Part shown: positions 1 to 64,000 of the stretch, piece after piece | Numbering within the stretch: position 1 is the first letter of the stretch | Layout: each line of letters starts with the position of its first letter | Assembly: GCF_965641715.1 (NCBI RefSeq) | Contig: NZ_OZ282453.1 | Length of the DNA: 64,000 bases | From: Escherichia coli | GTDB taxonomy: Bacteria > Pseudomonadota > Gammaproteobacteria > Enterobacterales > Enterobacteriaceae | Reading direction: 5' to 3' (one strand) | Notes under the pieces: model-generated | Database searches by the model: none | Seen by the model: the letters and a program-made list of their open reading frames with translations, nothing else | What the model was told of the DNA's origin: nothing | Position numbers and translations under genes: made by a program

Positions 1-135
1 ACCGCGACCCTGAAAGTGGGGAAACTGTATATCGATTACGACTACACCCCCGTCCCGCCGCTGGAAAATCTGACCCTGCGCCAGCGCATCACCGATACCT
101 ATCTGGCGAACCTGTCAGACTCGGTCAACAGCTAA
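1..135 (+). CDS. P2-like phage tail sheath protein (gpFI-like), 3' end only, truncated by window edge
   Basis: Open frame from window start to TAA at about 133-135, directly upstream of the tail tube gene; assignment by P2 gene order (FI-FII), not by a recognisable motif. Confidence 0.45.
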
Positions 136-147
136 GGAGCTCTGAGC

Positions 148-666
148 ATGGCGTTACCCCGCAAACTGAAATACCTGAACATGTTCAACGATGGCCTCAG
201 CTATATGGGCGTTGTTGAATCCGTCACCCTGCCAAAACTGACCCGCAAGCTGGAGAAATATCGCGGCGGCGGAATGCCGGGGGCGGTGTCGGTTGACCTC
301 GGCCTCGATGATGATGCGCTGTCGCTTGAGTGGACGCTCGGTGGTCTGCCTGACATTGAATTGTGGGTGCAGTACGCCTCGCCGGGTGCTGACAGTGTGC
401 CGCTGCGCTTTACCAGCTCTTATCAGCGTGACGACACCGGCGCGATTTCTGCCGTCGAGGTAGTGATGCGTGGCCGTCATAAAGAATACGACGGCGGTGA
501 AAACAAGCAGGGCGAAAGCGGCACGACCAAAATGGCGACCGAGTGCGCCTATTACCAGCTCACGATTGATGGCAAAGAAGTCATCGAAATTGACGTGATC
601 AACATGGTGCTGAAAGTCGACGGTGTCGACCGTATGGCAGAGCATCGCAAGGCGATTGGCCTGTAA
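148..666 (+). CDS. P2-like phage tail tube protein (gpFII family)
   Basis: 172-aa ORF in track, same length as P2 FII; sits in conserved order FII-E-T-U-D-ogr. Confidence 0.85.
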   Translation: MALPRKLKYLNMFNDGLSYMGVVESVTLPKLTRKLEKYRGGGMPGAVSVDLGLDDDALSLEWTLGGLPDIELWVQYASPGADSVPLRFTSSYQRDDTGAISAVEVVMRGRHKEYDGGENKQGESGTTKMATECAYYQLTIDGKEVIEIDVINMVLKVDGVDRMAEHRKAIGL

Positions 667-720
667 TCCCTCAACCGGTCAGCGGGGCTGGCCGGTCACT
701 TACCCTGATGAGAAATTCGC

Positions 721-1035
721 ATGAAAAATATCAATGAAACTGCTGTTGCTGGCACTGAAAACGTCAATCCGAATGTCGTTATTTTTGACACGCCGCTGAT
801 GCGTGGTGAGCAGAAAATTGAACAGGTCACCTTAACCAAACCAAACGCGGGAACCCTGCGCGGGGTGTCGCTGGCCTCGCTGGCAAGTTCCGACGTTGAC
901 GCGCTGATTAAGGTGCTGCCGCGCATGACGTATCCGGCACTGACCGAGCACGAGCTCGCGCGTCTGGATGCGTCAGACCTGATTTCGCTGGCCGGTAAGG
1001 TGGTCGGTTTTTTGTCACCGGCTTCGGGTCGCTGA
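721..1035 (+). CDS. P2-like tail assembly chaperone (gpE family), zero-frame product
   Basis: 104-aa ORF between tail tube and tape measure genes; contains slippery T TTT TTG near its 3' end as in P2 E/E+E'. Confidence 0.75.
   Translation: MKNINETAVAGTENVNPNVVIFDTPLMRGEQKIEQVTLTKPNAGTLRGVSLASLASSDVDALIKVLPRMTYPALTEHELARLDASDLISLAGKVVGFLSPASGR
1008..1014 (+). other. Programmed -1 ribosomal frameshift site (T TTT TTG) producing E+E' fusion that would terminate near 1190
   Basis: Heptamer TTTTTTG in the E frame (codons GGT TTT TTG); the -1 frame stays open from the slip site to a TAA overlapping the tape measure start (about 1188-1190). Conserved chaperone frameshift of long-tailed phages (lambda G/GT, P2 E/E+E'). 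Confidence 0.65.
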
Positions 1036-1179
1036 CCTTCCCGGAAAAACTGTCGGTCGATGACCTGATGGCGGATATCGCGGTGATCTTCCACTGGCCG
1101 CCATCAGAGCTAAATTCCCTGAGCGTGACCGAGCTCCTGACATGGCGCGATAAGGCGCTGCAACGAAGCGGAAGCCATC

Positions 1180-3621
1180 ATGAGCAATAACGTCAGAATC
1201 GAGGTGCTGCTGAACGCAGTCGACCGGGCAAGCCGCCCGCTTAAAGCGATTCAGAACGCCAGCAAATCCCTGTCCGGTGATATCCGCAATTCACAAAAAA
1301 GCCTGCGCGAACTTAATGCGCAGGCGTCCCGTATTGACGGATTCCGCAAAGCCAGCGCACAGCTTGCCGTGACCGGTCACTCGCTTGAGAAAGCGAAACA
1401 GGAAGCGCAAGCCCTTGTCACGCAATTTAAAAACACCGAGCGCCCGACACGTGCGCAGGCGCAGGTGCTTGAATCGGCAAAGCGTGCCGCCGACGGGCTG
1501 CAGACGAAATACAACAGCCTAACTGAGTCTGTGAAACGCCAGCAACGCGAGCTCGGTGCTGTCGGGATTAATACCCGTAATCTGGCAAATGATGAGCGGG
1601 GGCTCAAATCGCGCATCAGTGAGACGACTGCGCAGCTCAATCGGCAGCGTGAGGCACTGGCGAAAGTCAGCGCACAGCAGGCAAAGTTAAGCCGGGTGAA
1701 AGCGCGGTATCAGGCCGGTAAATCGCTTGCCGGTAGCATGGCGGCGGCTGGCGCGGCCGGTGTCGGTATTGCGACAACAGGAACCATGGCCGGGGTCAAG
1801 CTGCTGACGCCGGGTTATGAATTTGCACAGAAAAACTCAAAGCTGCAGGCAGTGCTCGGTGTCGACAAACAGTCGCCTGAAATGCAGGCGCTGCGTAAAC
1901 AAGCGCGCCAGCTCGGTGACAATACCGCTGCCTCTGCCGATGATGCGGCGGGTGCGCAGATTATCATCGCGAAAAGCGGCGGTGATGCGGCGGCCATTCA
2001 GGCGGCGACGCCGGTCACACTGAATATGGCGCTGTCCAACAAGCGCACGATGGAAGAGAACGCCGCGCTGCTGACGGGCATGAAATCCGCTTTCCAGCTC
2101 TCTAACGATAAAGTCGCGCATATTGGCGATGTTCTCTCGATGACGATGAACAAAACCGCCGCTGACTTTGACGGGATGAGCGATGCGCTGACCTATACCG
2201 CGCCGGTGGCGAAAAATGCCGGGGTGAGTATCGAAGAAACCGCCGCGATGGTGGGGGCGCTGCACGATTCTAAAATCACCGGCTCGATGGCGGGTACAGG
2301 GAGCCGTGCCGTTCTGAGTCGCCTGCAGGCGCCGACCGGTAAAGCCTACGACGCCATCAAAGAGCTCGGCATTAAAACGAGCGACAGCAAAGGCAATACG
2401 CGCCCGATATTTTCCATCCTGAAGGAAATGCAGCGCAGTTTTGAGAAAAACAATCTCGGAACGGGTCAGAAAGCCGAATACATGAAAACCATTTTCGGTG
2501 AAGAAGCCAGCTCAGCGGCCGCTGTGCTGATGGCCGCCGCATCAAACGGCAAGCTCGACCAGCTCACCGCCGCGTTTAAAGCCTCGGACGGCAAGACTGA
2601 GGAGCTGGTTAAGGTTATGCAGGATAACCTCGGCGGCGACTTTAAAGAGTTTCAGTCAGCCTATGAGGCGGTTGGCACTGACCTGTTTGATCAGCAGGAG
2701 GGCTCACTGCGTAAGCTGACGCAGACGGCCACGCAATATGTGCTCAGGCTCGACGGCTGGATCCAGAAAAATAAAGGGCTGGCGACCACCATCGGCGTGG
2801 TGGTCGGGGGTGCGCTGGCGCTGATTGGTGTAATGGGCGGGATTGGCCTTGTCGCATGGCCGGTGGTAATGGGGATTAATGCCATCATTGCGGCGGCTGG
2901 CGTGCTCGGTGTGGTTTTCAGTACGGTTGGAGGCGCGATTGTCACGGCCATTGGCGCAATCAGCCTGCCGGTGCTGGCGGTTGCCGGTGCCGTGGTGGCC
3001 GGTGCGTTGCTGATCCGTAAATACTGGGAGCCGCTCGGTGCATTTTTCTCGGGCGTGGTGGAGGGACTGAAAGCCGCCTTTGCACCGGTGGGGGACATGT
3101 TTACCCCGCTCGCGCCGGTGTTTGACGCCATCGCTGAAAAGCTGGGTGTCGTCTGCCAGTGGTTTAAAGACCTGCTTGCGCCGGTGAAAGCCACGCAGGA
3201 CACGCTCTCCAGTTGCAAAAATGTCGGCGTTACTTTTGGTCAGGCGCTGGCTGATGCGCTGATGATGCCGCTCAAGATGTTTAACAGCCTGAGCGGCAAG
3301 GTCGGCTGGCTGCTGGAGAAACTCGGCGTTATCAAAAAAGAATCCAGCGACCTCGACCAGACCGCAGCGAAAGCGAATAAGGCGTCCCCGAATGGCGGGT
3401 ATATCCCTGCGACCGCAGGTTATGGCGGGTATCAGGCGTATCAGCCGGTCACAGCGCCCGCAGGCCTGTCTTATATCGACCAGAGCAAAAGCGAATACAA
3501 CATCAACCTGCAGGGCGGAGTCGCACCGGGCAGTGACCTTGACCGCCAGCTCCGTGACGCGGTCGACAAACTTGACCGCGAGAAACGTGCGCGTCAGCGA
3601 TCCAGTATGAGACTCGACTGA
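1180..3621 (+). CDS. P2-like phage tail tape measure protein (gpT family)
   Basis: 813-aa ORF; Ala/Gln/Lys-rich N-terminal half and long Gly/Ala/Val-rich hydrophobic segment; position between E/E' and U. Confidence 0.9.
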   Translation: MSNNVRIEVLLNAVDRASRPLKAIQNASKSLSGDIRNSQKSLRELNAQASRIDGFRKASAQLAVTGHSLEKAKQEAQALVTQFKNTERPTRAQAQVLESAKRAADGLQTKYNSLTESVKRQQRELGAVGINTRNLANDERGLKSRISETTAQLNRQREALAKVSAQQAKLSRVKARYQAGKSLAGSMAAAGAAGVGIATTGTMAGVKLLTPGYEFAQKNSKLQAVLGVDKQSPEMQALRKQARQLGDNTAASADDAAGAQIIIAKSGGDAAAIQAATPVTLNMALSNKRTMEENAALLTGMKSAFQLSNDKVAHIGDVLSMTMNKTAADFDGMSDALTYTAPVAKNAGVSIEETAAMVGALHDSKITGSMAGTGSRAVLSRLQAPTGKAYDAIKELGIKTSDSKGNTRPIFSILKEMQRSFEKNNLGTGQKAEYMKTIFGEEASSAAAVLMAAASNGKLDQLTAAFKASDGKTEELVKVMQDNLGGDFKEFQSAYEAVGTDLFDQQEGSLRKLTQTATQYVLRLDGWIQKNKGLATTIGVVVGGALALIGVMGGIGLVAWPVVMGINAIIAAAGVLGVVFSTVGGAIVTAIGAISLPVLAVAGAVVAGALLIRKYWEPLGAFFSGVVEGLKAAFAPVGDMFTPLAPVFDAIAEKLGVVCQWFKDLLAPVKATQDTLSSCKNVGVTFGQALADALMMPLKMFNSLSGKVGWLLEKLGVIKKESSDLDQTAAKANKASPNGGYIPATAGYGGYQAYQPVTAPAGLSYIDQSKSEYNINLQGGVAPGSDLDRQLRDAVDKLDREKRARQRSSMRLD

Positions 3622-3634
3622 GGGAGGGATAAAA

Positions 3635-4099
3635 ATGTTAATGGGGCTGGGCTTTTTCGTGTTTGAACGGCGCACCCTGCCGCATCAGTCAATGCAGTAT
3701 TCGAAGGACTACCGCTGGGTGTCAAATGACCGTATCGGAAAACCCCCGGCTTATCAGTATCTCGGGGAGGGGGAAACCTCGCGTACCCTGTCGGGCACGC
3801 TTTACCCTGAAATCACCGGCGGGCGTCTGTCACTGATGGCCATCGAACTGATGGCCGATGAGGGGCGCGCATGGCCGCTGATTGACGGAACCGGCATGAT
3901 CCACGGGATGTATGTCATCGATAAAGTGACTCACAACCACACCGAGTTATTCAGCGACGGCGCGGCTAAAAAAATCGAGTTTAGCCTGTCGCTTAAGCGG
4001 GTGGATGAATCCCTCGCGGCCATCTACGGCGACCTGAAAACGCAGGCTGATAATCTGGTCACGTCTGCCGGTAACTGGCTCGGGGGGCTGGCGGGATGA
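3635..4099 (+). CDS. P2-like phage tail protein (gpU family)
   Basis: 154-aa ORF immediately after tape measure and overlapping gpD start by 4 nt; P2 synteny. Confidence 0.8.
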   Translation: MLMGLGFFVFERRTLPHQSMQYSKDYRWVSNDRIGKPPAYQYLGEGETSRTLSGTLYPEITGGRLSLMAIELMADEGRAWPLIDGTGMIHGMYVIDKVTHNHTELFSDGAAKKIEFSLSLKRVDESLAAIYGDLKTQADNLVTSAGNWLGGLAG

Positions 4100-5259
4100 T
4101 AACGGGAATGACTATTCAGGCCGGGGCGCGCATTGCTCCTGATTTTATGCTCACGCTCGGTGGCGCAGATATCACACAGAATTTCAGCGACCGGCTTATC
4201 GGGCTGACCATGACCGACAATCGCGGATTCGAGGCTGACCAGCTTGATATCGAGCTCGATGATACCGATGGACTGGTCGAGCTGCCGCCGCGCGGGGCAT
4301 CGCTGACCCTGTGGCTGGGCTGGCAGGGCTCGGCGCTGATTAACAAAGGGAGTTTTACGGTTGACGAAATCGAGCACCGGGGCGCGCCTGACAGGCTGAC
4401 TATCCGGGGACGCAGTGCGGATTTTCGCGGGACGCTGAACTCGCGCCGCGAGCAGTCATGGCACGACACCACGCTCGGGGTGATTGTCGAGACTATCGCG
4501 CAGCGTAACAAACTGACGGCCAGCGTGGCTGATACCCTGAAAGCTGTTGCTGTGCCGCATATTGACCAGTCTCAGGAATCCGACGCGGCGTTTTTGTCCC
4601 GACTGGCGGATCGCAACGGGGCAACGGTTTCGGTCAAGGCCGGGAAATTGTTATTCCTGAAAGCCGGTAGCGCGATGACGGCCAGTGGTAAGGCCATCCC
4701 GCAAATGACCGTCGAACGCGGCGACGGCGACCGGCATCAGTTTGCCATAGCCGACCGCGAGGCATACTCCGGCGTAACCGCTAAATGGCTGCACACCAGA
4801 GACCCGAAACCGCAAAAGCAAAAGGTGAAGCTCAAGCGCAAACCCAAAGAGCAGCACCTGCGTGCGCTGCAGCACCCGAAGGTTGCTAAAACATCGGCAA
4901 AGGCTAAAAAGAAGAAGGTGCAGGAAGCGCGGGAAGGTGAGTATATGGCCGGTGAGTCCGACAATGTTCTGGAACTCACGACCATCTACGCGACAAAGGC
5001 GCAGGCCATGCGCGCAGCTCAGGCAAAGTGGGACAGGATACAGCGTGGGGTGGCGGAGTTTTCGATCACGCTCGCCACTGGCCGCGCTGATTTATTTCCT
5101 GAAACGCCGGTGGCAGTGAAAGGCTTTAAGCGCGTTATAGACGAGCAGGCGTGGATAATCAGTCGTGTGGTACACAGCCTCAACGGGAGCGGCTTCACGA
5201 CGGGCTTAGAGCTTGAGGTTAAGGTTTCTGATGTGGAGTATGAAAGCGAGGAAGTTTAA
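4096..5259 (+). CDS. P2-like phage tail protein D (gpD family)
   Basis: 387-aa ORF (same length as P2 gpD) with Lys-rich basic stretch; followed by ogr. K-12 retains only a remnant of this gene (yegZ) at this position. Confidence 0.85.
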   Translation: MITGMTIQAGARIAPDFMLTLGGADITQNFSDRLIGLTMTDNRGFEADQLDIELDDTDGLVELPPRGASLTLWLGWQGSALINKGSFTVDEIEHRGAPDRLTIRGRSADFRGTLNSRREQSWHDTTLGVIVETIAQRNKLTASVADTLKAVAVPHIDQSQESDAAFLSRLADRNGATVSVKAGKLLFLKAGSAMTASGKAIPQMTVERGDGDRHQFAIADREAYSGVTAKWLHTRDPKPQKQKVKLKRKPKEQHLRALQHPKVAKTSAKAKKKKVQEAREGEYMAGESDNVLELTTIYATKAQAMRAAQAKWDRIQRGVAEFSITLATGRADLFPETPVAVKGFKRVIDEQAWIISRVVHSLNGSGFTTGLELEVKVSDVEYESEEV

Positions 5260-5339
5260 CGGTGTGTGTTGTTTATGTGTTTGTTTTATAAATAAAAATT
5301 AGTAAAATTAACACATTGAATACGCCGGAGACCCTCATC

Positions 5340-5561
5340 ATGTTTCATTGTCCGAAATGCCATCATGCCGCCCACGCCCGCACGAGTCGCTATTTTACTG
5401 ATACCACAAAAGAGCGGTATCACCAGTGCACAAACATTAACTGCAGCTGCACGTTTGTGACCACTGAAACAGTCGAGCGTTTTATCGTGTCGCCGGGGGA
5501 AGTAGTACCCGCGCCGCCGCATCCGACATCATCAGGTCAGCAACAAATTCACTGGATGTGA
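5340..5561 (+). CDS. ogr: Ogr/Delta-family zinc-finger late-gene transcription activator
   Basis: 72-aa product MFHCPKCHHAAHARTSRYF...CTNINCSCTF with Cys4 zinc-finger spacing typical of P2 Ogr; ATG at 5340 inside track ORF 5316-5561. Confidence 0.9.
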   Translation: MFHCPKCHHAAHARTSRYFTDTTKERYHQCTNINCSCTFVTTETVERFIVSPGEVVPAPPHPTSSGQQQIHWM

Positions 5562-5571
5562 CAAACGAGAA

Positions 5572-5596
5572 AGCCCCGCGAATGCGGGGCTTTTTG
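5572..5596 (+). terminator. Rho-independent terminator downstream of ogr
   Basis: GC stem AGCCCCGC / GCGGGGCT with 4-nt loop followed by TTTTT, 10 nt after the ogr stop. Confidence 0.65.
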
Positions 5597-5866
5597 CAAC
5601 TTTTAGATCAGTTATGTTAAGTACATTTCCGTCGGCAAAGTGCCAGGAGCGGGTTCTAGAGAGTGACTAACGTTAGTTATATGTGTAAAATTCCTTAAAA
5701 ATAAGAAGGATATATATCCATGACAGCAATTGCATATTGGATTAACTGAGAATCAATTGAGAAATTTTTGGGGGGCAAAAAATAAACTAGCTAATTAAAT
5801 TTTTATAAATAACGAATATAAGACTGCAAGCCATTTAACAAAAGTTTATAAATAAAGGAGTCAGTT

Positions 5867-6718
5867 TTGAACAATATCCCCATATCTACTCAATGGACTT
5901 TAGACGCTACGGGTGAAGTTGGACGCTCATCAGTAAATTCTGTTTATATGATTATATGTCCTGCGACAGGCTCGAAAGGATCTGGTTTTTTAATAGATAA
6001 TGGGTTAATAGTAACGAACGAGCATGTTATCACTGGATGCTCTACAAATCAGATTTTCGCAATTTCAGCTTATGGACAGAAGATTCCAATTTCTCAAAAA
6101 TGGATAGATTCTGATCGCGATTTAGCTGTGCTGAGACCTGCCATTACCCAGACTGGTGGGCTAAGTATTGTTAAGGATAATGATCTTAAAGTTGGTGAAT
6201 CAGTAACAACTTGGGGATACCCATTAGGATACAACGGTCCTGCACCGTTACTATCCGTTGGTTATCTAGCAGGATTTAACTCATACCAAACCGCCAAGGG
6301 ACAAAAAAAACATCTAGTGGTAAATGGGGCATTTAACTCAGGAAATTCTGGTGGAGCTCTTTTAAAAGCTTCAGATAATAAAGTAATAGGTATTGTAGTG
6401 AGTAAGCATGCTCCTATCAGTCAATACCATCAATCAGCTATTGAAGCTTTGTCTGAAAATATGAGTGGCGTCACCTATACCGCTACTAATGACGCTGGAG
6501 AAACTAAAAGTTTTGTAGAATCTCAAATTGTAGCAGAATTATTGATTCATATGAGAAGTCTAACTCAAGTTATGATTGGAGAAGCAATTGCAGCAGAGGA
6601 ATTACTTTCGATGCTTAGCGAAATTGACTTGAGTCCACCACAATCTATGTCAAGAAATGCCTTATGTCATTGCGGGAGTGGAAAACGCTTCAAAGAATGT
6701 CATGGAAAGATATCCTAG
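5867..6718 (+). CDS. Prophage cargo protein: cytoplasmic HtrA/DegP-like (S1C, trypsin-fold) serine protease domain fused to C-terminal SEC-C zinc-binding motif
   Basis: 283-aa ORF with TTG start 6 nt after an AAGGAG Shine-Dalgarno. Motifs: GSGFLI...TNEHV (His about aa 53), DLAVL (Asp about aa 85), GNSGGAL (Ser about aa 161), as in the DegP/HtrA catalytic triad. C-terminus CHCGSGKRFKECHG matches the SecA SEC-C zinc motif. No signal peptide, no PDZ domain. Visibly AT-rich relative to flanks. Confidence 0.75.
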   Translation: MNNIPISTQWTLDATGEVGRSSVNSVYMIICPATGSKGSGFLIDNGLIVTNEHVITGCSTNQIFAISAYGQKIPISQKWIDSDRDLAVLRPAITQTGGLSIVKDNDLKVGESVTTWGYPLGYNGPAPLLSVGYLAGFNSYQTAKGQKKHLVVNGAFNSGNSGGALLKASDNKVIGIVVSKHAPISQYHQSAIEALSENMSGVTYTATNDAGETKSFVESQIVAELLIHMRSLTQVMIGEAIAAEELLSMLSEIDLSPPQSMSRNALCHCGSGKRFKECHGKIS

Positions 6719-6866
6719 TAAGTACTTATATCAGTCTGATAATGGCTCTTCAAATACAAAAGACTTCACTTACTCTGCCGTCATCTCTGCTCCTCGCTTA
6801 TTGCAGACGGTCAAAAGCTTACAAGCTGTTGACTAGATGTGTTCTTACATTGTCAGTTAAAACAAA

Positions 6867-6891
6867 AGCCCCGCAAATGCGGGGCTTTTTG
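6867..6891 (+). terminator. Rho-independent terminator downstream of the cargo gene (near-identical copy of the ogr terminator)
   Basis: Stem AGCCCCGC / GCGGGGCT, loop AAAT, then TTTTT; differs from the 5572-5596 hairpin essentially by one loop base. Confidence 0.65.
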
Positions 6892-6956
6892 TATCGATGT
6901 GGTCAATGTGTGGACATTGATAGAAATAAATCCATTTATTTCAGTAAGTTACATGC

Positions 6957-6983
6957 AAAAAATAAGCCCGTGTAAGGGAGATT
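6957..6983. other. P2-type attachment site core (prophage attR), identical to the 3' end of cyaR
   Basis: Sequence AAAAAATAAGCCCGTGTAAGGGAGATT matches the 27-nt P2 att core as I recall it; lies at the junction between prophage cargo and the host cyaR gene. Confidence 0.55.
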
Positions 6984-7043
6984 ACACAGGCTAAGGAGGT
7001 GGTTCCTGGTACAGCTAGCATTTTATGGGTTATGTTTTTCAGC
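6957..7043 (-). ncRNA. cyaR: CyaR (RyeE) Hfq-dependent sRNA
   Basis: Minus-strand sequence GCUGAAAAACAUAACCCAUAAAAUGCUAGCUGUACCAGGAACCACCUCCUUAGCCUGUGUAAUCUCCCUUACACGGGCUUAUUUUUU matches CyaR from memory, including the CCUCCU anti-SD loop and terminator; a TGTGA CRP half-site lies about 40 nt upstream. Confidence 0.8.
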
Positions 7044-7127
7044 GAAGCGGATGATAACCTTAATAAATGCAGCTGTATGTGATCGGTTTCTAAGAATTTT
7101 CCATCCGGGAAAAATAATCGAAATTAA

Positions 7128-8489
7128 TCACTTACCGTGGGGGTTACGCGTGGTTTCCCCGGAGAAATTACGCATCAGCAGCGCGTAATTTAGCTCAAGA
7201 TCCTGCGGCACCGGGAGCCACACAGTATAACCATCGCCTGGTGCTATCGGCATAGCTTCGCCTTTGGCGTTTTCCATGTGCTCAAGGGTAAAGTTAATGT
7301 TGCCTTGCGGCGTCATCAGCTCAAGGCTGTCGCCAACGGAGAATTTATTTTTCACCGCTACCGCCGCGAGGTCCCCCTTGCGCTCACCGGTAAACTCACC
7401 AACAAACTGCTGGCGGTCAGAAACCGAATAACCGTATTCGTAGTTCTGATAATCGTCGTGAGTATGACGACGCAGGAAACCTTCGGTATAGCCACGATGC
7501 GCCAGACCTTCCAGAGTTTCTAGCAGGCTGGTATCGAACGGTTTGCCCGCAGCGGCATCATCGATAGCTTTGCGGTAAACCTGTGCGGTGCGTGCGCAAT
7601 AGTAGAAAGATTTAGTACGGCCTTCGATTTTCAGCGAATGCACGCCCATTTTGGTCAGGCGTTCTACATGGGCGATGGCGCGCAGATCTTTCGAGTTCAT
7701 GATGTAAGTGCCGTGCTCATCTTCAAACGCGGTCATATACTCGCCCGGACGCTGGGCTTCTTCGATCATAAACACTTTGTCGGTTGGCGCGCCGATACCC
7801 AGCGTCGGCTCAACATTTTGCACCGGAATCGGCTCGTACTTGTGTACGATGTTGCCAACATCATCTTCTTTCCCTTCCTGGACGTTGTACTCCCAGCGGC
7901 AGGCGTTGGTGCAGGTACCCTGGTTCGGATCGCGCTTGTTGATATAGCCAGAGAGCAGGCAGCGACCGGAGTAGGCCATGCACAGTGCGCCGTGAACGAA
8001 GATCTCGATCTCCATATCCGGCACCTGATTGCGGATCTCTTCAATCTCTTCCAGCGACAGCTCGCGAGAGAGGATCACGCGGGTCAGGCCCATTTGCTGC
8101 CAGAATTTCACCGTTGCCCAGTTTACGGCGTTAGCCTGCACCGAGAGGTGGATCGGCATTTCAGGGAAGTGCTCACGCACCAGCATAATCAGCCCTGGAT
8201 CGGACATAATCAGCGCATCCGGCCCCATTTCCACCACCGGTTTCAGGTCACGGATAAAGGTTTTCAGCTTGGCGTTGTGCGGTGCAATGTTGACCACGAC
8301 ATAAAACTTTTTCCCCAGCGCGTGGGCTTCATTGATGCCGAGCTGAAGATTTTCGTGGTTGAATTCGTTGTTGCGCACACGCAGGGAGTAACGCGGCTGG
8401 CCCGCATAAACAGCATCTGCGCCATAAGCGAAAGCGTAACGCATATTTTTCAGCGTTCCCGCCGGGGAAAGGAGTTCCGGTTTAAACAT
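7128..8489 (-). CDS. rlhA: U32-family peptidase-like protein YegQ/RlhA (23S rRNA 5-hydroxycytidine synthase)
   Basis: 453-aa ORF recognised as E. coli YegQ (MFKPELLSPAGTLKNMRYAFAYGADAVYAGQPRYSLR...); conserved position next to cyaR. Confidence 0.9.
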   Translation of the reverse strand: MFKPELLSPAGTLKNMRYAFAYGADAVYAGQPRYSLRVRNNEFNHENLQLGINEAHALGKKFYVVVNIAPHNAKLKTFIRDLKPVVEMGPDALIMSDPGLIMLVREHFPEMPIHLSVQANAVNWATVKFWQQMGLTRVILSRELSLEEIEEIRNQVPDMEIEIFVHGALCMAYSGRCLLSGYINKRDPNQGTCTNACRWEYNVQEGKEDDVGNIVHKYEPIPVQNVEPTLGIGAPTDKVFMIEEAQRPGEYMTAFEDEHGTYIMNSKDLRAIAHVERLTKMGVHSLKIEGRTKSFYYCARTAQVYRKAIDDAAAGKPFDTSLLETLEGLAHRGYTEGFLRRHTHDDYQNYEYGYSVSDRQQFVGEFTGERKGDLAAVAVKNKFSVGDSLELMTPQGNINFTLEHMENAKGEAMPIAPGDGYTVWLPVPQDLELNYALLMRNFSGETTRNPHGK

Positions 8490-8591
8490 AATTCTCTCGT
8501 TCTGATGACAGGTCAGATCCGCTTCACCTGATGAAGCGGTTAGGGGAGTGCCCCCACTTTAAGGGCGGGCATTGTAGCGCAATCGGCGGGT

Positions 8592-8888
8592 TTAGCTCCA
8601 GTGTAAATGTCTGGTGGCGTCCTGGTTTTGGTTAAGGATACGAATGACGATAATTTCCCCTGGTGATTGCAGGAAATAAATTACGTGGCGTTCAAAAGGA
8701 AGAACAAAAATACCTTCGCCTAATTCAGGTCTGGGCGTACCTATATTATTGTTACTCAGAATCTGGAGAACGTCTGAAAGATGTTCCACATATCTGTCGG
8801 CTTGTGGTTCGCCGAAATGGTGATAACTGTAATACCAGATGCCTTCTAAATCTTCATTGGCTTTTGGCATGAGTTTAATAATACGCAC
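8592..8888 (-). CDS. ParE/RelE-superfamily type II toxin (ParE-like)
   Basis: 98-aa ORF with ParE-like features (...IVIRILNQNQD...); immediately downstream of, and 1 nt from, a ParD-like antitoxin gene. Start codon uncertain (GTG at 8888 or internal ATG, Met7). Confidence 0.7.
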   Translation of the reverse strand: MRIIKLMPKANEDLEGIWYYSYHHFGEPQADRYVEHLSDVLQILSNNNIGTPRPELGEGIFVLPFERHVIYFLQSPGEIIVIRILNQNQDATRHLHWS

Positions 8889-8889
8889 A

Positions 8890-9141
8890 TTATTTCCTTA
8901 TCCCTGCTTTCACCTTCCGTAAAAACGCGTCCTTTTCCCACGGCTGAGCTTCACCACTACTCAACCCTTCTGCAAGCATGTCACGTAACGCTTGCAGGCG
9001 AGACTCTGCTTGCTTTTCTCGAAGTAAGCGCAGTGACTCACGGATCACTTCGCTTTGGGTGCGATAGTCGCCGGATTCAATTAAGGACTCGATAAATTCA
9101 CGCAACTCATCGCCGAGATCAACCGTCATCGTTCTGGCCAT
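8890..9141 (-). CDS. ParD-like antitoxin (ribbon-helix-helix, CopG family)
   Basis: 83-aa ORF MARTMTVDLGDELREFIESLIESGDYRTQSEVIRESLRLLRE..., typical ParD N-terminal RHH; upstream partner of the ParE-like gene. Confidence 0.75.
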   Translation of the reverse strand: MARTMTVDLGDELREFIESLIESGDYRTQSEVIRESLRLLREKQAESRLQALRDMLAEGLSSGEAQPWEKDAFLRKVKAGIRK

Positions 9142-9384
9142 GTTTATGCTCTCCTGTAAGTAAAAATCTTACATCAGTGTATGTCATAAACCGGATAGCG
9201 TCACGAAAAGTATTAGAAGATATTTTGGCAGATGAACATGTTCAGGAGGATAAGCATGGAGATGTTAAACAAAGAAAGCACAATGAGTATTCATCAGTGT
9301 CCACTATTTTAATGGCGCAGGTAAATAAATAAGCGTTATTTGGAAATAAAGCCGGACGCCAACAATCCACGCCCGGCATCGTAA

Positions 9385-9717
9385 TTACGTATTGTCTTTC
9401 ACCGTCTGGCTTGTGCCATTGGCTTTAACGGAGGCAATTCCGGTTTCACGAGATTGCGCGGTGGCATACATCTGGCTGGAGCCGATAATTTGATGATTGG
9501 CGGCTTTCAGATTGAAATAGAATTTGCCGTTGCTTGCCGTTTTTTTCTCATAGCGTTCTTCTTGCGGGCTGTTGCTACGCACCGACGCGATGCCCTTTTC
9601 CGCAGAGGCTTTTGAAGTATACAGCTCGCTGGTGAGGATAGTCTCACCATTGCCCGCTTTTAGCACAAACCGGAACTGATTATCACTGCTCTTAGTGAGT
9701 TCAAACCAACCAGCCAT
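9385..9717 (-). CDS. yegP: UPF0339 family protein YegP (tandem DUF1508 repeats)
   Basis: 110-aa product MAGWFELTKSSDNQFRFVLKAGNGE... with internal duplication (...KKTASNGKFYFNLKAANHQ...); ATG inside track ORF 9385-9756. Confidence 0.85.
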   Translation of the reverse strand: MAGWFELTKSSDNQFRFVLKAGNGETILTSELYTSKASAEKGIASVRSNSPQEERYEKKTASNGKFYFNLKAANHQIIGSSQMYATAQSRETGIASVKANGTSQTVKDNT

Positions 9718-9907
9718 AATGACTCCTTGATTGAAATTGCGTATCGAAAACAGCATCTAAAGGTGCTGTTTACCGATTAAAGTATGAGCGATTTTCTGGT
9801 GCCTGCTAGGGCGGAGAGATAATGTCAGTTTGCTGACCATGCGTGGGATAATGTTGCCGGATCGGGTCTGAACGCCATCTCCGGCTAACAAAGTCATGTC
9901 GCTAAAA

Positions 9908-10630
9908 CTAAACGATGCGGCAGGCGTCGGCTTCCCAGCGGTAACCAACGCCGTAAACGGCGCGGATAAATGACTGTTCGGCGTCGAGAGATTCCAGCTT
10001 GCGGCGCAGGTTTTTAATGTGGCTGTCGATGGTGCGGTCGGTTACTACGCGGTAGTCGTCATAAAGATGATTGAGCAATTGCTCGCGGGAGAACACTTTT
10101 CCTGGTTCATGAGAGAGCGTTTTCAGCAGACGAAATTCCGCAGGCGTCAGGTCAAGCATTTTACCGCGCCATGAAGCCTGAAAACGACCTTCGTCGATAA
10201 TCAACGGGCTTTCAGCATCCTGTTGCTGCAACTCACGCTGCGGTTTGCAACGGCGCAAAATGGTTTTGACACGCGCTACCACTTCCCGTGGGCTGTACGG
10301 CTTGCAGATGTAGTCATCTGCGCCAATCTCCAGCCCCAGCAGGCGGTCGATCTCTTCGATTTTTGCTGTCACCATCACGATAGGAATGTCAGAAAAACGA
10401 CGAATTTCCCGGCACAGCGTCAAGCCATCGGTGCCAGGGAGCATCAGATCCAACAGGATCAGATCCGGTGGTGTCTGGCGCACATACGGCAGTACCTGAT
10501 CGCCGTGGCTGATAAGCGTCGGCGCATAGCTCGCAGCACGCAGATAATCAATGAGCAACTGCCCCAGCTTCGGTTCATCTTCCACGATCAAAATACGCGG
10601 TGTGTTTTCGTCGATTGGTAACTCGGTCAT
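9908..10630 (-). CDS. baeR: Two-component response regulator BaeR (OmpR family)
   Basis: 240-aa ORF with receiver domain ([18 protein letters not shown]...D...LMLPGTDG) and winged-helix C-terminus; overlaps baeS stop. Confidence 0.95.
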
Positions 10631-12030
10631 ACTTCTCTCTGTAAATCCCGTTCCAGCGGTAACTCTACTGTAATGCTTACCCCGCCAAAAGGCGAATGGG
10701 CAGCAATAATGCGGCCATTATGTGCTTCAACAATGTTCAGGCAAATCGCCAACCCCAGCCCGGAACCGCCGCTGGCACGGTTGCGGGAACCTTCGGTGCG
10801 ATAAAAACGTTCAAACAATTTTTGTAGCTGATCGTCACTGACACCTGGCGCACTGTCGGCAAAGGTCAGGCGCACCGTTTTGTCGTGCTGCTCGGCAGAG
10901 ATTTTCAGGCTGCCGCCGCTGTCAGTGTAGCGCAGGCTGTTTTCCAGTAAATTATTGAACAACTGCATTAAACGGTCGCGATCGCCAAATACGGTAATAC
11001 TGTCTGGCAGGGAAAATTGCAGTTTCAGGCCACGGCTGGCGAATCGTTCGCGAAATGCGCCGCCCGCCACTTCCAGCAGTGGGATCAAATCTACCGGTGC
11101 TTTTTGATAGGCGAGAGCGCCTTCATCAGACATCGACAACTGATGAAGATCGTCAACCAGTTTGGTCAGTGTACCGACCTCCGCCTGTAAAGACGCCACC
11201 GTCTCCGGCGTGAATTTGCGCACGCCATCCTGAATGGCTTCCAGTTCACCGCGCAGCACCGCTAATGGCGTACGCAGTTCGTGAGAAATATCGGCCATAA
11301 AATCGCGCCGCATTTGCTGGTTTTTCTCCAGCGTGCTGGCGAGCTGGTTGAAGTCTTGCGCCAGTTTGCCCAGTTCATCTTCACTGGTGGGCGTTACGCG
11401 GGTAGTGAAATCGCCCGCCGCCAGTTTGTGCGTGCCGTCCACCAGCCGTTTGACCGGGGCCAAAAGACCACGCGCCAGCAGAAAGGTGGCGAGCGCCGCG
11501 AGTAACGTTGCCAGGGCGACAATCAGCCAGCTGGTTTGCCGCTGTTGTTTATCGAAATTGATATCAGTATTGCGCGTTAACCGCTCAACGGGGGAGGCGA
11601 TCACCGCGCCAACTTCCGCACCGTTGACCAGAATGGGTCGCCGTGTACCGTCAGGTGGAATCGGCGCTCGCGGACCAACCAGCACTTTGTTGTTTTGATC
11701 AACCACCCAGAACTGGGTACGCCAGCCGTGCGGTGGCATACCCGGGCCGGGTTTATCTTCCGAATTATCGTGTTCAAATGAACGCAGGATCTGAAAGACA
11801 AAGCGATCATTGTTGCGCAGGAAGCGCCAGTTACCATGCTGCGCATACTGCTCGCCAAGCGCATCACTTAACAGTTGTAATCGCTGTTCATTACCATGCT
11901 TGATGTAATCAATAAAGCCACGCTCAAAACTGATACGCACCGCCCAGTGCATACTGATCAGCAAGACAATGCAGGTGGCGAAAATCGCCAGAAACAGTTT
12001 GCCGGTAATACCGGGTCGCCAGAACTTCAT
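10627..12030 (-). CDS. baeS: Envelope-stress sensor histidine kinase BaeS
   Basis: 467-aa ORF with two TM segments, HAMP, H-box ([11 protein letters not shown]) and ATPase domain; in mdtABCD-baeSR operon. Confidence 0.95.
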
Positions 12031-13442
12031 TGCGCGCTCCTTTTTCGCCGCGAAATAGCTACATTTTGATGCGTATCGTTCGGCACTCTGGCAAAGATGA
12101 ACGCCGGAAGGGCGATGATAAACGCCATGCTAAGCCAGGTGTACATAAAGACGGTTTGTGTGGTGCCGCTGTCGACGCTGACATGCTGCGAACCAAAAAG
12201 TCCCAGCAACAGCCCGGCGATGGTGACGCCGATACTCATCGACAATTGCATAATCATCGACAGCAGACTGTTGCCGCTGCTCGCCAGATTGTCCGGGAGA
12301 TCTTTCAGCGTCAGGGTGTTCATGGAGGAGAAACGGGTCGAGTTGACCATCCCTTGTAAAAACAGGACGAACGGCAAAACGTAGTACCAGCCCAACAGAG
12401 CGGTAGTCATAAACAACAGGGTGACCAGCGACAGACCCAGCGTGGTCGCTACCAGTACCCGACGATAACCAAAGCGATTCACCACCTGTACAACAATCCG
12501 CTTCATCCCCATGCTGCCAAGCACCATCGGGATCATCATCAGTCCGGCATGAAACGGTGAGAAGCCAAGGCCAATTTGCAGGAAAACCGGCGTCATAAAG
12601 GGCAACATGCCGCTACCGATACGTCCGGCAAAGCTCCCCGCCAGGCCCAGCGAAAAGGTACGAGTGCGGAACAGTTTCAGACTGAAAAGAGCGCGGTTGT
12701 TATTTCTGGCGTGCAGCAGATAAAGCACCAGTGCCACCACACCAACTGCGACCAGGCCAGTAATCGCCAGCGGCGATAAACCTGTACCTTTACTGCCGTC
12801 CAGCGCCAGGGTTAATACCGCCATGCCAACCGCCAGCAATAAAAAGCCGGAAAGATCAAAGCGCCGCGTCTGCATGGTGTAGTTCGGCATTAACATCAAT
12901 GTGGCGATCGCACCGATAATCCCCACCGGAATGTTGATCAAAAAGATCCAGTGCCACGACGCGTACTCCACCAGCAGACCGCCGAGCGCCGGACCGAGCA
13001 GCGGACCGACCTGACCGGGTAACGTGACAAAGGTCATCGCCGCCATATATTGCTCGCGCGGTACGATTTTCATCACCGTCAATCTGCCGACCGGCACCAT
13101 CATCGCGCCGCCAACGCCCTGTAACGCGCGTGCCAGCAACAGTTCGTTCAGCGTGCCGGAAAGCGCGCAAAACAATGAACCGAGAGTAAACAGCACGATG
13201 GCGGTAAAGAAAATATTGCGCACGCCGACTTTGTCCGCCAGCCAGCCGCTGGCGGGCAGCATCACCGCCACGGTCAGTACATAAGAGACAATGACCATGT
13301 GCATATGCAACGGACTTTCCCCGAGGCTTTGCGCCATTGAGGGAAGGGCGGTGTTTACGATGGTGGTGTCCAGCGACTGCATAAAGAAGCCGAAAGCCAC
13401 AATCCACAATTGCCAGCGGGTGCTGTCGGGAAGATCTGTCAT
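12027..13442 (-). CDS. mdtD: MFS transporter MdtD
   Basis: 471-aa polytopic membrane ORF between mdtC and baeS. Confidence 0.95.
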
Positions 13443-16400
13443 TTACTCGGTTACCGTTTGTTTAGGTTTACGCGAAAAACGCAGCCGCAGACGGTCGAAA
13501 AAGAGATATACCACCGGCGTGGTATACAGCGTCAGGAGCTGACTCATCACCAGACCGCCGACAATGGTGATCCCCAAGGGTTGCCGCAGCTCCGAGCCGT
13601 CACCGCCCGACAACACCAGCGGCAGCGCGCCAAACAGCGCCGCCAGGGTAGTCATCATAATCGGGCGAAAACGCAGCAGACAGGCCTGGAAAATAGCTTC
13701 CTGCGGCGTCAGGTTACCGTGCCGTTGGGCTTCAAGCGCAAAATCGACCATCATAATGGCGTTTTTCTTCACAATGCCGATTAATAGCATGATCCCTATC
13801 ATGGCGATTAGGCTGAACGGGGCATTGAACAGCTCCAGCGCCAGCAGCGCTCCAACGCCCGCCGAGGGCAGGGTGGAGAGAATCGTCAGCGGATGTACGT
13901 AACTCTCGTAAAGGATACCCAGCACGATATACACCGTGGCGATGGCGGCGATAATCAGGATCACCTGTGAGTTCATCGTCTCCTGGAACACCTGCGCCGT
14001 GCCGGCAAAACTGCCGCGCACCGTCGAAGGCACACCAAGCTGGGTCATTGCGCGGTCGATTGCCGCACTGGCGTCCGAGAGCGATTTTCCGGTCGGCAGG
14101 TTGAACGAGATGGTCGAGGCTGCCGATAATCCCTGATGATTCACCGATAGTGGGGCATTCGCCGGTTGCCATTTAGCGAAATACGACAGCGGGATCGCTT
14201 TTCCTTCGTTATTGATTACGAACATTTTTTCCAGCGCACTGATGTCCTGGGTATAGCGCGGATCCACTTCCATCACCACTTTGTACTGGTTCATCGGCTG
14301 GTAAATGGTCGAGATTTGCCGCTGACCGAAGGCGTTATTTAACAGGCTGTTGGCGGCCTGTACGTCGATTCCCAGCCGTGCCATGGTGTCGCGATCGTAA
14401 ACCAGATTCATCTCCGCGCCGTTATCCTGCTGATCGGAGTTCACGTCCGCCAGTTCCGGTAACGTTGCCAGTTTTTTGCGGATTTTCGGCTCCCATTCGC
14501 GCAGTGCCGCCAGGTCGTCGGATAACAACGTGTACTGGTAACTGGCGTTCGACTGACGTCCGCCAACGCGAATATCCTGTACCGCCATCAGGAACAGATT
14601 CGCCCCCGGTTCTTTCGCCAGTTTCACCCGCAGACGGTCGATAATTTGCTGCGCCGTTTCGCTGCGTTCGCCGCGTGGCTTGAGGGTGATAAACATCATC
14701 CCGCTGTTCACCCGCGAACCGCCGGTAAAGCCGGTGACATTATCCACTGCCGGATCGTCACGGATAATTTTCATGAAATCCTGCAATTTTCCGCGCATCG
14801 CCTGAAACGAAATACTCTGATCCGCCTGTATCCCGCCCATCAACACGCCGGTGTCCTGCTCCGGGAAGAAGGTTTTCGGGATCGAGATATAGAGCCAGAT
14901 ATTCAAAGCAATGGTGCCAAGCAGCACCACGCCCACCAGACGGGTATGATTGAGCACCCATTTCAGTGACTTACCATAGCCTTGTTGCAGGGCTACCAAC
15001 ATGCGACCAAAACCACGCAGTCGCTTTTGCTCGCGCGGCTTGCTGGCTTTCAGCATCCAGCCACACATCATTGGCGTTAATGTCAGAGAAACCAGCAACG
15101 AAATACCAATGGCGACAGAAAGCGTCACGGCAAACTCGCGTAACAGTCGGCCCGGCAATCCGCCCATCAACAGCAGCGGCAGGAACACCGCCACCAGTGA
15201 CAGACTCATCGACAGCACCGTAAAGCCGACTTCGCGAGTACCTTGTAGCGCGGCCTGTAGTGGTTTCATCCCCGCTTCCAGATGACGGGCAATGTTTTCC
15301 AGCACCACGATGGCGTCATCCACCACGAAACCAGTAGCGATGGTGAGCGCCATTAACGACAGGTTATTGAGACTGAATCCGCACAGGTACATCGCCGCAA
15401 ACGTACCAATCAGCGAAACCGGCACCGCAACGGCGGGAATAATAGTGGCGCGACCCGAGCGCAGGAATAAAAAGACCACCAGAATCACCAGCGCCACCGA
15501 GATAATCAGCGTTTGCTCGACTTCTTCCAGCGAGGCGCGAATGGTGGGGGAGCGATCCTGAGCAATTTGCAGATCAATCGCCGCCGGAATGGTCTCCTGC
15601 AACTCCGGTAATTTTGCCCGGATGCTGTCTACCGTCTGGATAATATTGGCTTCCGGCAGTTTGCGGATCATCAGCAAAATAGCCGGTTTGGCGTTGGTCA
15701 TCCCGGCGTTGCGCACATCCTGCACTGAGTCGGTTACCGTTGCCACATCGCCCAGACGAACCGCACCACCATTGTTGTAGTGAATAATCAGCGGCTGATA
15801 TTCAGCGGCGGTTTTCAGTTCATCGTTGGTCTGGATCTGCCAGCGGTGAGTGCCATCTTCCAGCGCCCCCTGCGGTTTACGCACGTTGGCATTGCTGATG
15901 GCAGTGCGTACGTCGTCCAGCGACACGCCCTGATTAAACAGCGCCTGCGGGTTCAGCCCGACGCGCACGGCGGGCAGCGAGCTGCCGCCGACATCGACAT
16001 CACCGACGCCGTCGATTTGCGAAATCGTCGGAGCCAGCTGCGTCGAGGCGAAATCGTACAATTCACCCTGCGAATAAGTATCGGAGGTTAGCGTCAGGAT
16101 CATAATTGGCGCATCCGACGGGTTCGCTTTGCGATAAGTCGGGCGGCTGGGCATCCCACTGGGCAGCAGACTTTGTGCGGCGTTGATCGCCGCCTGCACA
16201 TCACGCGCCGCACCGTTGATATCCCGGTCAAAATCAAACTGCAAAATAATACGCGTGCTGCCGAGCGAACTGCTGGAGGTCATTTCACTGACCCCGGCAA
16301 TGCGCCCAAGTGAACGCTCCAGCGGCGTGGCAACGGAAGACGCCATTGTCTCCGGCGACGCACCGGGCAGCGAGGCGCTGACCATAATCACCGGAAAATC

Positions 16401-16520
16401 GACCTGCGGCAGCGGGGCGACCGGCAGCATACGGAAACCCAGTATGCCGCACAGGGTAATGGCGACCGACAGTAAAATCGTCGCCACCGGGCGGTAAATG
16501 AAGAGGGCAAAAAACTTCAC
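13443..16520 (-). CDS. mdtC: RND multidrug efflux pump subunit MdtC
   Basis: 1025-aa RND transporter, paralogous to upstream MdtB. Confidence 0.95.
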
Positions 16521-19500
16521 TTACGCCTCCTCTTCATGGCGAGCAAAGCGACTTTTGGTCCACAATGCCAGGCGGTCGAATAGCAGATAAATCACCGGCG
16601 TGGTAAACAGAGTCAGCACCTGGCTGACAACCAGACCACCGACCATACCAATGCCTAACGGACGACGCAGTTCTGCGCCGACCCCGGTACTTAACATCAG
16701 CGGTAGCGCGCCGAGCAGTGCCGCCAGAGTGGTCATCAGGATCGGACGAAAACGCAGCAGACAAGCCTGATAGATGGCATCGCGCGGCGACATGCCTTGC
16801 TCGCGTTCGGCAGCCAGCGCGAAGTCGATCATCATGATGGCGTTCTTCTTCACAATACCGATCAACAAAATAATGCCGATAATCGCGATCACATCCAGTT
16901 CGCTACCGGCAATCAGTAACGCCAGTAGTGCGCCGACCCCTGCCGTGGGCAACGTCGAGAGAATGGTGATCGGATGAATAAAGCTTTCGTACAGAATACC
17001 CAGCACGATATACATCGCCACTACTGCCGCGACAATCAGCCAGACAGTACTGCCCAGCGCCGACTGGAAGGCGAGGGTGCTGCCCTGGAATTGTGTGGTG
17101 ATATCCACTGGCAGATTCAGCGTTTTTTCGGTATCCATAATCGCCTGCACCGCATCGCCCAGCGAATAGTTATCCGGCACGTTAAAGGAGATGGTCGTTA
17201 CCGGGAACTGATCCAGATGGTTGATGGAAAGCGGCGCAAAACGCTGCTCAACTTTGGCAATTGAGCTTAACGGCACCACGCCGCCATCGCTGCTGGTAAG
17301 GCGAATGGTATCCAGCGCCGCAAGCCCTGGGGTATTTTCGGTGTTGTGCTCCAGCACCACGCGATACTGGTTGGCCTGAGTATAAATGGTGGAAATCAGC
17401 CGCTGACCAAACGCGTTGTACAGGGCGTTATCGACGTCCGCCATGCTGATCCCCAGACGGCTGGCGCTGTCGCGATCAACATTGACATACGCCACCAGCC
17501 CTTTGTCCTGCCAGTCGCTGGAGACATCAGATAGCTGTGGCAGCTGCTGGAGTTTTTCCATCAACTGTGGCACCCAGGTACTGAGCGCATCCAGTGACGT
17601 GGCCTGCAAGGTAAACTGGTACTGGGTGCGGCTGACCTGAGTATCGATGGTCAGGTCCTGCGTTGGTTGCAGGAAGAGATCGACGCCCGGCACTTTATCC
17701 ACCGCCGTTTGCAGACGGGCGATGACTTTTTGCACCCGATCATCACGTTCATCCAGCGGTTTGAGGTTGATCTGTAAACGCGCACTGTTCAGCGACGGGT
17801 TAGTGCCATCAACGCCAACAAATGAGGTCAGACTTTGCACTGCCGGATCCTGCAAAATCACGTCCGCGACCTGGCGTTGCCGCTGGGCCATATTGGTAAA
17901 GGAGCTGGATTGCGGTGCCTGCAAAGTGCCCTGAATAATGCCGTTGTCCTGTACCGGGAAGAAACCTTTCGGAATGAACACCCACAATAGAACGCTAAGC
18001 AGCAGCGTGCTGAGCGCCACGCTTAAGGTCAGCCACGGATGATTCAGCACTTTCGCCAGTCCACGTCCATAGGCGGCGATTATCCTGTCGAACATTTTCT
18101 CCGAGGCACGGGAGAAGCGGTTCTGTTTACGCAGCGACTCCTGGCTGAGCATCCGCGCGCACATCATCGGTGTCAGGGTCAGCGACACCACCGCTGAGAT
18201 CAAAATCGCTACCGCCAGGGTAATAGCAAATTCGCGGAACAGTCGCCCGACGATATCGCCCATAAACAGCAGTGGGATCAACACCGCAATCAGTGAGAAG
18301 GTCAGCGAGATAATGGTAAAGCCGATTTCACCTGCGCCCTTGAGCGCCGCCGCCAACGGTTTTTCGCCTTTTTCGATATAGCGGGAAATATTTTCGATCA
18401 CCACGATGGCGTCATCGACCACGAACCCGGTGGCGATAGTTAACGCCATCAGCGTCAGGTTATTGATTGAAAAATCGAGAAACACCATAACCGCAAAAGT
18501 GCCGATTAACGACAGCGGCACGGCAACACCGGGAATGATGGTCGCCGGAATATTGCGCAAAAACAGGTAGATAATCATGACTACCAGCGCGATAGCCATC
18601 ATCAGCTCAAACTGGGTATCGTCGACGGATGCGCGGATATTGGTGGTACGGTCAGAAAGTACCGTCACCTTCACCGATTTCGGCAGACTCTCGGTGAGCT
18701 GCGGCAGCATCTGCCGGATGCTGTCGGCGGTGGAGATAATGTTAGCACCGGGCTGGCGCTGAACATTCATCACAATGGCCTGTTCTTTATTCGCCCATGC
18801 GCCGAGCCAGCTGTTTTCTGCACCTTGCTCTACGGTTGCGACATCGCCCAGACGAATCGGCGCGCCGTTCTGGTAGGCGATAATCAACTGGCGATATTCT
18901 TCCGCAGATTGCATTTGGTCATTCGCGGAAAGCGTAACCGCGCGGGAAGGGCCGTCGAGGCTACCTTTTGCAGAGTTAACGTTAGCGCCGGTAATGGCGG
19001 TGCGCACGGTTTCGCTGGTCAGGCCGAGGGCGGCAATCGCCTGAGCGTTAAGTTTGACGCGAACAGCCGGACGCTGCCCGCCGGAAAGCGTCACCAGGCC
19101 GACGCCGGAAATCTGCGAGATTTTCTGCGCGACGCGGGTTTCCACCATATCTTCCACTTGCGTCATCGGCATGGCTGTTGAGGTGACGGCGAGCGTCATG
19201 ATCGGCGGATCTGCCGGGTTCACTTTGCTGTAAACCGGCGGGTTAGGCAGATCGCTCGGCAACAAGTTGGTCGCAGCGTTAATCGCGGCCTGCACTTCCT
19301 GCTCGGCGACATCGAGCGGTAATGTTAGCTGGAACTGCAAAGTGATAACTGACGCACCGCCGGAACTTTGCGACGACATCTGTTTCAGGCCAGACATCTG
19401 CCCGAACTGGCGTTCGAGCGGCGCGGTAACGGCAGAGGTTATGACATCCGGGCTCGCACCTGGGTAGAGCGTGACCACCTGAATGGTCGGATAGTCCACT

Positions 19501-19643
19501 TCCGGCAGCGCCGAAACGGGCAGGGCGCGATAACCGATAATCCCGGCGAGTAAGATCGCCACCATCAACAGCGTGGTGGCGACAGGACGCATAATAAACA
19601 GGCGCGACGGGCCGCCTGTGCTGCTCGGGGGTAACACCTGCAT
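16521..19643 (-). CDS. mdtB: RND multidrug efflux pump subunit MdtB
   Basis: 1040-aa RND transporter. Confidence 0.95.
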
Positions 19644-20890
19644 CAGGAGCGAGCTCCTTTTTTCGCGTATTCGCGGCTGGTGGCTTTCTCTTCCGGAGTG
19701 GTGGCGCTCTGGGCTTCCACCACTTCCACTTTCGCCCCTTCGGTCAGGCGATCAATGCCGTCTGTCACCACGCGATCGCCCGCAGAAATACCTGCGCGGA
19801 TCACCACTTTCTGACTGTCCTGAATGCCCGGCGTCACCAGATGTTTGCTGACCTTGTTTTCGCTATTCAGCACCCAGACAAAATGGCCTTCATTGCCCAT
19901 TTGCAGGGCGGCGGTGGGGATCACTACGGCGTTTTGTTCGGTGTCGACTAACATGCGCGCGTTAACAAACTGATTGGGAAACAGCGCATCATCCTGATTA
20001 TTAAAGCGTGCTTTCACTTTAATCGTACCGGTAGTGGCATCGATTTGGTTATCGAGACTTAACAGCGTGCCTTCACTTAATTTCTTCGAGTTGGTGCGAT
20101 CCCAGGCTTCTACCACCAGCGGTTTTCCGGCTTTTTGCGCCTGCACAACGGTAGCGATATCGCTTTCCGGCAGGGTAAAGAGCAAATCGATAGGATGCGT
20201 CTGGGTGATCACCACAATTCCGGTGGTATCACCACTGGAGATTTGGTTACCAACATCAACCTGCTTGAGACCAACGCGACCATCGACTGGTGCGGTGATG
20301 CGGCTCCAGTCGAGTTGCAGCTGTGCGCTGGCGACGCTTGCTTCATCAGCCTTAATGGTGCCTTCGGTTTCACTGACCAGCGCTTGTTGGGCATCCAGTT
20401 CCTGACGAGATACGAGATTGGTTTTTACCAGTTGTTGATAACGCGCCAGGTCACGGCGGGCGTTGGCAAGCGTGGCTTTATCTTTTGCCAGTTGGCCCTG
20501 GGCTTGTGCTAATGCAACTTTGAACTGGCTGGGGTCAATTTCTGCCAGTAAATCGCCTGCTTTGACCTGCTGGCCTTCCTGGAAATGTAACGCCATCAAC
20601 TGACCATCTACGCGGCTGCGCACCGTAACGGTGTTAGCAGCGGTAATGGTGCCAAGCCCGGTGAGGTAACGCGGAACTGCCTGTTCTACGGCGGTCGCCG
20701 CCTGAACCGGGGCTAATGGGCCGGAACGCATACCACGGCGACCACCCGCTGGCGATTGCTGCGCTTGTTTCGTCGCCCCTGGGGCTGCACTCTGGGAGTC
20801 ATTGCGGCCTTGCCAGAACCAGAATGCGGCGATGGCGGCGATAACCACCACGATTACGATTACCCAACGGGATTTATAACTACCTTTCAT
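19643..20890 (-). CDS. mdtA: Periplasmic adaptor (membrane fusion) protein MdtA
   Basis: 415-aa product starting [26 protein letters not shown]...; ATG at 20890 inside longer track ORF 19643-21037; overlaps mdtB start by 1 nt. Confidence 0.95.
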
Positions 20891-20943
20891 CGTTAAGAGT
20901 TTCTCTTCCTGAAACGTTTCGCGGAATGATACTAGTGTAGCCA

Positions 20944-20961
20944 GCCAATAAGGGAGAAAAA
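20944..20961 (-). promoter_or_regulatory. Candidate BaeR box in the mdtA promoter
   Basis: Minus-strand TTTTTCTCCCTTATTGGC about 55-70 nt upstream of the mdtA ATG; matches the BaeR consensus TTTTTCTCCATDATTGGC (as I recall it) at about 15/18 positions. Confidence 0.5.
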
Positions 20962-21129
20962 TGGAGGAATTATGAAACACTATCGGGAATCGTCTGAATG
21001 GCGGGCACATTTGCGAGCACGCATCCAGTAATAACACAGGAAACTATTTTATCTACGCGTTAGCGATAGACTGCTTGCATGGCGAAAGGAGGTAAGCCGA
21101 CGATTTCAGCGGGACGCTGAAACGGGAAA

Positions 21130-21270
21130 GCCCCTCCCGAGGAAGGGGCCATAAATAAGGAAAGGGTCATGATGAAGATACTCATCATCGTGGTGCTCTT
21201 AGTGATTAGCTACCCAGCATACTAAGACTACCAGGGCGGGGGAACCCCCGCTCTACCCTCACTCCTGAAA
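21130..21270 (-). ncRNA. Sib-family antisense sRNA (antitoxin), copy 1; boundaries approximate
   Basis: Inferred from the Ibs/Sib architecture: Sib RNAs are about 140 nt and fully complementary to the ibs ORF on the opposite strand; ends not determinable from sequence alone. Confidence 0.4.
21169..21225 (+). CDS. Ibs-family type I toxin peptide, copy 1 (MMKILIIVVLLVISYPAY)
   Basis: 18-codon ORF with ATGATG start and hydrophobic core, hand-translated from the repeat unit; not in ORF track (below size cutoff). Confidence 0.6.
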   Translation: MMKILIIVVLLVISYPAY

Positions 21271-21457
21271 GTATGCCTTCACGTTCAGAATGTCAATCCG
21301 CAGGCTTTGCAGTCTGCGATCCTGCCAGCAAATATTCTTTGCGAGACGTTACGCAATAATCACACTTGAAACTATTTTATCCGCAAGTCAGCGATAGACT
21401 GCATACAGGGCGAAAGGAGGTAAGCCGAAGATTTCAGCGGGACGCTGAAACGGGAAA

Positions 21458-21598
21458 GCCCCTCCCGAGGAAGGGGCCTTAAATAAGGAAAGGGTCATGA
21501 TGAAGTGGATCATCATCGTGGTGCTCTTAGTTATTAGCTTGCCGGCTTACTAAGTCATCAAAGCGGGGGAAACCCCGCTCTACCCTCACTCCTGAAAG
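21458..21598 (-). ncRNA. Sib-family antisense sRNA, copy 2; boundaries approximate
   Basis: As copy 1, by repeat periodicity. Confidence 0.4.
21497..21553 (+). CDS. Ibs-family type I toxin peptide, copy 2 (MMKWIIIVVLLVISLPAY)
   Basis: 18-codon ORF at the equivalent position of repeat unit 2. Confidence 0.6.
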   Translation: MMKWIIIVVLLVISLPAY

Positions 21599-21784
21599 TA
21601 TGCCTTCACGGTCAGATTGTCAATCCGCAGGCTTTGCAGTCTGCGATCCTGCCAGCAAATATTCTTTGCGAGGCGTTACGCAATAATCACACTTGAAACT
21701 ATTTTATCCGCAAGTCAGCGATAGACTGCATACAGGGCGAAAGGAGGTAAGCCGAAGATTTCAGCGGGACGCTGAAACGGGAAA

Positions 21785-21925
21785 GCCCCTCCCGAGGAAG
21801 GGGCCTTAAATAAGGAAAGGGTCATGATGAAGCTACTCATCATCGTGGTGCTCTTAGTCATAAGCTTCCCCGCTTACTAAGACTACCAGGGCGGGGGAAC
21901 CCCCGCTCTACCCTCATTCCTGAAA
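21785..21925 (-). ncRNA. Sib-family antisense sRNA, copy 3; boundaries approximate
   Basis: As copy 1, by repeat periodicity. Confidence 0.4.
21824..21880 (+). CDS. Ibs-family type I toxin peptide, copy 3 (MMKLLIIVVLLVISFPAY)
   Basis: 18-codon ORF at the equivalent position of repeat unit 3. Confidence 0.6.
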   Translation: MMKLLIIVVLLVISFPAY

Positions 21926-22112
21926 GTATGCCTTCACGGTCAGATTGTCAATCTGCAGGCTTTGCAGTCTGCGATCCTGCCAGCAAATATTCTTTGCGAG
22001 ACGTTACGCAATAATCACACTGGAAACTATTTTATCCGCAAGTCAGCGATAGACTGCATGCATGGCGAAAGGAGGTAAGCCGACGATTTCAGCGGGATGC
22101 TGAAACGGGAAA

Positions 22113-22256
22113 GCCCCTCCCGAGGAAGGGGCCTTAAATAAGGAAAGGGTTATGATGAAGCACGTCATCATACTGGTGATACTCTTAGTGATTAGCTTCC
22201 AGGCTTACTAAGAACACCAGGGGGAGGGGGAAACCTCTCCTAACCCTCACTTCTGA
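22113..22256 (-). ncRNA. Sib-family antisense sRNA, copy 4; boundaries approximate
   Basis: As copy 1, by repeat periodicity. Confidence 0.4.
22152..22211 (+). CDS. Ibs-family type I toxin peptide, copy 4 (MMKHVIILVILLVISFQAY)
   Basis: 19-codon ORF in the most diverged, yegL-proximal repeat unit; closest to K-12 IbsA as I recall it. Confidence 0.6.
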   Translation: MMKHVIILVILLVISFQAY

Positions 22257-22430
22257 AATTATGTCACTCCGCCCTTAGTGTCAATCGACGGCTCTCCGTT
22301 CTTGCGAGGCGAATAGCAAAATTTTCTGCGCCGCCGGGCCTAATTCTGAAAGTTTCTTCGTTTGCTCTTATTTCATTATTGCAATCGGTATGATACCGGA
22401 CCTCAATAATTCTCTAAGAAAGGATTTCTT

Positions 22431-23090
22431 ATGAGCGAACAAATCACGTTTGCCACCAGCGATTTTGCCAGTAACCCGGAACCACGTTGCCCCTGCATTC
22501 TGCTGCTGGATGTATCTGGCTCGATGAGCGGCAGACCTATTAATGAACTTAACGCCGGATTGGTTACCTTTCGTGATGAACTGCTTGCTGATCCGCTGGC
22601 TTTAAAAAGAGTGGAACTCGGCATTGTGACGTTCGGCCCGGTGCATGTGGAACAACCCTTTACCAGCGCCGCTAACTTTTTCCCGCCCATCCTGTTTGCC
22701 CAGGGGGATACGCCTATGGGGGCCGCCATTACCAAAGCCCTGGATATGGTTGAAGAGAGGAAACGTGAGTACCGCGCAAATGGTATTTCGTATTATCGCC
22801 CGTGGATTTTCCTGATCACCGATGGCGCTCCAACCGATGAGTGGCAGGCTGCCGCCAACAAAGTGTTTCAGGGGGAAGAAGATAAGAAGTTTGCCTTCTT
22901 TTCCATCGGTGTTCAGGGGGCGGATATGAAGACTCTGGCACAAATCAGCGTTCGTCAGCCTTTGCCACTGCAGGGATTACAATTCCGTGAACTGTTTAGC
23001 TGGTTATCCAGTTCGCTGCGTTCGGTTTCCCGCTCCACGCCGGGAACGGAAGTTGTGCTGGAAGCGCCAAAAGGCTGGACGTCAGTGTGA
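22431..23090 (+). CDS. yegL: von Willebrand factor A (vWA) domain protein YegL (TerY-like)
   Basis: 219-aa ORF with vWA/MIDAS-type DxSxS motif ([11 protein letters not shown]); first gene of a three-gene overlapping operon. Confidence 0.9.
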
Positions 23091-23848
23091 GCTGGCGTCT
23101 GGTTTATGCATCCGCTGTTGGAACGTTGCACATTAGCGCTGATTTACCTTGTCAGGATGCCTGCCAGATGCAGGTTGCTTGGCTAAATGACCAGCAGCCA
23201 TTACTGGTGATGTTCCTTGCTGATGGCGCAGGTAGCGTTTCGCAGGGAGGAGAAGGCGCGAAGCTCGCCGTCAATGAAGCGATGGCGTTTATGGTGCAAA
23301 AAGTACAGGACGGTGAATTGGGGCTTAATGATGTTCTCGCCACAAATATGGTACTGACCATTCGTCAACGACTTTTTGCCGAGGCAGAAGCCAAAGCATT
23401 AGCAGTTCGCGATTTTGCCTGCACGTTTCTGGGATTGATTTCATCGGATAACGGCACATTGATTATGCAAATTGGCGACGGCGGTGTAGTGGTGGATTTG
23501 GGTCGTGGTCTGGAACTGCCGCTCACGCCGATGGTGGGTGAATATGCCAATATGACGCATTTCATTAGCGATGAAGATGCTGTTTCCAGACTGGAAACTT
23601 TCACCAGCACTGAGCGTGCGCATAAAGTTGCAGCATTTACGGATGGTATTCAGCGACTGGCGTTAAATATGCTGGATAATTCTCCTCATGTGCCTTTCTT
23701 TACCCCGTTTTTCAATGGACTGGCGTCAGCAACGCAGGAACAACTCGATTTATTACCTGAATTGTTAAAGCAGTTTTTGTCCAGCCCGGCGGTAAACGAG
23801 CGTACCGATGATGATAAAACGTTGGCACTGGCGCTGTGGTTACCATGA
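23087..23848 (+). CDS. yegK: PP2C-like protein phosphatase YegK
   Basis: 253-aa ORF; GTG start overlaps yegL stop (GTGA); recognised as E. coli YegK. Confidence 0.85.
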
Positions 23849-25785
23849 AACCCACTTTATATACTGCTACTGGTGAGTGCGTTACGCCAGGCCGTGAACT
23901 GGGCAAAGGCGGTGAAGGTGCGGTTTATGATATCGAGGAGTTTGCCGATAGCGTCGCCAAGATTTATCACACGCCGCCACCCGCCTTAAAACAGGACAAA
24001 CTTGCCTTTATGGCTGCGACAGCTGACGCGCAGTTGTTGAATTATGTCGCCTGGCCGCAGGCAACGCTTCACGGTGGACGAGGCGGAAAAGTTATCGGTT
24101 TTATGATGCCAAAAGTTTCTGGTAAAGAACCGATTCATATGATCTATAGCCCGGCACATCGTCGCCAGAGTTACCCTCATTGTGCGTGGGATTTTCTACT
24201 CTATGTTGCGCGCAATATTGCTTCATCTTTTGCTACGGTTCACGAGCACGGGCACGTCGTGGGTGACGTAAACCAGAACAGCTTTATGGTAGGTCGCGAC
24301 AGCAAAGTGGTGTTGATCGATAGTGACTCCTTTCAGATTAACGCCAATGGCACACTGCATTTATGCGAAGTCGGCGTGTCGCATTTTACGCCGCCAGAGC
24401 TACAAACCTTGCCATCATTTGTCGGTTTTGAACGTACCGCGAATCACGATAATTTTGGCCTTGCGTTGCTGATTTTTCACGTCTTGTTTGGTGGGCGGCA
24501 TCCTTATTCTGGTGTGCCGCTTATCTCTGATGCGGGTAATGCGCTGGAGACGGATATTGCCCATTTCCGTTATGCCTACGCGTCAGATAATCAGCGACGT
24601 GGTTTAAAACCGCCGCCACGATCTATTCCGCTGTCGATGTTACCGGGAGATGTTGAAGCCATGTTTCAGCAGGCATTCACGGAAAGTGGCGTGGCAACGG
24701 GGCGTCCGACGGCAAAAGCGTGGGTAGCGGCACTTGATTTACTACGCCAACAGTTAAAGAAATGTACCGTTTCGGCAATGCATGTTTACCCCGGTCATTT
24801 GACTGACTGCCCGTGGTGTGCGCTGGATAATCAAGGCGTTATCTATTTTATTGATCTCGGCGAAGAGGTCATTACCACCAGCGGTGATTTTGTGCTGACG
24901 AAAGTCTGGGCGATGGTGATGGCGTCAGTAGCACCGCCAGCATTGCAATTGCCATTACCCGATCATTTCCAACCGACTGGCAGGCCGCTTCCTTTAGGCC
25001 TGTTACGGCGCGAATACATCATTCTGATTGAGATCGCACTGTCAGCGTTATCGCTGTTGCTTTGCGGCCTTCAGGCAGAACCGCGTTATATTATTTTGGT
25101 TCCTGTGCTGGCGGCTATCTGGATTATTGGCAGTCTGACAAGCAAAGCTTATAAAGCAGAAATCCAGCAACGCCGTGAGGCATTTAATCGCGCGAAAATG
25201 GACTATGACCATTTAGTCAGCCAGATCCAACAGTTGGGCGGGCTGGAAGGTTTTATCGCCAAACGGACGATGCTCGAAAAAATGAAGGAAGAAATTCTCG
25301 GGTTACCGGAAGAAGAAAAACGTGCTCTGGCAGCACTTCACGACACTGCAAGGGAACGGCAGAAGCAGAAGTTTCTGGAGGGATTTTTTATTGATGCTGC
25401 CTCTATTCCCGGCGTTGGTCCTGCGCGTAAAGCGGCGTTACGGTCTTTTGGTATTGAAACAGCAGCGGATGTTACCCGTCGTGGCGTTAAGCAAGTTAAA
25501 GGGTTTGGCGACCATCTGACCCAGGCGGTTATCGACTGGAAAGCGAGCTGTGAACGCCGTTTTGTGTTCAGGCCGAACGAAGCGGTAACGCCAGCAGACA
25601 GACAGGCGGTAATGGCGAAAATGGCCGCCAAACGACATCGGCTGGAATCGGCGTTGACTGTCGGCGCGACAGAGTTGCAGCGATTCCGCCTTCATGCTCC
25701 AGCACGGACCATGCCGTTGATGGAACCGTTACGTCAGGCGGCAGAAAAACTGGCTCAGGCGCAGGCAGATTTAAGCCGCTGCTGA
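23836..25785 (+). CDS. yegI: Eukaryotic-like Ser/Thr protein kinase YegI
   Basis: 649-aa ORF (alternative ATG at about 23845); kinase-like N-terminal region, predicted TM segment mid-protein and coiled-coil C-terminal part; overlaps yegK by 13 nt. Confidence 0.9.
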   Translation: MVTMKPTLYTATGECVTPGRELGKGGEGAVYDIEEFADSVAKIYHTPPPALKQDKLAFMAATADAQLLNYVAWPQATLHGGRGGKVIGFMMPKVSGKEPIHMIYSPAHRRQSYPHCAWDFLLYVARNIASSFATVHEHGHVVGDVNQNSFMVGRDSKVVLIDSDSFQINANGTLHLCEVGVSHFTPPELQTLPSFVGFERTANHDNFGLALLIFHVLFGGRHPYSGVPLISDAGNALETDIAHFRYAYASDNQRRGLKPPPRSIPLSMLPGDVEAMFQQAFTESGVATGRPTAKAWVAALDLLRQQLKKCTVSAMHVYPGHLTDCPWCALDNQGVIYFIDLGEEVITTSGDFVLTKVWAMVMASVAPPALQLPLPDHFQPTGRPLPLGLLRREYIILIEIALSALSLLLCGLQAEPRYIILVPVLAAIWIIGSLTSKAYKAEIQQRREAFNRAKMDYDHLVSQIQQLGGLEGFIAKRTMLEKMKEEILGLPEEEKRALAALHDTARERQKQKFLEGFFIDAASIPGVGPARKAALRSFGIETAADVTRRGVKQVKGFGDHLTQAVIDWKASCERRFVFRPNEAVTPADRQAVMAKMAAKRHRLESALTVGATELQRFRLHAPARTMPLMEPLRQAAEKLAQAQADLSRC

Positions 25786-25796
25786 GCCATTTTCTT

Positions 25797-27149
25797 TTAA
25801 CGAAATACCACTTCCGCCCAGCGTGCCAGCCCGGCGGTGACGGAGCCAAAGTCATCGCCGCCTGCAATCGGAATGCCCGGCAACTGTTCTGCCAGCGCTT
25901 TTTTAATCAGCGGCGAACGGGCGCTACCGCCGGTCAGGTATATAACGTCCGGTTTTTCCTGGGCGTTATCCAGCGCCAGTTGCACCTGTTCCAGAATCCG
26001 CGCCAGTGGCTGGCTGAGGGCGCTTTCCAGCCCTTGCTGGCTAATCAGCGTAGCCAGTTCATCGCTGATAAACGGCAGTGAGGCGCGGGTTTCCGCTACG
26101 CTTGAAAGAGCGATTTTGCTCTCTTCTGCGCTGCGTACCAGGCGATAGCTTAAACGCTGACGCCAGACTTTCTGTAGCAGGGCCACTTTTTCCGGTTCGC
26201 GGGCATCGCGTACCAGATCGTTAAGCAGACGACCGTTGGCACTACTGTAGAAATCACTCTGCGCAGGTACGTCGTTGATGGCAACCGCATTCCACCACGG
26301 CAGAATCGGCAGGGCGATGCCTTTTTCGGTTTCGCCACCCATGCCCAGTAACGGCATCAGGTTTTTAAACGCCAGCGCGATATCCAGATCGTTACCGCCA
26401 ATACGGCAACCACTGTGACCCAGCAGGCTGGCTTCACGATCGAGACGCGAACGCCACTGCGGCCCCATCAGCAGCAATGAACAGTCAGTCGTACCACCGC
26501 CGATATCCACCACCAGCACCCGTTTTTCTTCCTGCAAGGTGGCTTCGTAATCCAGCCCAGCCGCGACCGGCTCGTACTGGAATACCACGTCCCTGAATCC
26601 GGCACGCTTCGCCGCGCGTTCCAGAATCCCTTGCGCCTGGGCGTTTGCTTCATCGCCGCCCAGCCCCTGGAAGTTGATCGGGCGACCAATCACCGCCTGA
26701 GTAATCGTTTCTGGCAGCTGTGCCTGCGCCTGCTGGCGAATGTGCAACATCATTGCGCAGACCAGATCCTCAAACAGCGCTACCTGCTGCGGTTTTAAGC
26801 CGCTGGCACCGAGGAACGATTTTGGTGATTTCACAAACCACACTTCTTCCGGATCATCAATGTACTGTGCCAGTGAGGAAAGACCGAACTGCACGCTTTT
26901 CGCCGTAACATCGATATCTTCTTCGCGGTTATAACGAATCGCCCGACGCAACAGCGCCTGCGTTTCATCGTCGTCTGCCGGAACATCATGATGGCGGTAC
27001 AGCCATTCGCTTACCGCTTCACGCGTTGGCGCGCAAAGCATTGAAGGCAGCAGCGTGCTGTCGTTTTCCATTTTTAGCAAGTGCGGTTTACCGTCACGCA
27101 TGACCGCCACTGAACAGTTTGCTGTACCGTAATCAAAACCAATAAACAC
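25797..27149 (-). CDS. yegD: Hsp70/actin-fold ATPase chaperone homologue YegD
   Basis: 450-aa product from GTG start (VFIGFDYGTANCSVAV...) inside track ORF 25797-27212; Hsp70-like phosphate loops (DIGGGTTD). Confidence 0.9.
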   Translation of the reverse strand: MFIGFDYGTANCSVAVMRDGKPHLLKMENDSTLLPSMLCAPTREAVSEWLYRHHDVPADDDETQALLRRAIRYNREEDIDVTAKSVQFGLSSLAQYIDDPEEVWFVKSPKSFLGASGLKPQQVALFEDLVCAMMLHIRQQAQAQLPETITQAVIGRPINFQGLGGDEANAQAQGILERAAKRAGFRDVVFQYEPVAAGLDYEATLQEEKRVLVVDIGGGTTDCSLLLMGPQWRSRLDREASLLGHSGCRIGGNDLDIALAFKNLMPLLGMGGETEKGIALPILPWWNAVAINDVPAQSDFYSSANGRLLNDLVRDAREPEKVALLQKVWRQRLSYRLVRSAEESKIALSSVAETRASLPFISDELATLISQQGLESALSQPLARILEQVQLALDNAQEKPDVIYLTGGSARSPLIKKALAEQLPGIPIAGGDDFGSVTAGLARWAEVVFR

Positions 27150-27282
27150 GAAATAATCCCCATGCCGGTGAAGAAGGGGCGTGACTTTAGCGAAATGTTG
27201 CCGTCGCGACAACCGGAATATGAAAGCAAAGCGCAGCGTCTGAATAACGTTTATGCTGAAAGCGGATGAATAAGGAGATGCG

Positions 27283-28131
27283 ATGTATACCCTGAACTGG
27301 CAGCCGCCGTATGACTGGTCGTGGATGTTGGGATTTCTCGCCGCCCGTGCAGTGAGCGGTGTGGAAACGGTCGCGGACAGTTATTATGCCCGTAGTCTGG
27401 CGGTGGGCGAATATCGCGGCGTGGTGACTGCTATTCCGGATATAGCCCGCCATACTCTGCACATAAATTTAAGTGCAGGTTTAGAACCTGTTGCCGCAGA
27501 GTGTCTGGCGAAAATGAGCCGCCTGTTTGATCTGCAATGTAACCCGCAGATTGTTAACGGTGCGTTGGGCAGGTTAGGCGCGGCGCGGCCCGGATTGCGT
27601 TTACCCGGCTGTGTTGATGCTTTTGAGCAGGGCGTGCGGGCGATTTTAGGCCAACTGGTGAGCGTGGCGATGGCGGCAAAATTGACTGCCAAAGTGGTAC
27701 AACTTTATGGCGAACGGCTGGATGATTTTCCGGAGTATATCTGCTTCCCCACGCCTCAGCGGCTGGCAGCAGCCGACCCGCAGGCATTAAAAGCGTTAGG
27801 CATGCCGTTGAAACGGGCAGAGGCGCTGATTCATCTGGCAAATGCGGCGCTGGAGGGCACCTTACCAATGACAATACCGGGCGACGTAGAACAAGCGATG
27901 AAAACGCTGCAAACTTTTCCGGGTATCGGGCGCTGGACGGCGAATTATTTCGCTTTACGTGGCTGGCAGGCGAAAGATGTTTTCCTGCCGGATGATTATC
28001 TGATTAAACAGCGATTTCCGGGAATGACACCGGCGCAAATCCGCCGTTATGCCGAGCGCTGGAAGCCCTGGCGTTCTTATGCGCTGTTGCATATCTGGTA
28101 TACGGAAGGCTGGCAGCCAGACGAAGCATGA
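27283..28131 (+). CDS. alkA: 3-methyladenine DNA glycosylase II AlkA
   Basis: 282-aa ORF recognised as AlkA (MYTLNWQPPYDWSWMLGFLAARAVSGVE...), with helix-hairpin-helix region. Confidence 0.95.
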   Translation: MYTLNWQPPYDWSWMLGFLAARAVSGVETVADSYYARSLAVGEYRGVVTAIPDIARHTLHINLSAGLEPVAAECLAKMSRLFDLQCNPQIVNGALGRLGAARPGLRLPGCVDAFEQGVRAILGQLVSVAMAAKLTAKVVQLYGERLDDFPEYICFPTPQRLAAADPQALKALGMPLKRAEALIHLANAALEGTLPMTIPGDVEQAMKTLQTFPGIGRWTANYFALRGWQAKDVFLPDDYLIKQRFPGMTPAQIRRYAERWKPWRSYALLHIWYTEGWQPDEA

Positions 28132-28139
28132 CGTTGGTC

Positions 28140-28228
28140 GCCGGAAGCGGTGCGAGCGCCTTGCGGAATGAGCGATTTGTAGGCCTGATAAGACGCGTTA
28201 GCGTCGCATCAGGCAATGGGCAAACGCT
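28140..28228. repeat. REP (repetitive extragenic palindromic) element(s) between convergent alkA and dgcE
   Basis: Characteristic REP motifs GCCTGATAAGACGCG...CGTCGCATCAGGC. Confidence 0.75.
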
Positions 28229-28231
28229 CCC

Positions 28232-31200
28232 TCAGTTAATCGCGAAATAACTACTATTCACCAGCAAATCCAGCGGTTGGGCATCGGCAATCACATTACC
28301 ATAAATCAGATCGACGCCGATGCCAGAAAGCGTATCCATCACTAAGGGTAAAACGACTGGCCCGGCGATGGTTTTCATCCCGAGTCGCTGAGCGTGCCCC
28401 TGAATAATCGTAATCAGCATCTCATCCATCAAATTACCCTGCACGTTGGCGCATAACTCATCATCGAGTAGCAGGTAATCTGCCATATTCGCTTTCAGCG
28501 AGTTGAAGATTTGCAGATCGCGGCCCACCTGACTGAATATGATCCGACATCCCCCCAGCCGCAGTTTTTGCACGCTTTCTGCGTGATCTAAAATCGCTTC
28601 AGCCGGAATAATCAGATGTAATAACCGTGGTGGTAGAGGGCTATTTTCCAGCTGCTCAAGCAGGTCATTCACCAGCATGGCGCTACTCAAACCGGCAACG
28701 GAAAGGGGGAGGGCGATGCTTATGCCTTTACTGGCAACCGCTTTTGCGGCCTGCTGGAAAAATTCGTGGAATACCCGGCGGTCAAGAGCATGGCTAAGCG
28801 CCGGATCGCTGAAGCTACGACGAAATGTTTGTTCATCAATAATCTCGCCTTCGCAACTCCAGAGCTTAAGTGAAATCAGCCACAAATTACGCGCTTCCGG
28901 GATCCGTGGCGAAGCGACACCGTGGGCGAGCATCATCAACTGATTCTCTTTAATCATACGCCACTGTTCATCAAGCGACATCGCCGCCCGTTCGCTATGT
29001 GCGGCAGCTTGCTGCGGTTCGTAAACCGTCACCCGGCCCCGGCCACCATTTTTGGAGGCATAACAGGCGATATCAGCCTGCGACATCACTTCTGCCGCCT
29101 GATGATTGTTGTCATCGATCAAGGTAATCCCGGCGCTGGCACCTACCCGATGTACCCGGCCTTCCCATATAAAGTGATAGTCATTCACAGCACTGATAAT
29201 ACGTGTAGCGATAAAACGAGCGCTTTCAACATTGCAGTCTGGCAGCAGCAGACCAAATTCATCACCGCCGAGCCGCGCCAGCACGTCACTGGAGCGCAGC
29301 ATACTCAGCATCAACGACGCCAGTTCGCGCAGCAAAGCGTCGCCCGCCGCATGCCCGGCGCTGTCATTCACCGCTTTAAAGCGATCAAGATCGATAAACA
29401 CCAGTGCATGTCGCTGATGCGTACTGTTTACCGTTTGCAGCAGGATACGCAGTTGTTTCTCAAAACTGGCGCGGTTGGCGAGATGCGTCAGTGCATCATG
29501 GGAGGCGCTGTAGCTCAGCTGGCGCAGCATTTTGCGTGATTCGGTGACGTCCTGAATCACCAGAACCGAGCCTATATTGCTGCCGTCCAGAGTACTTAAC
29601 GGCGTAATACTGTAATGCACGTCGTAGCTGCCGCCGCTCCGGCAGTGCAATACCACATCTTGTTCAATCGCGGAACGTGAGGTGTCGGCACTGTAAATGT
29701 TCTCCATTAATGGTCCGTTGTCGCCAAAAGTAATATGCAACACCGTCAGGAGCGGAACACCTAATGCTTCTTCCTGCGTCCAGCCGCTCATCTTCTCCGC
29801 CACTGGATTCATAAAGGTAATTTTCATCGCCATATCAATACAGACCACGGCTTCACCGATGGAATCAAGCGTAATGTGCAGGCGCTCTTTTTCCTGAAAC
29901 AATGCCTCGTTAAGCTGTTTAACCTCGGTCATATCCATATTAATGCCGAGCAGACGTTCGACTTCGCCTTCTTTATTCAGTACCCGGTTGGCGAGGGCGC
30001 GGATATGGCGGATGCCATCTTTCACGGCAATGCGAAATTCCAGCTTAAAGGGCGAGCGCGATTGCAATGAATCGCGAATCACTTTTTCGGCGTGTTGCCG
30101 ATCTTCCGGCAGCACGCACTCGTACCACACCTGCCAGTTCGGTTTGATATGCGGAGGAATTTCATACAGCTCGAACATCCGCTTATCCCAGCTAAAAATA
30201 TTCGGCTTCAGCTCCCACTCCCAGATGCCAATCCCGCCCGCTTCGTTAGCCAGCGTGATGCGCTCCATCAGTTGCTGATTGACCTGTTCGGTGCGTTTTA
30301 GCTCGTTAATGTCTTCAATCTGAGCGATAAAATAGAGCGGCGTGCCATCCGTGTGGCGCACCAGAGAGACGGCAAGCAACGCCCAGACAACATCGCCATT
30401 GCGGTTGTAGTAACGTTTTTCCATTGAATAGGTGTTTATTTCACCGCTTATCAGCTTTTCAACCTGTTGGAGATCTTTATTGAGATCCTCCGGCCAGGTC
30501 AGTTGCTGAAAGGTGAGTCCGCGCAGCTCTTCCTGACTGTAACCGAGAAACTGGCAGAGTGCTTTGTTGGATTGCAGCCATTGTCCCTCGGTGCCCACTA
30601 ACGCCATACCGATAGCGGAATATTCCATCGCGTTTCGAAAGCGGGTTTCGCTTTCGGAAATGTGTTTGCGTTCCGCACGAAAGGCATACATCACCATGGT
30701 CATGATGTTGGCGGGCAGCAGGATCAGCAAAAACGGTAGCCACGGCATATGGCTCATCAGGTATGTACGCGGCGTAGCAAGCAGGGAGGGATCCGCGGCC
30801 ATCATCAGCGACACCATCATCACCGTGGTAAGGAAGATCAAAAAGGCTTCCATTCGTGGCAGGCGCACGGCGCTCCACATCAACAGCACAATAATGAAAG
30901 TAAAAGGCCACGGCAGATACAGCATCGAAAGCCAGCTTAACGTCAGTGTGATGGCTAACGTGAGCAGCGACTCAAAAAGCAACCTTGGGTTGCGATGGCG
31001 CAGCAGATAGTGTGGTTTAAATAACAATCCCAGCGGCACCAATGCCAGGGCGCCGATGGATTCTGACAGTACCCATATCAAAAATGCCTTGAGAGGATCG
31101 TCTCCGGGCGTCAGCAGGACAACCAGAACACCCCCTAACAGAGGTGGAACAATGGCGCTGCCGAATGCCAGACGCAGCCAGTCAGCCAGATTTTGCAAGG

Positions 31201-31549
31201 GGTTATACCACGGCAGCAATTTACGTAGCAGCACTGCCCCGACCACGGCTTCAACAATATTGATGGTCGTCCAGGTCATGTTCAGCGAGCTGGTGGAAAA
31301 AAGCAGGATGGATGCGGCGATATTTCCCAGCGAACAGCTCAGCGCAATTCCCGGCCACATGCGCCCGGCATGGCGATAAAACGCCACCATCATGATGGAC
31401 GTCGGGAACCACAGTGGGGCGAGTTGGGTGCCAAACTGCGAAAGCTCAAGCGAGAAAAGGGTAAAGATAAACGAGACTAAACCTAAACTGACCAGGTGAA
31501 GCAGCGGGTGGGGCAGGGCAATTAATACATGCTGTGATTGTTTGCTCAT
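28232..31549 (-). CDS. dgcE: Diguanylate cyclase DgcE (YegE): MASE1 membrane domain, PAS domains, GGDEF, degenerate EAL
   Basis: 1105-aa ORF with N-terminal polytopic region, PAS repeats, GGDEF motif (RLGGDEFGLLL) and C-terminal EAL-like domain. Confidence 0.95.
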   Translation of the reverse strand: MSKQSQHVLIALPHPLLHLVSLGLVSFIFTLFSLELSQFGTQLAPLWFPTSIMMVAFYRHAGRMWPGIALSCSLGNIAASILLFSTSSLNMTWTTINIVEAVVGAVLLRKLLPWYNPLQNLADWLRLAFGSAIVPPLLGGVLVVLLTPGDDPLKAFLIWVLSESIGALALVPLGLLFKPHYLLRHRNPRLLFESLLTLAITLTLSWLSMLYLPWPFTFIIVLLMWSAVRLPRMEAFLIFLTTVMMVSLMMAADPSLLATPRTYLMSHMPWLPFLLILLPANIMTMVMYAFRAERKHISESETRFRNAMEYSAIGMALVGTEGQWLQSNKALCQFLGYSQEELRGLTFQQLTWPEDLNKDLQQVEKLISGEINTYSMEKRYYNRNGDVVWALLAVSLVRHTDGTPLYFIAQIEDINELKRTEQVNQQLMERITLANEAGGIGIWEWELKPNIFSWDKRMFELYEIPPHIKPNWQVWYECVLPEDRQHAEKVIRDSLQSRSPFKLEFRIAVKDGIRHIRALANRVLNKEGEVERLLGINMDMTEVKQLNEALFQEKERLHITLDSIGEAVVCIDMAMKITFMNPVAEKMSGWTQEEALGVPLLTVLHITFGDNGPLMENIYSADTSRSAIEQDVVLHCRSGGSYDVHYSITPLSTLDGSNIGSVLVIQDVTESRKMLRQLSYSASHDALTHLANRASFEKQLRILLQTVNSTHQRHALVFIDLDRFKAVNDSAGHAAGDALLRELASLMLSMLRSSDVLARLGGDEFGLLLPDCNVESARFIATRIISAVNDYHFIWEGRVHRVGASAGITLIDDNNHQAAEVMSQADIACYASKNGGRGRVTVYEPQQAAAHSERAAMSLDEQWRMIKENQLMMLAHGVASPRIPEARNLWLISLKLWSCEGEIIDEQTFRRSFSDPALSHALDRRVFHEFFQQAAKAVASKGISIALPLSVAGLSSAMLVNDLLEQLENSPLPPRLLHLIIPAEAILDHAESVQKLRLGGCRIIFSQVGRDLQIFNSLKANMADYLLLDDELCANVQGNLMDEMLITIIQGHAQRLGMKTIAGPVVLPLVMDTLSGIGVDLIYGNVIADAQPLDLLVNSSYFAIN

Positions 31550-31866
31550 TACCGCTTTATCCGCAAGGCCAGGTCGCCAGTATTCGTTTCTGTGTTTATG
31601 CTAGTACAAAAGTTTTACATTTTATATGCGAATTGCTCATAAAGTGACGTAAAGGCGGATAATTTGCGCAACTGCGTATAACATTTTTTACCTTACATAA
31701 AACTAATCAACGTAATTTGCCACCGGGAATTCTTTGTCAACAATTAACTCTGAGCGCGCGGCAACGCTATTCGACTGGTATCAGGCGGATGAAATCCCTA
31801 TAATTGCCGCGTTTGGCGCTTCGTCGCCCCCTTCCTAACATCCAGGTTAATCAGGTCGCTAAATAT

Positions 31867-32508
31867 ATGACTGATCAGTCTCATCAGTGCGTCATTATCG
31901 GTATCGCTGGCGCATCGGCTTCCGGCAAGAGTCTTATTGCCAGTACCCTTTATCGTGAATTACGTGAGCAAGTCGGTGATGAACACATCGGCGTAATTCC
32001 CGAAGACTGCTATTACAAAGATCAAAGCCATCTGTCGATGGAAGAACGCGTTAAGACCAACTACGACCATCCCAGCGCGATGGATCACAGCCTGCTGCTT
32101 GAGCATTTACAAGCGTTGAAACGCGGCTCGGCAATTGACCTGCCGGTTTACAGCTATGTTGAACATACGCGTATGAAAGAAACGGTGACGGTTGAGCCGA
32201 AGAAGGTCATCATTCTCGAAGGCATTTTGTTGCTGACGGATGCACGTTTGCGTGACGAACTTAACTTCTCCATTTTCGTTGATACCCCGCTGGATATCTG
32301 CCTGATGCGCCGCATCAAGCGTGACGTTAACGAGCGTGGGCGTTCAATGGATTCCGTGATGGCGCAATATCAAAAAACCGTGCGCCCGATGTTCCTGCAA
32401 TTCATTGAGCCTTCTAAACAATATGCGGACATTATCGTGCCGCGCGGCGGGAAAAACCGCATCGCGATCGATATATTGAAAGCGAAAATAAGTCAGTTCT
32501 TTGAATAA
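31867..32508 (+). CDS. udk: Uridine/cytidine kinase
   Basis: 213-aa product [27 protein letters not shown]... with P-loop; ATG at 31867 inside track ORF 31804-32508. Confidence 0.95.
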
Positions 32509-32599
32509 GCTTGATAAATTGTGTACCGTTCAGTGATAACCTGGTATGCCCTTGACGTAATTGGCGTTAAGGGAGTGATGCGCGAAAGGAGAAAATGCC

Positions 32600-33181
32600 A
32601 TGCGTCTGTGTGACCGAGATATTGAAGCCTGGCTTGATGAAGGCCGTTTGTCGATCAACCCACGTCCGCCAGTGGAGCGTATTAACGGCGCGACGGTGGA
32701 TGTACGCCTGGGCAATAAATTTCGTACCTTCCGTGGTCACACGGCAGCGTTTATCGATCTGAGCGGTCCCAAAGATGAAGTGAGCGCCGCGCTTGACCGC
32801 GTGATGAGCGATGAGATCGTTCTCGACGAGGGCGAGGCGTTCTATCTTCACCCAGGAGAGCTGGCGCTGGCGGTGACGCTGGAGTCGGTGACGCTGCCAG
32901 CCGATCTGGTGGGCTGGCTGGACGGGCGTTCCTCTTTGGCGCGTCTGGGGCTGATGGTGCACGTCACCGCGCACCGCATCGATCCGGGCTGGTCTGGCTG
33001 CATTGTGCTGGAGTTCTACAACTCCGGTAAGCTGCCGCTGGCGCTGCGTCCGGGCATGTTAATTGGTGCGCTGAGCTTTGAGCCGCTTTCCGGCCCGGCG
33101 GCGCGACCTTACAACCGCCGTGAAGATGCGAAGTATCGCAACCAGCAGGGCGCGGTAGCCAGCCGAATCGATAAAGACTAA
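32600..33181 (+). CDS. dcd: dCTP deaminase
   Basis: 193-aa [26 protein letters not shown]...; conserved udk-dcd pair. Confidence 0.95.
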
Positions 33182-33202
33182 TTCAGGCCCATTGAGGATA
33201 CC

Positions 33203-35056
33203 ATGAGACGATTTCTGACGACGCTGATGATACTCCTGGTCGTGCTGGTGGCCGGGTTATCTGCGTTAGTGTTGCTGGTGAATCCGAATGATTTCCGCGA
33301 CTATATGGTCAAGCAAGTTGCTGCACGTAGCGGTTATCAATTGCAGCTCGACGGGCCACTGCGTTGGCACGTCTGGCCGCAGCTTAGTATCCTCTCCGGG
33401 CGAATGTCTCTCACCGCCCAGGGCGCAAGCCAGCCACTGGTTCGCGCCGACAACATGCGTCTGGACGTGGCGCTTTTACCACTACTGAGTCATCAACTGA
33501 GCGTTAAGCAGGTGATGCTAAAAGGGGCAGTGATCCAACTGACGCCGCAGACGGAAGCGGTGCGCAGTGAAGACGCTCCGGTTGCACCGCGCGACAATAC
33601 CTTGCCGGATCTGTCAGACGATCGCGGATGGTCGTTTGATATATCCAGTCTTAAGGTGGCGGACAGCGTTCTGGTGTTCCAGCATGAAGATGACGAGCAG
33701 GTGACAATCCGCAATATCCGCCTGCAAATGGAACAAGATCCCCAACATCGTGGCTCATTTGAGTTCTCCGGGCGGGTTAATCGCGATCAGCGCGATCTCA
33801 CGATATCCCTTAACGGTACGGTAGATGCTTCTGATTATCCGCATGATTTAACGGCGGCTATTGAACAAATTAACTGGCAGTTGCAGGGTGCCGATTTACC
33901 AAAACAAGGTATTCAGGGGCAGGGGAGTTTCCAGGCCCAGTGGCAGGAGTCACATAAACGCCTTTCATTTAACCAAATCAGCTTGACCGCCAATGACAGT
34001 ACGCTGAGCGGGCAAGCACAGGTTACGCTGACAGAGAAACCGGAATGGCAGCTGAGACTGCAATTCCCGCAACTGAATCTTGACAACCTCATCCCGCTTA
34101 ATGAAACCGCGAATGGTGAAAACGGTGCCGCGCAGCAGGGGCAGAGCCAATCAACGTTGCCGCGCCCGGTCATTTCTTCGCGTATTGATGAACCGGCCTA
34201 TCAGGGACTGCAAGGCTTTACGGCTGATATTTTGTTGCAGGCCAGTAACGTGCGCTGGCGCGGAATGAATTTTACAGATGTTGCCACGCAAATGACCAAC
34301 AAGTCGGGTCTGCTGGAAATTACTCAACTACAGGGCAAGCTTAACGGTGGACAGGTTTCACTGCCGGGCACGCTGGACGCGACATCAATAAATCCGCGGA
34401 TAAACTTCCAGCCACGGCTGGAAAACGTTGAGATTGGCACCATTCTGAAGGCGTTTAACTATCCGATTTCGTTGACCGGAAAGATGTCACTGGCTGGTGA
34501 TTTCTCCGGTGCTGACATAGATGCCGACGCATTCCGCCACAACTGGCAAGGACAGGCACATGTCGAAATGGCCGATACGCGCATGGAAGGGATGAACTTC
34601 CAGCAGATGATTCAGCAAGCGGTAGAACGTAATGGTGGTGATGTGAAGGCCGCTGAAAACTTCGATAACGTAACGCGTCTTGACCGCTTTACCACCGATT
34701 TGACGTTGAAGGATGGCGTCGTGACGTTAAACGACATGCAAGGTCAATCGCCTGTGCTGGCGTTGACAGGGGAAGGTATGTTGAATCTGGCAGATCAAAC
34801 CTGCGACACCCAGTTTGATATTCGGGTCGTGGGTGGTTGGAACGGGGAAAGCAAACTGATTGATTTCCTTAAAGAAACGCCAGTACCGCTGCGGGTTTAT
34901 GGCAACTGGCAGCAACTCAATTACAGTCTGCAAGTGGATCAGTTACTGCGCAAACATCTACAGGACGAAGCGAAACGTCGCCTGAATGACTGGGCCGAGC
35001 GGAATAAAGATTCCCGTAATGGCAAAGATGTGAAGAAGTTGCTGGAGAAGATGTAG
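33203..35056 (+). CDS. asmA: Outer-membrane assembly protein AsmA
   Basis: 617-aa ORF with N-terminal TM anchor; conserved position after dcd. Confidence 0.95.
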   Translation: MRRFLTTLMILLVVLVAGLSALVLLVNPNDFRDYMVKQVAARSGYQLQLDGPLRWHVWPQLSILSGRMSLTAQGASQPLVRADNMRLDVALLPLLSHQLSVKQVMLKGAVIQLTPQTEAVRSEDAPVAPRDNTLPDLSDDRGWSFDISSLKVADSVLVFQHEDDEQVTIRNIRLQMEQDPQHRGSFEFSGRVNRDQRDLTISLNGTVDASDYPHDLTAAIEQINWQLQGADLPKQGIQGQGSFQAQWQESHKRLSFNQISLTANDSTLSGQAQVTLTEKPEWQLRLQFPQLNLDNLIPLNETANGENGAAQQGQSQSTLPRPVISSRIDEPAYQGLQGFTADILLQASNVRWRGMNFTDVATQMTNKSGLLEITQLQGKLNGGQVSLPGTLDATSINPRINFQPRLENVEIGTILKAFNYPISLTGKMSLAGDFSGADIDADAFRHNWQGQAHVEMADTRMEGMNFQQMIQQAVERNGGDVKAAENFDNVTRLDRFTTDLTLKDGVVTLNDMQGQSPVLALTGEGMLNLADQTCDTQFDIRVVGGWNGESKLIDFLKETPVPLRVYGNWQQLNYSLQVDQLLRKHLQDEAKRRLNDWAERNKDSRNGKDVKKLLEKM

Positions 35057-35065
35057 GTTACCAGG

Positions 35066-35115
35066 TGACCTGTCCTGTAGGCCTGATAAGACGCGTAAAG
35101 CGTCGCATCAGGCGT
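35066..35115. repeat. REP element downstream of asmA
   Basis: TGTAGGCCTGATAAGACGCG...CGTCGCATCAGGCG palindromic motif. Confidence 0.7.
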
Positions 35116-35507
35116 TCGCGGCGGCACCATTATATTCTGAATATGTAAGATCGAAGGCTGTTCCGTTCACTTGATGTTCCTCACTACTATGGAACGCTCA
35201 AGCCGGTGAACGTGCCAGGGTGGCTCAATCGCCACCACCCTGGCAACCCGGGCTCCCGGCGGTAAATCGCCGCTGGCGCGGTTCCCTCATCTTATTCCTT
35301 TCGGCTATCGGGTACGGGCGCGAGGTAACATCCCTGTAAAACGCGCCCTCAGCCCACATCCGTGTGGGCTGCCCCGGCCTACAGGAAACGATTCGGCGAT
35401 TTACAGCCGGACCCACACCCCCGCTGTAATGTCCATGTACCATAGACAACGCTTCATTGCTGAAGTTATAAGGCGTTACGCAGCATCGGGTAAAATGACC
35501 GATACCA

Positions 35508-37091
35508 TCACACCTCGTACTCCATCTCGCCATCCTTACGCAGCGGTATAATCTGCACCTTCTGCACGCGATGGCTTTCTACCTGCAACGTTTTAAGCAA
35601 ATAATCCCCCACCTGAACTTCTTCGCCAGGTTTTGGAATACGCTGCAAATATTCCATCAATAGCCCGGCAATGGTGTGATATTCACGTTTTTCATCCAGC
35701 GGCAGCGGCACATATTGCACCAGATCTTCCAGCGGCATATGACCATTCGCCGTCCAGGAACCGTCCGCATTCTTCTGAATATCATGGCGGGCGTCGATCT
35801 CTTCCACTTCGTTCGGTAAGTTACCGGCAATGGTTTCAGTGACGTCACTTAATGTCACAATCCCTTCCACCGAGCCAAACTCATCCACCACAAAAGCAAA
35901 GTGCGTGCGGGCATTACGGAACTGCTCCAGGGCAGGTAACAACGGCAAGGTTTCCGGGAACACCAGCGGCTGGCGAATCAACACCCGCAGGTTGAGCGGT
36001 TCGCCGCGCAGAGACTGTTGTAGCAGGTCGATAACGTGAACAACACCGAGCAAATCTTCTGCGTCATCACCGTCGGTAACCACCAGCCGCGTATGCTGAT
36101 TTCGCTCCAGCAACTGGCGGATTTCTTCTTCCGGCGCGTTGAGATCGATATGCTCAATATCGTGGCGCGACGTCATAATGCTGCTGACGGTACGCTGGTT
36201 AAGATTAAGTACCCGCTCAATCATCCGCCGTTCCTGCGGATTAAAGATCTGCTGGTTACCATGATCCACCAGCATGGACGCGGTTTCGGCGTCCAGTTCC
36301 GCATCTTCTTTTTGCCCGCTAAGCAGGCGCATTACCGCTTCGGTAGTCCGCTGGCGTAGCGTCTGGTTAGCGGAAAGAAAACGTCGCCGGTTAAAGATAG
36401 CCAACTGATTGAGCGCCTCGATCATCACCGAGAAACCAATAGCAGCGTACAGGTAGCCTTTCGGAATGACGAAGCCGAAACCTTCTGCCACCAGGCTAAA
36501 GCCAATCATCAACAGGAAGCTTAAGCAGAGAATAACGATGGTCGGGTGACTGTTAACAAATTGCGTTAACGGCTTGCTGGCCATCAACATCAGGCTGATA
36601 GCGATAACCACGGCGGCCATCATGACCAGTAAATGGTCGACCATCCCGACGGCGGTAATCACTGAGTCGAGTGAGAAGATGGCGTCCAGTACCACAATTT
36701 GCGTCACCACGCCCCAGAACTTCGCACCTTTGCGTTGTGTGGGATTATTGCTGTCTTTCCCTTCCAGCCGTTCGTTCAGCTCCATCGTGGCTTTGAACAA
36801 CAGGAAGAAACCACCAAACAGCATGATTAAGTCGCGGGCGCTAAAGGTAAACGAGCGGAAGCTGAACAGCGGTTGAGTCAGGGTGACCAGCCAGGAGATT
36901 GACGCCAGCAGTAACAGGCGCATTAACATCGCCAGCAGCAGCCCGGTAACCCGTGCGCGGTCGCGCTGCTTCGGCGGTAGTTTTTCGGCGAGGATGGCAA
37001 TAAAGACCAGGTTATCAATGCCGAGGACCAGTTCGATCACAATCAGCGTGATTAACCCGGCCCAGATAGACGGATCGGCAATCCATTCCAT
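35508..37091 (-). CDS. yegH: TerC-family membrane protein with CBS-pair and CorC/HlyC C-terminal domains (YegH)
   Basis: 527-aa product starting [33 protein letters not shown]... inside the longer track ORF 35508-37157. Confidence 0.9.
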
Positions 37092-37540
37092 AGTAAGTAC
37101 AAAACCTATTCGTTGTATGACAAATGTCACAATTCGATCATGGATAAATCGGGGCAAAAATGCAATGTTGCAGCACTATTTATCTCATATTATTTGAGGG
37201 TAATAACCTCACATTATCCCTGAATTAAAAGTGGTAATAATAAAACATTATTTAAGAAATATCGCATGTGGAGACGCAATATTAAATATTGTCAACATAA
37301 AGAAACTCCTAAAAACCATATTGAATGACACTTAATATAATTCTTAAAAATAGCCAATTGCCGAATTGTTACCTTGCCTGCTATTCCGTTAGCTGTAACA
37401 CTTCCTCCTGCATTATTGGAGAGCCAATATTCAATTACCATAATGTCACCTTATATTCGGAAGTTAATTTCCGCAATAACCCTTTCTCATCAACGACTGT
37501 ATGTTGAGAGGGTTTTAAAAATTAAGCTAAATCAGTGTAT

Positions 37541-37571
37541 TGGTAGCTAAAAAGCCAGGGGCGGTAGCGTG
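37541..37571 (+). promoter_or_regulatory. JUMPstart element with ops site (GGCGGTAGCGTG) in the wza leader; RfaH-dependent antitermination signal
   Basis: TGGTAGCTAAAAAGCCAGGGGCGGTAGCGTG about 180 nt upstream of wza; exact match to ops consensus GGCGGTAGnnTG. Confidence 0.75.
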
Positions 37572-37749
37572 TCTGGATGCCTGAAAGACCAGTCTGAATT
37601 ATTCTGTCAATAGCCTGCGGATGAAATCAATTTTTTTAGGACTGATGCCAGTTAAATTTTTATTCAATTAACTGCAAGGTAAATGTGCATGGCGACATTG
37701 CTATTAATAGTGCACAGGATAATTACTCTGCCAAAGTGATAAATAAACA

Positions 37750-38889
37750 ATGATGAAATCCAAAATGAAATTGATGCCATTATTGGTGTCAGTAACCTTG
37801 ATAAGCGGTTGCACAGTACTTCCGGGCAGCAATATGTCGACGATGGGTAAAGACGTCATCAAACAGCAGGACGCTGATTTCGATCTCGACAAAATGGTGA
37901 ATGTTTATCCGTTGACCCCGCGCCTGATTGATCAATTACGTCCACGACCCAACGTAGCGCGCCCCAATATGACGCTGGAAAGTGAGATCGCGAATTACCA
38001 GTATCGCGTCGGGCCGGGGGACGTTCTGAATGTCACCGTCTGGGATCACCCGGAACTCACCACGCCAGCCGGTCAGTACCGCAGCTCCAGCGACACCGGC
38101 AACTGGGTACAGCCTGACGGCACTATGTTTTACCCGTATATCGGCAAGGTTCACGTAGTCGGGAAAACGCTCGCTGAAATCCGCAGTGATATTACCGGGC
38201 GCTTAGCGACGTACATCGCTGACCCGCAGGTGGACGTTAATATCGCCGCCTTCCGCTCGCAAAAAGCCTATATCTCCGGCCAGGTGAATAAATCCGGTCA
38301 ACAGGCGATCACCAACGTGCCACTGACCATTCTCGACGCCATCAACGCCGCAGGTGGCCTGACCGACACCGCTGACTGGCGCAACGTGGTGCTAACACAC
38401 AATGGTCGTGAAGAGCGTATTTCTTTGCAGGCGCTGATGCAAAACGGCGACCTCAACCAGAATCGACTGCTTTACCCCGGCGATATTCTCTACGTGCCGC
38501 GTAATGATGATCTGAAAGTATTTGTGATGGGTGAAGTGAAGAAACAGAGCACCCTGAAAATGGACTTTAGCGGCATGACCCTGACTGAAGCCCTGGGCAA
38601 TGCTGAAGGCATCGACATGACCACCTCCAACGCCAGCGGCATCTTTGTCATTCGTCCGCTGAAAGGCGAGGGCGGGCGTAACGGCAAGATTGCCAATATC
38701 TACCAGCTGGATATGTCCGATGCCACGTCGCTGGTGATGGCGACAGAATTCCGCCTGCAACCTTATGACGTGGTGTATGTCACCACCGCCCCGGTTTCCC
38801 GCTGGAACCGTCTGATCAATCAGTTGCTGCCAACTATTAGCGGTGTCCGTTACATGACGGATACAGCCAGCGACATTCATAACTGGTAA
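37750..38889 (+). CDS. wza: Outer-membrane polysaccharide export lipoprotein Wza
   Basis: 379-aa ORF with lipoprotein signal (LISGCTV); first gene of colanic acid cluster. Confidence 0.95.
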
Positions 38890-38894
38890 TCGTC

Positions 38895-39338
38895 ATGTTT
38901 AACAACATCTTAGTTGTCTGTGTCGGCAATATTTGCCGTTCCCCGACGGCGGAACGCTTACTGCAACGTTATCACCCGGAGCTGAAAGTGGAGTCCGCTG
39001 GACTCGGCGCGCTGGTCGGTAAGGGCGCTGATCCTACCGCCATCAGCGTTGCCGCAGAGCATCAACTGTCTCTGGAAGGTCACTGTGCACGGCAAATCAG
39101 CCGCCGCCTGTGTCGCAACTATGACCTGATTTTGACCATGGAAAAGCGCCATATCGAACGCTTATGCGAGATGGCACCTGAGATGCGCGGCAAAGTGATG
39201 CTGTTTGGTCACTGGGATAACGAATGTGAAATCCCCGATCCGTATCGCAAAAGCCGGGAAACGTTTGCAGCGGTGTACACATTACTTGAACGGTCTGCCC
39301 GCCAGTGGGCGCAGGCATTGAACGCAGAGCAGGTATAA
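38895..39338 (+). CDS. wzb: Low-molecular-weight protein-tyrosine phosphatase Wzb
   Basis: 147-aa ORF with CX5R P-loop (VCVGNICRS). Confidence 0.95.
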   Translation: MFNNILVVCVGNICRSPTAERLLQRYHPELKVESAGLGALVGKGADPTAISVAAEHQLSLEGHCARQISRRLCRNYDLILTMEKRHIERLCEMAPEMRGKVMLFGHWDNECEIPDPYRKSRETFAAVYTLLERSARQWAQALNAEQV

Positions 39339-39340
39339 GA

Positions 39341-41503
39341 ATGACAGAAAAAGTAAAACAACATGCCGCTCCGGTAACGGGCAGTGATGAAATCGATATT
39401 GGTCGCCTGGTCGGCACCGTCATTGAAGCGCGCTGGTGGGTGATTGGCATCACCGCTGTATTTGCCGTCTGTGCCGTGGTTTACACCTTCTTCGCCACGC
39501 CGATTTATAGTGCCGACGCACTGGTACAAATCGAGCAAAACAGCGGCAATTCGTTAGTACAGGATATCGGCTCGGCATTAGCCAACAAACCGCCTGCATC
39601 GGACGCCGAGATCCAGTTGATTCGTTCGCGTCTGGTGCTTGGTAAAACGGTGGACGATCTCGACCTCGATATTGCGGTGAGCAAAAACACGTTCCCGATT
39701 TTCGGGGCGGGCTGGGATCGCCTGATGGGACGGCAGAACGAGACGGTGAAAGTGACTACCTTTAACCGCCCGAAAGAGATGGCGGATCAGGTGTTTACGC
39801 TTAATGTGCTGGACGATAAAAACTACACCCTGAGCAGTGATGGCGGCTTTAGCGCCCGTGGGCAAGCGGGCCAGATACTGAAAAAAGAAGGCGTCACGCT
39901 GATGGTTGAAGTCATTCACGCCAGCCCGGGCAGTGAGTTTACCATCACCAAATACTCCACGCTGGGGATGATCAACCAACTGCAAAACAGCCTGACGGTA
40001 ACGGAGAACGGCAAAGACGCAGGCGTACTGAGCCTGACTTATACCGGTGAAGATCGCGAACAGATCCGCGACATTCTTAACAGCATCGCCCGTAACTATC
40101 AGGAACAAAATATTGAGCGCAAATCGGCGGAAGCGTCGAAAAGCCTCGCTTTCCTCGCGCAACAGTTACCGGAAGTACGTAGCCGCCTTGATGTTGCCGA
40201 AAACAAACTGAATGCCTACCGTCAGGATAAAGATTCTGTTGATCTGCCGCTGGAAGCGAAAGCGGTGCTCGATTCGATGGTGAACATCGACGCGCAGTTG
40301 AACGAACTGACCTTTAAAGAAGCGGAAATCTCCAAGCTGTACACCAAAGTTCACCCGGCGTACCGCACGCTGCTGGAGAAACGGCAGGCGCTGGAAGACG
40401 AAAAAGCCAAACTTAATGGTCGCGTAACGGCGATGCCGAAAACCCAGCAGGAAATTGTGCGTCTGACCCGCGATGTCGAGTCTGGTCAGCAGGTCTATAT
40501 GCAACTGCTGAATAAAGAGCAGGAGCTGAAAATCACCGAGGCCAGCACCGTCGGCGATGTGCGCATTGTTGACCCGGCAATCACCCAGCCTGGCGTGCTA
40601 AAACCGAAGAAAGTGCTGATTATCCTTGGGGCGATTATCCTTGGTCTGATGCTCTCTATCGTGGGTGTGCTGCTGCGCTCGTTGTTTAATCGCGGTATCG
40701 AAAGCCCGCAAGTGCTGGAAGAACACGGTATCAGCGTCTATGCCAGCATCCCGCTGTCGGAATGGCAGAAAGCGCGCGATAGCGTCAAAACCATCAAAGG
40801 AGTTAAACGCTATAAACAGAGCCAGCTACTGGCGGTGGGGAATCCAACCGATCTGGCGATTGAAGCCATCCGCAGTCTGCGTACCAGTCTGCACTTCGCG
40901 ATGATGCAGGCGCAGAACAATGTGTTGATGATGACCGGGGTTAGCCCGTCAATCGGTAAAACCTTTGTCTGCGCCAACCTGGCGGCGGTGATCAGCCAGA
41001 CCAATAAACGGGTGTTGTTGATCGACTGCGATATGCGCAAAGGCTACACCCATGAGCTGTTGGGCACTAATAACGTCAATGGCCTGTCGGAAATTCTGAT
41101 TGGTCAGGGCGATATTACTACCGCTGCTAAACCGACCTCGATTGCCAAATTTGACCTGATCCCGCGCGGTCAGGTACCGCCAAATCCTTCTGAACTGTTG
41201 ATGAGCGAACGCTTTGCCGAACTGGTGAACTGGGCGAGTAAAAACTATGACCTGGTGTTGATTGATACGCCGCCGATTCTGGCAGTGACCGATGCGGCAA
41301 TTGTTGGTCGTCATGTCGGAACCACGTTAATGGTGGCTCGTTATGCGGTCAACACATTGAAAGAAGTGGAAACCAGTCTGAGCCGCTTTGAGCAAAACGG
41401 TATTCCGGTGAAAGGGGTGATTCTGAACTCCATCTTCCGCCGCGCCAGCGCGTATCAGGATTATGGCTATTACGAATACGAATATAAGTCGGATGCGAAA
41501 TAA
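39341..41503 (+). CDS. wzc: Tyrosine autokinase / polysaccharide co-polymerase Wzc
   Basis: 720-aa product starting MTEKVKQHAAPVTGSDEIDIGRLV; Walker A (GVSPSIGKT) and C-terminal Tyr-rich tail (YQDYGYYEYEY); ATG at 39341 inside track ORF 39305-41503. Confidence 0.95.
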   Translation: MTEKVKQHAAPVTGSDEIDIGRLVGTVIEARWWVIGITAVFAVCAVVYTFFATPIYSADALVQIEQNSGNSLVQDIGSALANKPPASDAEIQLIRSRLVLGKTVDDLDLDIAVSKNTFPIFGAGWDRLMGRQNETVKVTTFNRPKEMADQVFTLNVLDDKNYTLSSDGGFSARGQAGQILKKEGVTLMVEVIHASPGSEFTITKYSTLGMINQLQNSLTVTENGKDAGVLSLTYTGEDREQIRDILNSIARNYQEQNIERKSAEASKSLAFLAQQLPEVRSRLDVAENKLNAYRQDKDSVDLPLEAKAVLDSMVNIDAQLNELTFKEAEISKLYTKVHPAYRTLLEKRQALEDEKAKLNGRVTAMPKTQQEIVRLTRDVESGQQVYMQLLNKEQELKITEASTVGDVRIVDPAITQPGVLKPKKVLIILGAIILGLMLSIVGVLLRSLFNRGIESPQVLEEHGISVYASIPLSEWQKARDSVKTIKGVKRYKQSQLLAVGNPTDLAIEAIRSLRTSLHFAMMQAQNNVLMMTGVSPSIGKTFVCANLAAVISQTNKRVLLIDCDMRKGYTHELLGTNNVNGLSEILIGQGDITTAAKPTSIAKFDLIPRGQVPPNPSELLMSERFAELVNWASKNYDLVLIDTPPILAVTDAAIVGRHVGTTLMVARYAVNTLKEVETSLSRFEQNGIPVKGVILNSIFRRASAYQDYGYYEYEYKSDAK

Positions 41504-41509
41504 CGACGC

Positions 41510-41560
41510 CTGCATTCGCACCGCCCCGTAGGCCGGATAAGGCGCTCACGCCGCATCCGG
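41510..41560. repeat. REP element between wzc and wcaA
   Basis: GCCGGATAAGGCGCTCACGCCGCATCCGGC palindrome. Confidence 0.7.
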
Positions 41561-41595
41561 CAAGCAAACCAGCTCATAAGCCGGGAGTACAACCT

Positions 41596-42435
41596 ATGAA
41601 AGACAATCCGCTGATCTCAATCTATATGCCAACCTGGAACCGCCAACAACTGGCGATTCGGGCGATAAAATCGGTCCTGCGCCAGGACTACAGCAACTGG
41701 GAGATGATCATCGTGGATGATTGCTCCACCTCCTGGGAACAACTGCAACAGTACGTCAGCGCCCTCAACGATCCGCGTATCACCTACATTCACAACGACA
41801 TTAACAGCGGGGCGTGCGCGGTACGTAACCAGGCGATTATGCTGGCGCAAGGGGAATATATCACCGGGATTGATGACGATGACGAATGGACACCCAACCG
41901 TCTGAGCGTCTTCCTCGCCCATAAACAGCAACTGGTCACTCACGCCTTTTTGTACGCTAACGACTACGTATGCCAGGGAGAAGTTTATTCCCAACCGGCA
42001 AGCTTACCACTGTATCCCAAATCGCCGTACTCACGCCGCCTGTTCTATAAACGCAATATCATTGGCAATCAGGTCTTTACCTGGGCATGGCGTTTCAAAG
42101 AGTGTTTGTTCGATACCGAACTGAAAGCGGCACAGGATTACGACATCTTCCTGCGGATGGTGGTGGAGTATGGCGAACCGTGGAAAGTGGAAGAGGCGAC
42201 GCAGATCCTGCATATCAATCACGGCGAAATGCAGATCACCTCGTCACCGAAAAAATTCTCCGGATACTTCCACTTTTACCGCAAGCACAAAGACAAATTT
42301 GACCGCGCCAGCAAAAAATATCAGCTGTTTACCCTCTACCAGATCCGCAATAAACGCATGACCTGGCGCACTTTGCTGACGCTGCTGTCGGTGCGTAACG
42401 GCAAACGTCTGGCTGATGGTATTCGGGGGCGCTAA
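41596..42435 (+). CDS. wcaA: Colanic acid glycosyltransferase WcaA (GT2)
   Basis: 279-aa ORF; position and size match K-12 wcaA. Confidence 0.9.
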   Translation: MKDNPLISIYMPTWNRQQLAIRAIKSVLRQDYSNWEMIIVDDCSTSWEQLQQYVSALNDPRITYIHNDINSGACAVRNQAIMLAQGEYITGIDDDDEWTPNRLSVFLAHKQQLVTHAFLYANDYVCQGEVYSQPASLPLYPKSPYSRRLFYKRNIIGNQVFTWAWRFKECLFDTELKAAQDYDIFLRMVVEYGEPWKVEEATQILHINHGEMQITSSPKKFSGYFHFYRKHKDKFDRASKKYQLFTLYQIRNKRMTWRTLLTLLSVRNGKRLADGIRGR

Positions 42436-42437
42436 AG

Positions 42438-42926
42438 ATGCTGGAAGATCTGCGCGCCAACAGCTGGAGTTTACGCCCGTGCTGCATGGTTCTTGCCTAT
42501 CGTGTTGCTCATTTTTGTTCGGTGTGGCGCAAAAAGAACGTCCTCAACAATCTGTGGGCGGCCCCGCTGCTGGTGCTGTATCGCATTATCACCGAATGCT
42601 TTTTCGGTTATGAAATCCAGGCAGCCGCAACCATTGGCCGCCGCTTTACTATCCATCACGGTTACGCCGTAGTGATCAATAAAAACGTGGTTGCGGGGGA
42701 TGATTTCACCATTCGCCACGGCGTCACTATCGGCAATCGGGGTGCCGATAACATGGCATGTCCACACATTGGCAACGGCGTCGAACTCGGTGCCAACGTC
42801 ATTATTCTTGGTGATATCACGCTTGGTAACAACGTCACCGTGGGCGCGGGCAGCGTGGTGCTCGACTCTGTCCCGGACAACGCGCTGGTGGTGGGAGAAA
42901 AAGCGCGAGTGAAGGTAATCAAATGA
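42438..42926 (+). CDS. wcaB: Colanic acid O-acetyltransferase WcaB (hexapeptide repeat)
   Basis: 162-aa ORF with left-handed beta-helix hexapeptide repeats. Confidence 0.9.
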   Translation: MLEDLRANSWSLRPCCMVLAYRVAHFCSVWRKKNVLNNLWAAPLLVLYRIITECFFGYEIQAAATIGRRFTIHHGYAVVINKNVVAGDDFTIRHGVTIGNRGADNMACPHIGNGVELGANVIILGDITLGNNVTVGAGSVVLDSVPDNALVVGEKARVKVIK

Positions 42927-44140
42927 ATATTTTGCAATTTAATGTGCGACTGGCGGAAGGCGGGGCAGCAGGTGTGGCGTTAGATCTCCACCAGCGTGCG
43001 CTGCAACAGGGGCTGGCGTCACATTTTGTCTACGGCTACGGCAAAGGCGGCAAAGAGAGCGTCAGCCATCAAAACTATCCGCAGGTCATCAAACATACGC
43101 CGCGGATGACTGCGATGGCGAACATTGCCCTGTTTCGTCTGTTTAATCGCGATCTGTTCGGCAATTTCAATGAGTTATATCGCACCATTACTCGCACACC
43201 GGGTCCGGTGGTCCTGCATTTTCATGTGCTGCACAGCTACTGGTTGAATCTTAAGAGCGTGGTGCGCTTTTGCGAAAAAGTGAAAAACCACAAACCGGAT
43301 GTCACTCTGGTCTGGACGCTGCACGACCACTGGAGCGTTACCGGGCGCTGCGCCTTTACCGACGGTTGTGAAGGCTGGAAAACGGGCTGCCAGAAATGCC
43401 CGACCTTAAATAATTATCCGCCGGTGAAGATTGATCGGGCGCACCAGCTGGTGGCGGGCAAACGCCAGTTATTCCTTGAGATGCTGGTGCTGGGCTGTCA
43501 GTTTATTTCCCCCAGCCAGCATGTGGCTGACGCTTTCAATAGCCTGTACGGTCCAGGGCGTTGCCGGATCATCAATAATGGCATTGATATGGCAACCGAA
43601 GCGATTCTGGCGGATTTGCCTCCGGTGCGCGAAACTCAGGGCAAGCCGAAAATCGCGGTGGTAGCGCATGACCTGCGTTACGACGGCAAAACTAACCAGC
43701 ACCTGGTGCGCGAGATGATGGCGCTGGACGACAAAATCGAACTGCATACCTTCGGTAAGTTCTCGCCGTTCACCGCTGGCAACGTGGTCAATCACGGCTT
43801 TGAAACCGACAAACGTAAGCTGATGAGCGCGCTCAATCAGATGGATGCGCTGGTATTCAGTTCTCGCGTCGATAACTACCCGCTGATTTTGTGTGAGGCG
43901 TTATCAATTGGCGTGCCGGTGATTGCCACCCATAGCGACGCGGCGCGTGAAGTGTTGCAAAAATCCGGCGGTAAAACCGTCAGCGAAGAAGAGGTGCTGC
44001 AACTGGTCCAGTTAAGCAAACCGGAAATCGCGCAGGCGATATTTGGTACCACGCTGGCTGAGTTCAGCCAACGCAGCCGCGCCGCCTACAGTGGACAACA
44101 GATGCTGGAGGAGTATGTCAACTTCTATCAGAATCTGTAG
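42923..44140 (+). CDS. wcaC: Colanic acid glycosyltransferase WcaC (GT4)
   Basis: 405-aa ORF; synteny. Confidence 0.9.
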   Translation: MNILQFNVRLAEGGAAGVALDLHQRALQQGLASHFVYGYGKGGKESVSHQNYPQVIKHTPRMTAMANIALFRLFNRDLFGNFNELYRTITRTPGPVVLHFHVLHSYWLNLKSVVRFCEKVKNHKPDVTLVWTLHDHWSVTGRCAFTDGCEGWKTGCQKCPTLNNYPPVKIDRAHQLVAGKRQLFLEMLVLGCQFISPSQHVADAFNSLYGPGRCRIINNGIDMATEAILADLPPVRETQGKPKIAVVAHDLRYDGKTNQHLVREMMALDDKIELHTFGKFSPFTAGNVVNHGFETDKRKLMSALNQMDALVFSSRVDNYPLILCEALSIGVPVIATHSDAAREVLQKSGGKTVSEEEVLQLVQLSKPEIAQAIFGTTLAEFSQRSRAAYSGQQMLEEYVNFYQNL

Positions 44141-45332
44141 CTACCTGCTGCTGCCGCTGATCTACCTGCTGGTTAACGTCAAAATCGCCCAGCTTGGCGA
44201 AAGTTTCCCCATCACCATCGTCACTTTTTTACCTGTCTTGTTACTGCTGTTTTTAGAACGCATCAGCGTTAAAAAATTGATGATTGCCTTAGGGATTGGC
44301 GCGGGACTCACGGCGTTTAACTACCTGTTTGGTCAGTCGTTGGATGCCAGTAAATACGTCACTTCAACCATGCTGTTTGTCTATATTGTGATCATTATTG
44401 GCATGGTGTGGAGTATTCGCTTTAAAACGATTTCGCCACACAACCATCGCAAGATATTACGTTTCTTTTATCTGGTGGTCGGACTGGTGGTGGCGCTGGC
44501 GGCGGTGGAGATGGCGCAAATTATCCTCACCGGTGGCAGTAGTATTATGGAGTCGATTTCGAAATATCTGATTTACAGCAACAGCTATGTGCTGAATTTC
44601 ATCAAATTCGGCGGCAAGCGCACGACAGCACTTTATTTCGAACCGGCATTTTTCGCTCTGGCATTAATCTCAATTTGGCTCAGCATCAAACAGTTTGGTA
44701 TCAAAACGCCTAAAACCGATGCTATGATTCTCGCAGGGATAATATTATCCGGATCGTTTTCAGGGGTTATGACCTTTATCCTGTTTTATTTGCTGGAGTG
44801 GGCATTTCAATATCTGAATAAAGAGGCGATTAAGAAAAAGTTACCGTTAGCATTGATTTCTCTGGCTGTATTCCTGGTTGGTGTGGTAATCGCGTTTCCT
44901 TATATTTCCACCCGTCTGGGCGATTTAGGTACGGAAGGATCGTCATCGTATTATCGTATTGTCGGTCCGCTGGTGATGGTCGGTTATTCTTTGACCCATA
45001 TTGACGGTGTAGTCAGATTTGGCTCACTTTATGAATATGTTGCATCATTCGGAATATTTAACGGTGCGGATGTCGGAAAAACCATAGACAATGGTTTGTA
45101 TCTGCTGATTATTTATTTTTCCTGGTTCGCGGTGTTTTTATCGCTGTGGTACATGGGGAAAGTGATAAAAATGATGATCAACGCTTTTGGTGATAACCGC
45201 AATTTTCGCGTGCAATTATATCTTTTTACTCCGGTATCGCTGTTTTTTACCGGTTCGATATTTAGCCCGGAATATGCATTTTTAATCGTCTGTCCGTTTA
45301 TTTTGCGAAAAGCGTTAAATATTACGAGGTAA
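44115..45332 (+). CDS. wcaD: Colanic acid polymerase WcaD (Wzy-like)
   Basis: 405-aa polytopic membrane product starting [19 protein letters not shown]... inside track ORF 44043-45332; overlaps wcaC 3' end. Confidence 0.9.
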
Positions 45333-45342
45333 GAATAAGAAC

Positions 45343-46089
45343 ATGTTGCTTAGCATAATCACTGTCGCGTTTCGTAACCTCGAAGGGATAGTCAAAACAT
45401 ATGCCTCGCTGGCGCATCTGGCGCAGGCGGACGATATCAGCTTCGAATGGATTGTTGTCGATGGCGGTTCCAACGATGGCACCCGTGAGTATCTGGAAAA
45501 TCTCAATGGTATCTATAACCTACGCTTTGTCAGCGAGCCAGATAACGGTATCTACGACGCCATGAACAAAGGCATTGCGATGGCACAAGGCAAGTTCGCG
45601 TTGTTTCTCAACTCAGGTGATATTTTTCATCAGGATGCCGCAAATTTTGTCCGTAAGTTAAAAGTGCAAAAAGATAACGTGATGATCACCGGCGATGCGC
45701 TGCTGGATTTTGGCGACGGGCATAAAATTAAACGTAGCGCCAAACCGGGTTGGTATATTTATCACAGCCTGCCCGCCAGTCATCAGGCGATATTTTTCCC
45801 GGTATCCGGTTTGAAAAAATGGCGTTATGACCTGGAATATAAAGTTTCTTCTGATTACGCGCTGGCAGCCAAAATGTATAAAGCCGGTTATGCATTTAAA
45901 AAACTCAATGGTCTGGTGTCTGAATTTTCTATGGGTGGGGTATCAACCACCAATAATATGGAATTATGTGCTGACGCCAAAAAAGTCCAACGGCAAATAT
46001 TACATGTGCCTGGCTTCTGGGCAGAATTATCCTGGCATTTACGCCAGCGTACTACCTCAAAGACGAAAGCCTTATATAACAAAAGCTGA
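45343..46089 (+). CDS. wcaE: Colanic acid glycosyltransferase WcaE (GT2)
   Basis: 248-aa ORF; synteny. Confidence 0.9.
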
Positions 46090-46104
46090 ATATAAGGGAA
46101 AACG

Positions 46105-46653
46105 ATGCAGGATTTAAGTGGATTCTCGGTGCCGAAAGGGTTCCGGGGGGGCAACGCTATTAAAGTGCAATTGTGGTGGGCAGTACAGGCAACATTATTT
46201 GCCTGGTCGCCACAAGTATTGTATCGCTGGCGGGCATTTTTATTACGTTTATTCGGCGCAAAAATAGGAAAAAACGTAGTTATTCGTCCGTCAGTAAAAA
46301 TTACCTATCCGTGGAAATTAACCTTAGGTGATTACGCGTGGGTCGGCGATGACGTCAATTTATATACCCTCGGTGAAATAACCATTGGCGCACATTCGGT
46401 GATATCGCAAAAAAGTTATTTATGCACCGGGAGCCACGACCATGCAAGTCAACATTTCACCATTAACGCCACGCCTATTGTGATTGGCGAGAAATGCTGG
46501 CTGGCAACCGATGTTTTTGTTGCCCCAGGCGTCACGATTGGCGACGGCACCGTCGTGGGTGCGCGAAGCAGTGTTTTTAAATCGCTTCCGGCAAATGTGG
46601 TTTGCCGGGGGAATCCCGCAGTGGTGATACGCAAACGCGTTGAAACTGAATAA
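46105..46653 (+). CDS. wcaF: Colanic acid O-acetyltransferase WcaF (hexapeptide repeat)
   Basis: 182-aa ORF with hexapeptide repeats. Confidence 0.9.
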   Translation: MQDLSGFSVPKGFRGGNAIKVQLWWAVQATLFAWSPQVLYRWRAFLLRLFGAKIGKNVVIRPSVKITYPWKLTLGDYAWVGDDVNLYTLGEITIGAHSVISQKSYLCTGSHDHASQHFTINATPIVIGEKCWLATDVFVAPGVTIGDGTVVGARSSVFKSLPANVVCRGNPAVVIRKRVETE

Positions 46654-46679
46654 ATTCAAAAAATACAGAGGAATAAGAC

Positions 46680-47801
46680 ATGTCAAAAGTCGCTCTCATC
46701 ACCGGTGTAACCGGACAAGACGGTTCTTACCTGGCAGAGTTTCTGCTGGAAAAAGGTTACGAGGTACATGGTATTAAGCGTCGCGCATCGTCATTCAACA
46801 CCGAGCGCGTGGATCACATTTATCAGGATCCGCACACCTGCAACCCGAAATTCCATCTGCATTATGGCGACCTGAGTGATACCTCCAACCTGACGCGCAT
46901 TTTGCGTGAAGTGCAGCCGGATGAAGTGTACAACCTGGGCGCAATGAGCCACGTTGCGGTCTCTTTTGAGTCACCAGAATATACCGCTGACGTCGACGCG
47001 ATGGGTACGCTGCGCCTGCTCGAGGCGATCCGCTTCCTCGGTCTGGAAAAGAAAACCCGTTTCTATCAGGCTTCCACTTCTGAACTGTACGGTCTGGTGC
47101 AGGAAATTCCGCAGAAAGAAACCACGCCGTTCTATCCGCGATCTCCGTATGCGGTCGCCAAACTGTATGCCTACTGGATCACCGTTAACTACCGCGAATC
47201 CTACGGCATGTACGCCTGTAACGGTATTCTCTTCAACCATGAATCCCCGCGCCGCGGCGAAACCTTCGTTACCCGCAAAATCACCCGCGCAATCGCCAAT
47301 ATCGCCCAGGGGCTGGAGTCGTGCCTGTACCTCGGCAATATGGATTCCCTGCGTGACTGGGGCCACGCCAAAGACTACGTAAAAATGCAGTGGATGATGC
47401 TGCAACAGGAACAGCCAGAAGATTTCGTTATCGCGACCGGCGTTCAGTACTCCGTACGTCAGTTCGTGGAAATGGCGGCAGCACAGCTGGGCATCAAACT
47501 GCGCTTTGAAGGCACGGGTGTTGAAGAGAAGGGCATTGTGGTTTCCGTCACCGGGCATGACGCGCCGGGCGTTAAACCGGGCGATGTGATTATCGCTGTT
47601 GACCCGCGCTACTTCCGTCCGGCAGAAGTTGAAACGCTGCTCGGCGACCCGACCAAAGCGCACGAAAAACTGGGCTGGAAACCGGAAATCACCCTCAGAG
47701 AGATGGTGTCTGAAATGGTGGCTAATGACCTCGAAGCGGCGAAAAAACACTCTCTGCTGAAATCTCACGGCTACGACGTGGCGATCGCGCTGGAGTCATA
47801 A
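46680..47801 (+). CDS. gmd: GDP-mannose 4,6-dehydratase
   Basis: 373-aa ORF with SDR Rossmann motif ([17 protein letters not shown]). Confidence 0.95.
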
Positions 47802-47803
47802 GC

Positions 47804-48769
47804 ATGAGTAGACAACGCATTTTTATCGCTGGCCATCGCGGGATGGTCGGTTCTGCCATCAGGCGGCAGCTCGAACAGCGCGGTGATGTGGAACTGGTAT
47901 TACGCACCCGCGACGAGCTGAACCTGCTGGACAGCCGCGCCGTGCATGATTTCTTTGCCAGCGAACGTATTGACCAGGTCTATCTGGCGGCGGCGAAAGT
48001 GGGCGGCATTGTTGCCAACAACACCTATCCGGCGGATTTCATCTATCAGAACATGATAATTGAGAGCAACATCATTCACGCCGCGCATCAGAACGACGTG
48101 AACAAACTGCTGTTTCTCGGATCGTCCTGTATCTACCCGAAACTGGCAAAACAGCCGATGGCAGAAAGCGAGTTGTTGCAGGGCACGCTGGAGCCGACCA
48201 ACGAGCCTTACGCCATTGCCAAAATCGCCGGGATCAAACTGTGCGAATCTTACAACCGCCAGTATGGACGCGATTACCGCTCAGTCATGCCGACCAACCT
48301 GTATGGCCCGCATGACAACTTCCACCCGAGTAATTCGCATGTGATCCCTGCATTGCTGCGTCGCTTCCACGAGGCGACGGCACAGAATGCACCGGACGTG
48401 GTGGTGTGGGGCAGCGGTACACCGATGCGCGAATTTCTGCACGTCGATGATATGGCGGCGGCGAGCATTCATGTCATGGAGCTGGCGCATGAAGTCTGGC
48501 TGGAAAACACCCAGCCGATGCTGTCACACATTAACGTCGGCACGGGCGTTGACTGCACTATCCGCGAGCTGGCGCAAACCATCGCCAAAGTAGTGGGTTA
48601 CAAAGGTCGGGTGGTTTTTGATGCCAGCAAACCGGATGGTACGCCGCGCAAACTGCTGGATGTGACGCGCCTGCATCAGCTTGGCTGGTATCACGAAATC
48701 TCACTGGAAGCGGGGCTTGCCAGCACTTACCAGTGGTTCCTTGAGAATCAAGACCGCTTTCGGGGGTAA
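47804..48769 (+). CDS. fcl: GDP-L-fucose synthase (WcaG)
   Basis: 321-aa ORF with NAD(P)-binding motif ([12 protein letters not shown]). Confidence 0.95.
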
Positions 48770-48771
48770 TG

Positions 48772-49251
48772 ATGTTTTTACGTCAGGAAGACTTTGCCAC
48801 GGTAGTGCGCTCCACACCGCTTGTCTCTCTCGACTTTATTGTCGAGAACAGTCGCGGCGAGTTTCTGCTTGGCAAAAGAACCAACCGCCCGGCGCAGGGT
48901 TACTGGTTTGTGCCAGGAGGGCGCGTGCAGAAAGACGAAACGCTGGAAGCCGCATTTGAGCGGCTGACGATGGCGGAACTGGGGCTGCGTCTGCCGATAA
49001 CAGCAGGCCAGTTTTACGGTGTCTGGCAGCACTTTTATGACGATAACTTCTCTGGCACGGATTTCACCACGCACTATGTGGTGCTCGGTTTTCGCTTCAG
49101 AGTAGCGGAAGAAGAACTGTTACTGCCGGATGAGCAGCATGACGATTACCGCTGGCTGACGCCGGACGCACTGCTCGCCAGTGACAATGTTCACGCTAAC
49201 AGCCGCGCCTATTTTCTCGCTGAGAAGCGTGCCGGAGTACCCGGATTATGA
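48772..49251 (+). CDS. gmm: GDP-mannose mannosyl hydrolase (Nudix, WcaH)
   Basis: 159-aa product [24 protein letters not shown]...; second ATG of track ORF 48769-49251. Confidence 0.9.
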
Positions 49252-50471
49252 AAATACTGGTCTACGGCATTAACTACTCGCCGGAGTTAACCGGCATCGG
49301 CAAATACACCGGCGAGATGGTGGAATGGCTGGCGGCACAAGGTCATGAGGTGCGGGTTATTACCGCACCGCCTTACTACCCGCAGTGGCAGGTGGGCGAG
49401 AACTATTCCGCCTGGCGCTACAAACGAGAAGAGGGGGCCGCCACGGTGTGGCGCTGCCCGCTGTACGTGCCAAAACAGCCGAGCACCCTGAAACGCTTGT
49501 TGCATCTCGGCAGTTTTGCCGTCAGCAGTTTTTTCCCGTTGATGGCGCAACGTCGCTGGAAGCCGGATCGTATTATCGGCGTGGTGCCAACGCTGTTTTG
49601 CACGCCAGGAATGCGCCTGCTGGCGAAGCTCTCTGGTGCGCGTATCGTGCTGCATATTCAGGATTACGAAGTGGACGCCATGCTGGGGCTGGGCCTTGCC
49701 GGAAAAGGCAAAGGCGGCAAAGTGGCACAGCTGGCAACGGCGTTCGAACGTAGCGGACTGCATAACGTCGATAACGTCTCCACGATTTCGCGTTCGATGA
49801 TGAATAAAGCCATCGAAAAAGGCGTGGCGGCGGAAAACGTCATCTTCTTCCCCAACTGGTCGGAAATCGCCCGTTTTCAGCATGTTGCAGATGCAGATGT
49901 TGATGCCCTTCGTAACCAGCTTGGCCTGCCGGATAACAAAAAAATCATTCTTTACTCCGGCAATATTGGTGAAAAGCAGGGGCTGGAAAACGTTATTGAA
50001 GCTGCCGATCGTCTGCGCGATGAACCGCTGATTTTTGCCATTGTCGGGCAGGGCGGCGGCAAAGCGCGGCTGGAAAAAATGGCGCAGCAGCGTGGACTGC
50101 GCAACATGCAATTTTTCCCGCTGCAATCGTATGACGCTTTACCCGCACTGCTGAAGATGGGCGATTGCCATCTGGTGGTGCAAAAACGCGGCGCGGCAGA
50201 TGCCGTATTGCCGTCGAAACTGACCAATATTCTGGCAGTAGGCGGTAACGCGGTGATTACTGCTGAAGCCTACACAGAACTGGGGCAGCTTTGCGAAACC
50301 TTTCCGGGCATTGCGGTTTGCGTTGAACCGGAATCGGTTGAGGCGCTGGTGGCGGGGATTCGTCAGGCGCTCCTGCTGCCCAAACACAACACGGTGGCAC
50401 GTGAATATGCCGAACGCACGCTCGATAAAGAGAACGTGTTACGTCAATTTATAAATGATATTCGGGGATAA
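49248..50471 (+). CDS. wcaI: Colanic acid glycosyltransferase WcaI (GT4)
   Basis: 407-aa ORF; synteny. Confidence 0.9.
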
Positions 50472-50473
50472 TT

Positions 50474-51910
50474 ATGGCGCAGTCGAAACTCTATCCAGTT
50501 GTGATGGCAGGTGGCTCCGGTAGCCGCTTATGGCCGCTTTCCCGCGTACTTTACCCCAAGCAGTTTTTATGCCTGAAAGGCGATCTCACCATGCTGCAAA
50601 CCACCATCTGTCGCCTGAACGGCGTGGAGTGCGAAAGCCCGGTGGTGATTTGCAATGAGCAGCACCGCTTTATTGTCGCGGAACAGCTGCGTCAACTGAA
50701 CAAACTCACCGAGAACATTATTCTCGAACCGGCAGGGCGTAACACTGCACCTGCCATTGCACTGGCGGCGCTGGCGGCAAAACGTCATAGCCCGGAGAGC
50801 GACCCGTTAATGCTGGTATTGGCGGCGGATCATGTGATTGCCGATGAAGACGCGTTCCGTGCCGCCGTGCGTAATGCCATGCCGTATGCCGAAGCGGGCA
50901 AGCTGGTGACCTTTGGCATTGTGCCGGATCTACCAGAAACCGGTTATGGCTATATTCGTCGCGGTGAAGTGTCTGCGGGTGAGCAGGATACGGTGGCCTT
51001 TGAAGTGGCGCAGTTTGTCGAAAAACCGAATCTGGAAACCGCCCAGGCCTATGTGGCAAGCGGCGAATATTACTGGAACAGCGGCATGTTCCTGTTCCGC
51101 GCCGGACGCTATCTCGAAGAACTGAAAAAATATCGCCCGGATATTCTCGACGCCTGTGAAAAAGCGATGAGCGCCGTCGATCCGGATCTCGATTTTATTC
51201 GCGTGGATGAAGAAGCGTTTCTGGCCTGCCCGGAAGAGTCGGTGGATTACGCGGTCATGGAACGTACGGCAGATGCTGTTGTGGTGCCGATGGATGCGGG
51301 CTGGAGCGATGTCGGTTCCTGGTCTTCATTATGGGAGATTAGCGCCCACACCGCCGAGGGCAACGTTTGCCACGGCGATGTGATTAATCACAAAACTGAA
51401 AACAGCTATGTGTATGCCGAATCTGGCCTGGTCACCACCGTCGGGGTGAAAGATCTGGTAGTGGTGCAGACCAAAGATGCGGTGCTGATTGCCGACCGTA
51501 ACGCGGTGCAGGATGTGAAAAAAGTGGTCGAGCAGATCAAAGCCGATGGTCGCCATGAGCATCGGGTACATCGCGAAGTCTATCGCCCGTGGGGCAAATA
51601 TGACTCTATCGACGCGGGCGACCGCTACCAGGTGAAACGCATCACCGTGAAACCGGGCGAAGGCTTGTCGGTACAGATGCACCATCACCGCGCGGAACAC
51701 TGGGTGGTTGTCGCGGGAACGGCAAAAGTCACTATTGACGGTGATATCAAACTGCTTGGTGAAAACGAGTCGATTTATATTCCGCTGGGGGCGACGCACT
51801 GCCTGGAAAACCCGGGGAAAATTCCGCTCGATTTAATTGAAGTGCGCTCCGGCTCTTATCTCGAAGAGGATGATGTGGTGCGCTTCGCGGATCGCTACGG
51901 ACGGGTGTAA
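50474..51910 (+). CDS. cpsB: Mannose-1-phosphate guanylyltransferase (ManC)
   Basis: 478-aa ORF with nucleotidyltransferase N-terminus ([16 protein letters not shown]) and cupin C-terminus. Confidence 0.95.
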
Positions 51911-52020
<110 letters not shown>

Positions 52021-52102
52021 CGAAACCGCGGTGTAAATAACGACAAAAACAAAATTGGCCGTTTCGGTCAGGGCCAACTATTGCCTGAAAAAGGGTAACG
52101 AT

Positions 52103-53473
52103 ATGAAAAAATTAACCTGCTTTAAAGCCTATGATATTCGCGGGAAATTAGGCGAAGAACTGAATGAAGATATTGCCTGGCGTATTGGTCGCGCCTATGG
52201 CGAATTTCTTAAACCGAAAACCATTGTTTTAGGCGGTGATGTCCGCCTCACCAGCGAAACCTTAAAACTGGCGCTGGCAAAAGGTTTACAGGATGCGGGC
52301 GTCGACGTGCTGGATATTGGCATGTCCGGCACCGAAGAGATCTATTTCGCCACGTTCCATCTCGGCGTGGATGGCGGCATTGAAGTTACCGCCAGCCATA
52401 ATCCGATGGATTACAACGGCATGAAGCTGGTGCGCGAAGGGGCTCGCCCAATCAGCGGTGATACCGGACTGCGCGATGTCCAGCGTCTGGCTGAAGCCAA
52501 CGACTTTCCTCCCGTCGATGAAACCAAACGCGGTCGCTATCAGCAAATCAGCCTGCGTGATGCATACGTTGATCACCTGTTTGGTTATATCAACGTCAAA
52601 AACCTCACGCCGCTCAAGCTGGTGATTAACTCCGGGAACGGCGCAGCGGGTCCGGTAGTGGACGCCATTGAAGCCCGCTTTAAAGCCCTCGGCGCACCTG
52701 TGGAATTGATCAAAGTGCACAACACGCCGGACGGTAATTTCCCCAACGGTATTCCTAACCCGCTACTGCCAGAATGCCGCGACGACACCCGCAATGCGGT
52801 CATCAAACACGGCGCGGATATGGGCATTGCCTTTGATGGCGATTTTGACCGCTGCTTCCTGTTTGACGAAAAAGGGCAGTTTATCGAAGGCTACTACATT
52901 GTCGGCCTGCTGGCAGAAGCGTTCCTCGAAAAAAATCCCGGCGCGAAGATCATCCACGATCCACGTCTCTCCTGGAACACTGTTGATGTGGTGACGGCCG
53001 CGGGCGGCACTCCGGTGATGTCGAAAACCGGACACGCCTTTATTAAAGAACGTATGCGCAAGGAAGACGCCGTCTACGGTGGCGAAATGAGCGCCCACCA
53101 TTACTTCCGTGATTTCGCTTACTGCGACAGCGGCATGATCCCGTGGCTGCTGGTCGCCGAACTGGTGTGCCTGAAAGGAAAAACGCTGGGAGAACTGGTG
53201 CGCGACCGGATGGCGGCATTCCCGGCAAGCGGTGAGATCAACAGCAAACTGGCGCAACCCGTTGAGGCGATTAACCGCGTGGAACAGCATTTTAGCCGTG
53301 AGGCGCTGGCGGTGGATCGCACCGATGGCATCAGCATGACCTTTGCCGACTGGCGCTTTAACCTGCGCACCTCCAACACCGAACCGGTGGTGCGGTTGAA
53401 TGTGGAATCACGCGGTGATGTGCCGCTGATGGAAGCGCGAACGCGAACTCTGCTGACGTTGCTGAACGAGTAA
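52103..53473 (+). CDS. cpsG: Phosphomannomutase (ManB)
   Basis: 456-aa product [20 protein letters not shown]... with phosphoserine loop (TASHNP); ATG at 52103 inside track ORF 52055-53473. Confidence 0.95.
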
Positions 53474-53527
53474 TGTCGGATCTTCCCTTACCCCATTGCG
53501 GGTAAGGGGCTAATAACAGGAACAACG

Positions 53528-54922
53528 ATGACAAATCTAAAAAAGCGCGAGCGAGCGAAAACCAATGCATCGTTAATCTCTATGGTGCAACGCTTTTCAG
53601 ATATCACCATCATGTTTGCCGGACTATGGCTGGTTTGCGAAGTCAGCGGACTGTCATTCCTCTACATGCACCTGTTGGTGGCGCTGATTACGCTGGTGGT
53701 GTTCCAGATGCTGGGCGGCATCACCGATTTTTATCGCTCATGGCGCGGTGTTCGGGCAGCGACAGAATTTGCCCTGCTGCTACAAAACTGGACCTTAAGC
53801 GTGATTTTCAGCGCCGGACTGGTGGCGTTCAACAATGATTTCGACACGCAACTGAAAATCTGGCTGGCGTGGTATGGGCTGACCAGTATCGGACTGGTGG
53901 TTTGCCGTTCATGTATTCGTATTGGGGCGGGCTGGCTGCGTAATCATGGCTATAACAAGCGCATGGTCGCCGTAGCGGGGGATTTAGCCGCCGGACAAAT
54001 GCTGATGGAGAGCTTCCGTAATCAGCCGTGGTTAGGGTTTGAAGTGGTGGGGGTTTACCACGACCCGAAACCGGGCGGCGTTTCTAACGACTGGGTGGGT
54101 AACCTGCAACAGCTGGTCGAGGATGCTAAAGCAGGCAAGATTCATAACGTCTATATCGCGATGCAAATGTGCGACGGCGCGCGAGTGAAAAAACTGGTCC
54201 ATCAATTGGCGGACACCACCTGTTCGGTGCTGCTGATCCCCGATGTCTTTACCTTCAATATTCTTCATTCCCGTATCGAAGAGATGAACGGCGTACCGGT
54301 GGTGCCGCTGTATGACACGCCGCTTTCCGGGGTAAACCGCCTGCTCAAACGTGCGGAAGATATTGTGCTGGCGACGCTTATTCTGCTGCTGATCTCCCCG
54401 GTGCTGTGCTGTATTGCGCTGGCGGTGAAACTCAGTTCACCAGGGCCGGTTATTTTCCGCCAGACTCGCTATGGCATGGATGGCAAGCCGATCAAAGTGT
54501 GGAAGTTCCGTTCCATGAAAGTGATGGAGAACGACAAAGTGGTGACTCAGGCGACGCAGAACGATCCGCGCGTCACCAAAGTGGGGAACTTTCTGCGCCG
54601 CACCTCGCTGGATGAATTGCCGCAGTTTATCAATGTGCTGACCGGGGGGATGTCGATTGTCGGTCCACGTCCGCACGCGGTGGCGCATAACGAACAGTAT
54701 CGACAGCTCATTGAAGGCTACATGCTGCGCCATAAGGTGAAACCGGGCATTACCGGCTGGGCGCAGATTAATGGCTGGCGCGGCGAAACTGACACGCTGG
54801 AGAAAATGGAAAAACGCGTCGAGTTCGACCTTGAGTACATCCGCGAATGGAGCGTCTGGTTCGATATCAAAATCGTTTTCCTGACGGTATTCAAAGGCTT
54901 CGTTAACAAAGCGGCATATTGA
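53528..54922 (+). CDS. wcaJ: UDP-glucose:undecaprenyl-phosphate glucose-1-phosphate transferase WcaJ
   Basis: 464-aa ORF with N-terminal TM segments and C-terminal sugar transferase domain. Confidence 0.95.
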   Translation: MTNLKKRERAKTNASLISMVQRFSDITIMFAGLWLVCEVSGLSFLYMHLLVALITLVVFQMLGGITDFYRSWRGVRAATEFALLLQNWTLSVIFSAGLVAFNNDFDTQLKIWLAWYGLTSIGLVVCRSCIRIGAGWLRNHGYNKRMVAVAGDLAAGQMLMESFRNQPWLGFEVVGVYHDPKPGGVSNDWVGNLQQLVEDAKAGKIHNVYIAMQMCDGARVKKLVHQLADTTCSVLLIPDVFTFNILHSRIEEMNGVPVVPLYDTPLSGVNRLLKRAEDIVLATLILLLISPVLCCIALAVKLSSPGPVIFRQTRYGMDGKPIKVWKFRSMKVMENDKVVTQATQNDPRVTKVGNFLRRTSLDELPQFINVLTGGMSIVGPRPHAVAHNEQYRQLIEGYMLRHKVKPGITGWAQINGWRGETDTLEKMEKRVEFDLEYIREWSVWFDIKIVFLTVFKGFVNKAAY

Positions 54923-54923
54923 T

Positions 54924-56402
54924 ATGAGCTTACGTGAAAAAACCATCAGCGGCGCGAAGTGGTCGGCGATTGCCACGGTGATCATCATCGGCCTCGGGCT
55001 GGTGCAGATGACCGTGCTGGCGCGGATTATCGACAACCACCAGTTCGGCCTGCTGACTGTGTCGCTGGTGATTATCGCGCTGGCAGATACGCTTTCTGAC
55101 TTTGGTATCGCTAACTCGATTATTCAGCGAAAAGAAATCAGCCACCTTGAACTCACCACGCTGTACTGGCTGAACGTCGGGCTGGGGCTTGTGGTGTGCG
55201 TGGCGGTGTTTTTGTTGAGTGATGCCATTGGCGACGTGCTGAATAACCCGGACCTGGCACCGTTGATTAAAACATTGTCGCTGGCGTTTGTGGTGATCCC
55301 CCACGGGCAACAGTTCCGCGCGTTGATGCAGAAGGAGCTGGAGTTCAACAAAATCGGCATGATCGAAACCAGCGCGGTGCTGGCGGGCTTCACTTTTACG
55401 GTGGTTAGCGCCCATTTCTGGCCGCTGGCGATGACCGCGATCCTCGGTTATCTGGTCAATAGTGCGGTAAGAACGCTGCTGTTTGGCTACTTTGGCCGCA
55501 AAATTTATCGCCCTGGTCTGCATTTCTCGCTGGCGTCTGTTGCACCGAACTTACGCTTTGGTGCCTGGCTGACGGCGGACAGCATCATCAACTATCTCAA
55601 TACCAACCTTTCGACGCTGGTGCTGGCGCGTATTCTCGGCGCGGGCGTGGCAGGGGGATACAACCTGGCGTACAACGTGGCCGTTGTGCCACCGATGAAG
55701 CTGAACCCAATCATCACCCGCGTGTTGTTTCCGGCATTCGCCAAAATTCAGGACGACACCGAAAAGCTGCGCGTTAACTTCTACAAGCTGCTGTCGGTAG
55801 TGGGGATTATCAACTTTCCGGCTCTGCTGGGGCTGATGGTGGTGTCGAATAACTTTGTACCGCTGGTCTTTGGTGAGAAGTGGAACAGCATTATTCCGGT
55901 GCTGCAATTGCTGTGTGTGGTGGGTCTGCTGCGTTCGGTGGGTAACCCGATTGGTTCGCTGCTGATGGCGAAAGCGCGGGTCGATATCAGCTTTAAATTC
56001 AACGTATTCAAAACATTTCTGTTTATTCCGGCGATTGTTATTGGTGGGCAGATGGCGGGCGCAATCGGCGTCACGCTCGGTTTCCTGCTGGTGCAGATTA
56101 TCAACACCATTCTCAGTTACTTCGTGATGATTAAACCGGTTCTTGGTTCCAGTTATCGCCAGTACATCCTGAGTTTATGGCTGCCGTTTTATCTCTCGCT
56201 GCCGACGCTGGTGGTCAGTTATGCACTGGGCATTGTGCTGAAAGGGCAACTGGCGCTGGGGATGCTGCTGGCGGTGCAAATAGCCGCAGGCGTGCTGGCG
56301 TTTGTGGTGATGATTGTGCTGTCGCGCCATCCGTTGGTGGTGGAAGTAAAGCGTCAGTTTTGTCGCAGCGAAAAAATGAAAATGCTTTTACGGGCGGGGT
56401 GA
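54924..56402 (+). CDS. wzxC: Colanic acid repeat-unit flippase WzxC
   Basis: 492-aa polytopic membrane ORF. Confidence 0.95.
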   Translation: MSLREKTISGAKWSAIATVIIIGLGLVQMTVLARIIDNHQFGLLTVSLVIIALADTLSDFGIANSIIQRKEISHLELTTLYWLNVGLGLVVCVAVFLLSDAIGDVLNNPDLAPLIKTLSLAFVVIPHGQQFRALMQKELEFNKIGMIETSAVLAGFTFTVVSAHFWPLAMTAILGYLVNSAVRTLLFGYFGRKIYRPGLHFSLASVAPNLRFGAWLTADSIINYLNTNLSTLVLARILGAGVAGGYNLAYNVAVVPPMKLNPIITRVLFPAFAKIQDDTEKLRVNFYKLLSVVGIINFPALLGLMVVSNNFVPLVFGEKWNSIIPVLQLLCVVGLLRSVGNPIGSLLMAKARVDISFKFNVFKTFLFIPAIVIGGQMAGAIGVTLGFLLVQIINTILSYFVMIKPVLGSSYRQYILSLWLPFYLSLPTLVVSYALGIVLKGQLALGMLLAVQIAAGVLAFVVMIVLSRHPLVVEVKRQFCRSEKMKMLLRAG

Positions 56403-56439
56403 GTTGTTGTTTTCGGTTCCGACAACGGTTGCCGGGTGC

Positions 56440-56715
<276 letters not shown>

Positions 56716-56773
56716 AAACGGCAACGAACACAACAAACACAGCCTCACCTGGCATCACATTTATGAGGAAAAA

Positions 56774-58054
56774 ATGAAATTACTTATTCTGGGCAACCAC
56801 ACTTGCGGCAATCGTGGCGACAGCGCCATCTTGCGCGGCTTACTTGATGCCATCAACATCCTCAATCCACACGCAGAAGTGGACGTGATGAGCCGCTATC
56901 CGGTCAGTTCTTCCTGGCTGCTCAACCGCCCGGTAATGGGTGATCCGCTGTTCCTTCAAATGAAACAACACAACAGCGCGGCGGGCGTTGTCGGGCGCGT
57001 TAAAAAAGTCCTCCGTCGCCGCTATCAACACCAGGTACTGCTCTCGCGCGTCACCGACACTGGCAAGCTGCGTAATATCGCCATCGCCCAGGGATTCACC
57101 GACTTCGTGCGCCTGCTGTCAGGTTACGACGCCATTATCCAGGTCGGCGGATCGTTTTTTGTCGATCTCTACGGCGTGCCGCAGTTTGAACATGCGCTTT
57201 GCACGTTTATGGCGAAAAAGCCGCTGTTTATGATTGGTCACAGCGTCGGTCCCTTCCAGGATGAGCAATTTAACCAACTGGCGAACTACGTTTTTGGTCA
57301 CTGCGACGCGCTGATCCTGCGCGAATCGGTCAGCCTTGATTTGATGAAACGCAGCAATATCACTACCGCAAAAGTGGAACATGGCGTCGATACCGCGTGG
57401 CTGGTCGATCACCACACAGAAGACTTCACCGCCAGCTATGCCGTCCAACACTGGCTGGACGTTGCCGCACAACAGAAAACGGTGGCAATTACCCTGCGCG
57501 AACTGGCACCGTTCGACAAACGTCTCGGCACCACTCAACAAGCGTATGAAAAAGCCTTTGCCGGGGTGGTCAATCGCATTCTCGACGAAGGCTATCAGGT
57601 CATTGCGCTCTCCACCTGTACGGGCATCGACAGCTATAACAAAGACGACCGCATGGTGGCGCTCAACCTGCGCCAGCATATCAGCGATCCTGCCCGTTAC
57701 CACGTAGTGATGGATGAACTTAACGATCTGGAAATGGGCAAAATTCTCGGTGCCTGTGAACTCACCGTTGGTACGCGTCTGCACTCCGCTATTATCTCAA
57801 TGAACTTTGCTACTCCGGCGATTGCCATCAACTATGAACATAAATCCGCTGGGATCATGCAGCAGCTGGGGCTGCCAGAGATGGCAATTGATATCCGTCA
57901 TTTATTAGACGGCAGCCTGCAAGCGATGGTTGCGGATACCTTAGGCCAACTTCCGGCGCTGAACGCGCGACTTAACGAAGCTGTCAGTCGCGAACGTCAG
58001 ACGGGAATGCAGATGGTGCAATCTGTGCTTGAACGCATCGGGGAGGTGAAATGA
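56774..58054 (+). CDS. wcaK: Colanic acid pyruvyl transferase WcaK
   Basis: 426-aa ORF; synteny. Confidence 0.9.
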   Translation: MKLLILGNHTCGNRGDSAILRGLLDAINILNPHAEVDVMSRYPVSSSWLLNRPVMGDPLFLQMKQHNSAAGVVGRVKKVLRRRYQHQVLLSRVTDTGKLRNIAIAQGFTDFVRLLSGYDAIIQVGGSFFVDLYGVPQFEHALCTFMAKKPLFMIGHSVGPFQDEQFNQLANYVFGHCDALILRESVSLDLMKRSNITTAKVEHGVDTAWLVDHHTEDFTASYAVQHWLDVAAQQKTVAITLRELAPFDKRLGTTQQAYEKAFAGVVNRILDEGYQVIALSTCTGIDSYNKDDRMVALNLRQHISDPARYHVVMDELNDLEMGKILGACELTVGTRLHSAIISMNFATPAIAINYEHKSAGIMQQLGLPEMAIDIRHLLDGSLQAMVADTLGQLPALNARLNEAVSRERQTGMQMVQSVLERIGEVK

Positions 58055-59271
58055 AGGTCGGCTTCTTTTTACTGAAATTTCCGTTGTCGTCGGAAACCTT
58101 CGTTCTTAACCAAATCACTGCGTTTATTGATATGGGATTTGAGGTGGAGATTATCGCGCTGCAAAAAGGCGACACACAAAACACCCACGCGGCATGGACG
58201 AAATACAACCTTGCTGCCAGAACCCGCTGGTTACAGGACGAACCTACGGGCAAAGTGGCGAAACTGCGCCACCGCGCCAGCCAGACCTTACGCGGCATTC
58301 ATCGTAAAAATACCTGGCAGGCGCTCAACCTCAAACGCTATGGTGCTGAGTCGCGGAACCTGATTTTGTCTGCCATTTGCGGTCAGATCGCAACACCATT
58401 TCATGCCGATGTCTTTATCGCTCATTTTGGCCCTGCGGGGGTAACCGCAGCAAAACTACGCGAACTGGGTGTCATTCGCGGCAAAATTGCCACTATCTTT
58501 CACGGTATTGATATCTCCAGTCGGGAAGTGCTCAACCACTACACTCCCGAATATCAACAACTGTTTCGCCGTGGCGACCTGATGTTACCGATAAGCGATT
58601 TGTGGGCCGGAAGGCTGCAAAAAATGGGCTGCCCGAGGGAAAAAATCGCCGTATCGCGCATGGGCGTGGACATGACGCGCTTTAGCCCGCGTCCGGTGAA
58701 AGCGCCCGCAACGCCGCTGGAAATCATCTCCGTCGCACGCTTAACCGAAAAAAAAGGCCTGCATGTGGCGATCGAAGCCTGCCGTCAGTTGAAAGAGCAG
58801 GGCATGGCATTTCGCTATCGCATCCTCGGCATTGGCCCGTGGGAACGACGCCTGCGTACCCTCATCGAACAATATCAACTGGAAGATGTGGTAGACATGC
58901 CGGGCTTTAAACCGAGCCACGAAGTGAAAGCGATGCTCGACGACGCGGATGTCTTCCTGTTGCCATCGGTAACGGGCGCGGATGGCGATATGGAAGGTAT
59001 TCCGGTGGCGCTAATGGAAGCGATGGCGGTCGGCATTCCGGTGGTTTCTACTCTGCATAGCGGAATACCGGAATTGGTGGAGGCCGATAAATCCGGCTGG
59101 CTGGTGCCTGAGAACGATGCTCGCGCACTGGCACAACGTCTGGCGGCGTTTAGCCAACTGGACACCGACGAACTGGCTCCGGTCGTCAAACGTGCGCGCG
59201 AAAAAGTCGAACACGATTTTAACCAGCAGGTGATCAATCGAGAACTCGCCAGCTTGCTGCAAGCTTTATAG
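58051..59271 (+). CDS. wcaL: Colanic acid glycosyltransferase WcaL (GT4)
   Basis: 406-aa ORF overlapping wcaK stop. Confidence 0.9.
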
Positions 59272-59281
59272 AGGAGAACGC

Positions 59282-60676
59282 ATGCCATTTAAAACACTCT
59301 CCCGACGCACCTTCCTGACGGCAAGCTCGGCGCTTGCCTTCCTCCATACCCCTTTCGCTCGCGCACTTCCCGCCCGACAAAGCGTTAACATTAACGACTA
59401 CAACCCTCACGACTGGATCGCCTCATTTAAACAAGCCTTCAGCGAAGGGCAAACGGTCGTCGTGCCTGCTGGATTCGTTTGTGACAATATCAACACCGGC
59501 ATCTTCATCCCTCCCGGCAAAACGTTACACATCCTTGGAAGCCTGCGCGGCAACGGCAGAGGGCGATTTGTCTTACAGGACGGCAGCCAGGTGACAGGGG
59601 AGGAGGGCGGCAGTATGCATAACATCACCCTGGATGTGCGAGGCTCTGACTGCACCATCAAAGGGCTGGCGATGAGCGGCTTTGGTCCGGTAACGCAGAT
59701 TTATATCGGCGGCAAAAACAAACGGGTCATGCGCAACCTGACCATCGATAATCTCACCGTTAACCACGCTAATTACGCTATTTTGCGCCAGGGATTTCAT
59801 AACCAGATTATCGGTGCCAACATCACCAACTGTAAATTTAGTGATTTACAGGGCGACGCCATTGAATGGAACGTGGCGATTAACGACCGTGATATTTTGA
59901 TATCTGACCATGTCATCGAGCGCATCAACTGTACCAACGGCAAAATCAACTGGGGCATCGGCATAGGTCTTGCGGGAAGCACTTATGATAATAATTACCC
60001 GGAAGACCAGGCAGTGAAAAACTTTGTCGTGGCGAATATCACGGGAACGGATTGTCGGCAGTTGATCCATGTTGAAAATGGTAAACATTTTGTTATTCGT
60101 AATATCAAAGCCCGCAATATCACGCCGGATTTCAGTAAGAAAGCAGGTATTGATAACGCGACGGTCGCTATTTACGGTTGTGACAATTTCGCAATTGATA
60201 ATATTGAAATGATTAATAGCGCCGGGATGTTAATCGGCTATGGGGTAATTAAAGGCAAATATCTCTCGATACCGCAAAATTTCCGAGTGAATAATATTCA
60301 ACTGGATAACACCCATCTTGCTTATAAATTGCGCGGCATCCAAATCTCCGCTGGGAATGCCGTCTCCTTTGTGGCGCTGACTAACATTGAGATGAAGCGT
60401 GCGTCGCTGGAGTTACACAACAAACCGCAACACCTTTTTATGCGTAATATCAAGGTGATGCAGGAATCCTCAGTTGGACCCGCATTGAGCATGAACTTCG
60501 ACATGCGCAAAGACGTTCGCGGCGTCTTTATGGCGAAAAAAGAAACACTGCTGTCTCTTGCAAATGTTCATGCGGTGAATGAAAAAGGGCAAAGCTCCGT
60601 CGATATCGACAGAGTTAATCACCATATTGTTAATGTGGAAAAGATTAACTTTAGATTGCCGGAACGGAGGGAGTAG
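59282..60676 (+). CDS. wcaM: Colanic acid biosynthesis protein WcaM (putative Tat-exported, beta-helix)
   Basis: 464-aa ORF with twin-arginine-like N-terminus ([22 protein letters not shown]). Confidence 0.9.
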
Positions 60677-60850
60677 ATTTGCGACCATTCCTGGAAAAAT
60701 GGAGCCATACTTAGGAACAATGCTACTGCAATCCACAACGAAGCGGCGTAACATCACAAGTAATTCAGTAATCAATTCAGGGTAATTGATGCTGGCGAAA
60801 AAAATCGAACAAGCTATAATTCAGCAACCATTTTACAGGTGGATGAAATA

Positions 60851-61744
60851 ATGACGAATTTAAAAGCAGTTATTCCTGTAGCGGGTCTTGGGATGCATAT
60901 GTTGCCTGCCACTAAGGCGATTCCCAAAGAGATGCTACCGATCGTCGACAAGCCAATGATTCAGTACATTGTTGACGAGATTGTGGCTGCAGGGATCAAA
61001 GAAATCCTCCTGGTAACTCACGCGTCCAAGAACGCGGTCGAAAACCACTTCGACACCTCTTATGAGTTAGAGTCTCTCCTTGAACAGCGCGTGAAGCGTC
61101 AGCTGCTGGCGGAAGTGCAGTCCATCTGTCCACCGGGCGTGACCATTATGAACGTGCGTCAGGGCGAACCTTTAGGTTTAGGCCACTCCATTTTGTGTGC
61201 ACGACCCGCCATTGGTGACAATCCATTTGTCGTGGTGCTGCCAGACGTTGTGATCGACGACGCCAGCGCCGACCCGCTGCGTTACAACCTTGCTGCCATG
61301 ATTGCACGTTTCAATGAAACGGGCCGCAGTCAGGTGCTGGCAAAACGTATGCCGGGTGACCTCTCTGAATACTCGGTCATCCAGACCAAAGAACCGCTGG
61401 ATCGCGAAGGTAAAGTCAGCCGCATCGTCGAATTTATCGAAAAACCGGATCAGCCGCAGACGCTGGACTCAGACATCATGGCCGTTGGTCGCTATGTGCT
61501 TTCTGCCGATATTTGGCCGGAACTGGAACGTACTCAGCCTGGTGCATGGGGGCGTATTCAGCTGACTGATGCCATCGCTGAACTGGCGAAAAAACAGTCC
61601 GTTGATGCCATGCTGATGACAGGTGACAGCTACGACTGCGGTAAAAAAATGGGCTATATGCAAGCGTTCGTGAAGTATGGGCTACGCAACCTCAAAGAAG
61701 GGGCGAAGTTCCGTAAAGGGATTGAGAAGCTGTTAAGCGAATAA
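60851..61744 (+). CDS. galF: UTP-glucose-1-phosphate uridylyltransferase regulatory paralogue GalF
   Basis: 297-aa product [32 protein letters not shown]...; ATG at 60851 inside track ORF 60839-61744. Confidence 0.95.
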
Positions 61745-62009
61745 TGAAAATCTGACCGGATGTAACGGTTGATAAGAAAATTATAACGGCAGTGAAGATT
61801 CGTGGCGAAAGTAATTTGTTGCGAATTTTCCTGCCGTTGTTTTATATAAACAATCAGAATAACAAGGAGTTAGCAATAGGATTTTAGTCAAAGTTTTCCA
61901 GGATTTTCCTTGTTTCCAGAGCGGATTGGTAAGACAATTAGCGTTTGAATTTTTCGGGTTTAGCGCGAGTGGGTAACGCTCGTCACATCGTAGGCATGCA
62001 TGCAGTGCT

Positions 62010-62041
62010 CTGGTAGCTGTAAAGCCAGGGGCGGTAGCGTG
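62010..62041 (+). promoter_or_regulatory. JUMPstart element with ops site (GGCGGTAGCGTG) upstream of the O-antigen (rfb) operon
   Basis: CTGGTAGCTGTAAAGCCAGGGGCGGTAGCGTG about 75 nt upstream of rfbB; near-duplicate of the element upstream of wza. Confidence 0.75.
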
Positions 62042-62115
62042 CATTAATACCTCTATTAATCAAACTAAGAGCCGCTTATTTCACAGCATGCTCTGAAGTA
62101 ATATGGAATAAAAGA

Positions 62116-63201
62116 GTGAAGATACTTGTTACTGGTGGCGCAGGATTTATTGGTTCTGCTGTAGTTCGTCACATTATAAATAATACGCAGGATAGTGTTG
62201 TTAATGTCGATAAATTAACGTACGCCGGAAACCTGGAATCACTTGCTGATGTTTCTGATTCTGAACGCTATATTTTTGAACATGCGGATATTTGCGATGC
62301 TGCTGCAATGGCACGGATTTTTGCTCAGCATCAGCCGGATGCAGTGATGCACTTGGCTGCTGAAAGCCATGTTGACCGTTCAATTACAGGTCCTGCGGCA
62401 TTTATTGAAACCAATATTGTTGGTACTTATGTCCTTTTGGAAGCCGCTCGCAATTACTGGTCTGCTCTTGATAGCGACAAGAAAAATAGCTTCCGTTTTC
62501 ATCATATTTCTACTGACGAAGTATATGGTGATTTGCCTCATCCTGACGAGGTAAATAATACAGAAGAATTACCCTTATTTACTGAGACAACAGCTTACGC
62601 GCCAAGCAGCCCTTATTCCGCATCCAAAGCATCCAGCGATCATTTAGTCCGCGCGTGGAAACGTACCTATGGTTTACCGACCATTGTGACTAATTGCTCT
62701 AACAATTATGGTCCTTATCATTTCCCGGAAAAATTGATTCCATTGGTTATTCTCAATGCTCTGGAAGGTAAAGCATTACCTATTTATGGTAAAGGGGATC
62801 AAATTCGCGACTGGCTGTATGTTGAAGATCATGCGCGTGCGTTATATACCGTCGTAACCGAAGGTAAAGCGGGTGAAACTTATAACATTGGTGGACACAA
62901 CGAAAAGAAAAACATCGATGTAGTGCTCACTATTTGTGATTTGTTAGATGAGATTGTCCCGAAAGAGAAATCTTACCGCGAGCAAATTACTTATGTTGCC
63001 GATCGTCCGGGACACGATCGCCGTTATGCGATTGATGCTGAGAACATTGGTCGCGAATTGGGATGGAAACCACAGGAAACGTTTGAGAGCGGGATTCGTA
63101 AAACGGTGGAATGGTACCTGTCCAATACAAAATGGGTTGATAATGTGAAAAGTGGTGCCTATCAATCGTGGATTGAACAGAACTATGAGGGCCGCCAGTA
63201 A
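62116..63201 (+). CDS. rfbB: dTDP-glucose 4,6-dehydratase (RmlB)
   Basis: 361-aa ORF, GTG start, SDR fold with [12 protein letters not shown]-binding motif. Confidence 0.95.
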
Positions 63202-64000
63202 TGAATATCCTCCTTTTTGGCAAAACAGGGCAGGTAGGTTGGGAACTACAGCGTGCTCTGGCACCTCTGGGTAATTTGATTGCTCTTGATGTTCACTCCA
63301 CTGATTACTGTGGTGATTTTAGTAATCCTGAAGGTGTAGCTGAAACCGTAAGAAGCATTCGGCCTGATATTATTGTCAACGCAGCCGCTCACACCGCAGT
63401 AGACAAAGCAGAATCAGAACCGAAGTTTGCACAATTACTTAACGCGACGAGTGTCGAAGCGATCGCGAAAGCAGCCAATGAAGTCGGCGCTTGGGTTATT
63501 CACTACTCTACTGACTACGTATTTCCGGGGACCGGTGAAATACCATGGCTGGAGACGGATGCAACCGCACCACTAAATGTTTACGGTGAAACCAAGTTAG
63601 CCGGAGAAAAGGCGTTACAGGAATATTGCGCGAAGCATCTTATTTTCCGGACCAGCTGGGTCTATGCAGGAAAAGGAAATAACTTCGCCAAAACGATGCT
63701 ACGTCTGGCAAAAGAGCGTGAAGAATTAGCGGTTATTAACGATCAGTTTGGTGCGCCAACAGGTGCTGAACTGCTGGCTGATTGTACAGCACATGCCATT
63801 CGTGTCGCACTGAATAAACCGGATGTCGCAGGCTTGTACCATTTGGTAGCCAGTGGTACCACAACCTGGTACGATTATGCTGCGCTGGTTTTTGAAGAGG
63901 CGCGCAAAGCAGGCATTCCCCTTGCACTCAACAAGCTCAACGCAGTACCAACAACTGCCTATCCTACACCAGCTCGTCGTCCACATAACTCTCGCCTTAA
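63201..64000 (+). CDS. rfbD: dTDP-4-dehydrorhamnose reductase (RmlD), 5' portion; 3' end beyond window
   Basis: ATG overlapping rfbB stop (ATGA); frame open to window end, translation [30 protein letters not shown]...; not in ORF track because no stop within the window. Confidence 0.9.
   Translation, partial: MNILLFGKTGQVGWELQRALAPLGNLIALDVHSTDYCGDFSNPEGVAETVRSIRPDIIVNAAAHTAVDKAESEPKFAQLLNATSVEAIAKAANEVGAWVIHYSTDYVFPGTGEIPWLETDATAPLNVYGETKLAGEKALQEYCAKHLIFRTSWVYAGKGNNFAKTMLRLAKEREELAVINDQFGAPTGAELLADCTAHAIRVALNKPDVAGLYHLVASGTTTWYDYAALVFEEARKAGIPLALNKLNAVPTTAYPTPARRPHNSRL

Follow-up and report, generated by a model that had tools for sequence, protein, structure and literature searches.

A ParD/ParE toxin-antitoxin cassette between yegP and yegQ on the Escherichia coli chromosome, compared with described ParD/ParE systems

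The founding ParD/ParE toxin-antitoxin (TA) system, that of RK2, combines a ribbon-helix-helix (RHH) antitoxin with a toxin of Pfam family PF05016 that poisons DNA gyrase (PMC7848731, PMC6614396). Gyrase inhibition has been shown for three further toxins, VcParE2 of Vibrio cholerae, which poisons the enzyme (bioRxiv 10.1101/2025.07.24.666505), MtParE1 of M. tuberculosis, likewise a gyrase poison (PMC10899793), and CcParE1 of Caulobacter, while for ParE of the Yersinia pYV plasmid the case for gyrase poisoning is indirect (PMC10203498). The PrpA/PrpT pair of Pseudoalteromonas rubra plasmid pMBL6842 (7YCS; PMC7848731, PMC9731233), which joins an antitoxin of PF03693 to a toxin of PF05016, differs in that gyrase activity of PrpT is not documented in PMC7848731 or PMC9731233; PrpA has been footprinted on the motif (G/A)TTTG(T/A)AAT(A/G) (PMC9731233). 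Between yegP and yegQ of E. coli lies a pair that is already known in kind, being named in RefSeq in over 1,800 complete genomes of E. coli, where its members are labelled as a ParD family antitoxin and a RelE/ParE family toxin. No dedicated study of this ParD/ParE locus was found in the searchable literature.

In the 64-kb stretch of E. coli DNA analysed here (the window), the locus is an intact, ordinary two-gene ParD/ParE TA module with no unusual architecture. The preferred reading, with a probability of about 0.78, is that of an intact and selectively maintained type II operon, with ParD of PF03693 and ParE of PF05016, carried on a cassette of 770 nt that has the yegP terminator on one side and the yegQ/trhP leader on the other. 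The genes and boundaries concerned are as follows.

7128..8489, minus strand: yegQ/trhP (ORF list)
8592..8888, minus strand: parE, 98 aa, GTG start (ORF list and raw sequence)
8890..9141, minus strand: parD, 83 aa, ATG start with AGGAG ahead of it (ORF list and raw sequence)
9385..9717, minus strand: yegP (ORF list)
9908..10630, minus strand: baeR (ORF list)
10627..12030, minus strand: baeS (ORF list)
8581..9350, minus strand: accessory insert of 770 nt holding the promoter region, parD and parE, delimited by alignment of occupied with empty alleles
9351..9377, minus strand: yegP terminator hairpin GCCGGGCG...CGTCCGGC with a T-run, a terminator-like site in the core flank

The initial annotation had described two minus-strand ORFs of 83 and then 98 aa, 1 nt apart, filling what it gave as a short intergenic region in K-12, and had taken them for a small accessory insertion among core genes. 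The ORF list and the raw sequence confirmed both ORFs, with one base between the parD stop TAA (8892..8890) and the parE start (8888); two small, adjacent and co-directional genes, antitoxin first and 1 nt apart, have the layout of a type II TA operon. The comparison with K-12 was right, in that the yegP-yegQ spacer of the K-12 derivative JM109 is 146 nt long and gene-free. The interval that had been marked, 8490-9384, is the whole intergenic region, and the insert is contained inside it. When the yegP-yegQ spacing was compared across E. coli genomes the insert was present in some and the site empty in others, and presence and absence across 5426 genomes upheld the reading as an accessory insertion. 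At the place of the 770-nt insert there are 21 nt in K-12, and approximately that number in O157 and E. albertii as well. On its upstream side the insert borders directly on the yegP terminator hairpin, which is conserved in empty alleles, and its downstream edge lies 11 nt past the parE stop codon. Target-site duplication, flanking direct repeat, terminal inverted repeat and recombinase gene were sought at the insert ends and none was seen, and Rfam gave nothing within the insert. Two other small ORFs, at 9177..9332 on the plus strand and 9242..9379 on the minus strand, were not accepted as genes, since their frames are interrupted by indels of 1 and 13 nt that distinguish the alleles.

By BLAST, 1844 of 5426 complete E. 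coli genomes (approximately one third) carry the 770-nt insert, as one copy each and on the chromosome in all, and all copies inspected for their context have yegP and yegQ as neighbours; the chromosomal allele was found on no E. coli plasmid in the same 5426 genomes. The allele of the window (at least 99% identity) is that of 99 of the 1844 carriers. K-12, O157:H7 and many other E. coli have the empty allele, and E. albertii, from which the cassette is absent, has the same empty allele as K-12 (spacer …TTTACCAGAGCCCCCCACA…), nearly base for base. The notion that this K-12 spacer is a scar of the 3' end of parE (…TTTACACTGGAGCTAAACCCGCCGATT…) was tried and given up, the resemblance being weak. 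E. whittamii has an intact cassette with the same junctions, encoding a ParD 98.8% and a ParE 94.9% identical to those of E. coli. In Escherichia sp. E3659, the cassette is decayed to approximately 85 nt of the upstream end of the insert and the last ~125 nt of parE, the latter carrying indels and having its stop mutated. The type strain ATCC 11775 is among 298 E. coli genomes in which an opposite-strand 5-kb island, encoding PcfJ-domain, DUF1266, DUF4034 and hypothetical proteins, fills the site. On either side of this island remain ~70 nt of the upstream end of the insert and the last 18 nt of parE, and these remnants indicate that the island overwrote a pre-existing parDE. Taken together, the intact, empty, decayed and replaced states thus mark the cassette, as far as the sequences tell, as old in the genus Escherichia, polymorphic, and repeatedly lost or overwritten.

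Some type II TA systems defend against phage, and in the window a P2-like prophage (1 to ~6900, tail genes) ends ~1.5 kb from the pair; the initial annotation had accordingly suggested a contribution to phage defence or to stabilising the adjacent prophage region. One further feature bears on this suggestion.

6960..7045: cyaR, between the prophage and yegQ

A role of the pair in anti-phage abortive infection, or as a stabiliser of the P2-like prophage, is nevertheless very unlikely, and neither half of the suggestion found support. PADLOC-DB 2.0 returned no family at E≤0.1 for ParD or ParE, and the defence reading was therefore dropped; no other defence genes adjoin the pair. Among 50,697 phage records there was no close relative of the toxin, the single hit being a partial 62% match in a 2-kb record, and a phage origin of the pair was rejected on this result. 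As to stabilisation, the cassette is outside the prophage, with the core genes cyaR and yegQ intervening, and in E. coli GF3-3 and E. whittamii, where yegQ has no prophage next to it, the pair is found at its usual site.

The preferred reading as a ParD/ParE operon rests in the first place on family assignment, and the profile searches that had been proposed as a check placed both ORFs in the ParD and ParE families. ParD matched PF03693 (ParD_antitoxin) of Pfam at 4.7e-19 and RHH_1 at 0.0034, and scored 88.4 bits against NCBIfam TIGR02606, for which the curated cutoff is 46.2. Its closest solved relative is PrpA (7ycs chain D; E 1.9e-27, ~61% identity over 77 aa), followed among the PDB matches by V. 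cholerae ParD2, Caulobacter ParD1 and M. tuberculosis ParD1. The alignment with PrpA spans residues 2-78 and so includes the C-terminal, toxin-binding half, and the DNA-reading beta-strand RTMTVD is identical in the two proteins. By these Pfam, NCBIfam and PDB matches, the 83-aa protein is an RHH antitoxin of the ParD type (PF03693/TIGR02606), as had been proposed for it; ParD is presumed to be an autorepressor.

The second protein had been called a toxin of the ParE/RelE fold, and this also was borne out, by its Pfam and PDB matches and by a predicted fold like that of ParE toxins. It matched PF05016 (ParE_toxin) at 2e-13 over model positions 1-88 of 89, and among PDB sequences PrpT (2e-12), MtParE1 (6e-8), CcParE1 (2e-7) and VcParE2 (7e-7). 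NCBIfam had no model for it at E≤0.01, and the family call therefore rests on Pfam, PDB and fold. An AlphaFold2 model built from 33 homologues (pLDDT 92, pTM 0.83) has a short strand, helices at 8-25 and 27-46, and strands at 60-65, 68-74 and 78-86, with a short helix at the C-terminus. When the PDB was searched with Foldseek, the model was closest to PrpT (TM 0.88, rmsd 1.1 Å), with MtParE1 at 0.83 and VcParE2 and CcParE1 both at 0.84.

Both PF05016 and the RefSeq name 'RelE/ParE family' span two activities, and it was considered whether the toxin might instead be a ribosome-dependent mRNA endonuclease of the RelE type and no gyrase poison. RelE, YoeB and YafQ structures do occur among the weaker fold matches, and conserved Arg and His residues are present near the C-terminus of the toxin. 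However, Foldseek ranks 1-23 are ParE-type toxins throughout (TM 0.65-0.88, at least 0.73 for 22 of the 23), and the RNases RelE, YoeB and YafQ start only at rank 24, with TM 0.50-0.67 and E values of ~1e-3 or weaker. The best sequence matches were likewise all ParE-clade toxins, the sequence search of the PDB at E≤1 giving no RelE, YoeB, YafQ or HigB chain, so that the closest relatives were not ribosome-dependent RNases. The long N-terminal alpha-hairpin predicted for the toxin is typical of ParE, and the toxin is paired with a ParD of PF03693, as is usual for ParE (PMC7848731). An mRNA endonuclease is thus extremely unlikely; the ranking by fold and sequence places the toxin, on the predicted model, in the ParE branch of the RelE/ParE superfamily and not in its RNase branch.

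The relatives of the two proteins outside Escherichia sit in other genomic contexts, and they keep the order ParD-ParE with either a 1-nt gap or a 14-nt overlap. Among the Enterobacterales relatives, ParD is 67-84% identical and ParE 42-61%; a more conserved antitoxin is the reverse of the usual pattern (PMC7848731). Within Escherichia, comparison of the E. coli alleles with E. whittamii gave 8-11 synonymous changes and 1 non-synonymous change in parD (pN/pS 0.03-0.04) against 9-12 synonymous and 4-7 non-synonymous changes in parE (pN/pS 0.10-0.15), with overall pN/pS ranges of 0.00-0.04 and 0.00-0.26, respectively. Judged by these substitution counts, both genes are maintained by purifying selection. 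Because of the family matches, the conserved orthologues and pN/pS values well below 1, the ORFs are not chance ones; parE is intact in most carriers, with sporadic truncated toxin variants in public data.

Four elements were located upstream of parD.

9150..9155, minus strand: Shine-Dalgarno AGGAGA of parD in the window allele (from the sequence)
9155..9173, unstranded: candidate ParD operator, the perfect inverted repeat TGTAAG-N7-CTTACA (repeat search)
9176..9204, minus strand: predicted sigma-70 promoter of parDE, -35 GTGACG (9204..9199), 17-nt spacer, -10 TACACT (9181..9176)
9233..9244, unstranded: 12-bp perfect palindrome TGAACATGTTCA, ~65-70 nt upstream of the predicted start

The inverted repeat TGTAAG-N7-CTTACA occurs at this one place in the 64-kb window, where 0.05 occurrences are expected by chance. 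It lies 32 nt upstream of parD, abutting the Shine-Dalgarno sequence and overlapping the predicted transcription start. The 110 nt upstream of parD were compared across 17 related loci, drawn from E. coli alleles, E. whittamii, Buttiauxella, Cedecea, Pantoea, Enterobacter, Citrobacter, Rahnella, a Salmonella plasmid and two MAG contigs under the labels Clostridia and Flavobacterium. The repeat precedes the start codon by ~32 nt in at least 13 of the 17, and in at least seven genera; the remaining loci mostly have single-base variants of it, and the DNA around it does not align between genera. Because its position is kept across at least seven genera, TGTAAG-N7-CTTACA is likely to be the ParD operator, and its half-site (A/T)TTGTAAG resembles the footprinted motif of PrpA. 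The promoter matches 8 of 12 consensus positions, below the scan threshold of 9, and for this reason it is put forward only as a prediction. In related loci a -10-like hexamer (TATACT, TACACT or CAAACT) precedes the inverted repeat by 3-4 nt; the arrangement TTGACG-17-CAAACT occurs in one locus of the Citrobacter/Salmonella-plasmid type (L013, labelled as a Clostridia MAG), and the others have TGGACG. If the promoter is right, the operator spans the transcription start. The palindrome TGAACATGTTCA is conserved in E. whittamii and in every E. coli allele examined; a 7-nt repeat, GTTTATG/CATAAAC, was dropped as it is not conserved in the common allele.

The same upstream region bears on the annotated start of the antitoxin. 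For the commoner E. coli allele, which has AGGCGG at the Shine-Dalgarno site and one base fewer before the ATG, RefSeq begins the antitoxin at an upstream ATG to give a protein of 98 aa (MTYTDVRFLLTGGRK-MARTMTV…). In the window allele and in E. whittamii the MARTMTV start is preceded by one additional base and by a good Shine-Dalgarno sequence, and the ORF is 83 aa long. In strain GF3-3 the cassette is 100% identical to that of the window, yet the antitoxin gene is marked 'frameshifted' in RefSeq. The upstream ATG, at 9187, sits inside the predicted promoter, ahead of the -10 hexamer and of the transcription start predicted near 9169, and would therefore be untranscribed from that promoter; the family-model matches of the 83-aa product begin at residue 1. 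On account of the position of the ATG and these matches, the true product is most likely the 83-aa protein, and the 98-aa model and the 'frameshifted' flag are most likely artefacts.

By analogy with PrpA/PrpT, VcParDE2, MtParDE1 and CcParDE1, ParD would dimerise through its N-terminal RHH, and the dimer would then bind TGTAAG-N7-CTTACA over the transcription start to repress the operon, while the C-terminal half of ParD would wrap around ParE and neutralise it. The GTG of parE is one base past the parD stop, suggesting that translation of parE may be coupled to that of parD. Upon depletion of ParD, free ParE would most likely trap DNA gyrase on DNA, with a replication block and the SOS response as consequences; gyrase poisoning by the E. 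coli toxin is proposed here on the strength of its described relatives. The module would act as a chromosomal addiction or selfish cassette, and it may move between lineages mainly through homologous recombination of its flanks.

How toxic such a ParE might be is suggested by comparison with VcParE2. Tyr33 and His69 of VcParE2 are kept as Tyr33 and His68, both invariant in the family alignment, and VcParE2 Trp25 is replaced by Phe25 and His88 by Asn86. In VcParE2, the change Trp25Phe lowers toxicity and only Tyr at position 25 keeps it in full (bioRxiv 10.1101/2025.07.24.666505). Given Phe25, the E. coli toxin may therefore be weak, like P. aeruginosa ParE1.

In another view of the locus, the pair is ParDE by descent, with an attenuated toxin, and the function under selection is that of ParD as a DNA-binding regulator. 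One possibility is that ParD-gated transcription of parDE enters yegQ/trhP and sets expression of this tRNA-modification enzyme, and the following site is relevant to it.

8571..8576, minus strand: TACAAT, a -10-like hexamer upstream of yegQ/trhP, kept just outside the insert

In K-12 and the empty allele a promoter-like TTTACC-17-TACAAT precedes yegQ/trhP, and in the occupied allele the -35 partner TTTACC is gone, the end of the insert being in its place. The scan detected neither a promoter-like site (minus strand) nor a terminator-like site between parE and yegQ in the occupied allele. With no terminator after parE and the -35 hexamer lost, transcription of parDE may therefore read into trhP, a read-through that is speculative. 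The regulatory view would also accommodate the greater conservation of ParD over ParE, both across genera and within Escherichia, the replacement by Phe and Asn of two residues that matter in VcParE2, and the precedent of PrpA, 61% identical to ParD, which regulates plasmid replication beyond its own operon (PMC7848731). However, the sole TGTAAG-N7-CTTACA in the 64-kb window is at the parDE promoter itself, purifying selection still acts on parE, which most carriers have intact, and ~60% of E. coli, as well as E. albertii, express trhP without the module. That selection acts on ParD as a regulator is unlikely, and it is decidedly unlikely that the cassette is more than a selfish addiction module in the particular sense that ParD-gated transcription drives or modulates the tRNA ho5U34 hydroxylase TrhP in carriers. 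A module retained mainly for regulation would fit a conserved ParD with a possibly attenuated ParE (Phe25, Asn86).

On the preferred reading of an intact and selectively maintained type II operon, the locus is a standard ParD/ParE module that matters little beyond bookkeeping. Its value is, first, that the start of the antitoxin is corrected to give 83 aa, the 98-aa model and the 'frameshifted' flag probably being artefacts; second, that the predicted ParD operator is well supported and directly testable; and third, that it provides a clear case of a chromosomal TA cassette, old in its genus and repeatedly deleted or overwritten, that is useful for the study of TA dynamics. It is also relevant to the question of whether gyrase poisons of the ParE type influence quinolone tolerance in E. 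coli: ParDE families have been associated with such tolerance in PMC10575684, where the yegP-yegQ locus is not identified.

Among known systems, PrpA/PrpT is the best match in both sequence and structure, PrpT having 32% identity to the E. coli toxin (E 2e-12) and a TM of 0.88. However, PrpTA resides on a plasmid, and PrpA additionally binds the iterons of the origin and so controls copy number, whereas the E. coli pair is chromosomal and has no replicon nearby. VcParD2/E2 (7R5A), MtParD1/E1 (8C24) and CcParD1/E1 (3KXE) have toxins of the same fold (TM 0.83-0.84), each with an RHH ParD as partner, and the toxins are 26-30% identical to that of E. coli (E 6e-8 to 7e-7). Trp25 is common to VcParE2, MtParE1 and CcParE1 and is Phe in the E. 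coli toxin; gyrase inhibition, shown for these three, would extend to the latter by analogy. The IncI/IncF pair ParDE-I was set aside as a close relative, its identity to CcParE1 being only 15% (PMC6614396).

The closest mobile relatives are the ParD/ParE pairs of Salmonella, Klebsiella and Citrobacter conjugative plasmids, which have the same gene order and toxins at most 66% identical to the chromosomal one; 266 plasmid records fall in the band of 60-80% toxin identity. The plasmid collection also gave two 99% toxin matches, in records 1.4 and 4.8 Mb long that are probably chromosomes. The plasmid pairs have a near-identical operator repeat, with one mismatch in pRM11065-1, and they differ in that the plasmid-type ParD is 88 aa long and 14 nt of its gene are shared with parE, whereas the chromosomal ParD has 83 aa and a gap of 1 nt separates the genes. 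With the founding RK2 system the E. coli pair shares its outline of RHH antitoxin, PF05016 toxin and, by analogy, gyrase poisoning; RK2 ParD, however, is assigned by Pfam to a different family (PF09386), and the matches found here include neither of the RK2 proteins. In its distribution the cassette recalls ccdO157 of the E. coli chromosome, which, as cited in PMC7167474, is an intergenic TA system between core genes, present in some lineages only, with an empty site in K-12 and with decayed copies; ccdO157 is of the unrelated CcdA/CcdB family and lies at the folA-apaH site, unlike the ParD/ParE pair between yegP and yegQ.

In empty alleles of the yegP-yegQ spacer, which lack the parDE insert, approximately 8-9 nt between TTTACCAG and ACAGCGCTACAAT were found to differ by strain, with AGCCCCCC, ATCCCCCCT, TTACCTCC and CTCCCCCCT as the variants, and everything surrounding this stretch is conserved (six empty comparison loci; L001, L058, L059, L060, L062 and L063). 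The sequences upstream of yegQ/trhP and of parDE, together with the antitoxin gene, are located as follows.

8571..8610, minus strand: region before yegQ/trhP (1672..1700 in the empty allele L001)
9233..9244: perfect 12-bp palindrome TGAACATGTTCA; the predicted parDE start lies ~65-70 nt downstream
8890..9187, minus strand: RefSeq antitoxin model (9491..9788 in comparison locus L002; 1991..2287 in L003)

Before yegQ/trhP in empty alleles, a -35-like TTTACC is positioned 17 nt upstream of TACAAT, and it is this hexamer that is lost through the insert. A scan of the window's insert-yegQ region identified no terminator-like site 3' of parE. Given the loss of the -35-like hexamer coupled with the lack of such a site after parE, expression of trhP may differ between carriers and non-carriers, as judged from these sequence features. 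The palindrome upstream of parDE is retained in every Escherichia allele examined. With respect to the antitoxin itself, RefSeq begins the gene of the common allele, the commoner E. coli version of the insert, at an upstream ATG to give a product of 98 aa, and records that of the window's allele as a 'frameshifted' pseudogene; the conserved antitoxin product is the 83-aa ORF.

Other occupants and remnants of the insert were also identified at the yegP-yegQ site.

E. coli SF-166, NZ_CP012633.1 1823676..1829002 (loci L006/L061): example of the 5-kb island
Escherichia sp. E3659, L065 2834..3176: decayed parDE remnant
E. coli HS-01, NZ_CP172817.1, L005 1862..2743: scrambled parDE allele

Among complete E. 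coli genomes, 298 have the 5-kb island at this site, one of them being that of ATCC 11775, the type strain. The island encodes a PcfJ-domain protein, a DUF1266 protein, a DUF4034 protein and one hypothetical protein, and is bordered on both sides by remnants of the parDE insert. The E3659 remnant consists of the first ~85 nt of the insert fused to ~125 nt from the 3' end of parE; the remnant carries indels and the stop codon has become CAA, and at the joint are ~20 nt similar to the end of the SF-166-type island. In HS-01, the scrambled, homopolymer-rich sequence begins at roughly the start codon of parD and ends shortly ahead of the stop codon of parE; the promoter region and the flanking DNA on either side are near-identical to those of other alleles. 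This scrambled sequence is probably an artefact of assembly or polishing. The edges of the stretch are, though, oddly sharp.

Beyond yegQ, the tail genes of the window's P2-like prophage end adjacent to cyaR, at the location of the P2 remnant in K-12.

1..~5300: P2-like prophage tail genes (tube, tape measure at 1180..3621, gpU-like, gpD-like)
5867..6718, plus strand: prophage cargo gene, trypsin-like serine protease, 283 aa
6960..7045, minus strand: cyaR sRNA gene (Rfam RF00112, 100.7 bits)

The cargo gene is located at the end of the prophage, and its product bears a SEC-C motif, CHCGSGKRFKECHG, at its C-terminal end. The protease domain matched the PADLOC models RT-Protease_XI (7e-21) and PDC-M35A (6e-13), as well as those of LmuA and HamA, and on these matches the gene may be a defence gene carried by the prophage.

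Among loci of relatives (L008-L019 and L037; Buttiauxella, Cedecea, Pantoea, Enterobacter, Citrobacter and Rahnella), identity to the E. coli pair was 67-84% for ParD but only 42-61% for ParE, while in Citrobacter braakii (L018) ParD reached 92% and the parE match was only a fragment. These identities indicate a slower rate of evolution for the antitoxin than for the toxin, opposite to the pattern usual for ParE pairs.

Follow-up and report, generated by a model that had tools for sequence, protein, structure and literature searches.

What are the four tandem repeats that separate mdtA from yegL in an Escherichia coli chromosome, and does their number mark an expansion? In K-12, this site holds two type I toxin-antitoxin units, ibsA/sibA and ibsB/sibB (Fozo et al., 2008, as cited in PMC2943612 and PMC2887945), and both tandem duplication and strain variation of the family have already been published (Fozo et al., 2010, PMC2887945). 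A preliminary description of the 64-kb stretch of E. coli DNA analysed here (the window) had recorded four such units at the site, called the array expanded and expected each Sib RNA to repress mainly its own ibs partner. We are highly confident that the conserved mdtA-yegL site carries a true array of four paralogous Ibs/Sib type I modules in the chromosome, and that this array represents one allele of a polymorphism running from one to five units. The anatomy of the array, the family membership of its products and its population and phylogenetic distribution were all read directly from the sequences compared. The significance of the locus lies chiefly in its correct annotation, since the literature already covers how the family works and how its units are duplicated in tandem, and four-unit arrays are annotated at this place in hundreds of genomes, standard laboratory strains among them.

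Anatomy of the four-unit array

The array spans 21029..22300, with no strand assigned to it as a whole. A repeat search returned a direct-repeat family of four copies, each 300 nt long, at 21010, 21338, 21665 and 21993 (spacing 328, 327 and 328 nt), and Tandem Repeats Finder reported 21029-22263 with a period of 328, 3.8 copies, 91% matches and a score of 2015. The two programs thus agree on a period of 327-328 bp and confirm the four direct repeats of about 328 bp that had been noticed between mdtA and yegL; such a four-copy periodicity is far above chance expectation. Pairwise alignment of the four units gave between-unit identities of 81-95% across the array. Both flanking genes lie outside it. 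On the left, mdtA occupies 19643..20890 of the minus strand, with its start set by alignment to mdtA of A30 and K-12; the open frame given for it in the ORF list (19643-21037) is longer than the gene. On the right, yegL occupies 22431..23090 of the plus strand, according to the ORF list and to alignment with annotated genomes. The genes yegL, pphC and yegI follow one another with overlapping ends (22431-23090, 23087-23848 and 23836-25785), an arrangement also present in A30 and O157:H7. K-12 differs to the right of the array, where yegJ lies on the opposite strand directly 3' of pphC.

Each unit has an antisense sib gene on the minus strand, as had been supposed from the architecture of the family. 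The Rfam model SIB_RNA (RF00113), which takes in the promoter, gave four full-length matches (model positions 1-147), one antisense to each ibs ORF, at 22137-22284, 21809-21951, 21482-21623 and 21154-21296, scoring 127-142 bits where the gathering score is 56 bits. To set the ends of the RNAs, we aligned the annotated sibA, sibB and sibC RNAs of K-12 to the units and then compared the ends directly. A SibB-like RNA of about 136 nt was placed in this way at 21125..21260 in unit 1 (137.7 bits; ends via K-12 sibB), an RNA of about 135 nt at 21453..21587 in unit 2 (127.2 bits; by alignment), the SibB orthologue of about 136 nt at 21780..21915 in unit 3 (137.8 bits; alignment to K-12 SibB) and sibA of about 142 nt at 22107..22248 in unit 4 (142 bits; alignment to K-12 sibA). 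All four RNAs were predicted to adopt the published Sib fold, in which a closing stem and three internal hairpins come before the single-stranded TRD2 segment and the terminator; the z score of the fold was -3.5 in units 1 and 3, -4.3 in unit 2 and -4.0 in unit 4. The terminator hairpin of K-12, followed by UUUCCCGUUU, is present in every unit.

Promoters for the four RNAs could be located on the minus strand by comparison with K-12. Those of units 1, 2 and 3 (21261..21296, 21588..21623 and 21916..21951) consist of TTGACA, a 17-bp spacer, TACTTT and a +1 G, and the hexamers of unit 1 are those of K-12 sibB. The sibA promoter of unit 4 (22249..22284) has TTGACA, 17 bp, TAATTT and a +1 G; it shares both hexamers and the spacer with K-12 sibA and differs from it at one position, between the -10 and +1. 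A generic scan for sigma-70 promoters and terminators over 20880-22440 made no call inside the array. The scan misses the Sib sites because the -10 matches the consensus at 3 of 6 positions and the U-run of the tail UUUCCCGUUU is interrupted. We therefore rejected its null result as proof that promoters and terminators are absent, the sites being identical to those that flank the annotated K-12 sibA and sibB. All four sib genes begin with G (21260, 21587, 21915 and 22248), as in K-12 SibA and SibB. It was shown in a 2026 NAR study that Sib RNAs with a +1 G are not NAD-capped, unlike SibC, SibD and SibE (PMC12956327).

On the plus strand, the translations at 21169, 21497, 21824 and 22152 match exactly the four peptides listed in the preliminary description. 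Unit 1 encodes the IbsI-type peptide MMKILIIVVLLVISYPAY (21169..21225), identical to WP_012767742.1 of O157:H7, UTI89 and BL21, and unit 2 the IbsW-type peptide MMKWIIIVVLLVISLPAY (21497..21553), one residue (F15L) away from WP_012767741.1 with 17/18 positions identical. The peptide of unit 3, MMKLLIIVVLLVISFPAY (21824..21880), is identical to K-12 IbsB (WP_001386899.1), and that of unit 4, MMKHVIILVILLVISFQAY (22152..22211), is identical to K-12 IbsA (WP_010723109.1), so the fourth unit carries ibsA. All four ORFs are intact, 18-19 aa long, and each lies wholly inside the sib span of its own unit. Peptides shorter than 20 aa fall below the minimum length for HMM libraries and for the cluster look-up, and membership of the Ibs family was called from identity to RefSeq entries: three of the four peptides are identical to RefSeq Ibs proteins and that of unit 2 is one residue off. 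The SIB_RNA matches and the Ibs peptides together establish the repeats as Ibs/Sib type I toxin-antitoxin units, four in number. When the units were aligned with K-12 sibA/ibsA and sibB/ibsB, the same ends were obtained and the IbsA and IbsB peptides were recovered.

In unit 1, AGGA serves as the Shine-Dalgarno sequence, 7 nt ahead of the ATG; the other three units share this sequence and the start, and the start context AAGGAAAGGGTY-ATG is identical to that of K-12. Further upstream, unit 1 agrees with K-12 ibsB at every variable site. The starts of ibsC and ibsD have been mapped by primer extension, giving mRNAs of 159 and 163 nt (Han et al., 2010, PMC2943612). By analogy, the ibs transcripts of the array should begin some 60-65 nt before the ATG, with the conserved hairpin TTTCAGCGGGACGCTGAAA immediately 3' of the start. 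Inspection of the region upstream of ibs in the four units found no convincing sigma-70 hexamers; only weak ones (TTGCAT and GAnGAT) precede the expected start, and the -35-like hexamer is poorer in units 2 and 3.

In K-12, overproduction of Ibs is toxic and Sib acts as the repressor (Han et al., 2010, PMC2943612). By analogy with those experiments, transcription of both strands, toxicity of the peptides and repression by the RNAs would be expected in the window as well. The plus strand of each unit would give a weakly expressed mRNA for a hydrophobic membrane toxin of 18-19 aa, in the order IbsI-type, IbsW-type, IbsB and IbsA from mdtA to yegL, and the minus strand a constitutive Sib RNA of about 135-142 nt that covers the whole ORF and the ribosome-binding region. 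Sib would pair with the ibs mRNA through a TRD1 loop inside the ORF and through the single-stranded TRD2 segment over the ribosome-binding region, and this pairing is predicted to block translation and lead to decay of the mRNA. Tandem type I modules in one intergenic region, with copy-number differences between strains, are also known from ldr/rdl (LDR) and from zorO/orzO-zorP/orzP (PMC2887945; PMC7232551). However, these belong to unrelated toxin and RNA families, and their antitoxin RNA overlaps the 5' UTR or is divergently encoded, whereas Sib covers the whole ORF.

Pairing specificity within the array

The rule that a Sib RNA represses only its cognate ibs comes from K-12, where SibC recognises ibsC via two independent domains, TRD1 and TRD2 (Han et al., 2010, PMC2943612). 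TRD1 (+46 to +68) acts by loop pairing inside the ORF. TRD2 (+99 to +115) is single-stranded and pairs with the translation-initiation region, for which the P6 loop is needed too, and TRD1 or TRD2 alone is enough for repression (PMC2943612). In the same study, discrimination between the K-12 paralogues was found to rest on the variability of both TRD regions, with ibsA as an exception to the cognate-only rule in that non-cognate Sib RNAs repress it (PMC2943612). We mapped the SibC domains onto the four units of the window. Any two of them differ at 3-5 nt in TRD1. In TRD2 and the translation-initiation region, any two differ at 0-2 nt only; units 2 and 3 are identical there, and unit 4 departs from units 2 and 3 at one position, which would form a G:U wobble when Sib 2 or Sib 3 pairs with the ibsA mRNA. 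For comparison, K-12 SibA and SibB differ at four TRD2 positions. The expectation that each Sib represses mainly its own Ibs was extrapolated from these more diverged K-12 paralogues. It agrees with the differences in TRD1 but not with those in TRD2, where the units are hardly distinguishable.

A competing reading is that the four modules form a cross-repressing network through the shared TRD2 and translation-initiation region, in which Sib 2, 3 and 4, and probably Sib 1, would silence each other's ibs mRNAs; we consider this a serious contender, although its chances are somewhat below even. Besides the near-identity of TRD2 in any pair of units, the uninterrupted match over TRD2 extends for 34-61 nt in the window and for 6-36 nt in K-12 paralogue pairs, where it must be kept in mind that these runs include the terminator region and that the window sequences were taken to run 7-8 nt past the annotated 3' end of the K-12 RNAs. 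For Sib of unit 3 against ibsA, the wobble is the sole change in TRD2, and the sufficiency of one TRD together with the repression of ibsA by non-cognate Sib RNAs (Han et al., 2010, PMC2943612) points in the same direction. However, the P6 loop that TRD2 needs is UCCAC in unit 2 and GUAGC in unit 3, and such P6-loop differences could restore discrimination between units. Furthermore, K-12 SibD and SibE have a common run of 36 nt, reportedly without cross-reacting.

The separation of the units in TRD1 also speaks against cross-repression. The Val12 and Pro16 codons are represented by three different synonymous codons among units 1-3, and in these three units 6 of the 23 TRD1-target positions vary, compared with 36 of 336 overall (P = 0.026). 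This enrichment is suggestive, and only suggestive, of selection for discrimination; once unit 4 was included, the excess of variable positions was no longer significant. The opposite pattern was seen in the 3' third of sib, which comprises TRD2 and the terminator and corresponds to the ibs 5' UTR: in units 1-3, just 1 alignment column in 63 is variable, and on this alignment the segment is evidently homogenised across the array. Unit 4 follows suit, since its terminator and TRD2 segment, distinct in K-12 SibA, are homogenised to those of the other window units. Given a TRD2 common to tandem units, the cognate-only rule derived from the K-12 paralogues may not hold in larger arrays.

The unit-2 allele and copy number in E. 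coli

Arrays with the same locus, four units and the order I, W, L/IbsB, IbsA are annotated by RefSeq PGAP in the strains B, BL21(DE3), REL606, C and A30. Over 2.2 kb, the window is 98.7% identical to A30 and 97.0% to BL21, and a unit-by-unit comparison with A30, an independent assembly, at the same positions gave 97-100%. The closest complete E. coli genome reached 98.7% at the locus and 98.6% over 30-50 kb of the window. The window differs from these arrays mainly in unit 2 (21497-21570), where the peptide has L15 instead of F15 and about 8 further nucleotide changes are spread over the ORF 3' end and the 15 nt that follow the stop codon. Among the matches listed from 5,426 complete E. coli genomes, none covered the unit-2 segment in full length at more than 95% identity; the best was 94.6% over 131 nt, and 16 records at ≥99% are presumed to be partial. 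From these comparisons, we regard unit 2 as a new allele of a known unit and as the sole local novelty of the array.

Could one or more of the units, chiefly the divergent unit 2, be decaying and non-functional copies? Unit 2 does have the lowest Rfam score (127 bits) and two broken pairs in one helix, its allele is the one without a full-length match above 95% among the matches listed, and the -35-like hexamer upstream of ibs is worse in it and in unit 3. However, decay seems improbable in view of what the units retain: all four ORFs are intact and begin alike, behind an identical Shine-Dalgarno sequence; TTGACA, the 17-bp spacer, the -10, the +1 G and the terminator are preserved in each sib gene; and all four RNAs fold like Sib. 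The decaying-copy reading was rejected on the strength of these intact ORFs, promoters, terminators and folds. That the four-copy structure is merely a mis-expanded repeat in the assembly is scarcely credible and was likewise rejected by sequence comparison, for although tandem repeats of about 330 bp are prone to mis-assembly from short reads, the units are 5-19% apart, each with its own diagnostic sites, and the order I, W, L/IbsB, IbsA recurs across many finished genomes that are independent of one another, BL21(DE3) and REL606 among them.

As a genuine array of paralogous modules, the locus can be compared with its counterparts in other strains. Only a few of the 5,426 complete E. coli genomes lack the mdtA-yegL locus, and between 1 and 5 units per genome were seen among the rows sampled from them. 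One unit was found in Ec-042-T20-MAC, two in K-12 and UTI89, three in O157:H7, four in A30, BL21(DE3), REL606, B, C and many others, and five in SWHEFF_69. The frequencies are estimates from two systematic samples down the match ranking, of 40 and 60 rows. Arrays of two units made up 17/40 and 25/60 of the rows (about 40-42%), those of three units 17/40 and 23/60 (roughly 40%) and those of four units 3/40 and 7/60 (roughly 10%). The best 60 matches to the window locus were all four-unit arrays, all annotated in RefSeq as Ibs family toxins. Using a synthetic six-unit query to look for more than four units, we found one five-unit genome in the 60-row sample. This is SWHEFF_69 (NZ_CP055019.1), whose array at 2660-4032 lies at the same locus and has two adjacent, near-identical units that encode WP_100792650.1 twice, a likeness that indicates a very recent duplication. 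In the strains E400634, SCU-104 and PRO_A-1412-6M-A_ESBL, the annotation places transposase genes of IS421 or IS150 within the array.

The four-unit array is hence a frequent and already annotated E. coli allele, not a strain-specific novelty. The term "expanded" holds relative to K-12, whose two units, as claimed earlier, are plainly seen in the annotated mdtA-yegL locus, but it does not hold in general, for about 10% of the complete genomes have four units, B, BL21(DE3), REL606 and C among them. K-12, with its recombinant unit, is probably neither typical nor ancestral in a variation that runs from 1 to 5 units, and pipelines that annotate short ORFs and sRNAs should expect a variable number of units between mdtA and yegL.

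Direction of change and recombination

Species-representative genomes were scanned with the pattern AAGGAAAGGGTYATGATGAAG, which gave 36 loci, and none of these loci had four matches. At the mdtA-adjacent site, one Sib was found in E. albertii, E. whittamii and Escherichia sp. MOD1-EC7003, and two in Escherichia sp. E1V33 and the divergent 'E. coli E69'. Citrobacter, Kluyvera and Salmonella diarizonae likewise have a sequence beside mdtA that fits the ibs pattern. With one or two units in the outgroups, the multi-unit state is therefore taken to be an expansion within E. coli.

The two units of K-12 share much with the window: the locus and its flanking genes, the architecture, the IbsA (unit 4) and IbsB (unit 3) peptides, the Sib promoter hexamers, the +1 G and the terminators. 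In contrast to K-12, the window has two extra units proximal to mdtA, of the I and W types, and its unit 4 shares only 94-95% identity with the ibsA unit of K-12. The ibsB unit of K-12 is itself a mosaic, having the unit-1 state at every variable site 5' of the ORF and the unit-3 state within it. Such a chimera is what would be expected if units 1 and 3 of an array of four had crossed over unequally. Because of this mosaic pattern, from which the polarity was inferred, K-12 more likely represents a contraction by unequal crossing-over than the baseline. Hybrid units of similar kind were found elsewhere: the single unit of Ec-042-T20-MAC has unit-1 upstream sequence fused to ibsA, and the second unit of UTI89 has a unit-3-like ORF joined to sequence 3' of ibsA. 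We interpret the hybrids of these three strains as footprints of unequal crossing-over. The copy-number polymorphism as a whole would have been made by unequal crossing-over together with gene conversion between units.

A bolder interpretation is that the locus works as a fast-evolving 'specificity cassette', in which unequal crossing-over would make new units, selection would diversify the pairing code of TRD1, mostly by synonymous changes of codon, and gene conversion would keep TRD2 and the terminator uniform, with unit 2 as a previously unsampled specificity allele. We regard this proposal as possible but rather doubtful. If it were true, the shared TRD2 would turn the array into a partly cross-protected network, and the loss of one sib could be buffered by its neighbours.

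Other RNA elements were recognised elsewhere in the 64-kb window. The gene of the sRNA CyaR/RyeE lies at 6960-7045 on the minus strand (Rfam, 100.7 bits). A JUMPstart element is located at 37533-37571 on the plus strand, where the wza/wca colanic acid genes are annotated, and a second one at 62003-62041 on the same strand, presumably upstream of the O-antigen cluster. An algC RNA motif was found at 52049-52098 on the plus strand, and two naRNA4 (REP-derived) elements at 56488-56558 and 56584-56654 on the minus strand.

Follow-up and report, generated by a model that had tools for sequence, protein, structure and literature searches.

The window, by which we mean the whole 64,000-nucleotide stretch of DNA analysed here, contains at positions 22431-25785 an operon of E. 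coli that is already annotated and known, yegL-pphC(yegK)-yegI. The open reading frame list gives it as three frames on the + strand, at 22431-23090 (219 aa, ATG start), 23087-23848 (253 aa, GTG) and 23836-25785 (649 aa, GTG), and the identities that an initial annotation had proposed from the letters alone, yegL, yegK and yegI, match the RefSeq gene names at the locus, yegL, pphC and yegI. With the start of yegI placed as argued below, the genes are these:

22431..23090, + strand: yegL, a 219-aa TerY-like vWA protein (open reading frame list, Pfam, hhalign and the RefSeq name yegL)
23087..23848, + strand: pphC (yegK), a 253-aa PP2C-type Ser/Thr phosphatase (open reading frame list, Pfam); its GTG start lies inside the yegL stop (GTGA)
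23845..25785, + strand: yegI, a 646-aa membrane Ser/Thr kinase; ATG start on the pphC stop (ATGA), with an alternative in-frame GTG at 23836

In the raw sequence the TGA stop of yegL (23088-23090) shares bases with the GTG start of yegK (23087-23089), which confirms the GTGA overlap, at 23087-23090, that had been claimed for this junction. The second junction needs correcting, since the 13-nt overlap originally read between yegK and yegI holds only for the GTG at 23836 that opens the longest frame. The ATG at 23845, in the same frame, shares bases with the yegK stop (ATGA, 23845-23848), and it is here that RefSeq/PGAP starts the gene (pphC end 5851, yegI start 5848, in the numbering of the annotation record), that a published account has a ‘four nucleotide overlap’ with pphC (bioRxiv 10.1101/819920) and that the N-termini of all 23 of 23 aligned homologues begin; annotation, literature and homologues lend GTG 23836 no support as the real start. 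Under either start yegK and yegI overlap. The three genes are adjacent, co-directional and joined by GTGA and ATGA overlaps, an arrangement that belongs to the description of TerY-P triads, and we show here that they are translationally coupled.

The surroundings are quickly described. The Ibs/Sib array does adjoin the triad, as had been noticed initially, in the form of four SIB_RNA matches at 21154-22284 (127-142 bits against a gathering score of 56), and the housekeeping neighbours of the triad in E. coli are mdtABCD, yegD and alkA. In K-12-type strains, an inserted opposite-strand yegJ separates pphC from yegI. A scan for promoters and terminators returned counts equal to those in shuffled controls, with no site 5' of yegL or between yegI and yegD. 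The GC content of the triad (0.49-0.53, as against 0.54-0.60 in the flanks) is near the E. coli average, which rules out a case for recent transfer from base composition.

The proposed domain order of vWA, PP2C phosphatase and Ser/Thr kinase is also correct, the first two being recognised by Pfam and the third by its published activity. YegL matches Pfam VWA at 1.6e-9 and VWA_2 at 5.8e-7, and two of its features matter for what follows:

22509..22523, + strand: MIDAS metal-site motif D-V-S-G-S (YegL residues 27-31), read from the sequence
22995..23039, + strand: Ser/Thr-rich C-terminal tail of YegL (15 residues), conserved across phyla in a 52-sequence alignment

Across 52 aligned homologues the MIDAS positions are 80-100% conserved, as are the threonine of GDTPMG and the aspartate of ITDG, so that the YegL family keeps the complete DxSxS...T...D pattern of a TerY-like vWA protein. 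YegL is in fact the most conserved component of the triad across phyla, at 50-85% identity, and its C-terminal tail is, we infer, a candidate phospho-acceptor. PphC in turn matches Pfam PP2C_2 at 5.2e-47, as the phosphatase of a TerY-P triad should, and the homologue alignment conserves its ADGAGS, QIGDG, FTDG and DDDKT motifs. Its phosphatase activity is Mn2+-dependent and abolished in the D46N mutant, and YegI is a substrate (bioRxiv 10.1101/303594); by stripping YegI of its autophosphorylation, PphC holds the kinase off (Rajagopalan & Dworkin; bioRxiv 10.1101/303594, 10.1101/819920). The view that the native triad is functionally ill-defined is therefore fair for its physiological role and too pessimistic for its enzymes, a proven phosphatase acting on a proven autophosphorylating kinase.

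YegI is the most elaborate of the three proteins, and its parts are best listed in order:

23845..24750, + strand: atypical Hanks-type kinase domain, with GKGGEG loop, VAK lysine, VGDVNQNS catalytic loop, DSD replacing DFG, and TPPE
24763..24819, + strand: zinc-ribbon-like motif C-x5-H-x8-C-P-W-C (C307, H313, C322, C325), invariant in homologue alignment A1
25000..25143, + strand: membrane hairpin of two hydrophobic helices and a 5-residue loop, with Kyte-Doolittle peaks near residues 400 and 424
25162..25782, + strand: C-terminal cytoplasmic module, an antiparallel coiled-coil stalk and a small head with two helix-hairpin-helix motifs (HhH 25387-25554), from an AlphaFold model and Pfam HHH_5

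The kinase domain has no Pfam match, Pkinase included, and finds only weak models elsewhere (NCBIfam LanL kinase at 3e-6, PADLOC PD-T4-6 at 2e-4). The glycine loop, VAK lysine, catalytic aspartate and TPPE are all present, the VGDxxQxS and DSD loops are non-canonical, and the kinase-motif residues are invariant in 24 homologues. Published experiments place YegI in the inner membrane and show it to be a Ser/Thr kinase that phosphorylates serines of its own activation loop (bioRxiv 10.1101/819920, 10.1101/303594), with a two-pass topology that PhoA-LacZ fusions show to leave both termini cytoplasmic (bioRxiv 10.1101/819920). When the full-length protein was modelled from a shallow alignment, its kinase half came out poorly (mean pLDDT 63.6), and Foldseek with this model found protein kinases only at a non-significant E of ~0.03. 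The C-terminal module was modelled well (mean pLDDT 95.1), and the helix-hairpin-helix assignment of its head comes from a weak Pfam HHH_5 match (E=0.008) together with the motifs GVGPARKAALRSFGIETAADV and GFG, conserved from Actinobacteria to Cyanobacteria. Foldseek with this module returned only generic coiled coils (SMC, dynein stalk, Rad50), none of them significant, and a profile search of PDB sequences gave HhH-like matches below threshold only (archaeal L32e and Pol IV, E 0.1-0.8). We think that the head may bind DNA.

How, then, does this operon stand to the TerY-P systems? In the definition of Anantharaman, Iyer & Aravind (2012), as restated in PMC11090510, the triad comprises a TerY-like vWA protein with a MIDAS, an adjacent PP2C-like phosphatase and a Ser/Thr kinase with a C-terminal zinc ribbon, and the original proposal, as relayed there, was that such triads sense metals and act as phosphorylation switches in attachment to ter stress-response operons. 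The closest comparison is with the triads of IncHI2/IncHI1B tellurite-resistance plasmids, which have the three domain types, their order and the one-strand layout in common with yegLKI. Plasmid TerY and YegL are 29-36% identical (tblastn E 1e-11 to 4e-17), and hhalign matches the YegL family to TerY1 at 99.8% probability (E 3e-28), to TerY2 at 99.5% and to TerY-C at 99.3%, the YegK family to the plasmid PP2C at 98.8% (E 5.7e-17) and the YegI family to the plasmid kinase at 99.0% (E 6.7e-18). The last alignment spans the C...C/H...CPxC zinc ribbon, placing C307, H313, C322 and C325 of YegI against the C...C...CPYC of the plasmid kinase, so that YegI too reads as a kinase with a predicted C-terminal zinc ribbon. 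Judged by sequence, yegLKI and the ter-linked triad are genuinely related, and to this extent the TerY-P match first proposed is sound. The two are nevertheless far from identical, in that the plasmids carry three TerY paralogues and TerX/TerD in a ter cluster whereas yegLKI has one vWA gene and is a stand-alone unit, and in that the plasmid PP2C has 577 aa, with an additional N-terminal half, against the 253 aa of YegK. The plasmid kinase has 499 aa; its alignment to YegI stops near its residue 404, and the aligned part has no counterpart of the membrane hairpin, the coiled-coil stalk or the helix-hairpin-helix head.

The same proposal fares differently against the TerY-P systems tested experimentally. 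The literature does, as first stated, credit such systems with phage resistance (PMC11090510, PMC7699616, PMC10889362): Gao-type TerY-P is reported to act against T7-like phages (PMC7699616, PMC11090510), cultures with other TerY-P triads withstand T7-like phages and do not collapse (PMC11090510; PMC10889362), and a P. aeruginosa ‘TerY-P variant’ is active against Autographiviridae (Costa et al. 2024). Our reference for the Gao type was the system of E. coli G3/10 (locus L006, 8200-11459), with the PADLOC-DB v2 models TerY, PP2C and STK_OB, which recognise this positive control at 3.5e-173, 5.6e-108 and 9e-265, respectively. YegL matches PADLOC TerY (PDLC02224) only at E=0.013 (13 bits), YegK gives no match to PP2C (PDLC02222) even at E<=10, and YegI gives none to STK_OB (PDLC02223). 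BLASTP of YegL, YegK and YegI against the G3/10 proteins gave E values of 0.006, 1.3 and 0.029, and hhalign against the Gao type gave probabilities of 89%, 0.8% and 82%. These scores rule out orthology with the G3/10 system, and significant similarity to tested TerY-P components, on which the initial annotation had made its comparison depend, was therefore not found. By these comparisons yegLKI is distinct from the validated anti-phage family, and the anti-phage phenotype is thus not simply transferable to it. The Gao et al. 2020 systems (PGAP ‘TerY-P anti-phage system ...’) do have the three-gene vWA, phosphatase and kinase order in common with yegLKI and are likewise stand-alone, beside restriction-modification genes, but their kinase ends in an OB fold where YegI ends in membrane hairpin, coiled-coil stalk and helix-hairpin-helix head, and they form a rare accessory island (5/5426 E. 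coli genomes) where yegLKI is core (5416/5426). The Costa et al. variant is known to us from its cloning and sequencing primers only; their translations gave no informative peptide match, and the primers themselves found nothing in two exact scans of metagenome contigs, in a scan of viral contigs or by fuzzy matching against all loci collected here. Current defence-finder models miss the yegLKI-type family.

Co-operonic Hanks-type kinase and PP2C pairs, such as PknB/PstP, PrkC/PrpC and Stk1/Stp1, invite another comparison, since in published experiments PphC dephosphorylates the autophosphorylated kinase of its own operon. YegI differs from these kinases in its VGDxxQxS catalytic loop, in DSD for DFG and in having no extracytoplasmic sensor domain, both termini being cytoplasmic; PphC has only six of the eight canonical PP2C residues, and yegLKI adds an obligatory, highly conserved vWA partner. 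The direct antagonism of PphC and YegI also suggests a toxin-antidote pair of the abortive-infection type with YegL as adaptor, in which free YegI would be toxic, PphC would be the antidote and infection would release the kinase, causing arrest or death. Tight translational coupling would set the phosphatase to kinase ratio for such a device, the kinase region is weakly similar to the single-gene kinase defence PD-T4-6, and overproduction of YegI and YegL is deleterious, both having been scored as DNA-damage-promoting proteins (bioRxiv 10.1101/354589). We nonetheless think this quite improbable, since YegI could be overexpressed in and purified from E. coli, and since the tested P. aeruginosa TerY-P, which may be of a different family, protected cultures whether the multiplicity of infection was low or high and left most cells alive, so that that system, at least, is not abortive.

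Looking beyond E. coli, we found 62 cassette loci in one-genome-per-species data, and L-K-I order was kept wherever upstream DNA was present. More than 50 loci, drawn from many phyla, repeat this order, with genes that overlap at stop and start or lie a few bases apart, and so it is not chance. Matches at E<=1e-30 extend to 3216 clusters at 50% identity, the best mostly full length. We have shown the cassette to be a mobile unit whose order and size are conserved across many phyla; its distribution is patchy, with betaproteobacterial homologues as close as Klebsiella ones. Near the triad lie Avs2 (E=0; ~2.7 kb upstream, beyond three small genes) and Tn7-like tnsA/B in L080; PifA (1e-118), IetA (3e-143), AbiH and Tn7-like genes in L008; PDC-S26 and an OLD/AriA-like ATPase in L079; PDC-S36/PD-T4-1, a WYL/BrxR regulator and JetB in L005; type I restriction-modification and Mrr in L010; GmrSD, type I restriction-modification and SymE in L003; and transposases in L081. 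Outside E. coli, as these loci show, the cassette frequently sits in defence islands or transposon cargo; one of nine non-Escherichia chromosomal contexts, L009, is purely housekeeping, which counts against a defence role.

The same neighbourhoods can be read another way, namely that yegLKI is a chromosomal stress or DNA-damage signalling module and not an anti-phage one, its kinase and phosphatase passing a signal that concerns DNA, metals or the envelope on to targets in the host. We consider this possible, if rather unlikely. The nearest relatives outside its own family are the ter-linked TerY, PP2C and kinase, and the cassette often has neighbours in DNA metabolism, among them alkA in the window, umuDC-like genes, HU and RNase HII on Pseudomonas megaplasmids, LexA in L009 and comEC in L010 and L080. 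The predicted helix-hairpin-helix head of YegI, the rise in endogenous DNA damage when YegL or YegI is overproduced (bioRxiv 10.1101/354589), the core status of the locus in E. coli and the strong purifying selection on YegL fit as well, and the 50-85% identity of YegL across phyla suits a conserved cellular partner better than an arms race. Against it stand the very patchy distribution with clear horizontal transfer, the defence systems and Tn7-like transposition genes that flank most contexts examined, and the lack of any reported stress phenotype or inducing condition for yegLKI.

In E. coli itself the cassette is present in 5416/5426 complete genomes, all three frames are intact (>=80% coverage) in 5402/5426, and five compared alleles, all intact, gave dN/dS values of 0.02-0.09 for yegL, 0.12-0.30 for yegK and 0.12-0.22 for yegI; these data show that yegLKI is fixed in the Escherichia core genome under purifying selection. 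They bear on the notion that the operon is what is left of a cassette acquired horizontally long ago, now cryptic, in effect without function and not transcribed in E. coli. Those who characterised the enzymes found no condition with robust expression, the locus being reportedly almost silent (bioRxiv 10.1101/303594, 10.1101/819920), K-12 has a recorded H-NS site at yegI/yegJ, yegJ interrupts the operon in K-12-type strains and our promoter and terminator detection did no better than chance. Still, silent decay over such a time span would have left pseudogenes, whereas the frames are intact, all pairwise comparisons put dN/dS well under 1 for each of the genes and the catalytic and metal-binding residues are invariant, so that we regard a dead remnant as very improbable indeed.

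The reading we favour, with moderate confidence, is that yegL-pphC-yegI belongs to the TerY-P triad class and forms a phosphorylation switch complete in its three proteins, one that is silent as a rule and, when conditions activate it, serves in defence or stress against invading DNA, whether phage or mobile elements; a defence or stress-switch role is, in short, plausible. A trigger would be sensed by the helix-hairpin-helix head on its stalk under the membrane, by the MIDAS site of YegL, or by both, and would shift the balance of kinase and phosphatase; YegI might then phosphorylate YegL, for which the conserved Ser-rich tail is a candidate site, or proteins of the host or of the invader, or both, and the invader would be blocked. 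The literature searched holds no phage, stress or substrate phenotype for any of the three genes and no phage link. Laboratory strains of E. coli B and K-12 have the locus in their own genomes and yet are fully sensitive to the classical T phages. Gao-type TerY-P was reportedly scored for defence in an MG1655 background, which carries yegL-pphC-yegJ-yegI, and together these points mean that yegLKI at native expression levels gives no obvious protection. Near-universal core presence with housekeeping neighbours is also unusual for a defence system, and counts against a defence role.

A bolder and more tentative version, which we would rate as possible and no higher, is that yegLKI is one member of a large family of TerY-P-like triads that stand alone, comprise some 3200 clusters at 50% identity and form a real anti-phage or anti-mobile-DNA system, detecting DNA at the inner membrane face and now fixed and silent in the Escherichia core. 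Each triad of this family combines a vWA protein and a PP2C phosphatase with a membrane kinase that has a zinc ribbon and, on a coiled-coil stalk, an HhH head. What our analysis adds is the kinship to the ter-linked triad, the separation from the validated family, the relatives in defence islands and Tn7-like cargo, and the conservation of YegL, a protein passed over in biochemical work that turns out to be the best-conserved component and bears the conserved Ser-rich tail. E. coli has very few pairs of Ser/Thr kinase and phosphatase, YegI and PphC being one of them, and were the bolder version true, the species would carry a universal, overlooked immune module. If defence against phages or plasmids can be shown, this would be a core-genome immune module of the best-studied bacterium; if not, yegLKI would still be a small, unsolved signalling pathway.

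The triad lies on the plus strand, its gene names (yegL, pphC or yegK, and yegI) were assigned by megablast against 5426 complete E. coli genomes, and an array of small toxin-antitoxin modules precedes it:

Features of the triad and its upstream flank (window positions)
21154-22284, Sib on the minus strand and Ibs ORFs on the plus strand: four tandem Ibs/Sib type I toxin-antitoxin modules between mdtA and yegL (Rfam SIB_RNA)
22431-23090, plus strand: yegL, ORF of 219 aa with an ATG start
23087-23848, plus strand: pphC (yegK), ORF of 253 aa with a GTG start
23836-25785, plus strand: yegI, longest ORF, 649 aa from a GTG start

In the raw sequence, the TGA stop of yegL (23088-23090) and the GTG start of yegK (23087-23089) share nucleotides, so the GTGA overlap described in the initial annotation is real. 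The genes yegK and yegI do overlap too, but the 13 nt originally given for this follows from the longest ORF only. The yegK stop also shares an ATGA with an in-frame ATG at 23845, and this start is favoured by the RefSeq annotation of the closest genome, by the published description of a ‘four nucleotide overlap’ (10.1101/819920) and by the N-termini of the aligned YegI homologues, 23 of 23 of which begin at that methionine. In K-12-type strains an opposite-strand gene, yegJ, lies between pphC and yegI, which breaks the coupling and makes the YegI N-terminus different, as seen in the K-12-like strain JME66 (L075, yegJ at 3983-4444); yegJ is absent from the window, where the operon is uninterrupted.

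The Ibs/Sib array had likewise been placed correctly beside the triad, with four SIB_RNA matches (127-142 bits) upstream of yegL and, beyond them, mdtA on the opposite strand. Copy number varies by strain, with two in an ST131 strain and in a K-12-like strain, three in 08-3918, and four in TB06052 and the window. Downstream, yegD converges on yegI with the stops 11 nt apart and no terminator-like hairpin between them (yegI plus, yegD minus; 25785-25797), so that each transcript would run into the other gene.

Domain searches and homologue alignments bear out the proposed order of proteins. Pfam VWA matches YegL (1.6e-9), and Rajagopalan and Dworkin had noted that yegL codes for a vWA protein. 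The MIDAS motif of YegL is complete and conserved, and its C-terminal tail (residues 189-203) is Ser-rich and also conserved. YegK is a PP2C_2 phosphatase (Pfam, 5.2e-47) with conserved metal-binding aspartates. YegI has no match to the Pfam kinase domain and is matched weakly by kinase models; its Gly loop, VAK lysine, VGDVNQNS loop, DSD and TPPE are invariant among aligned homologues. C-terminal to the kinase domain come an invariant zinc-ribbon-like motif, C-x5-H-x8-CPWC, then two hydrophobic helices separated by a five-residue loop, and a C-terminal module (residues 440-646) whose model, at pLDDT 95, is a coiled-coil stalk, antiparallel, on which sits a small head containing two helix-hairpin-helix motifs. 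YegI has been shown to be active as a Ser/Thr kinase and to autophosphorylate, even though its loops are non-canonical, and to be a two-pass inner-membrane protein with both termini cytoplasmic (Rajagopalan and Dworkin, 10.1101/819920). PphC is a PP2C-like phosphatase that depends on Mn2+, loses its activity in the D46N mutant and dephosphorylates YegI (Rajagopalan and Dworkin, 10.1101/303594). These experiments show that PphC reverses YegI autophosphorylation, making the two a kinase/phosphatase pair. The operon and this enzymology are thus already known, and ‘functionally ill-defined’, as the native triad had been called, holds for its physiology but not for its enzymes; Rajagopalan and Dworkin did not find conditions of robust expression, and no paper in the library searched links yegL, pphC or yegI to phage.

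How the triad relates to TerY-P systems depends on which of these is meant. By its published definition TerY-P combines a TerY-like vWA protein with a PP2C phosphatase and with a Ser/Thr kinase to which a zinc ribbon is fused, and ‘TerY-P-like’ modules with an OB fold at the kinase end are stand-alone anti-phage systems (PMC11090510), active against T7-like phages (PMC7699616); a TerY-P variant from P. aeruginosa gives protection from Autographiviridae, and the cultures do not collapse (PMC10889362). The reference of the validated type, which Stokar-Avihail et al. had used, is the TerY-p from E. coli G3/10 (L006, 8200-11459). It is found in 5 of the 5426 complete genomes and sits in an island with IS5 and an adjoining type I restriction-modification system, under the PGAP name ‘TerY-P anti-phage system’. 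The PADLOC models TerY, PP2C and STK_OB recognize its three proteins readily (3.5e-173, 5.6e-108 and 9e-265), whereas they give E=0.013 for YegL and no match to YegK or YegI. BLASTP of YegL, YegK and YegI against the G3/10 proteins returns E values of 0.006, 1.3 and 0.029, and hhalign with family profiles (about 50 homologues per Yeg protein) gives probabilities of 89%, 0.8% and 82%. In contrast, the same profiles align strongly with the ter-operon-linked plasmid triad (L007): YegL with TerY1 (99.8%, E 3e-28), YegK with the PP2C protein (98.8%, E 6e-17) and YegI with the kinase (99.0%, E 7e-18), the last alignment spanning the zinc ribbon. By these comparisons yegL-pphC-yegI belongs to the TerY-P triad class in its original definition, being TerY-P-like in architecture and homologous in all three proteins to the ter-linked triad, but it is unrelated at family level to the Gao-type G3/10 system. 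The TerY-P-like reading therefore stands in the first sense, while no significant similarity to the tested TerY-P components was found and membership in the demonstrated anti-phage family is ruled out.

Full-length YegI homologues share at least 92% identity within Escherichia and about 60% elsewhere, with sporadic Klebsiella, Piscinibacter and Chromobacterium homologues about equally close and many metagenomic matches. When 1.84 billion cluster representatives were searched exhaustively, 3216 clusters matched at E<=1e-30, the best mostly full length (640-660 aa), and in a one-genome-per-species scan there were 62 loci, spanning Beta-, Alpha- and Gammaproteobacteria, Acidobacteria, Cyanobacteria, Actinobacteria, Planctomycetes, Nitrospira, Chloroflexi, Verrucomicrobia and Myxococcota. 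In all loci that include upstream DNA, YegL-like and YegK-like genes lie 5' of the kinase gene, with overlaps or few-base gaps, and YegL is the best conserved (50-85% identity, against 29-64% for YegK and 30-62% for YegI). In several Betaproteobacteria and Planctomycetes a basic ORF of about 69 aa (MKFGMRKPS...APRGWGWLTNPKRAAYNRVYSRTTFS...), 62-87% identical across phyla and absent from the window, lies directly 5' of the YegL-like gene, perhaps as a fourth component that is optional; a gene for a secreted-looking SNase separates it from the vWA gene in four loci.

Positions of the basic ORF
L005, 7719-7928
L010, 8075-8284
L011, 7700-7912
L070, about 2289-2483
L073, about 8095-8289

The surroundings of nine non-Escherichia chromosomal loci were surveyed.

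Neighbours of the triad outside Escherichia
L080: Avs2 (E=0), Tn7-like tnsA/B
L008: PifA (1e-118), IetA (3e-143), AbiH, Tn7-like tnsABC-tniQ
L079: PDC-S26, OLD/AriA-like ATPase, large STAND-like protein
L005: PDC-S36/PD-T4-1-like nuclease, WYL/BrxR, JetB
L010: type I restriction-modification, Mrr
L003: GmrSD, type I restriction-modification, SymE
L081: transposases
L011: genes mostly unannotated
L009: housekeeping genes only

The kinase/phosphatase pair is shown here to be obligatorily linked to a highly conserved vWA protein, and the triad to be translationally coupled, mobile and often resident in defence islands. In two unrelated betaproteobacterial contigs, the same comEC and CP_ATPgrasp genes abut the triad island (L010, 1090-2994; L080, 14905-16665), and L080 and L008 hold Tn7-like tnsA/B/C-tniQ genes. 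Possibly the triad moves as cargo of Tn7-like elements that favour one insertion site. The backbone of Pseudomonas megaplasmids also carries the cassette, beside umuDC-like, HU and RNase HII genes; in two megaplasmids (L077, 3377-9707; L078, 3879-9704) a triad of 220, 252 and 648 aa occupies a conserved segment just 3' of a umuD-like S24 peptidase and a Y-family polymerase, with a TraR/DksA gene also nearby.

Within E. coli the triad is core (5416 of 5426 complete genomes, 5402 with at least 80% coverage) and flanked by housekeeping genes, and across this collection the near-universal yegLKI and the rare accessory TerY-P are both present. In pairwise comparisons of five alleles, dN/dS is 0.02-0.09 for yegL, 0.12-0.30 for yegK and 0.12-0.22 for yegI; these genes are maintained by selection despite reportedly near-silent expression, which contradicts the less likely idea of a functionless remnant. 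The gene yegK is unusually divergent, with 7-9% amino-acid difference between the window (23087-23848) and four other alleles (L001, L074, L075 and L076). Its dS of 0.17-0.32 exceeds the 0.05-0.18 of mdtA, yegD and alkA, and yegL dS is also raised, a pattern that points to recombination here or to allelic lineages of long standing.

What, then, might the triad do? We propose that it would be a normally off switch answering invading DNA or related stress, sensed by the helix-hairpin-helix head on its stalk under the membrane and/or the YegL MIDAS site, and that its output would be phosphorylation of YegL, possibly in the Ser-rich tail, and/or of host or invader proteins. The operon's identity is near certain; joined to the proposed defence or stress switch, the whole explanation has about an even chance, and the defence reading taken alone is more doubtful. 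The locus is present in the B and K-12 strains commonly used in laboratories, which are fully phage sensitive, and MG1655, the background of the Gao-type TerY-p assay, already has yegL-pphC-yegJ-yegI, both of which count against defence at native expression. The main rival, a role in DNA-damage, metal or stress signalling, is rather unlikely in our estimate, and is favoured by the kinship with the ter-linked triad, core-genome status, neighbouring DNA-repair genes, the very high conservation of YegL, and the finding that YegL and YegI are both among proteins that raise DNA damage when overproduced (Xia et al., 10.1101/354589). An abortive mechanism, in which the kinase would be a toxin and the phosphatase its antidote, is less likely in our view. 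None of this would surprise a specialist, but the physiological question posed by the triad is a real one, and it is now better framed.

Follow-up and report, generated by a model that had tools for sequence, protein, structure and literature searches.

Why is the spacer between the convergent genes asmA and yegH so long and so rich in hairpins? In the window, by which we mean the whole analysed stretch of 64,000 nucleotides of Escherichia coli DNA, asmA (33203–35056, plus strand) and yegH (35508–37157, minus strand) converge on a gap that extends from one stop codon to the other (35057–35507). A sequence-only reading of this DNA had described the gap as a GC-rich spacer of about 450 bp with a REP element near asmA, several hairpins, and no convincing ORF. 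It had suggested that such a region could hold more than a terminator, namely an unannotated sRNA, a small protein, or a structured regulatory RNA. The description of the spacer is borne out by measurement: the gap is 451 bp long and has a GC content of 56%. E. coli strain A30 is 100% identical to the window.

We propose, with a probability of about 0.8, that the gap is composed of a REP, a divergent repeat unit of the TRIP1/RRS family, and short locus-specific flanks, and that the unit is an uncatalogued, decaying member of this family without the G-quadruplex (G4). The spacer would be long because two dispersed intergenic repeats occupy it.

Composition of the asmA–yegH spacer

The features of the gap, with their positions in the window, are as follows.

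35077–35113, no strand assigned: REP palindrome directly 3′ of asmA, GTAGGCCTGATAAGACGC-GTAAA-GCGTCGCATCAGGC
35139–35430, minus strand (the G-rich, GGA-loop strand): divergent repeat unit of the TRIP1/RRS family
35164–35212, minus strand: terminal stem (CGTTC/GAACG plus inner helices), with conserved arms and a variable interior
35213–35245, minus strand: 12-bp GC hairpin CCAGGGTGG...CCACCCTGG, at the position of the RRS G-quadruplex region
35250–35269, minus strand: 3′ arms of the closing helices P0/P1, pairing with 35397–35414
35270–35281, minus strand: small hairpin D (CCGC-N4-GCGG), with the compensatory form CCAC/GTGG in Klebsiella
35307–35314, no strand assigned: left copy of the 8-bp direct repeat ATCGGGTA, bounding the K-12-type deletion
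35316–35348, minus strand: hairpin B, with apical UUACAGGGAUGU at 35328–35339 and a covarying stem
35350–35371, minus strand: hairpin A (CCCACATCCGTGTGGG, 35353–35368), with loop CGGA within ACACGGAUGU
35397–35414, minus strand: 5′ arms of the closing helices P0/P1, pairing with 35250–35269
35431–35499, no strand assigned: locus-specific tail, present or absent jointly with the unit
35485–35492, no strand assigned: right copy of the 8-bp direct repeat ATCGGGTA, bounding the K-12-type deletion

The REP that had been noticed near asmA is located at 35077–35113. It is a REP-consensus palindrome with 100%-identical copies at other E. coli loci in many genomes, and it matches the REP-derived Rfam family naRNA4 with 33 bits, which is below the threshold of 59.5 bits.

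The boundaries given for the unit are block boundaries from a multi-genus alignment, and the minus strand is assigned to it as the folding strand that the evidence mildly favours. The GC content of the structured unit is 59–63%, the core having 63%. The locus-specific tail is gone in the REP-only allele, is largely deleted in K-12, and is kept at the orthologous locus only (L084). Comparison of the tail with the flanks of other copies reveals no significant similarity. The segment 35431–35490 was also considered as a homologue of the AT-rich spacer that lies between paired units in other genera; this candidate was rejected, since local alignment to 10 copies scores about as shuffled sequences do, the sole exception being one short motif shared with locus L016.

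A search for sigma-70-type promoter and intrinsic terminator consensus sequences on both strands of 35000–35620 found none, and asmA and yegH are both without a canonical intrinsic terminator in this interval. The search likewise found no promoter or terminator consensus at TRIP1a, and in an Enterobacter composite it gave nothing beyond two weak sites that resemble a terminator.

A dispersed repeat family and its conserved fold

When 5,426 complete E. coli genomes are searched by megablast with the gap as query, the locus turns out to be polymorphic, and part of the gap has further copies at other places in these genomes. A search of higher sensitivity, with 35212–35415 as query, gives a median of 3 and a maximum of 10 places in an E. 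coli genome. Nearly every genome has a copy of ~85% identity between aqpZ and lysO, and some strains have a third one between proX and an MFS gene. The aqpZ–lysO paralogue is 266 bp long and starts 70 bp after aqpZ and ends 158 bp before ybjE/lysO, which is the published position of TRIP1a. TRIP1 was named by Rudd in 1999 and surveyed by Li et al. (2024, PMC10888264), who describe TRIP1a–e as GC-rich (62–65%) intergenic elements of 146–273 bp at five type-specific loci (aqpZ/ybjE, putP/ycdN, yohI/yohG, alx/sstT, and copA/ybaP). TRIP1a and TRIP1c are identical with the replication risk sequences (RRS) RRS-lysO and RRS-dusC, respectively (Pham et al. 2024, PMC11194060).

The unit in the window is TRIP1-like in kind, being 268–292 bp long, GC-rich (59–61%, core 63%), and intergenic. 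BLAST aligns it with TRIP1a at 85.2% identity (189 aligned positions, E = 7e-53), with TRIP1c at 84.7% identity (189 aligned positions, E = 9e-52), and with TRIP1b at 76.6% identity over 64 nt. The match to TRIP1a and TRIP1c spans positions 80–264 of the unit, ~185 nt. Neither asmA–yegH nor proX is among the five listed loci. The published survey admitted elements with more than 80% length coverage of the reference TRIP1 (PMC10888264), a coverage that the unit does not reach: its alignment spans positions 59–243 of the 266 of TRIP1a. The survey missed the unit because only ~70% of the length of TRIP1a and TRIP1c aligns. The "RSA/BEE95" repeats, which entered the analysis through a 1996 title cited in PMC3751351, were considered as the identity of the unit, and the lead was dropped; as far as that title goes, RSA is probably a different family, because Rudd called TRIP1 novel in 1999.

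A core pattern of 20 specified bases, run against 100,044 species genomes, matches 77 loci in ~12 enterobacterial genera, nearly all of the loci being in Enterobacteriaceae. The genera include Escherichia, Klebsiella, Enterobacter, Kluyvera, Citrobacter, Pseudescherichia, and Pseudocitrobacter, as well as Phytobacter, Huaxiibacter, Silvania, and Leclercia. The three loci outside Enterobacteriaceae, on a Desulfacinum MAG contig, a Sporobacter MAG contig, and a low-coverage Bacillus contig, are taken to be contaminants. Enterobacter sp. ENT03, Kluyvera cryocrescens, and K. pneumoniae ATCC 13883 carry 5–7 near-identical copies in a single genome, which is the pattern left by a spreading element. 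The copies have ends of two types, TTGCGCTCC...GGAGCGCGC in TRIP1a/RRS and CGTTCAC...GTGAACG in the window type. Most units are located 3′ of genes (3 of 62 scorable sites lie between divergent genes, by crude ORF calls), and units often adjoin REP-type palindromes.

In many genera, the unit is one half of a composite of 590–650 bp (L036:6607–7258, L016, L018, L019, L029, and L047–L053). The other half is a more diverged, inverted partner, and the GGA strands of the two run outward from a conserved AT-rich spacer. The partner units have partial matches of their own (30–37 bits) to the Rfam motif TwoAYGGAY, which is discussed below. The copies in Enterobacter sp. ENT03 (L030–L036) are ~90–94% identical, and the segment enclosed by their terminal stems is wholly different (for example, L036:6626–6676). 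These segments, as well as the corresponding one in the window (35171–35207), are 35–40 nt long, and a loose motif, ..TG.GAAC.., recurs in them. A role of the variable segment as a guide or seed was rejected, since no complementary or similar sequence was found elsewhere in the 64-kb window. In Kluyvera cryocrescens, the RRS G4 region of one copy (L048, about 1245–1468) is expanded by tandem GGGGTGCA repeats, and the inter-unit spacers of L050–L052 contain tandem repeats of ~33–36 bp (CGCTGNAAGTTTTCAGCTAAAAGCCAACGYCAATAT). Rfam also reports a C4 antisense RNA above threshold, with sub-threshold isrK and c4-a1b1, an immunity RNA of phage P1/P7 type, in an Enterobacter MAG (L012:750–949), and a 5′ ureB sRNA in Enterobacter soli (L063:4510–4787). 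Both are probably coincidental neighbours of family copies.

The two hairpins named in the sequence-only reading are both present in the minimum-free-energy fold, and they are two of about a dozen conserved helices. The fold of the 292-nt unit is more stable than expected from shuffled sequences (z = −5.2 for the minus strand and −4.6 for the plus strand; 0 of 200 shuffles as good). Folded alone, the window unit adopts the helices of the family, with an MFE of −138 kcal/mol and z = −5.2. In an alignment of 71 non-redundant copies, written on the window's minus strand, RNAalifold predicts 38 pairs, 20 of which show compensatory changes. A 69-pair consensus was further compared with controls in which the partners were slid by 1–3 columns. 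Across the 71 copies, 92% of the cells are paired, as against 39–49% in the controls; 37 pairs have changed on both sides, as against 13–17; and the covariation score is 0.244, as against 0.065 or less. In 500 shuffles, the observed values were never attained. Covariation is present within each subfamily (in the window's own, 20 double-changed pairs as against 4–8), and one consensus structure fits both. The hairpins are thus real and non-random, their fold is conserved across Enterobacteriaceae, and the suggestion of something more than a terminator in the gap stands.

The compensatory changes extend to the individual helices. The closing helices P0/P1 amount to 17 covarying base pairs, and P0 occurs as CCGGC/GCCGG, TGGCG/CGCCA, and CGGCC/GGCCG. 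The 12-bp hairpin, with its arms CCAGGGTGG and CCACCCTGG at 35215–35223 and 35235–35243, varies between GGTGGC/GCCACC and GGCGGC/GCCGCC, and the 9-bp stem of hairpin A has 4 covarying pairs. On top of covarying stems, two hairpin loops are invariant over the 71 copies (CANGGAUG): loop A reads CA(U/G/C)GGAUG and loop B reads CA(G/C)GGA(N)G, each in 71 of 71. The diverged partner units have GGA in both loops, too. The conservation of fold and loops argues for strong purifying selection on both across genera and against the family being merely junk, so that an intact copy could retain activity.

The strand that folds is suggested by two comparisons. The ribosum-scored fold energy of the alignment is −150 for the minus strand and −133 for the plus strand, and G-U cells exceed A-C cells by 178:81 overall and by 35:16 in well-aligned helices. 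This excess of ~2:1 leans to folding of the G-rich (minus) strand, in an assignment that is not decisive because the structure was derived on the minus strand. The bias does not separate folding of RNA from folding of single-stranded DNA.

Alleles of the locus and possible roles of the unit

The intact gap is present in 1424 of 5416 E. coli genomes (~26%). In an evenly spaced sample of 60 records, ~25% of the alleles are intact, ~42% are of the K-12 type, ~8% are of the O145 type, ~7% have the REP only, and ~15% carry a toxin–antitoxin module. The K-12-type allele lacks 178 bp between the ATCGGGTA direct repeats. The O145-type allele lacks 159 bp, and the deletion ends at the base of the closing helix P0. 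In the REP-only allele (L091), a 385-bp segment is replaced by 8 bp, leaving a gap of 67 bp with the complete REP as its sole element; in this minimal allele, one REP alone separates the two stop codons. In O157:H7 and others, a RelE/ParE and HTH module takes the place of both the REP and the unit, and the unit and the module are rarely found together. In E. coli, the gap is a hot spot with multiple alleles (window; L002, L003, L091, and L092), and the unit is dispensable there. About three quarters of E. coli genomes, K-12 included, have lost all or part of the region.

The unit is also present at the asmA locus of other Escherichia species and clades (L023, L057, and L084), and the copy at asmA–yegH is therefore old. 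At two of these loci, L023:8700–9300 (E. coli SCPM-O-B-8794) and L057:300–900 (Escherichia sp. E1V33), the unit lies between two inverted REPs in an orientation that is reversed with respect to asmA, an arrangement that suggests a REP-mediated flip. In the proX–MFS gap, 544 E. coli genomes carry a TRIP1-like unit (L004:2380–2770), and K-12 and most strains have at the same position a BIME of one or two REP pairs (L087 and L088). No target-site duplication or clean insertion junction was seen at proX–MFS or asmA–yegH, so past mobility is read from copy-number patterns alone.

Taken together, the unit is most likely a decaying repeat and not a dedicated sRNA gene. It may have arrived as, or may descend from, a spreading repeat that settles beside REP-type palindromes 3′ of genes. 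Its single strand, in replicating DNA or in RNA if the region is transcribed, would fold into the conserved structure. The copy at asmA–yegH would now have no indispensable role and would be undergoing erosion, which in the K-12 type is presumably due to slippage between the ATCGGGTA repeats and in the O145 type to excision at the base of the closing stem. Any local effect is probably generic, in that the unit would provide stable 3′-end hairpins for two convergent genes without canonical terminators. The age of the copy, its persistence intact in a quarter of E. coli, and the strong cross-genus selection on the fold and the two loop sequences speak against decay. With respect to the structured regulatory RNA suggested earlier, the conserved and covarying fold is upheld and the specificity to this locus is not, the unit being a copy of a dispersed TRIP1/RRS repeat. 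The sequence-only reading had itself counted it against its proposal if the region were a known repeat-family element only, and this is essentially what the gap contains, a REP and a TRIP1/RRS copy.

Three other roles have to be weighed against a decaying repeat. An unannotated small protein could be encoded by one of the three longest ORFs of the gap, of 102, 40, and 39 aa, but a Pfam search of all three returned no match, and this reading was rejected. The judgement that the gap has no convincing ORF is in accordance with this result; the possibility of a small protein, raised alongside it, is not. The 102-aa ORF, on the minus strand, starts inside yegH in another frame; the family copies vary by indels of 1–2 nt; the substitutions compensate stems and are not codon-like; and the common deletion alleles, which have lost 159–385 bp, destroy the gap ORFs. 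A credible small protein is almost certainly absent. It is also very improbable that the unit is a working RRS, in which the folded strand would stall lagging-strand synthesis and the resulting gaps would relieve topological stress. The unit is homologous to two elements with experimentally demonstrated activity, RRS-lysO and RRS-dusC, in which the G4 blocks polymerases and RecA/SSB-coated post-replication gaps arise (PMC11194060). The hairpin core is common to both, and the fold is very stable. Moreover, the C-rich RRS strand blocks Pol II too, at another site, and an inverted RRS is partly functional (PMC11194060). However, the RRS G4 motif GGGGGTGCAGGGGGCGGCGG, present in TRIP1a and TRIP1c, has no match on either strand of the window, and its position is occupied by GGGTTGCCAGGGTGGTGG, that is, by the CCAGGGTGG hairpin. 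G4 potential was scored in the G4Hunter style, because the canonical expression (four G3+ runs) misses the published RRS G4; the maximum is 1.2 for the window unit and 1.84 for TRIP1a, and their two subfamilies have medians of 1.12 and 1.8, respectively. The orientation is opposite to that of the published functional RRS as well. The cumulative GC skew of the plus strand of the window is positive (+0.22), indicating that the plus strand is the lagging-strand template and that the G-rich (minus) strand is the leading-strand template, whereas the G4 of K-12 dusC is on the bottom strand and the lagging-strand template, in agreement with the publication. In addition, Pham et al. saw no further G4 site in E. 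coli (PMC11194060), K-12, the strain that they studied, has a truncated copy here, and the asmA–yegH locus is polymorphic. Judged by its sequence, the window copy is probably not an RRS.

A functional minus-strand RNA is possible, if unlikely. It would be produced as a 3′ extension of the yegH mRNA or from a promoter of its own, it would resemble TwoAYGGAY, and its GGA hairpins would bind a CsrA dimer, with the effect that CsrA is sequestered or that the fate of the yegH mRNA is tied to CsrA. The G-rich GGA-loop strand is the sense strand of yegH, and a terminator is absent between the yegH stop codon and the unit. TwoAYGGAY (RF01731), which has been proposed as a CsrA-binding RNA (Gardner and Eldai 2015, PMC4333381), matches the minus strand of the window copy with 31.4 bits (E = 0.014, model positions 1–168), TRIP1a end to end on the same strand with 30.6 bits, and the two-hairpin core of other, distant units with 30–37 bits (30.4–37.2). 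All of these scores are below the gathering threshold of 43 bits, so that the Rfam scan proposed in the sequence-only reading yields resemblances to TwoAYGGAY (31.4 < 43 bits) and naRNA4 (33 < 59.5 bits), both below threshold. Loop A of the window (ACGGAU) fits AYGGAY, and loop B (AGGGAU) has G in place of Y. The invariant loops on covarying stems, the GGA kept in both loops of the diverged partners, and the preference of G-U cells and fold energy for the minus strand point in the same direction, although the G-T bias is also expected if the same strand folds as DNA. UUACAGGGAUGU at 35328–35339 matches 11 of the 12 positions of the CsrA SELEX consensus RUACARGGAUGU, but one such match in 64 kb is at chance level, being present in 39% of shuffles. 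The unit contains seven GGA trinucleotides in all, two of them as loop sites, and an Rfam scan for Csr/Rsm families gave no match. Further points against the RNA are the lack of promoter and terminator consensus sequences, the position of the GGA strand at TRIP1a, where it is antisense to both neighbour genes, and the more frequent reading of neighbour genes into the C-rich strand (49 versus 21, by crude ORF calls). Moreover, the window copy is lost in ~74% of E. coli. A broader version of the proposal, which we regard as doubtful, would make the whole TRIP1/RRS family, RRS-lysO and RRS-dusC included, an enterobacterial branch of TwoAYGGAY. The selected feature would be the fold with two CsrA-type GGA hairpins, the elements would act at least partly as RNA or single-stranded DNA that binds CsrA or another GGA-loop protein, the G4 would be a subfamily add-on, and the G4-less copies would keep the ancestral activity. 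The searchable literature holds nothing that we could find linking TRIP1/RRS to TwoAYGGAY or CsrA, and the link from RRS/TRIP1 to this orphan motif and to CsrA is offered here as a testable hypothesis, not as a result.

For the locus itself, a decaying repeat explains the odd spacer as dispensable repeat DNA, with little further meaning. For the family, the implications are wider. RRS/TRIP1 elements have been described as conditionally essential organisers of chromosome topology, with two or three near-identical copies defined by the G-quadruplex (PMC11194060). To this are added G4-less relatives at uncatalogued loci (asmA–yegH and proX–MFS), the multiplication of the family in other Enterobacteriaceae, where inverted pairs are frequent, and the finding that evolutionary conservation extends beyond the G4 to a fold and two GGA loops. 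The G4-less homologues are natural and therefore provide concrete controls for RRS experiments.

Comparison with known systems

The unit resembles REP/BIME elements in being extragenic, structured, multi-copy, and located at gene 3′ ends. It differs from them in being ~8 times longer, in having multiple helices instead of a single palindrome, and in its low copy number in E. coli. With CsrB/CsrC, the unit shares loop GGA motifs near the SELEX consensus, 28 nt apart. However, CsrB/CsrC have 9–22 sites, whereas the unit has two or three, and the unit is without promoter or terminator consensus and without a Csr/Rsm match in Rfam.

The likeness to TwoAYGGAY (RF01731; Weinberg et al. 2010) is closer. 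Both have two adjacent hairpins with ..GGAU.. loops within a long closing stem, and several copies of the unit align with the full length of the model on the same strand. The unit scores 30–37 bits against a threshold of 43 bits, however, and its second loop is AGGGAU, not AYGGAY. The seed is AT-rich and comes from gut Clostridia and Psychromonas, not from Enterobacteriaceae, whereas the unit is GC-rich, and the extra helices and the 3′ domain of the unit fall outside the model.

To RRS, the unit is homologous; the hairpin core is common to the two, as is a single-strand fold of high stability. It differs from RRS in having no polymerase-blocking G-quadruplex, in placing its G-rich strand on the leading-strand template, in lying away from the conserved positions that flank the Ter macrodomain, and in being dispensable in most strains.

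The nearest relative is TRIP1, with which the unit shares 85% identity over the ~185-nt core and a multi-branched predicted fold. The two are similar in size, GC-rich, intergenic, and located 3′ of genes, and internally deleted forms occur in both (125 bp are missing from TRIP1b and 159 bp from the O145 allele of the window unit). The unit is set apart from TRIP1 by its position outside the five catalogued loci and by its terminal stem, which is CGTTCAC/GTGAACG and not TTGCGCTCC/GGAGCGCGC. The subfamily of the window type is also present at proX–MFS and in Enterobacter, Pseudescherichia, Citrobacter, and Phytobacter.

Follow-up and report, generated by a model that had tools for sequence, protein, structure and literature searches.

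The window analysed here is a 64,000-nt stretch of an Escherichia coli chromosome in which asmA to yegH are followed by wza to wcaM, then by galF and rfbB. The divergent gene upstream of wza, yegH, encodes a TerC-family protein and occupies 35508-37091 on the minus strand, with its start codon at 37089-37091, as judged from the RefSeq annotation of a relative that is 99.8% identical. An earlier, sequence-only reading of this DNA had set the left limit of the intergenic region at 37158. That position is the edge of a TTG-extended version of yegH ending at 37157, the sole version in the list of open reading frames, and the yegH-wza intergenic region in fact spans 37092-37749, a correction that is new. 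A 657-bp query covering 37093-37749 was matched in 4831 of 5426 complete E. coli genomes and was covered over at least 80% of its length in 4818 of them, mostly at 95-99.8% identity. Against complete genomes, the best identity was 99.8% across the intergenic region and 97.7% across the downstream cluster.

The colanic-acid cluster was delimited from its open reading frames and from the genes annotated by RefSeq in a relative that is collinear with it and 97.7% identical over 25 kb. It extends over 22,927 bp (37750-60676) in the order wza, wzb, wzc, wcaA-F, gmd, fcl, gmm, wcaI, cpsB, cpsG, wcaJ, wzxC, wcaK, wcaL, and wcaM, entirely on the plus strand, and so bears out the earlier estimate of roughly 23 kb; galF and then rfbBDAC follow wcaM. 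Untranslated gaps of 92, 192, and 371 nt separate wzc from wcaA, cpsB from cpsG, and wzxC from wcaK, respectively. The wzc-wcaA gap holds a GC-rich, REP-type hairpin that lacks a U tract (41532-41561, plus strand; sequence and predicted fold), at the boundary beyond which RfaH has been reported to be necessary (PMC3673037). The cpsB-cpsG gap contains a match to the algC RNA motif (RF02929, 78 bits) at 52049-52098 on the plus strand, cpsG being a phosphomannomutase gene, and two naRNA4/REP-type elements (RF02564) lie at 56488-56654 on the minus strand in the wzxC-wcaK gap, the longest untranslated stretch within the operon. GC content falls to 0.43-0.46 over wcaD-wcaE (44000-46000), against about 0.54 in the rest of the cluster, and again to 0.42-0.43 in 60000-60999 and 62000-62999 (the end of wcaM, galF, and the start of the O-antigen genes), with 0.50 between these two intervals. 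Elsewhere in the window are four tandem copies of the SIB antitoxin RNA (21154-22284, minus strand, 127-142 bits each) and the CyaR sRNA (6960-7045, minus strand).

The leader of wza carries a 39-bp JUMPstart sequence, CAGTGTATTGGTAGCTAAAAAGCCAGGGGCGGTAGCGTG, at 37533-37571 on the plus strand. It matches Rfam family RF01707 over model positions 1-38 of 38 and scores 57.3 bits where the gathering cutoff is 35; with the whole window searched, the E value is 1.6e-10. The 3′ end of this element is the ops 12-mer GGCGGTAGCGTG (37560-37571), an exact match to the 12-nt consensus GGCGGTAGnnTG for the RfaH recruitment and pause site. It lies 190 nt upstream of the wza ATG (37750) in the same sense as wza, which places it on the non-template strand, and it stands before the first gene of a unidirectional, 22.9-kb surface polysaccharide operon. 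The element is therefore the JUMPstart/ops of the colanic-acid operon leader, already described, and the initial identification of a JUMPstart with an exact ops holds in full. Only one other ops occurs in the window, at 62030-62041, where it ends a second JUMPstart (62003-62041, plus strand, 60 bits to RF01707) in the galF-rfbB leader of the O-antigen cluster. Two matches compare with 0.05 expected, and two or more were found in none of 100 shuffled sequences; both copies lie on the sense strand of polysaccharide operon leaders. Just upstream of the wza JUMPstart, in the predicted leader, a hairpin formed by CCCTTTCTCA and TGAGAGGG and followed by TTTT (37480-37516) resembles a terminator, but its loop is 15 nt long, its T run is short, and it is specific to Escherichia, not conserved in other genera.

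Conservation was assessed by scanning species-representative genomes for Wza, which yielded 80 loci from about 25 enterobacterial genera, including Escherichia, Citrobacter, Salmonella, Enterobacter, Lelliottia, Kosakonia, Phytobacter, Franconibacter, Atlantibacter, Trabulsiella, Buttiauxella, and Cedecea; 79 of these loci had upstream sequence. JUMPstart is kept in 75 of the 79 orthologous leaders. Of the 72 loci with an exact ops, 71 have it between -188 and -199 relative to the wza ATG and one (L046) has it at -308; a further four loci carry ops with a single mismatch at the equivalent position. Neither JUMPstart nor ops was found within 1 kb upstream of wza in the remaining three loci (L036, L037, and L040), which belong to Pseudescherichia vulneris (L040), Escherichia sp. 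ESNIH1, and a related MAG. The element is thus not indispensable in every lineage. These three leaders retain the promoter blocks and the proximal and downstream leader described below, and so present a natural loss of the RfaH site.

RfaH replaces NusG on RNA polymerase, suppresses pausing and Rho-dependent termination, and couples a ribosome to the transcribing enzyme. ChIP-seq of RfaH in E. coli CFT073 revealed association with the wza ops and signal extending from wza to wcaL (PMC9765446, Hustmyer et al. 2022), and the CFT073 site is the identical 12-mer, 190 nt before the first gene (PMC9765446, Data set S2). The signal on wza was seen in a Δhns ΔstpA background and was absent in ΔrfaH. 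In wild-type CFT073 grown in rich medium the wza operon is silent, initiation being blocked by H-NS, and wza-wcaM was accordingly termed a cryptic RfaH-regulated locus that requires an initiation signal; RfaH was also found to suppress H-NS roadblocks (all PMC9765446). Colanic-acid genes downstream of wzc are reported to require RfaH (PMC3673037), and the wca operon has been described as subject to JUMPstart-RfaH antitermination under RcsA/RcsB control (PMC9976346, citing Stout 1996 and Hobbs & Reeves 1994). The RfaH-dependent antitermination across the cluster that had been proposed from the sequence is therefore supported, both by ChIP on the homologous CFT073 ops at -190 and by this literature. 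RfaH-dependent reading of the wza leader is already known, and for the present strain both RfaH binding and the dependence of the distal genes are taken from work on other strains.

Might the ops match be a chance occurrence, or a relic without present function in this strain? The silence of the operon under laboratory conditions (PMC9765446) and the loss of the element from some related lineages would agree with such a reading. However, the chance expectation of 0.05 per window, the E value of the RF01707 match, and the occupancy of the identical CFT073 site by RfaH all speak against it, and the conservation of the ops position across about 25 genera rules out a chance match. Conservation and ChIP together effectively refute this explanation, to which we attach almost no weight. 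It is improbable, though less drastically so, that JUMPstart is mainly an RNA element, whose UUGGU/GCCAG hairpin acts in the transcript, possibly switching with a downstream UGCCAGU, and that it is not a DNA-level site for RfaH. Rfam indeed places the family among the cis-regulatory RNAs and models a hairpin of 5 bp, the 27 bases preceding ops are conserved to the same degree as ops, and RNAalifold pairs AUUGGUA of JUMPstart with a conserved UGCCAGU about 100 nt downstream. Yet compensatory changes are absent from all 14 predicted pairs, the single-sequence fold is no better than that of shuffled sequences (z = -1.33), and the RfaH ChIP at the CFT073 ops provides a sufficient mechanism at the level of DNA. 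A role in the transcript and a DNA-level role through RfaH are, moreover, not mutually exclusive.

The sequence-only reading had also expected the cps promoter and an RcsAB box further upstream in the divergent yegH-wza region. Candidates for both were placed here by cross-genus footprinting of the 79-locus alignment, which revealed five conserved blocks upstream of JUMPstart. Two of these, CCTTGCCTG (37372-37380) and TTAGCTGyAACAmT (37389-37402), are conserved in 73-79 of the 79 loci, with a stretch between them that varies in sequence but not in length. They contain the predicted cps promoter (37374-37402, plus strand), with a -35 hexamer TTGCCT at 37374-37379, a 17-bp spacer, an extended -10 TG at 37394-37395, and a weak -10 hexamer, AACACT, at 37397-37402, where most genera have AACAAT. 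This TTGCCT/AACACT pair is new, near-invariant, and promoter-like, and its location agrees with the expectation of a promoter further upstream. Transcription from it is predicted to start at about 37409-37410, which would give a leader of about 340 nt with ops at about +151. A start near 37410 would place ops within the transcribed leader, and the RfaH ChIP at the homologous CFT073 ops points to its being transcribed. A generic promoter scan reported a single site, TGGAGA-16-CATAAT at 37417-37444, which was set aside as the stretch is not conserved; the TTGCCT/AACACT pair was not reported by that scan. A 49-aa hypothetical protein (WP_162829205.1) is annotated by PGAP in many E. coli genomes at 37292-37441 on the minus strand. 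Its reading frame is intact in only two of the 79 loci and runs across the conserved promoter blocks, so the annotation is probably spurious.

The other three upstream blocks are new and carry RcsB-type half-sites, and an RcsAB operator is a candidate function among them. The consensus used for the RcsAB box was TaAGaatatTCcta (PMC4325325), and the RcsB half-site is TTAGGAA/TCTAAGA, in which TA(A/G)GA is contacted by RcsB in the flhDC complex (PMC5829831). By our own estimate about 0.3 chance matches to TaAGaatatTCcta are expected in the region. The motif alone is thus weak, and conservation carries the weight for the candidate boxes. Box 1, TAAGAAATATCGCA, at 37253-37266 on the plus strand, contains a perfect TAAGA half-site and agrees with the consensus at 5/5 of the most-conserved positions and at 9/14 overall, and no other such 14-mer here has A as its last base. 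Its cross-genus consensus is TAGGAwATATCGCA, with individual positions conserved in 58-73 of the 79 loci. Box 2 lies in the block TTGTCAACATAAAGAAACTCCTAAAA (37289-37314), which has a half-site reading TCCTA on the plus strand, that is, TAGGA on the minus strand. Two overlapping 14-mers can be drawn within it, one at 37298-37311 on the plus strand (10/14) and one at 37299-37312 on the minus strand, TTAGGAGTTTCTTT, with 5/5 core positions and 8/14 overall. The cross-genus form of this block, TTGTCAAyATmAAkAAAATCCTAAAA, is the most conserved of those upstream, most positions being identical in 72-79 of the 79 loci. Box 3 lies in the block CTTAATATAATTCTTAAAA (37331-37349), with the half-site TCTTA on the plus strand (TAAGA on the minus strand); its 14-mer at 37333-37346 agrees with TaAGaatatTCcta at 10/14 positions in either orientation and is near-invariant across the 79 loci. 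Each box offers only one good TA(A/G)GA half-site, and relative to the predicted start boxes 1, 2, and 3 are centered near -150, -105, and -70, respectively. A region of several RcsAB boxes far upstream of a promoter has a precedent at rcsA (PMC11879457). The scan for the RcsAB motif that the earlier reading had left to be done yields two sites with 5/5 core positions, box 1 on the plus strand and box 2 on the minus strand, and three candidate boxes with RcsB half-sites (37253-37346) lie where a box had been expected. A search of the full-text literature for the literal sequences of the candidate boxes returned unrelated papers only.

The block of box 3 also contains a perfect -10 hexamer, TATAAT, at 37336-37341, which raises the question of whether the E. 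coli cps promoter uses this hexamer and starts transcription near 37348. On that reading the center of box 1 would fall near -89, about where upstream activators typically sit, and the -10 would lie inside box 3. The hexamer is, however, specific to Escherichia, other genera having TATTAw (position 37339 is T in 76 of the 79 loci, and 37341, the critical last T, is split between A, in 43 loci, and T, in 36). The corresponding -35 region is not conserved, the block with its TAAGA half-site resembles a protein-binding site more than a -10, and the generic promoter scan did not report this hexamer either. From the alignment, TATAAT appears less likely to serve as the -10 than the TTGCCT/AACACT pair, and we regard a start near 37348 as unlikely.

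Between ops and wza, the conservation profile and the alignment reveal a further conserved stretch (37596-37749, plus strand) made up of four near-invariant blocks, TTATTCTGTCAATAG at 37596-37613, TTTTTAGGACTGATGCCAGTTA at 37633-37659, ATTAACTGCA at 37667-37680, and GCACAGGATAATTACTCTGCCAAAGTGATAAATAA at 37712-37749, the last directly preceding the ATG. The distance from ops to the ATG is fixed at 188-199 nt in 71 of the 79 loci, and the blocks persist in the loci that have lost JUMPstart. RNAalifold found no compensatory pairs in the leader alignment (0 covariation), the E. coli sequence downstream of ops folds no better than shuffled versions of itself (z = -0.15), and no Rfam family matched this part of the leader. 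GGA motifs of the CsrA type were noticed by eye in the alignment, but the Citrobacter and Salmonella sequences have lost the GGA, and no claim is made for these motifs. It is a tentative suggestion, and one we hold with more doubt than belief, that the wza leader carries a second cis-regulatory element downstream of ops. The blocks could bind a post-transcriptional regulator or an sRNA, load ribosomes in conjunction with RfaH, or act at the level of DNA as a silencer or anti-silencer. No published description of a second cis-regulatory element downstream of the wza ops was found, and this downstream leader is the one place in the locus where an undescribed feature might lie.

No usable Shine-Dalgarno sequence was found before the wza ATG: the predicted duplex, at -1.6 kcal/mol, is the weakest among the 16 cluster genes scored, the others ranging from about -2 to -12 kcal/mol. 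RfaH reportedly also has a ribosome-recruiting role (Burmann et al. 2012), and the weak site of wza fits both the first genes of RfaH-dependent operons and recruitment of the ribosome by RfaH. Within the cluster, sites resembling intrinsic terminators show no excess over shuffled sequences (24 against 23.7 expected), so that what RfaH overcomes is more likely to be Rho- or H-NS-dependent. We infer that the internal gaps offer entry sites for Rho, and the REP hairpin in the wzc-wcaA gap is likely to be an internal obstacle for the RfaH-modified polymerase.

Considered as a whole, the region is best read as a JUMPstart/ops regulatory region in which an Rcs-activated start in the yegH-wza region is followed by RfaH loading at ops and readthrough to wcaM, a reading to which we assign a probability of roughly 0.9. 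In the proposed sequence of events, the Rcs phosphorelay, through RcsB or RcsA-RcsB, would activate the weak predicted sigma-70 promoter at 37374-37402, with transcription beginning near 37410. About 150 nt into the leader of some 340 nt, RNA polymerase would transcribe JUMPstart and pause at ops (37560-37571), where the non-template ops strand, exposed on the surface of the paused complex, would be bound by RfaH, which would then stay in place of NusG. The RfaH-modified polymerase would be expected to pause less and to be shielded from Rho-dependent termination and from H-NS filaments, while RfaH may also recruit a ribosome to wza, a gene with essentially no Shine-Dalgarno sequence. Thus modified, the polymerase would cross the REP hairpin after wzc and the 192-nt cpsB-cpsG and 371-nt wzxC-wcaK gaps to reach wcaM, 23 kb downstream.

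E. coli and its relatives make colanic acid as a slime when the Rcs system is induced. The 23-kb operon behind it is a textbook case of a long operon that is kept silent and depends on two inputs, an initiation signal (RcsAB) and a processivity factor (RfaH). Confirmation of the element here adds nothing new to its biology. It does supply coordinates in this window for the intergenic limits, JUMPstart/ops, the predicted promoter, and the candidate Rcs boxes.

Compared with the colanic-acid (cps/wca) JUMPstart/ops of E. coli K-12 and CFT073, the element occupies the identical locus and shares both the 12-mer and its -190 spacing; nothing of substance differs, and the region of this strain is an allele of it. 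The O-antigen (rfb) leader after galF (62003-62041) shares the identical 12-mer within a 39-bp JUMPstart on the sense strand of a polysaccharide operon, but only about 75 nt separate ops from rfbB in that short leader, and the upstream half of its JUMPstart has a different sequence, CAGTGCTCTGGTAGCTGTAAAGCCAGG. The two also differ in state, the rfb operon being constitutively RfaH-bound in the wild type whereas wza is silenced (PMC9765446). Group 1 capsule clusters (K30/Klebsiella cps) likewise have a JUMPstart ahead of wza-wzb-wzc and a hairpin after wzc, which in those clusters separates the export genes from the serotype-specific genes. Their JUMPstart, however, lies between galF and wzi, wzi is the first gene, the chromosomal position is another, and the clusters are largely constitutive and not strictly Rcs-dependent (all PMC6128206). 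With respect to the RcsAB box (Wehland & Bernhard 2000), box 1 and the minus-strand box 2 agree with the consensus at all five core positions. Like the two-box RcsAB region of rcsA (PMC11879457), the wza region would place several boxes far upstream, with three candidates at wza, each having one good half-site.

Follow-up and report, generated by a model that had tools for sequence, protein, structure and literature searches.

Organization of the galF-rfbB region

The window, i.e. the whole stretch of 64,000 nt of an Escherichia coli contig (NZ_OZ282453.1, assembly GCF_965641715.1) that was analysed, closes at the beginning of an O-antigen cluster. The genes of this region were identified with NCBIfam equivalog models at their curated cut-offs, which were passed by galF on the 5' side and by the rml genes that open the cluster, as is typical for O-antigen loci (Table 1). 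galF, which is the conventional left flank of O-antigen clusters and is also annotated in the closely related strain YSP8-1, is followed by rfbB, with which the O-antigen operon begins, and then by rfbD. The latter is cut by the end of the window, as the original prediction had recognized: 266 of its 299 residues are present, and the profile stops accordingly, covering positions 1-266 of 299.

The interval 61745-62115, previously proposed as the galF-rfbB junction, corresponds exactly to the spacer between the two genes, since it runs from the galF stop codon (61742-61744) to the GTG start codon of rfbB at 62116; both the ORF list and the sequence indicate that these 371 nt are non-coding. The G+C content, about 0.53 in galF, decreases to about 0.41-0.43 in the spacer and in rfbB, and this drop fits the expectation for a target of H-NS and Rho.

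The anatomy of the spacer was deduced from two alignments, one of six E. coli O-types and the other of 23 loci from other Enterobacterales with galF upstream. Four parts can be distinguished: the galF hairpin with its T-run, a promoter-like block, the JUMPstart/ops leader and an O-type-specific tail. An ORF of 87 aa on the minus strand (61781-62044), which overlaps terminator, promoter and JUMPstart, was rejected as a gene and is unannotated in every fetched genome. Beyond JUMPstart, a low-threshold Rfam scan of the spacer returned spurious microRNA matches only, far below the gathering scores, and one of these is a reflection of the galF hairpin.

Table 1. Features of the galF-rfbB region and related elements of the window
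Feature	Coordinates	Strand	Description	Evidence
JUMPstart, colanic acid operon leader (first copy)	37533..37571	+	exact ops at 37560-37571	Rfam RF01707, 57.3 bits
wcaM	59282-60676			NCBIfam equivalog model, above cut-off
galF	60851..61744	+	UTP-glucose-1-phosphate uridylyltransferase GalF, 297 aa	NCBIfam TIGR01105, 689 bits (cut-off 659)
Long hairpin with U-rich run	61783..61849	+	hairpin 61783-61840, ~25 pairs, then UUGUUUUAUAU	folding and conservation
Candidate sigma-70 promoter	61910..61938	+	-35 TTGTTT 61910-61915, 17-nt spacer, -10 GACAAT 61933-61938	conservation
Small hairpin in the predicted leader, upstream of JUMPstart	61965..61983	+	7 pairs	MFE and centroid folds of 61960-62115
JUMPstart	62003..62041	+	39 nt, CAGTGCTCTGGTAGCTGTAAAGCCAGGGGCGGTAGCGTG	Rfam RF01707 and exact published-type 39-mer
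ops (operon polarity suppressor)	62030..62041	+	exact consensus GGCGGTAGCGTG	last 12 nt of JUMPstart
3' tail of the leader, O-type-specific	62042..62115	+	74 nt	similarity to other O-types gone after ops
rfbB/rmlB	62116..63201	+	dTDP-glucose 4,6-dehydratase, 361 aa	NCBIfam NF007490, 794 bits (cut-off 649)
rfbD/rmlD	63201..64000	+	dTDP-4-dehydrorhamnose reductase	NCBIfam NF007440, 583 bits

The JUMPstart/ops element upstream of rfbB

The JUMPstart element of the spacer matches the Rfam model over its full length (positions 1-38 of 38), with a score of 60 bits (gathering score, 35) and an E-value of 2.6e-11, and no match to the 39-mer is expected by chance, as estimated from 100 shuffles. In the cmscan alignment the stem of the model is formed by 62010-62014, pairing with 62024-62028 through five standard pairs and with no non-canonical marks. 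A partial ops-like motif, GGTAGC, is found inside the element at 62012-62017, while the exact ops consensus constitutes its 3' end. Thus, the original prediction of a second JUMPstart/ops copy in this spacer was confirmed; its distance from rfbB, given there as about 75 nt, is 74 nt when measured from the end of JUMPstart to the GTG codon. Its location at the 5' border where O-antigen clusters conventionally begin proved to be right as well, with galF lying 5' and rfbB 3' according to the NCBIfam assignments.

Every RfaH-controlled operon carries the 12-nt ops in its leader; positions 3-8 of the element are required for RfaH recruitment, pausing occurs at U11, and substitutions at positions 4, 5, 7 and 8 abolish the recruitment (PMC5995543). 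In the spacer, the core C3-G8 contacted by RfaH corresponds to 62032-62037 and the pause position T11 to 62040. Following the base requirements established in the same study (PMC5995543), positions 3-8, including all four sensitive bases, and the T11/G12 pause signal are intact at 62030-62041. The ops strand is the non-template one for rfb transcription, the element, rfbB and rfbD being all on the plus strand, and JUMPstart lies in a non-coding leader just 5' of polysaccharide genes. The GTG codon of rfbB is preceded by a weak Shine-Dalgarno-like GGA at 62105-62107.

The copy upstream of the colanic acid operon

When one mismatch is allowed, the ops consensus is found at two sites only in the window, i.e. 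the one described above and 37560-37571, which belongs to the JUMPstart copy in the leader of the wza-wcaM operon. This first copy is located 178 nt upstream of the wza ORF (37750-38889), a gene annotated also in YSP8-1. The two 39-mers had been described as nearly identical, and this holds for their 3' 21 nt, ops included, which are indeed the same; for the whole element the wording was slightly generous, as 34 of 39 positions are equal (87%) and five substitutions fall in the 5' half. The flanking sequences of the two copies are unrelated. Thus, the two elements share family, strand and 3' portion, but they differ in the distance from the first gene, which is 178 nt for the colanic acid operon and 74 nt for rfbB. 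The colanic acid operon is silent unless it is induced by the Rcs system.

The bare 8-mer GGCGGTAG occurs seven times in the window versus 1.35 expected; besides 37560 and 62030, it is found at 7358, 18209, 25924, 36973 and 39034, and none of these additional sites extends to the ops 12-mer. Other elements were observed in the region of the colanic acid cluster: an algC RNA motif (78 bits) at 52049-52098, just upstream of cpsG/manB, and two naRNA4 (REP-derived) matches at 56488-56654, between wzxC and wcaK.

A conserved hairpin downstream of galF

The first part of the spacer folds into a long hairpin. Folding of 61745-61870 (126 nt) gives -41 kcal/mol, corresponding to z = -6.0, and none of 200 shuffles folds as well. 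The hairpin is kept in the six E. coli O-types, with two compensatory pairs; furthermore, about 18 of the 23 galF loci from other Enterobacterales display a long hairpin with AACGGCAG/CTGCCGTT-like closing arms followed by a T-run, the stem interiors being unrelated in sequence, and a few of the 23 have a different hairpin or no convincing one. With these features, 61783-61849 most likely acts as the intrinsic terminator of galF, which would separate galF transcription from the O-antigen promoter; termination is perhaps partial in E. coli, because the U-run UUGUUUUAUAU is interrupted. The hairpin is annotated in no fetched genome record, and a literature search for a galF terminator found nothing specific.

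A further role can be envisaged for this structure, namely that of an insulator halting the termination-resistant, RfaH-modified polymerases that come from the upstream colanic acid/galF region. If this were true, it would explain why the O-antigen operon needs its own promoter and its own, second copy of ops. The signals that terminate RfaH-modified complexes are described as unclear (PMC9765446), and this role is considered unlikely.

Candidate promoter and leader

Besides JUMPstart, only one stretch of the spacer is strongly conserved, both among the E. coli O-types and across genera. This block, which can be written as CTTGTTTC...GGTAAGACAATTAGCG or as TTTTCCTTGTTTC...GGTAAGACAATTAGCG, contains the hexamers TTGTTT and GACAAT separated by 17 nt and represents a candidate promoter of the O-antigen operon, upstream of ops. 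Transcription is predicted to start from it at about 61943-61946, and this would generate a leader of about 170-173 nt. A simple promoter and terminator scan of the spacer reported neither the conserved block nor the galF hairpin; the block was missed because it matches 7 of the 12 consensus positions. The weak plus-strand sites overlapping the end of galF, the single minus-strand site and the minus-strand terminator-like sequence at 62087-62071 that the scan reported were taken as chance occurrences.

As for RNA structure, the leader examined at 61960-62115 (156 nt) folds no better than shuffled sequences (z = -1.3), and for this reason no structure is claimed in it in addition to the JUMPstart stem. 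The small hairpin at 61965-61983 is weakly supported and finds no conservation in divergent O-types.

Conservation and relationship with other genomes

The spacer was matched in 3715 of 5426 complete genomes. JUMPstart/ops is kept in the six E. coli O-types, including clusters whose first gene is other than rfbB, and many genomes of other O-types are similar to the spacer only up to position 296-305, immediately downstream of ops, in agreement with the six-strain alignment. The conservation extends beyond the species: the exact 18-mer GCCAGGGGCGGTAGCGTG was found in at least 120 stretches from Enterobacterales (Citrobacter, Enterobacter, Pantoea, Erwinia, Serratia and others), often several times per genome and in many cases within a galF-JUMPstart-rfbB arrangement. 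In strain MLI106K1 (NZ_CP116931.1), a glycosyltransferase CDS (1717-2631) is annotated from about 45 nt upstream of JUMPstart, and the element would thus fall inside a coding sequence; the start codon of this gene was probably mis-called.

The nearest relative of the window strain is YSP8-1, which has the same spacer (100% identity) and shows 99.9% identity over galF-rfbD. Mismatches between the two strains amount to about 3.3% over 56518-60433, and then to three only in 60434-64000; this sharp drop of divergence indicates that the window strain and YSP8-1 share a recently exchanged segment, which begins near the 3' terminus of wcaM and includes galF, JUMPstart, rfbB and rfbD. The recombination breakpoint with respect to YSP8-1 is thus placed inside wcaM, at about 60434, and not at JUMPstart.

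In YSP8-1 rfbD is followed by rfbA, rfbC, a flippase (wzx), glycosyltransferases, a hypothetical membrane protein, an acyltransferase, manC, manB and gnd. The hypothetical membrane protein is probably Wzy, and its gene is present in six of the 5426 complete genomes. Judged from this nearest relative, the O-type of the window strain appears to be rare, and the comparison supports, without proving it, that the serotype-specific genes of a rare O-type lie beyond the end of the window.

Other observations concern the relationship of the window with sequenced genomes. Over 39001-64000 (25 kb), the identity to complete E. coli RefSeq genomes does not exceed 97.7%. The first part of the window (1-6950) is the end of a P2-like prophage, with tail tube, tape measure and late control D proteins, which adjoins the CyaR sRNA gene (6960-7045) and yegQ/trhP. 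YSP8-1 lacks this prophage sequence, and about 37 complete genomes contain it at a coverage of at least 80%. At 21154-22284, on the minus strand, four tandem copies of the Sib antitoxin RNA are present (Rfam SIB_RNA, 127-142 bits each), whereas at the same site YSP8-1 has two annotated Ibs toxin genes only; the window strain thus has an expanded Ibs/Sib type I toxin-antitoxin array.

Interpretation of the control region

The 371-nt spacer between galF and rfbB is almost certainly the control region of an O-antigen (rfb/wb*) operon, of the type that is standard in E. coli. JUMPstart/ops controls O-antigen expression, and the operon of the window strain is thus probably under RfaH control, as in other E. 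coli; its RfaH dependence is inferred from the comparison with characterized systems. The rfaH gene is located outside the window. According to the mechanism published for such elements, RNA polymerase transcribing the leader would pause at ops T11 (62040), and the exposed non-template strand would form a tiny hairpin presenting G5 and T6. This hairpin would be bound by the N-terminal domain of RfaH, which would take the place of NusG on the elongation complex. RNA polymerase modified in this way would become resistant to pausing, to Rho-dependent termination and to H-NS/StpA roadblocks, and it would be coupled to the ribosome, so that the whole long, AT-rich O-antigen operon could be transcribed.

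The position of the similarity edge could also be explained by assuming that JUMPstart is mainly a 5' recombination junction, or homology anchor, for the exchange of O-antigen clusters, and that it is conserved for this purpose rather than for regulation. Indeed, in many genomes similarity stops directly 3' of ops, at spacer position 296-305, and the break is equally sharp in the six-strain alignment. However, similarity should stop abruptly at the border of any variable cassette, and the breakpoint with respect to the nearest relative is found at about 60434, at the 3' end of wcaM. Moreover, the element is also found at the start of operons that do not undergo such exchange, such as wza in the window and hly, kps and rfa (PMC9765446). 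An anchoring function would in any case be compatible with a regulatory role and does not represent an alternative to regulation; as the main reason for the conservation of the element, it seems somewhat unlikely.

It can also be proposed that JUMPstart acts mainly through the structure of the leader mRNA, i.e. through the stem-loop at 62010-62028 or larger folds that would stabilize the transcript or bind a factor, and not as a DNA signal. In Rfam the element is classified as a cis-regulatory RNA with a conserved stem of five pairs, all of which are standard in the window, and a conserved stem-loop among JUMPstart elements was noted by Weinberg et al. (PMC2864571). In addition, RfaH requires no more than the 12-nt ops, yet the preceding 27 nt are conserved as well, which an RNA-level role would account for. 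Conversely, RfaH recognizes ops positions 3-8 on the non-template DNA strand (PMC5995543), the whole leader does not fold unusually well (z = -1.3), and the stem is almost invariant in the alignments, so that it provides little evidence of covariation; a mainly RNA-based function is thus regarded as quite improbable.

Finally, a chance or relic match, functionless in the window strain, can be practically dismissed: even if the 8-mer occurs seven times in the window, mostly within genes where no action is expected, and 34 of 42 ops-like sites are non-functional in CFT073 (PMC9765446), the 39-mer is matched exactly over its entire length, and chance predicts no such occurrence; moreover, it is placed in the leader of an operon, with ops on the non-template strand, and this position is conserved across genera.

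The O antigen is a major surface and virulence determinant, and JUMPstart/ops reliably marks where the variable O-antigen cassette begins on its 5' side. The occurrence of this element in front of the O-antigen genes is genuine, but common and well documented: the JUMPstart element is said to have been reported by Hobbs and Reeves in 1994, and nothing new is added here, because descriptions of the arrangement date back to the 1990s and the element has an entry in Rfam. Mildly new, and descriptive only, are the conserved galF hairpin, the footprinted promoter block and the recombination breakpoint in wcaM.

Comparison with known RfaH-dependent systems

In colanic-acid-type E. coli, galF and JUMPstart at the 5' side of the O-antigen cluster represent the normal layout (PMC6128206). 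Functional data are available for the uropathogenic strain CFT073, in which RfaH is detected by ChIP from the ops of the O-antigen leader onward and, when rfaH is missing, the occupancy of RNA polymerase collapses toward the end of the O-antigen operon; this effect depends on H-NS/StpA (PMC9765446). In the same strain, also the wza ops binds RfaH, once the silencing of its promoter by H-NS/StpA is removed (PMC9765446). The distance between ops and the start codon is 74-78 nt in the window, slightly more than the 40-67 nt of wzx, kps and rfa in CFT073 (PMC9765446).

With the RfaH-dependent operons that carry JUMPstart (RF01707) and ops, namely rfb/wb*, waaQ, kps, hly, tra and wza, the element upstream of rfbB shares the full-length match to the model and the exact ops. 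The placing is also the same, i.e. on the non-template strand, within a 5' leader and with a long polysaccharide operon downstream. The succession of galF, JUMPstart and first gene of the cluster is likewise found in O-antigen and capsule loci of E. coli, Citrobacter and Enterobacter.

A similar organization is that of the E. coli O7 O-antigen cluster, in which a 173-nt leader was reportedly mapped by Marolda and Valvano in 1998. As in the window, JUMPstart/ops of the O7 cluster lies in the galF-rmlB spacer; there it belongs to a long untranslated leader preceded by a promoter, to which the candidate promoter at 61910-61938 would correspond. The window strain, however, belongs to another O-type. 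The length reported for the O7 leader agrees with the transcription start predicted here from the conserved -10 hexamer, at about 61943.
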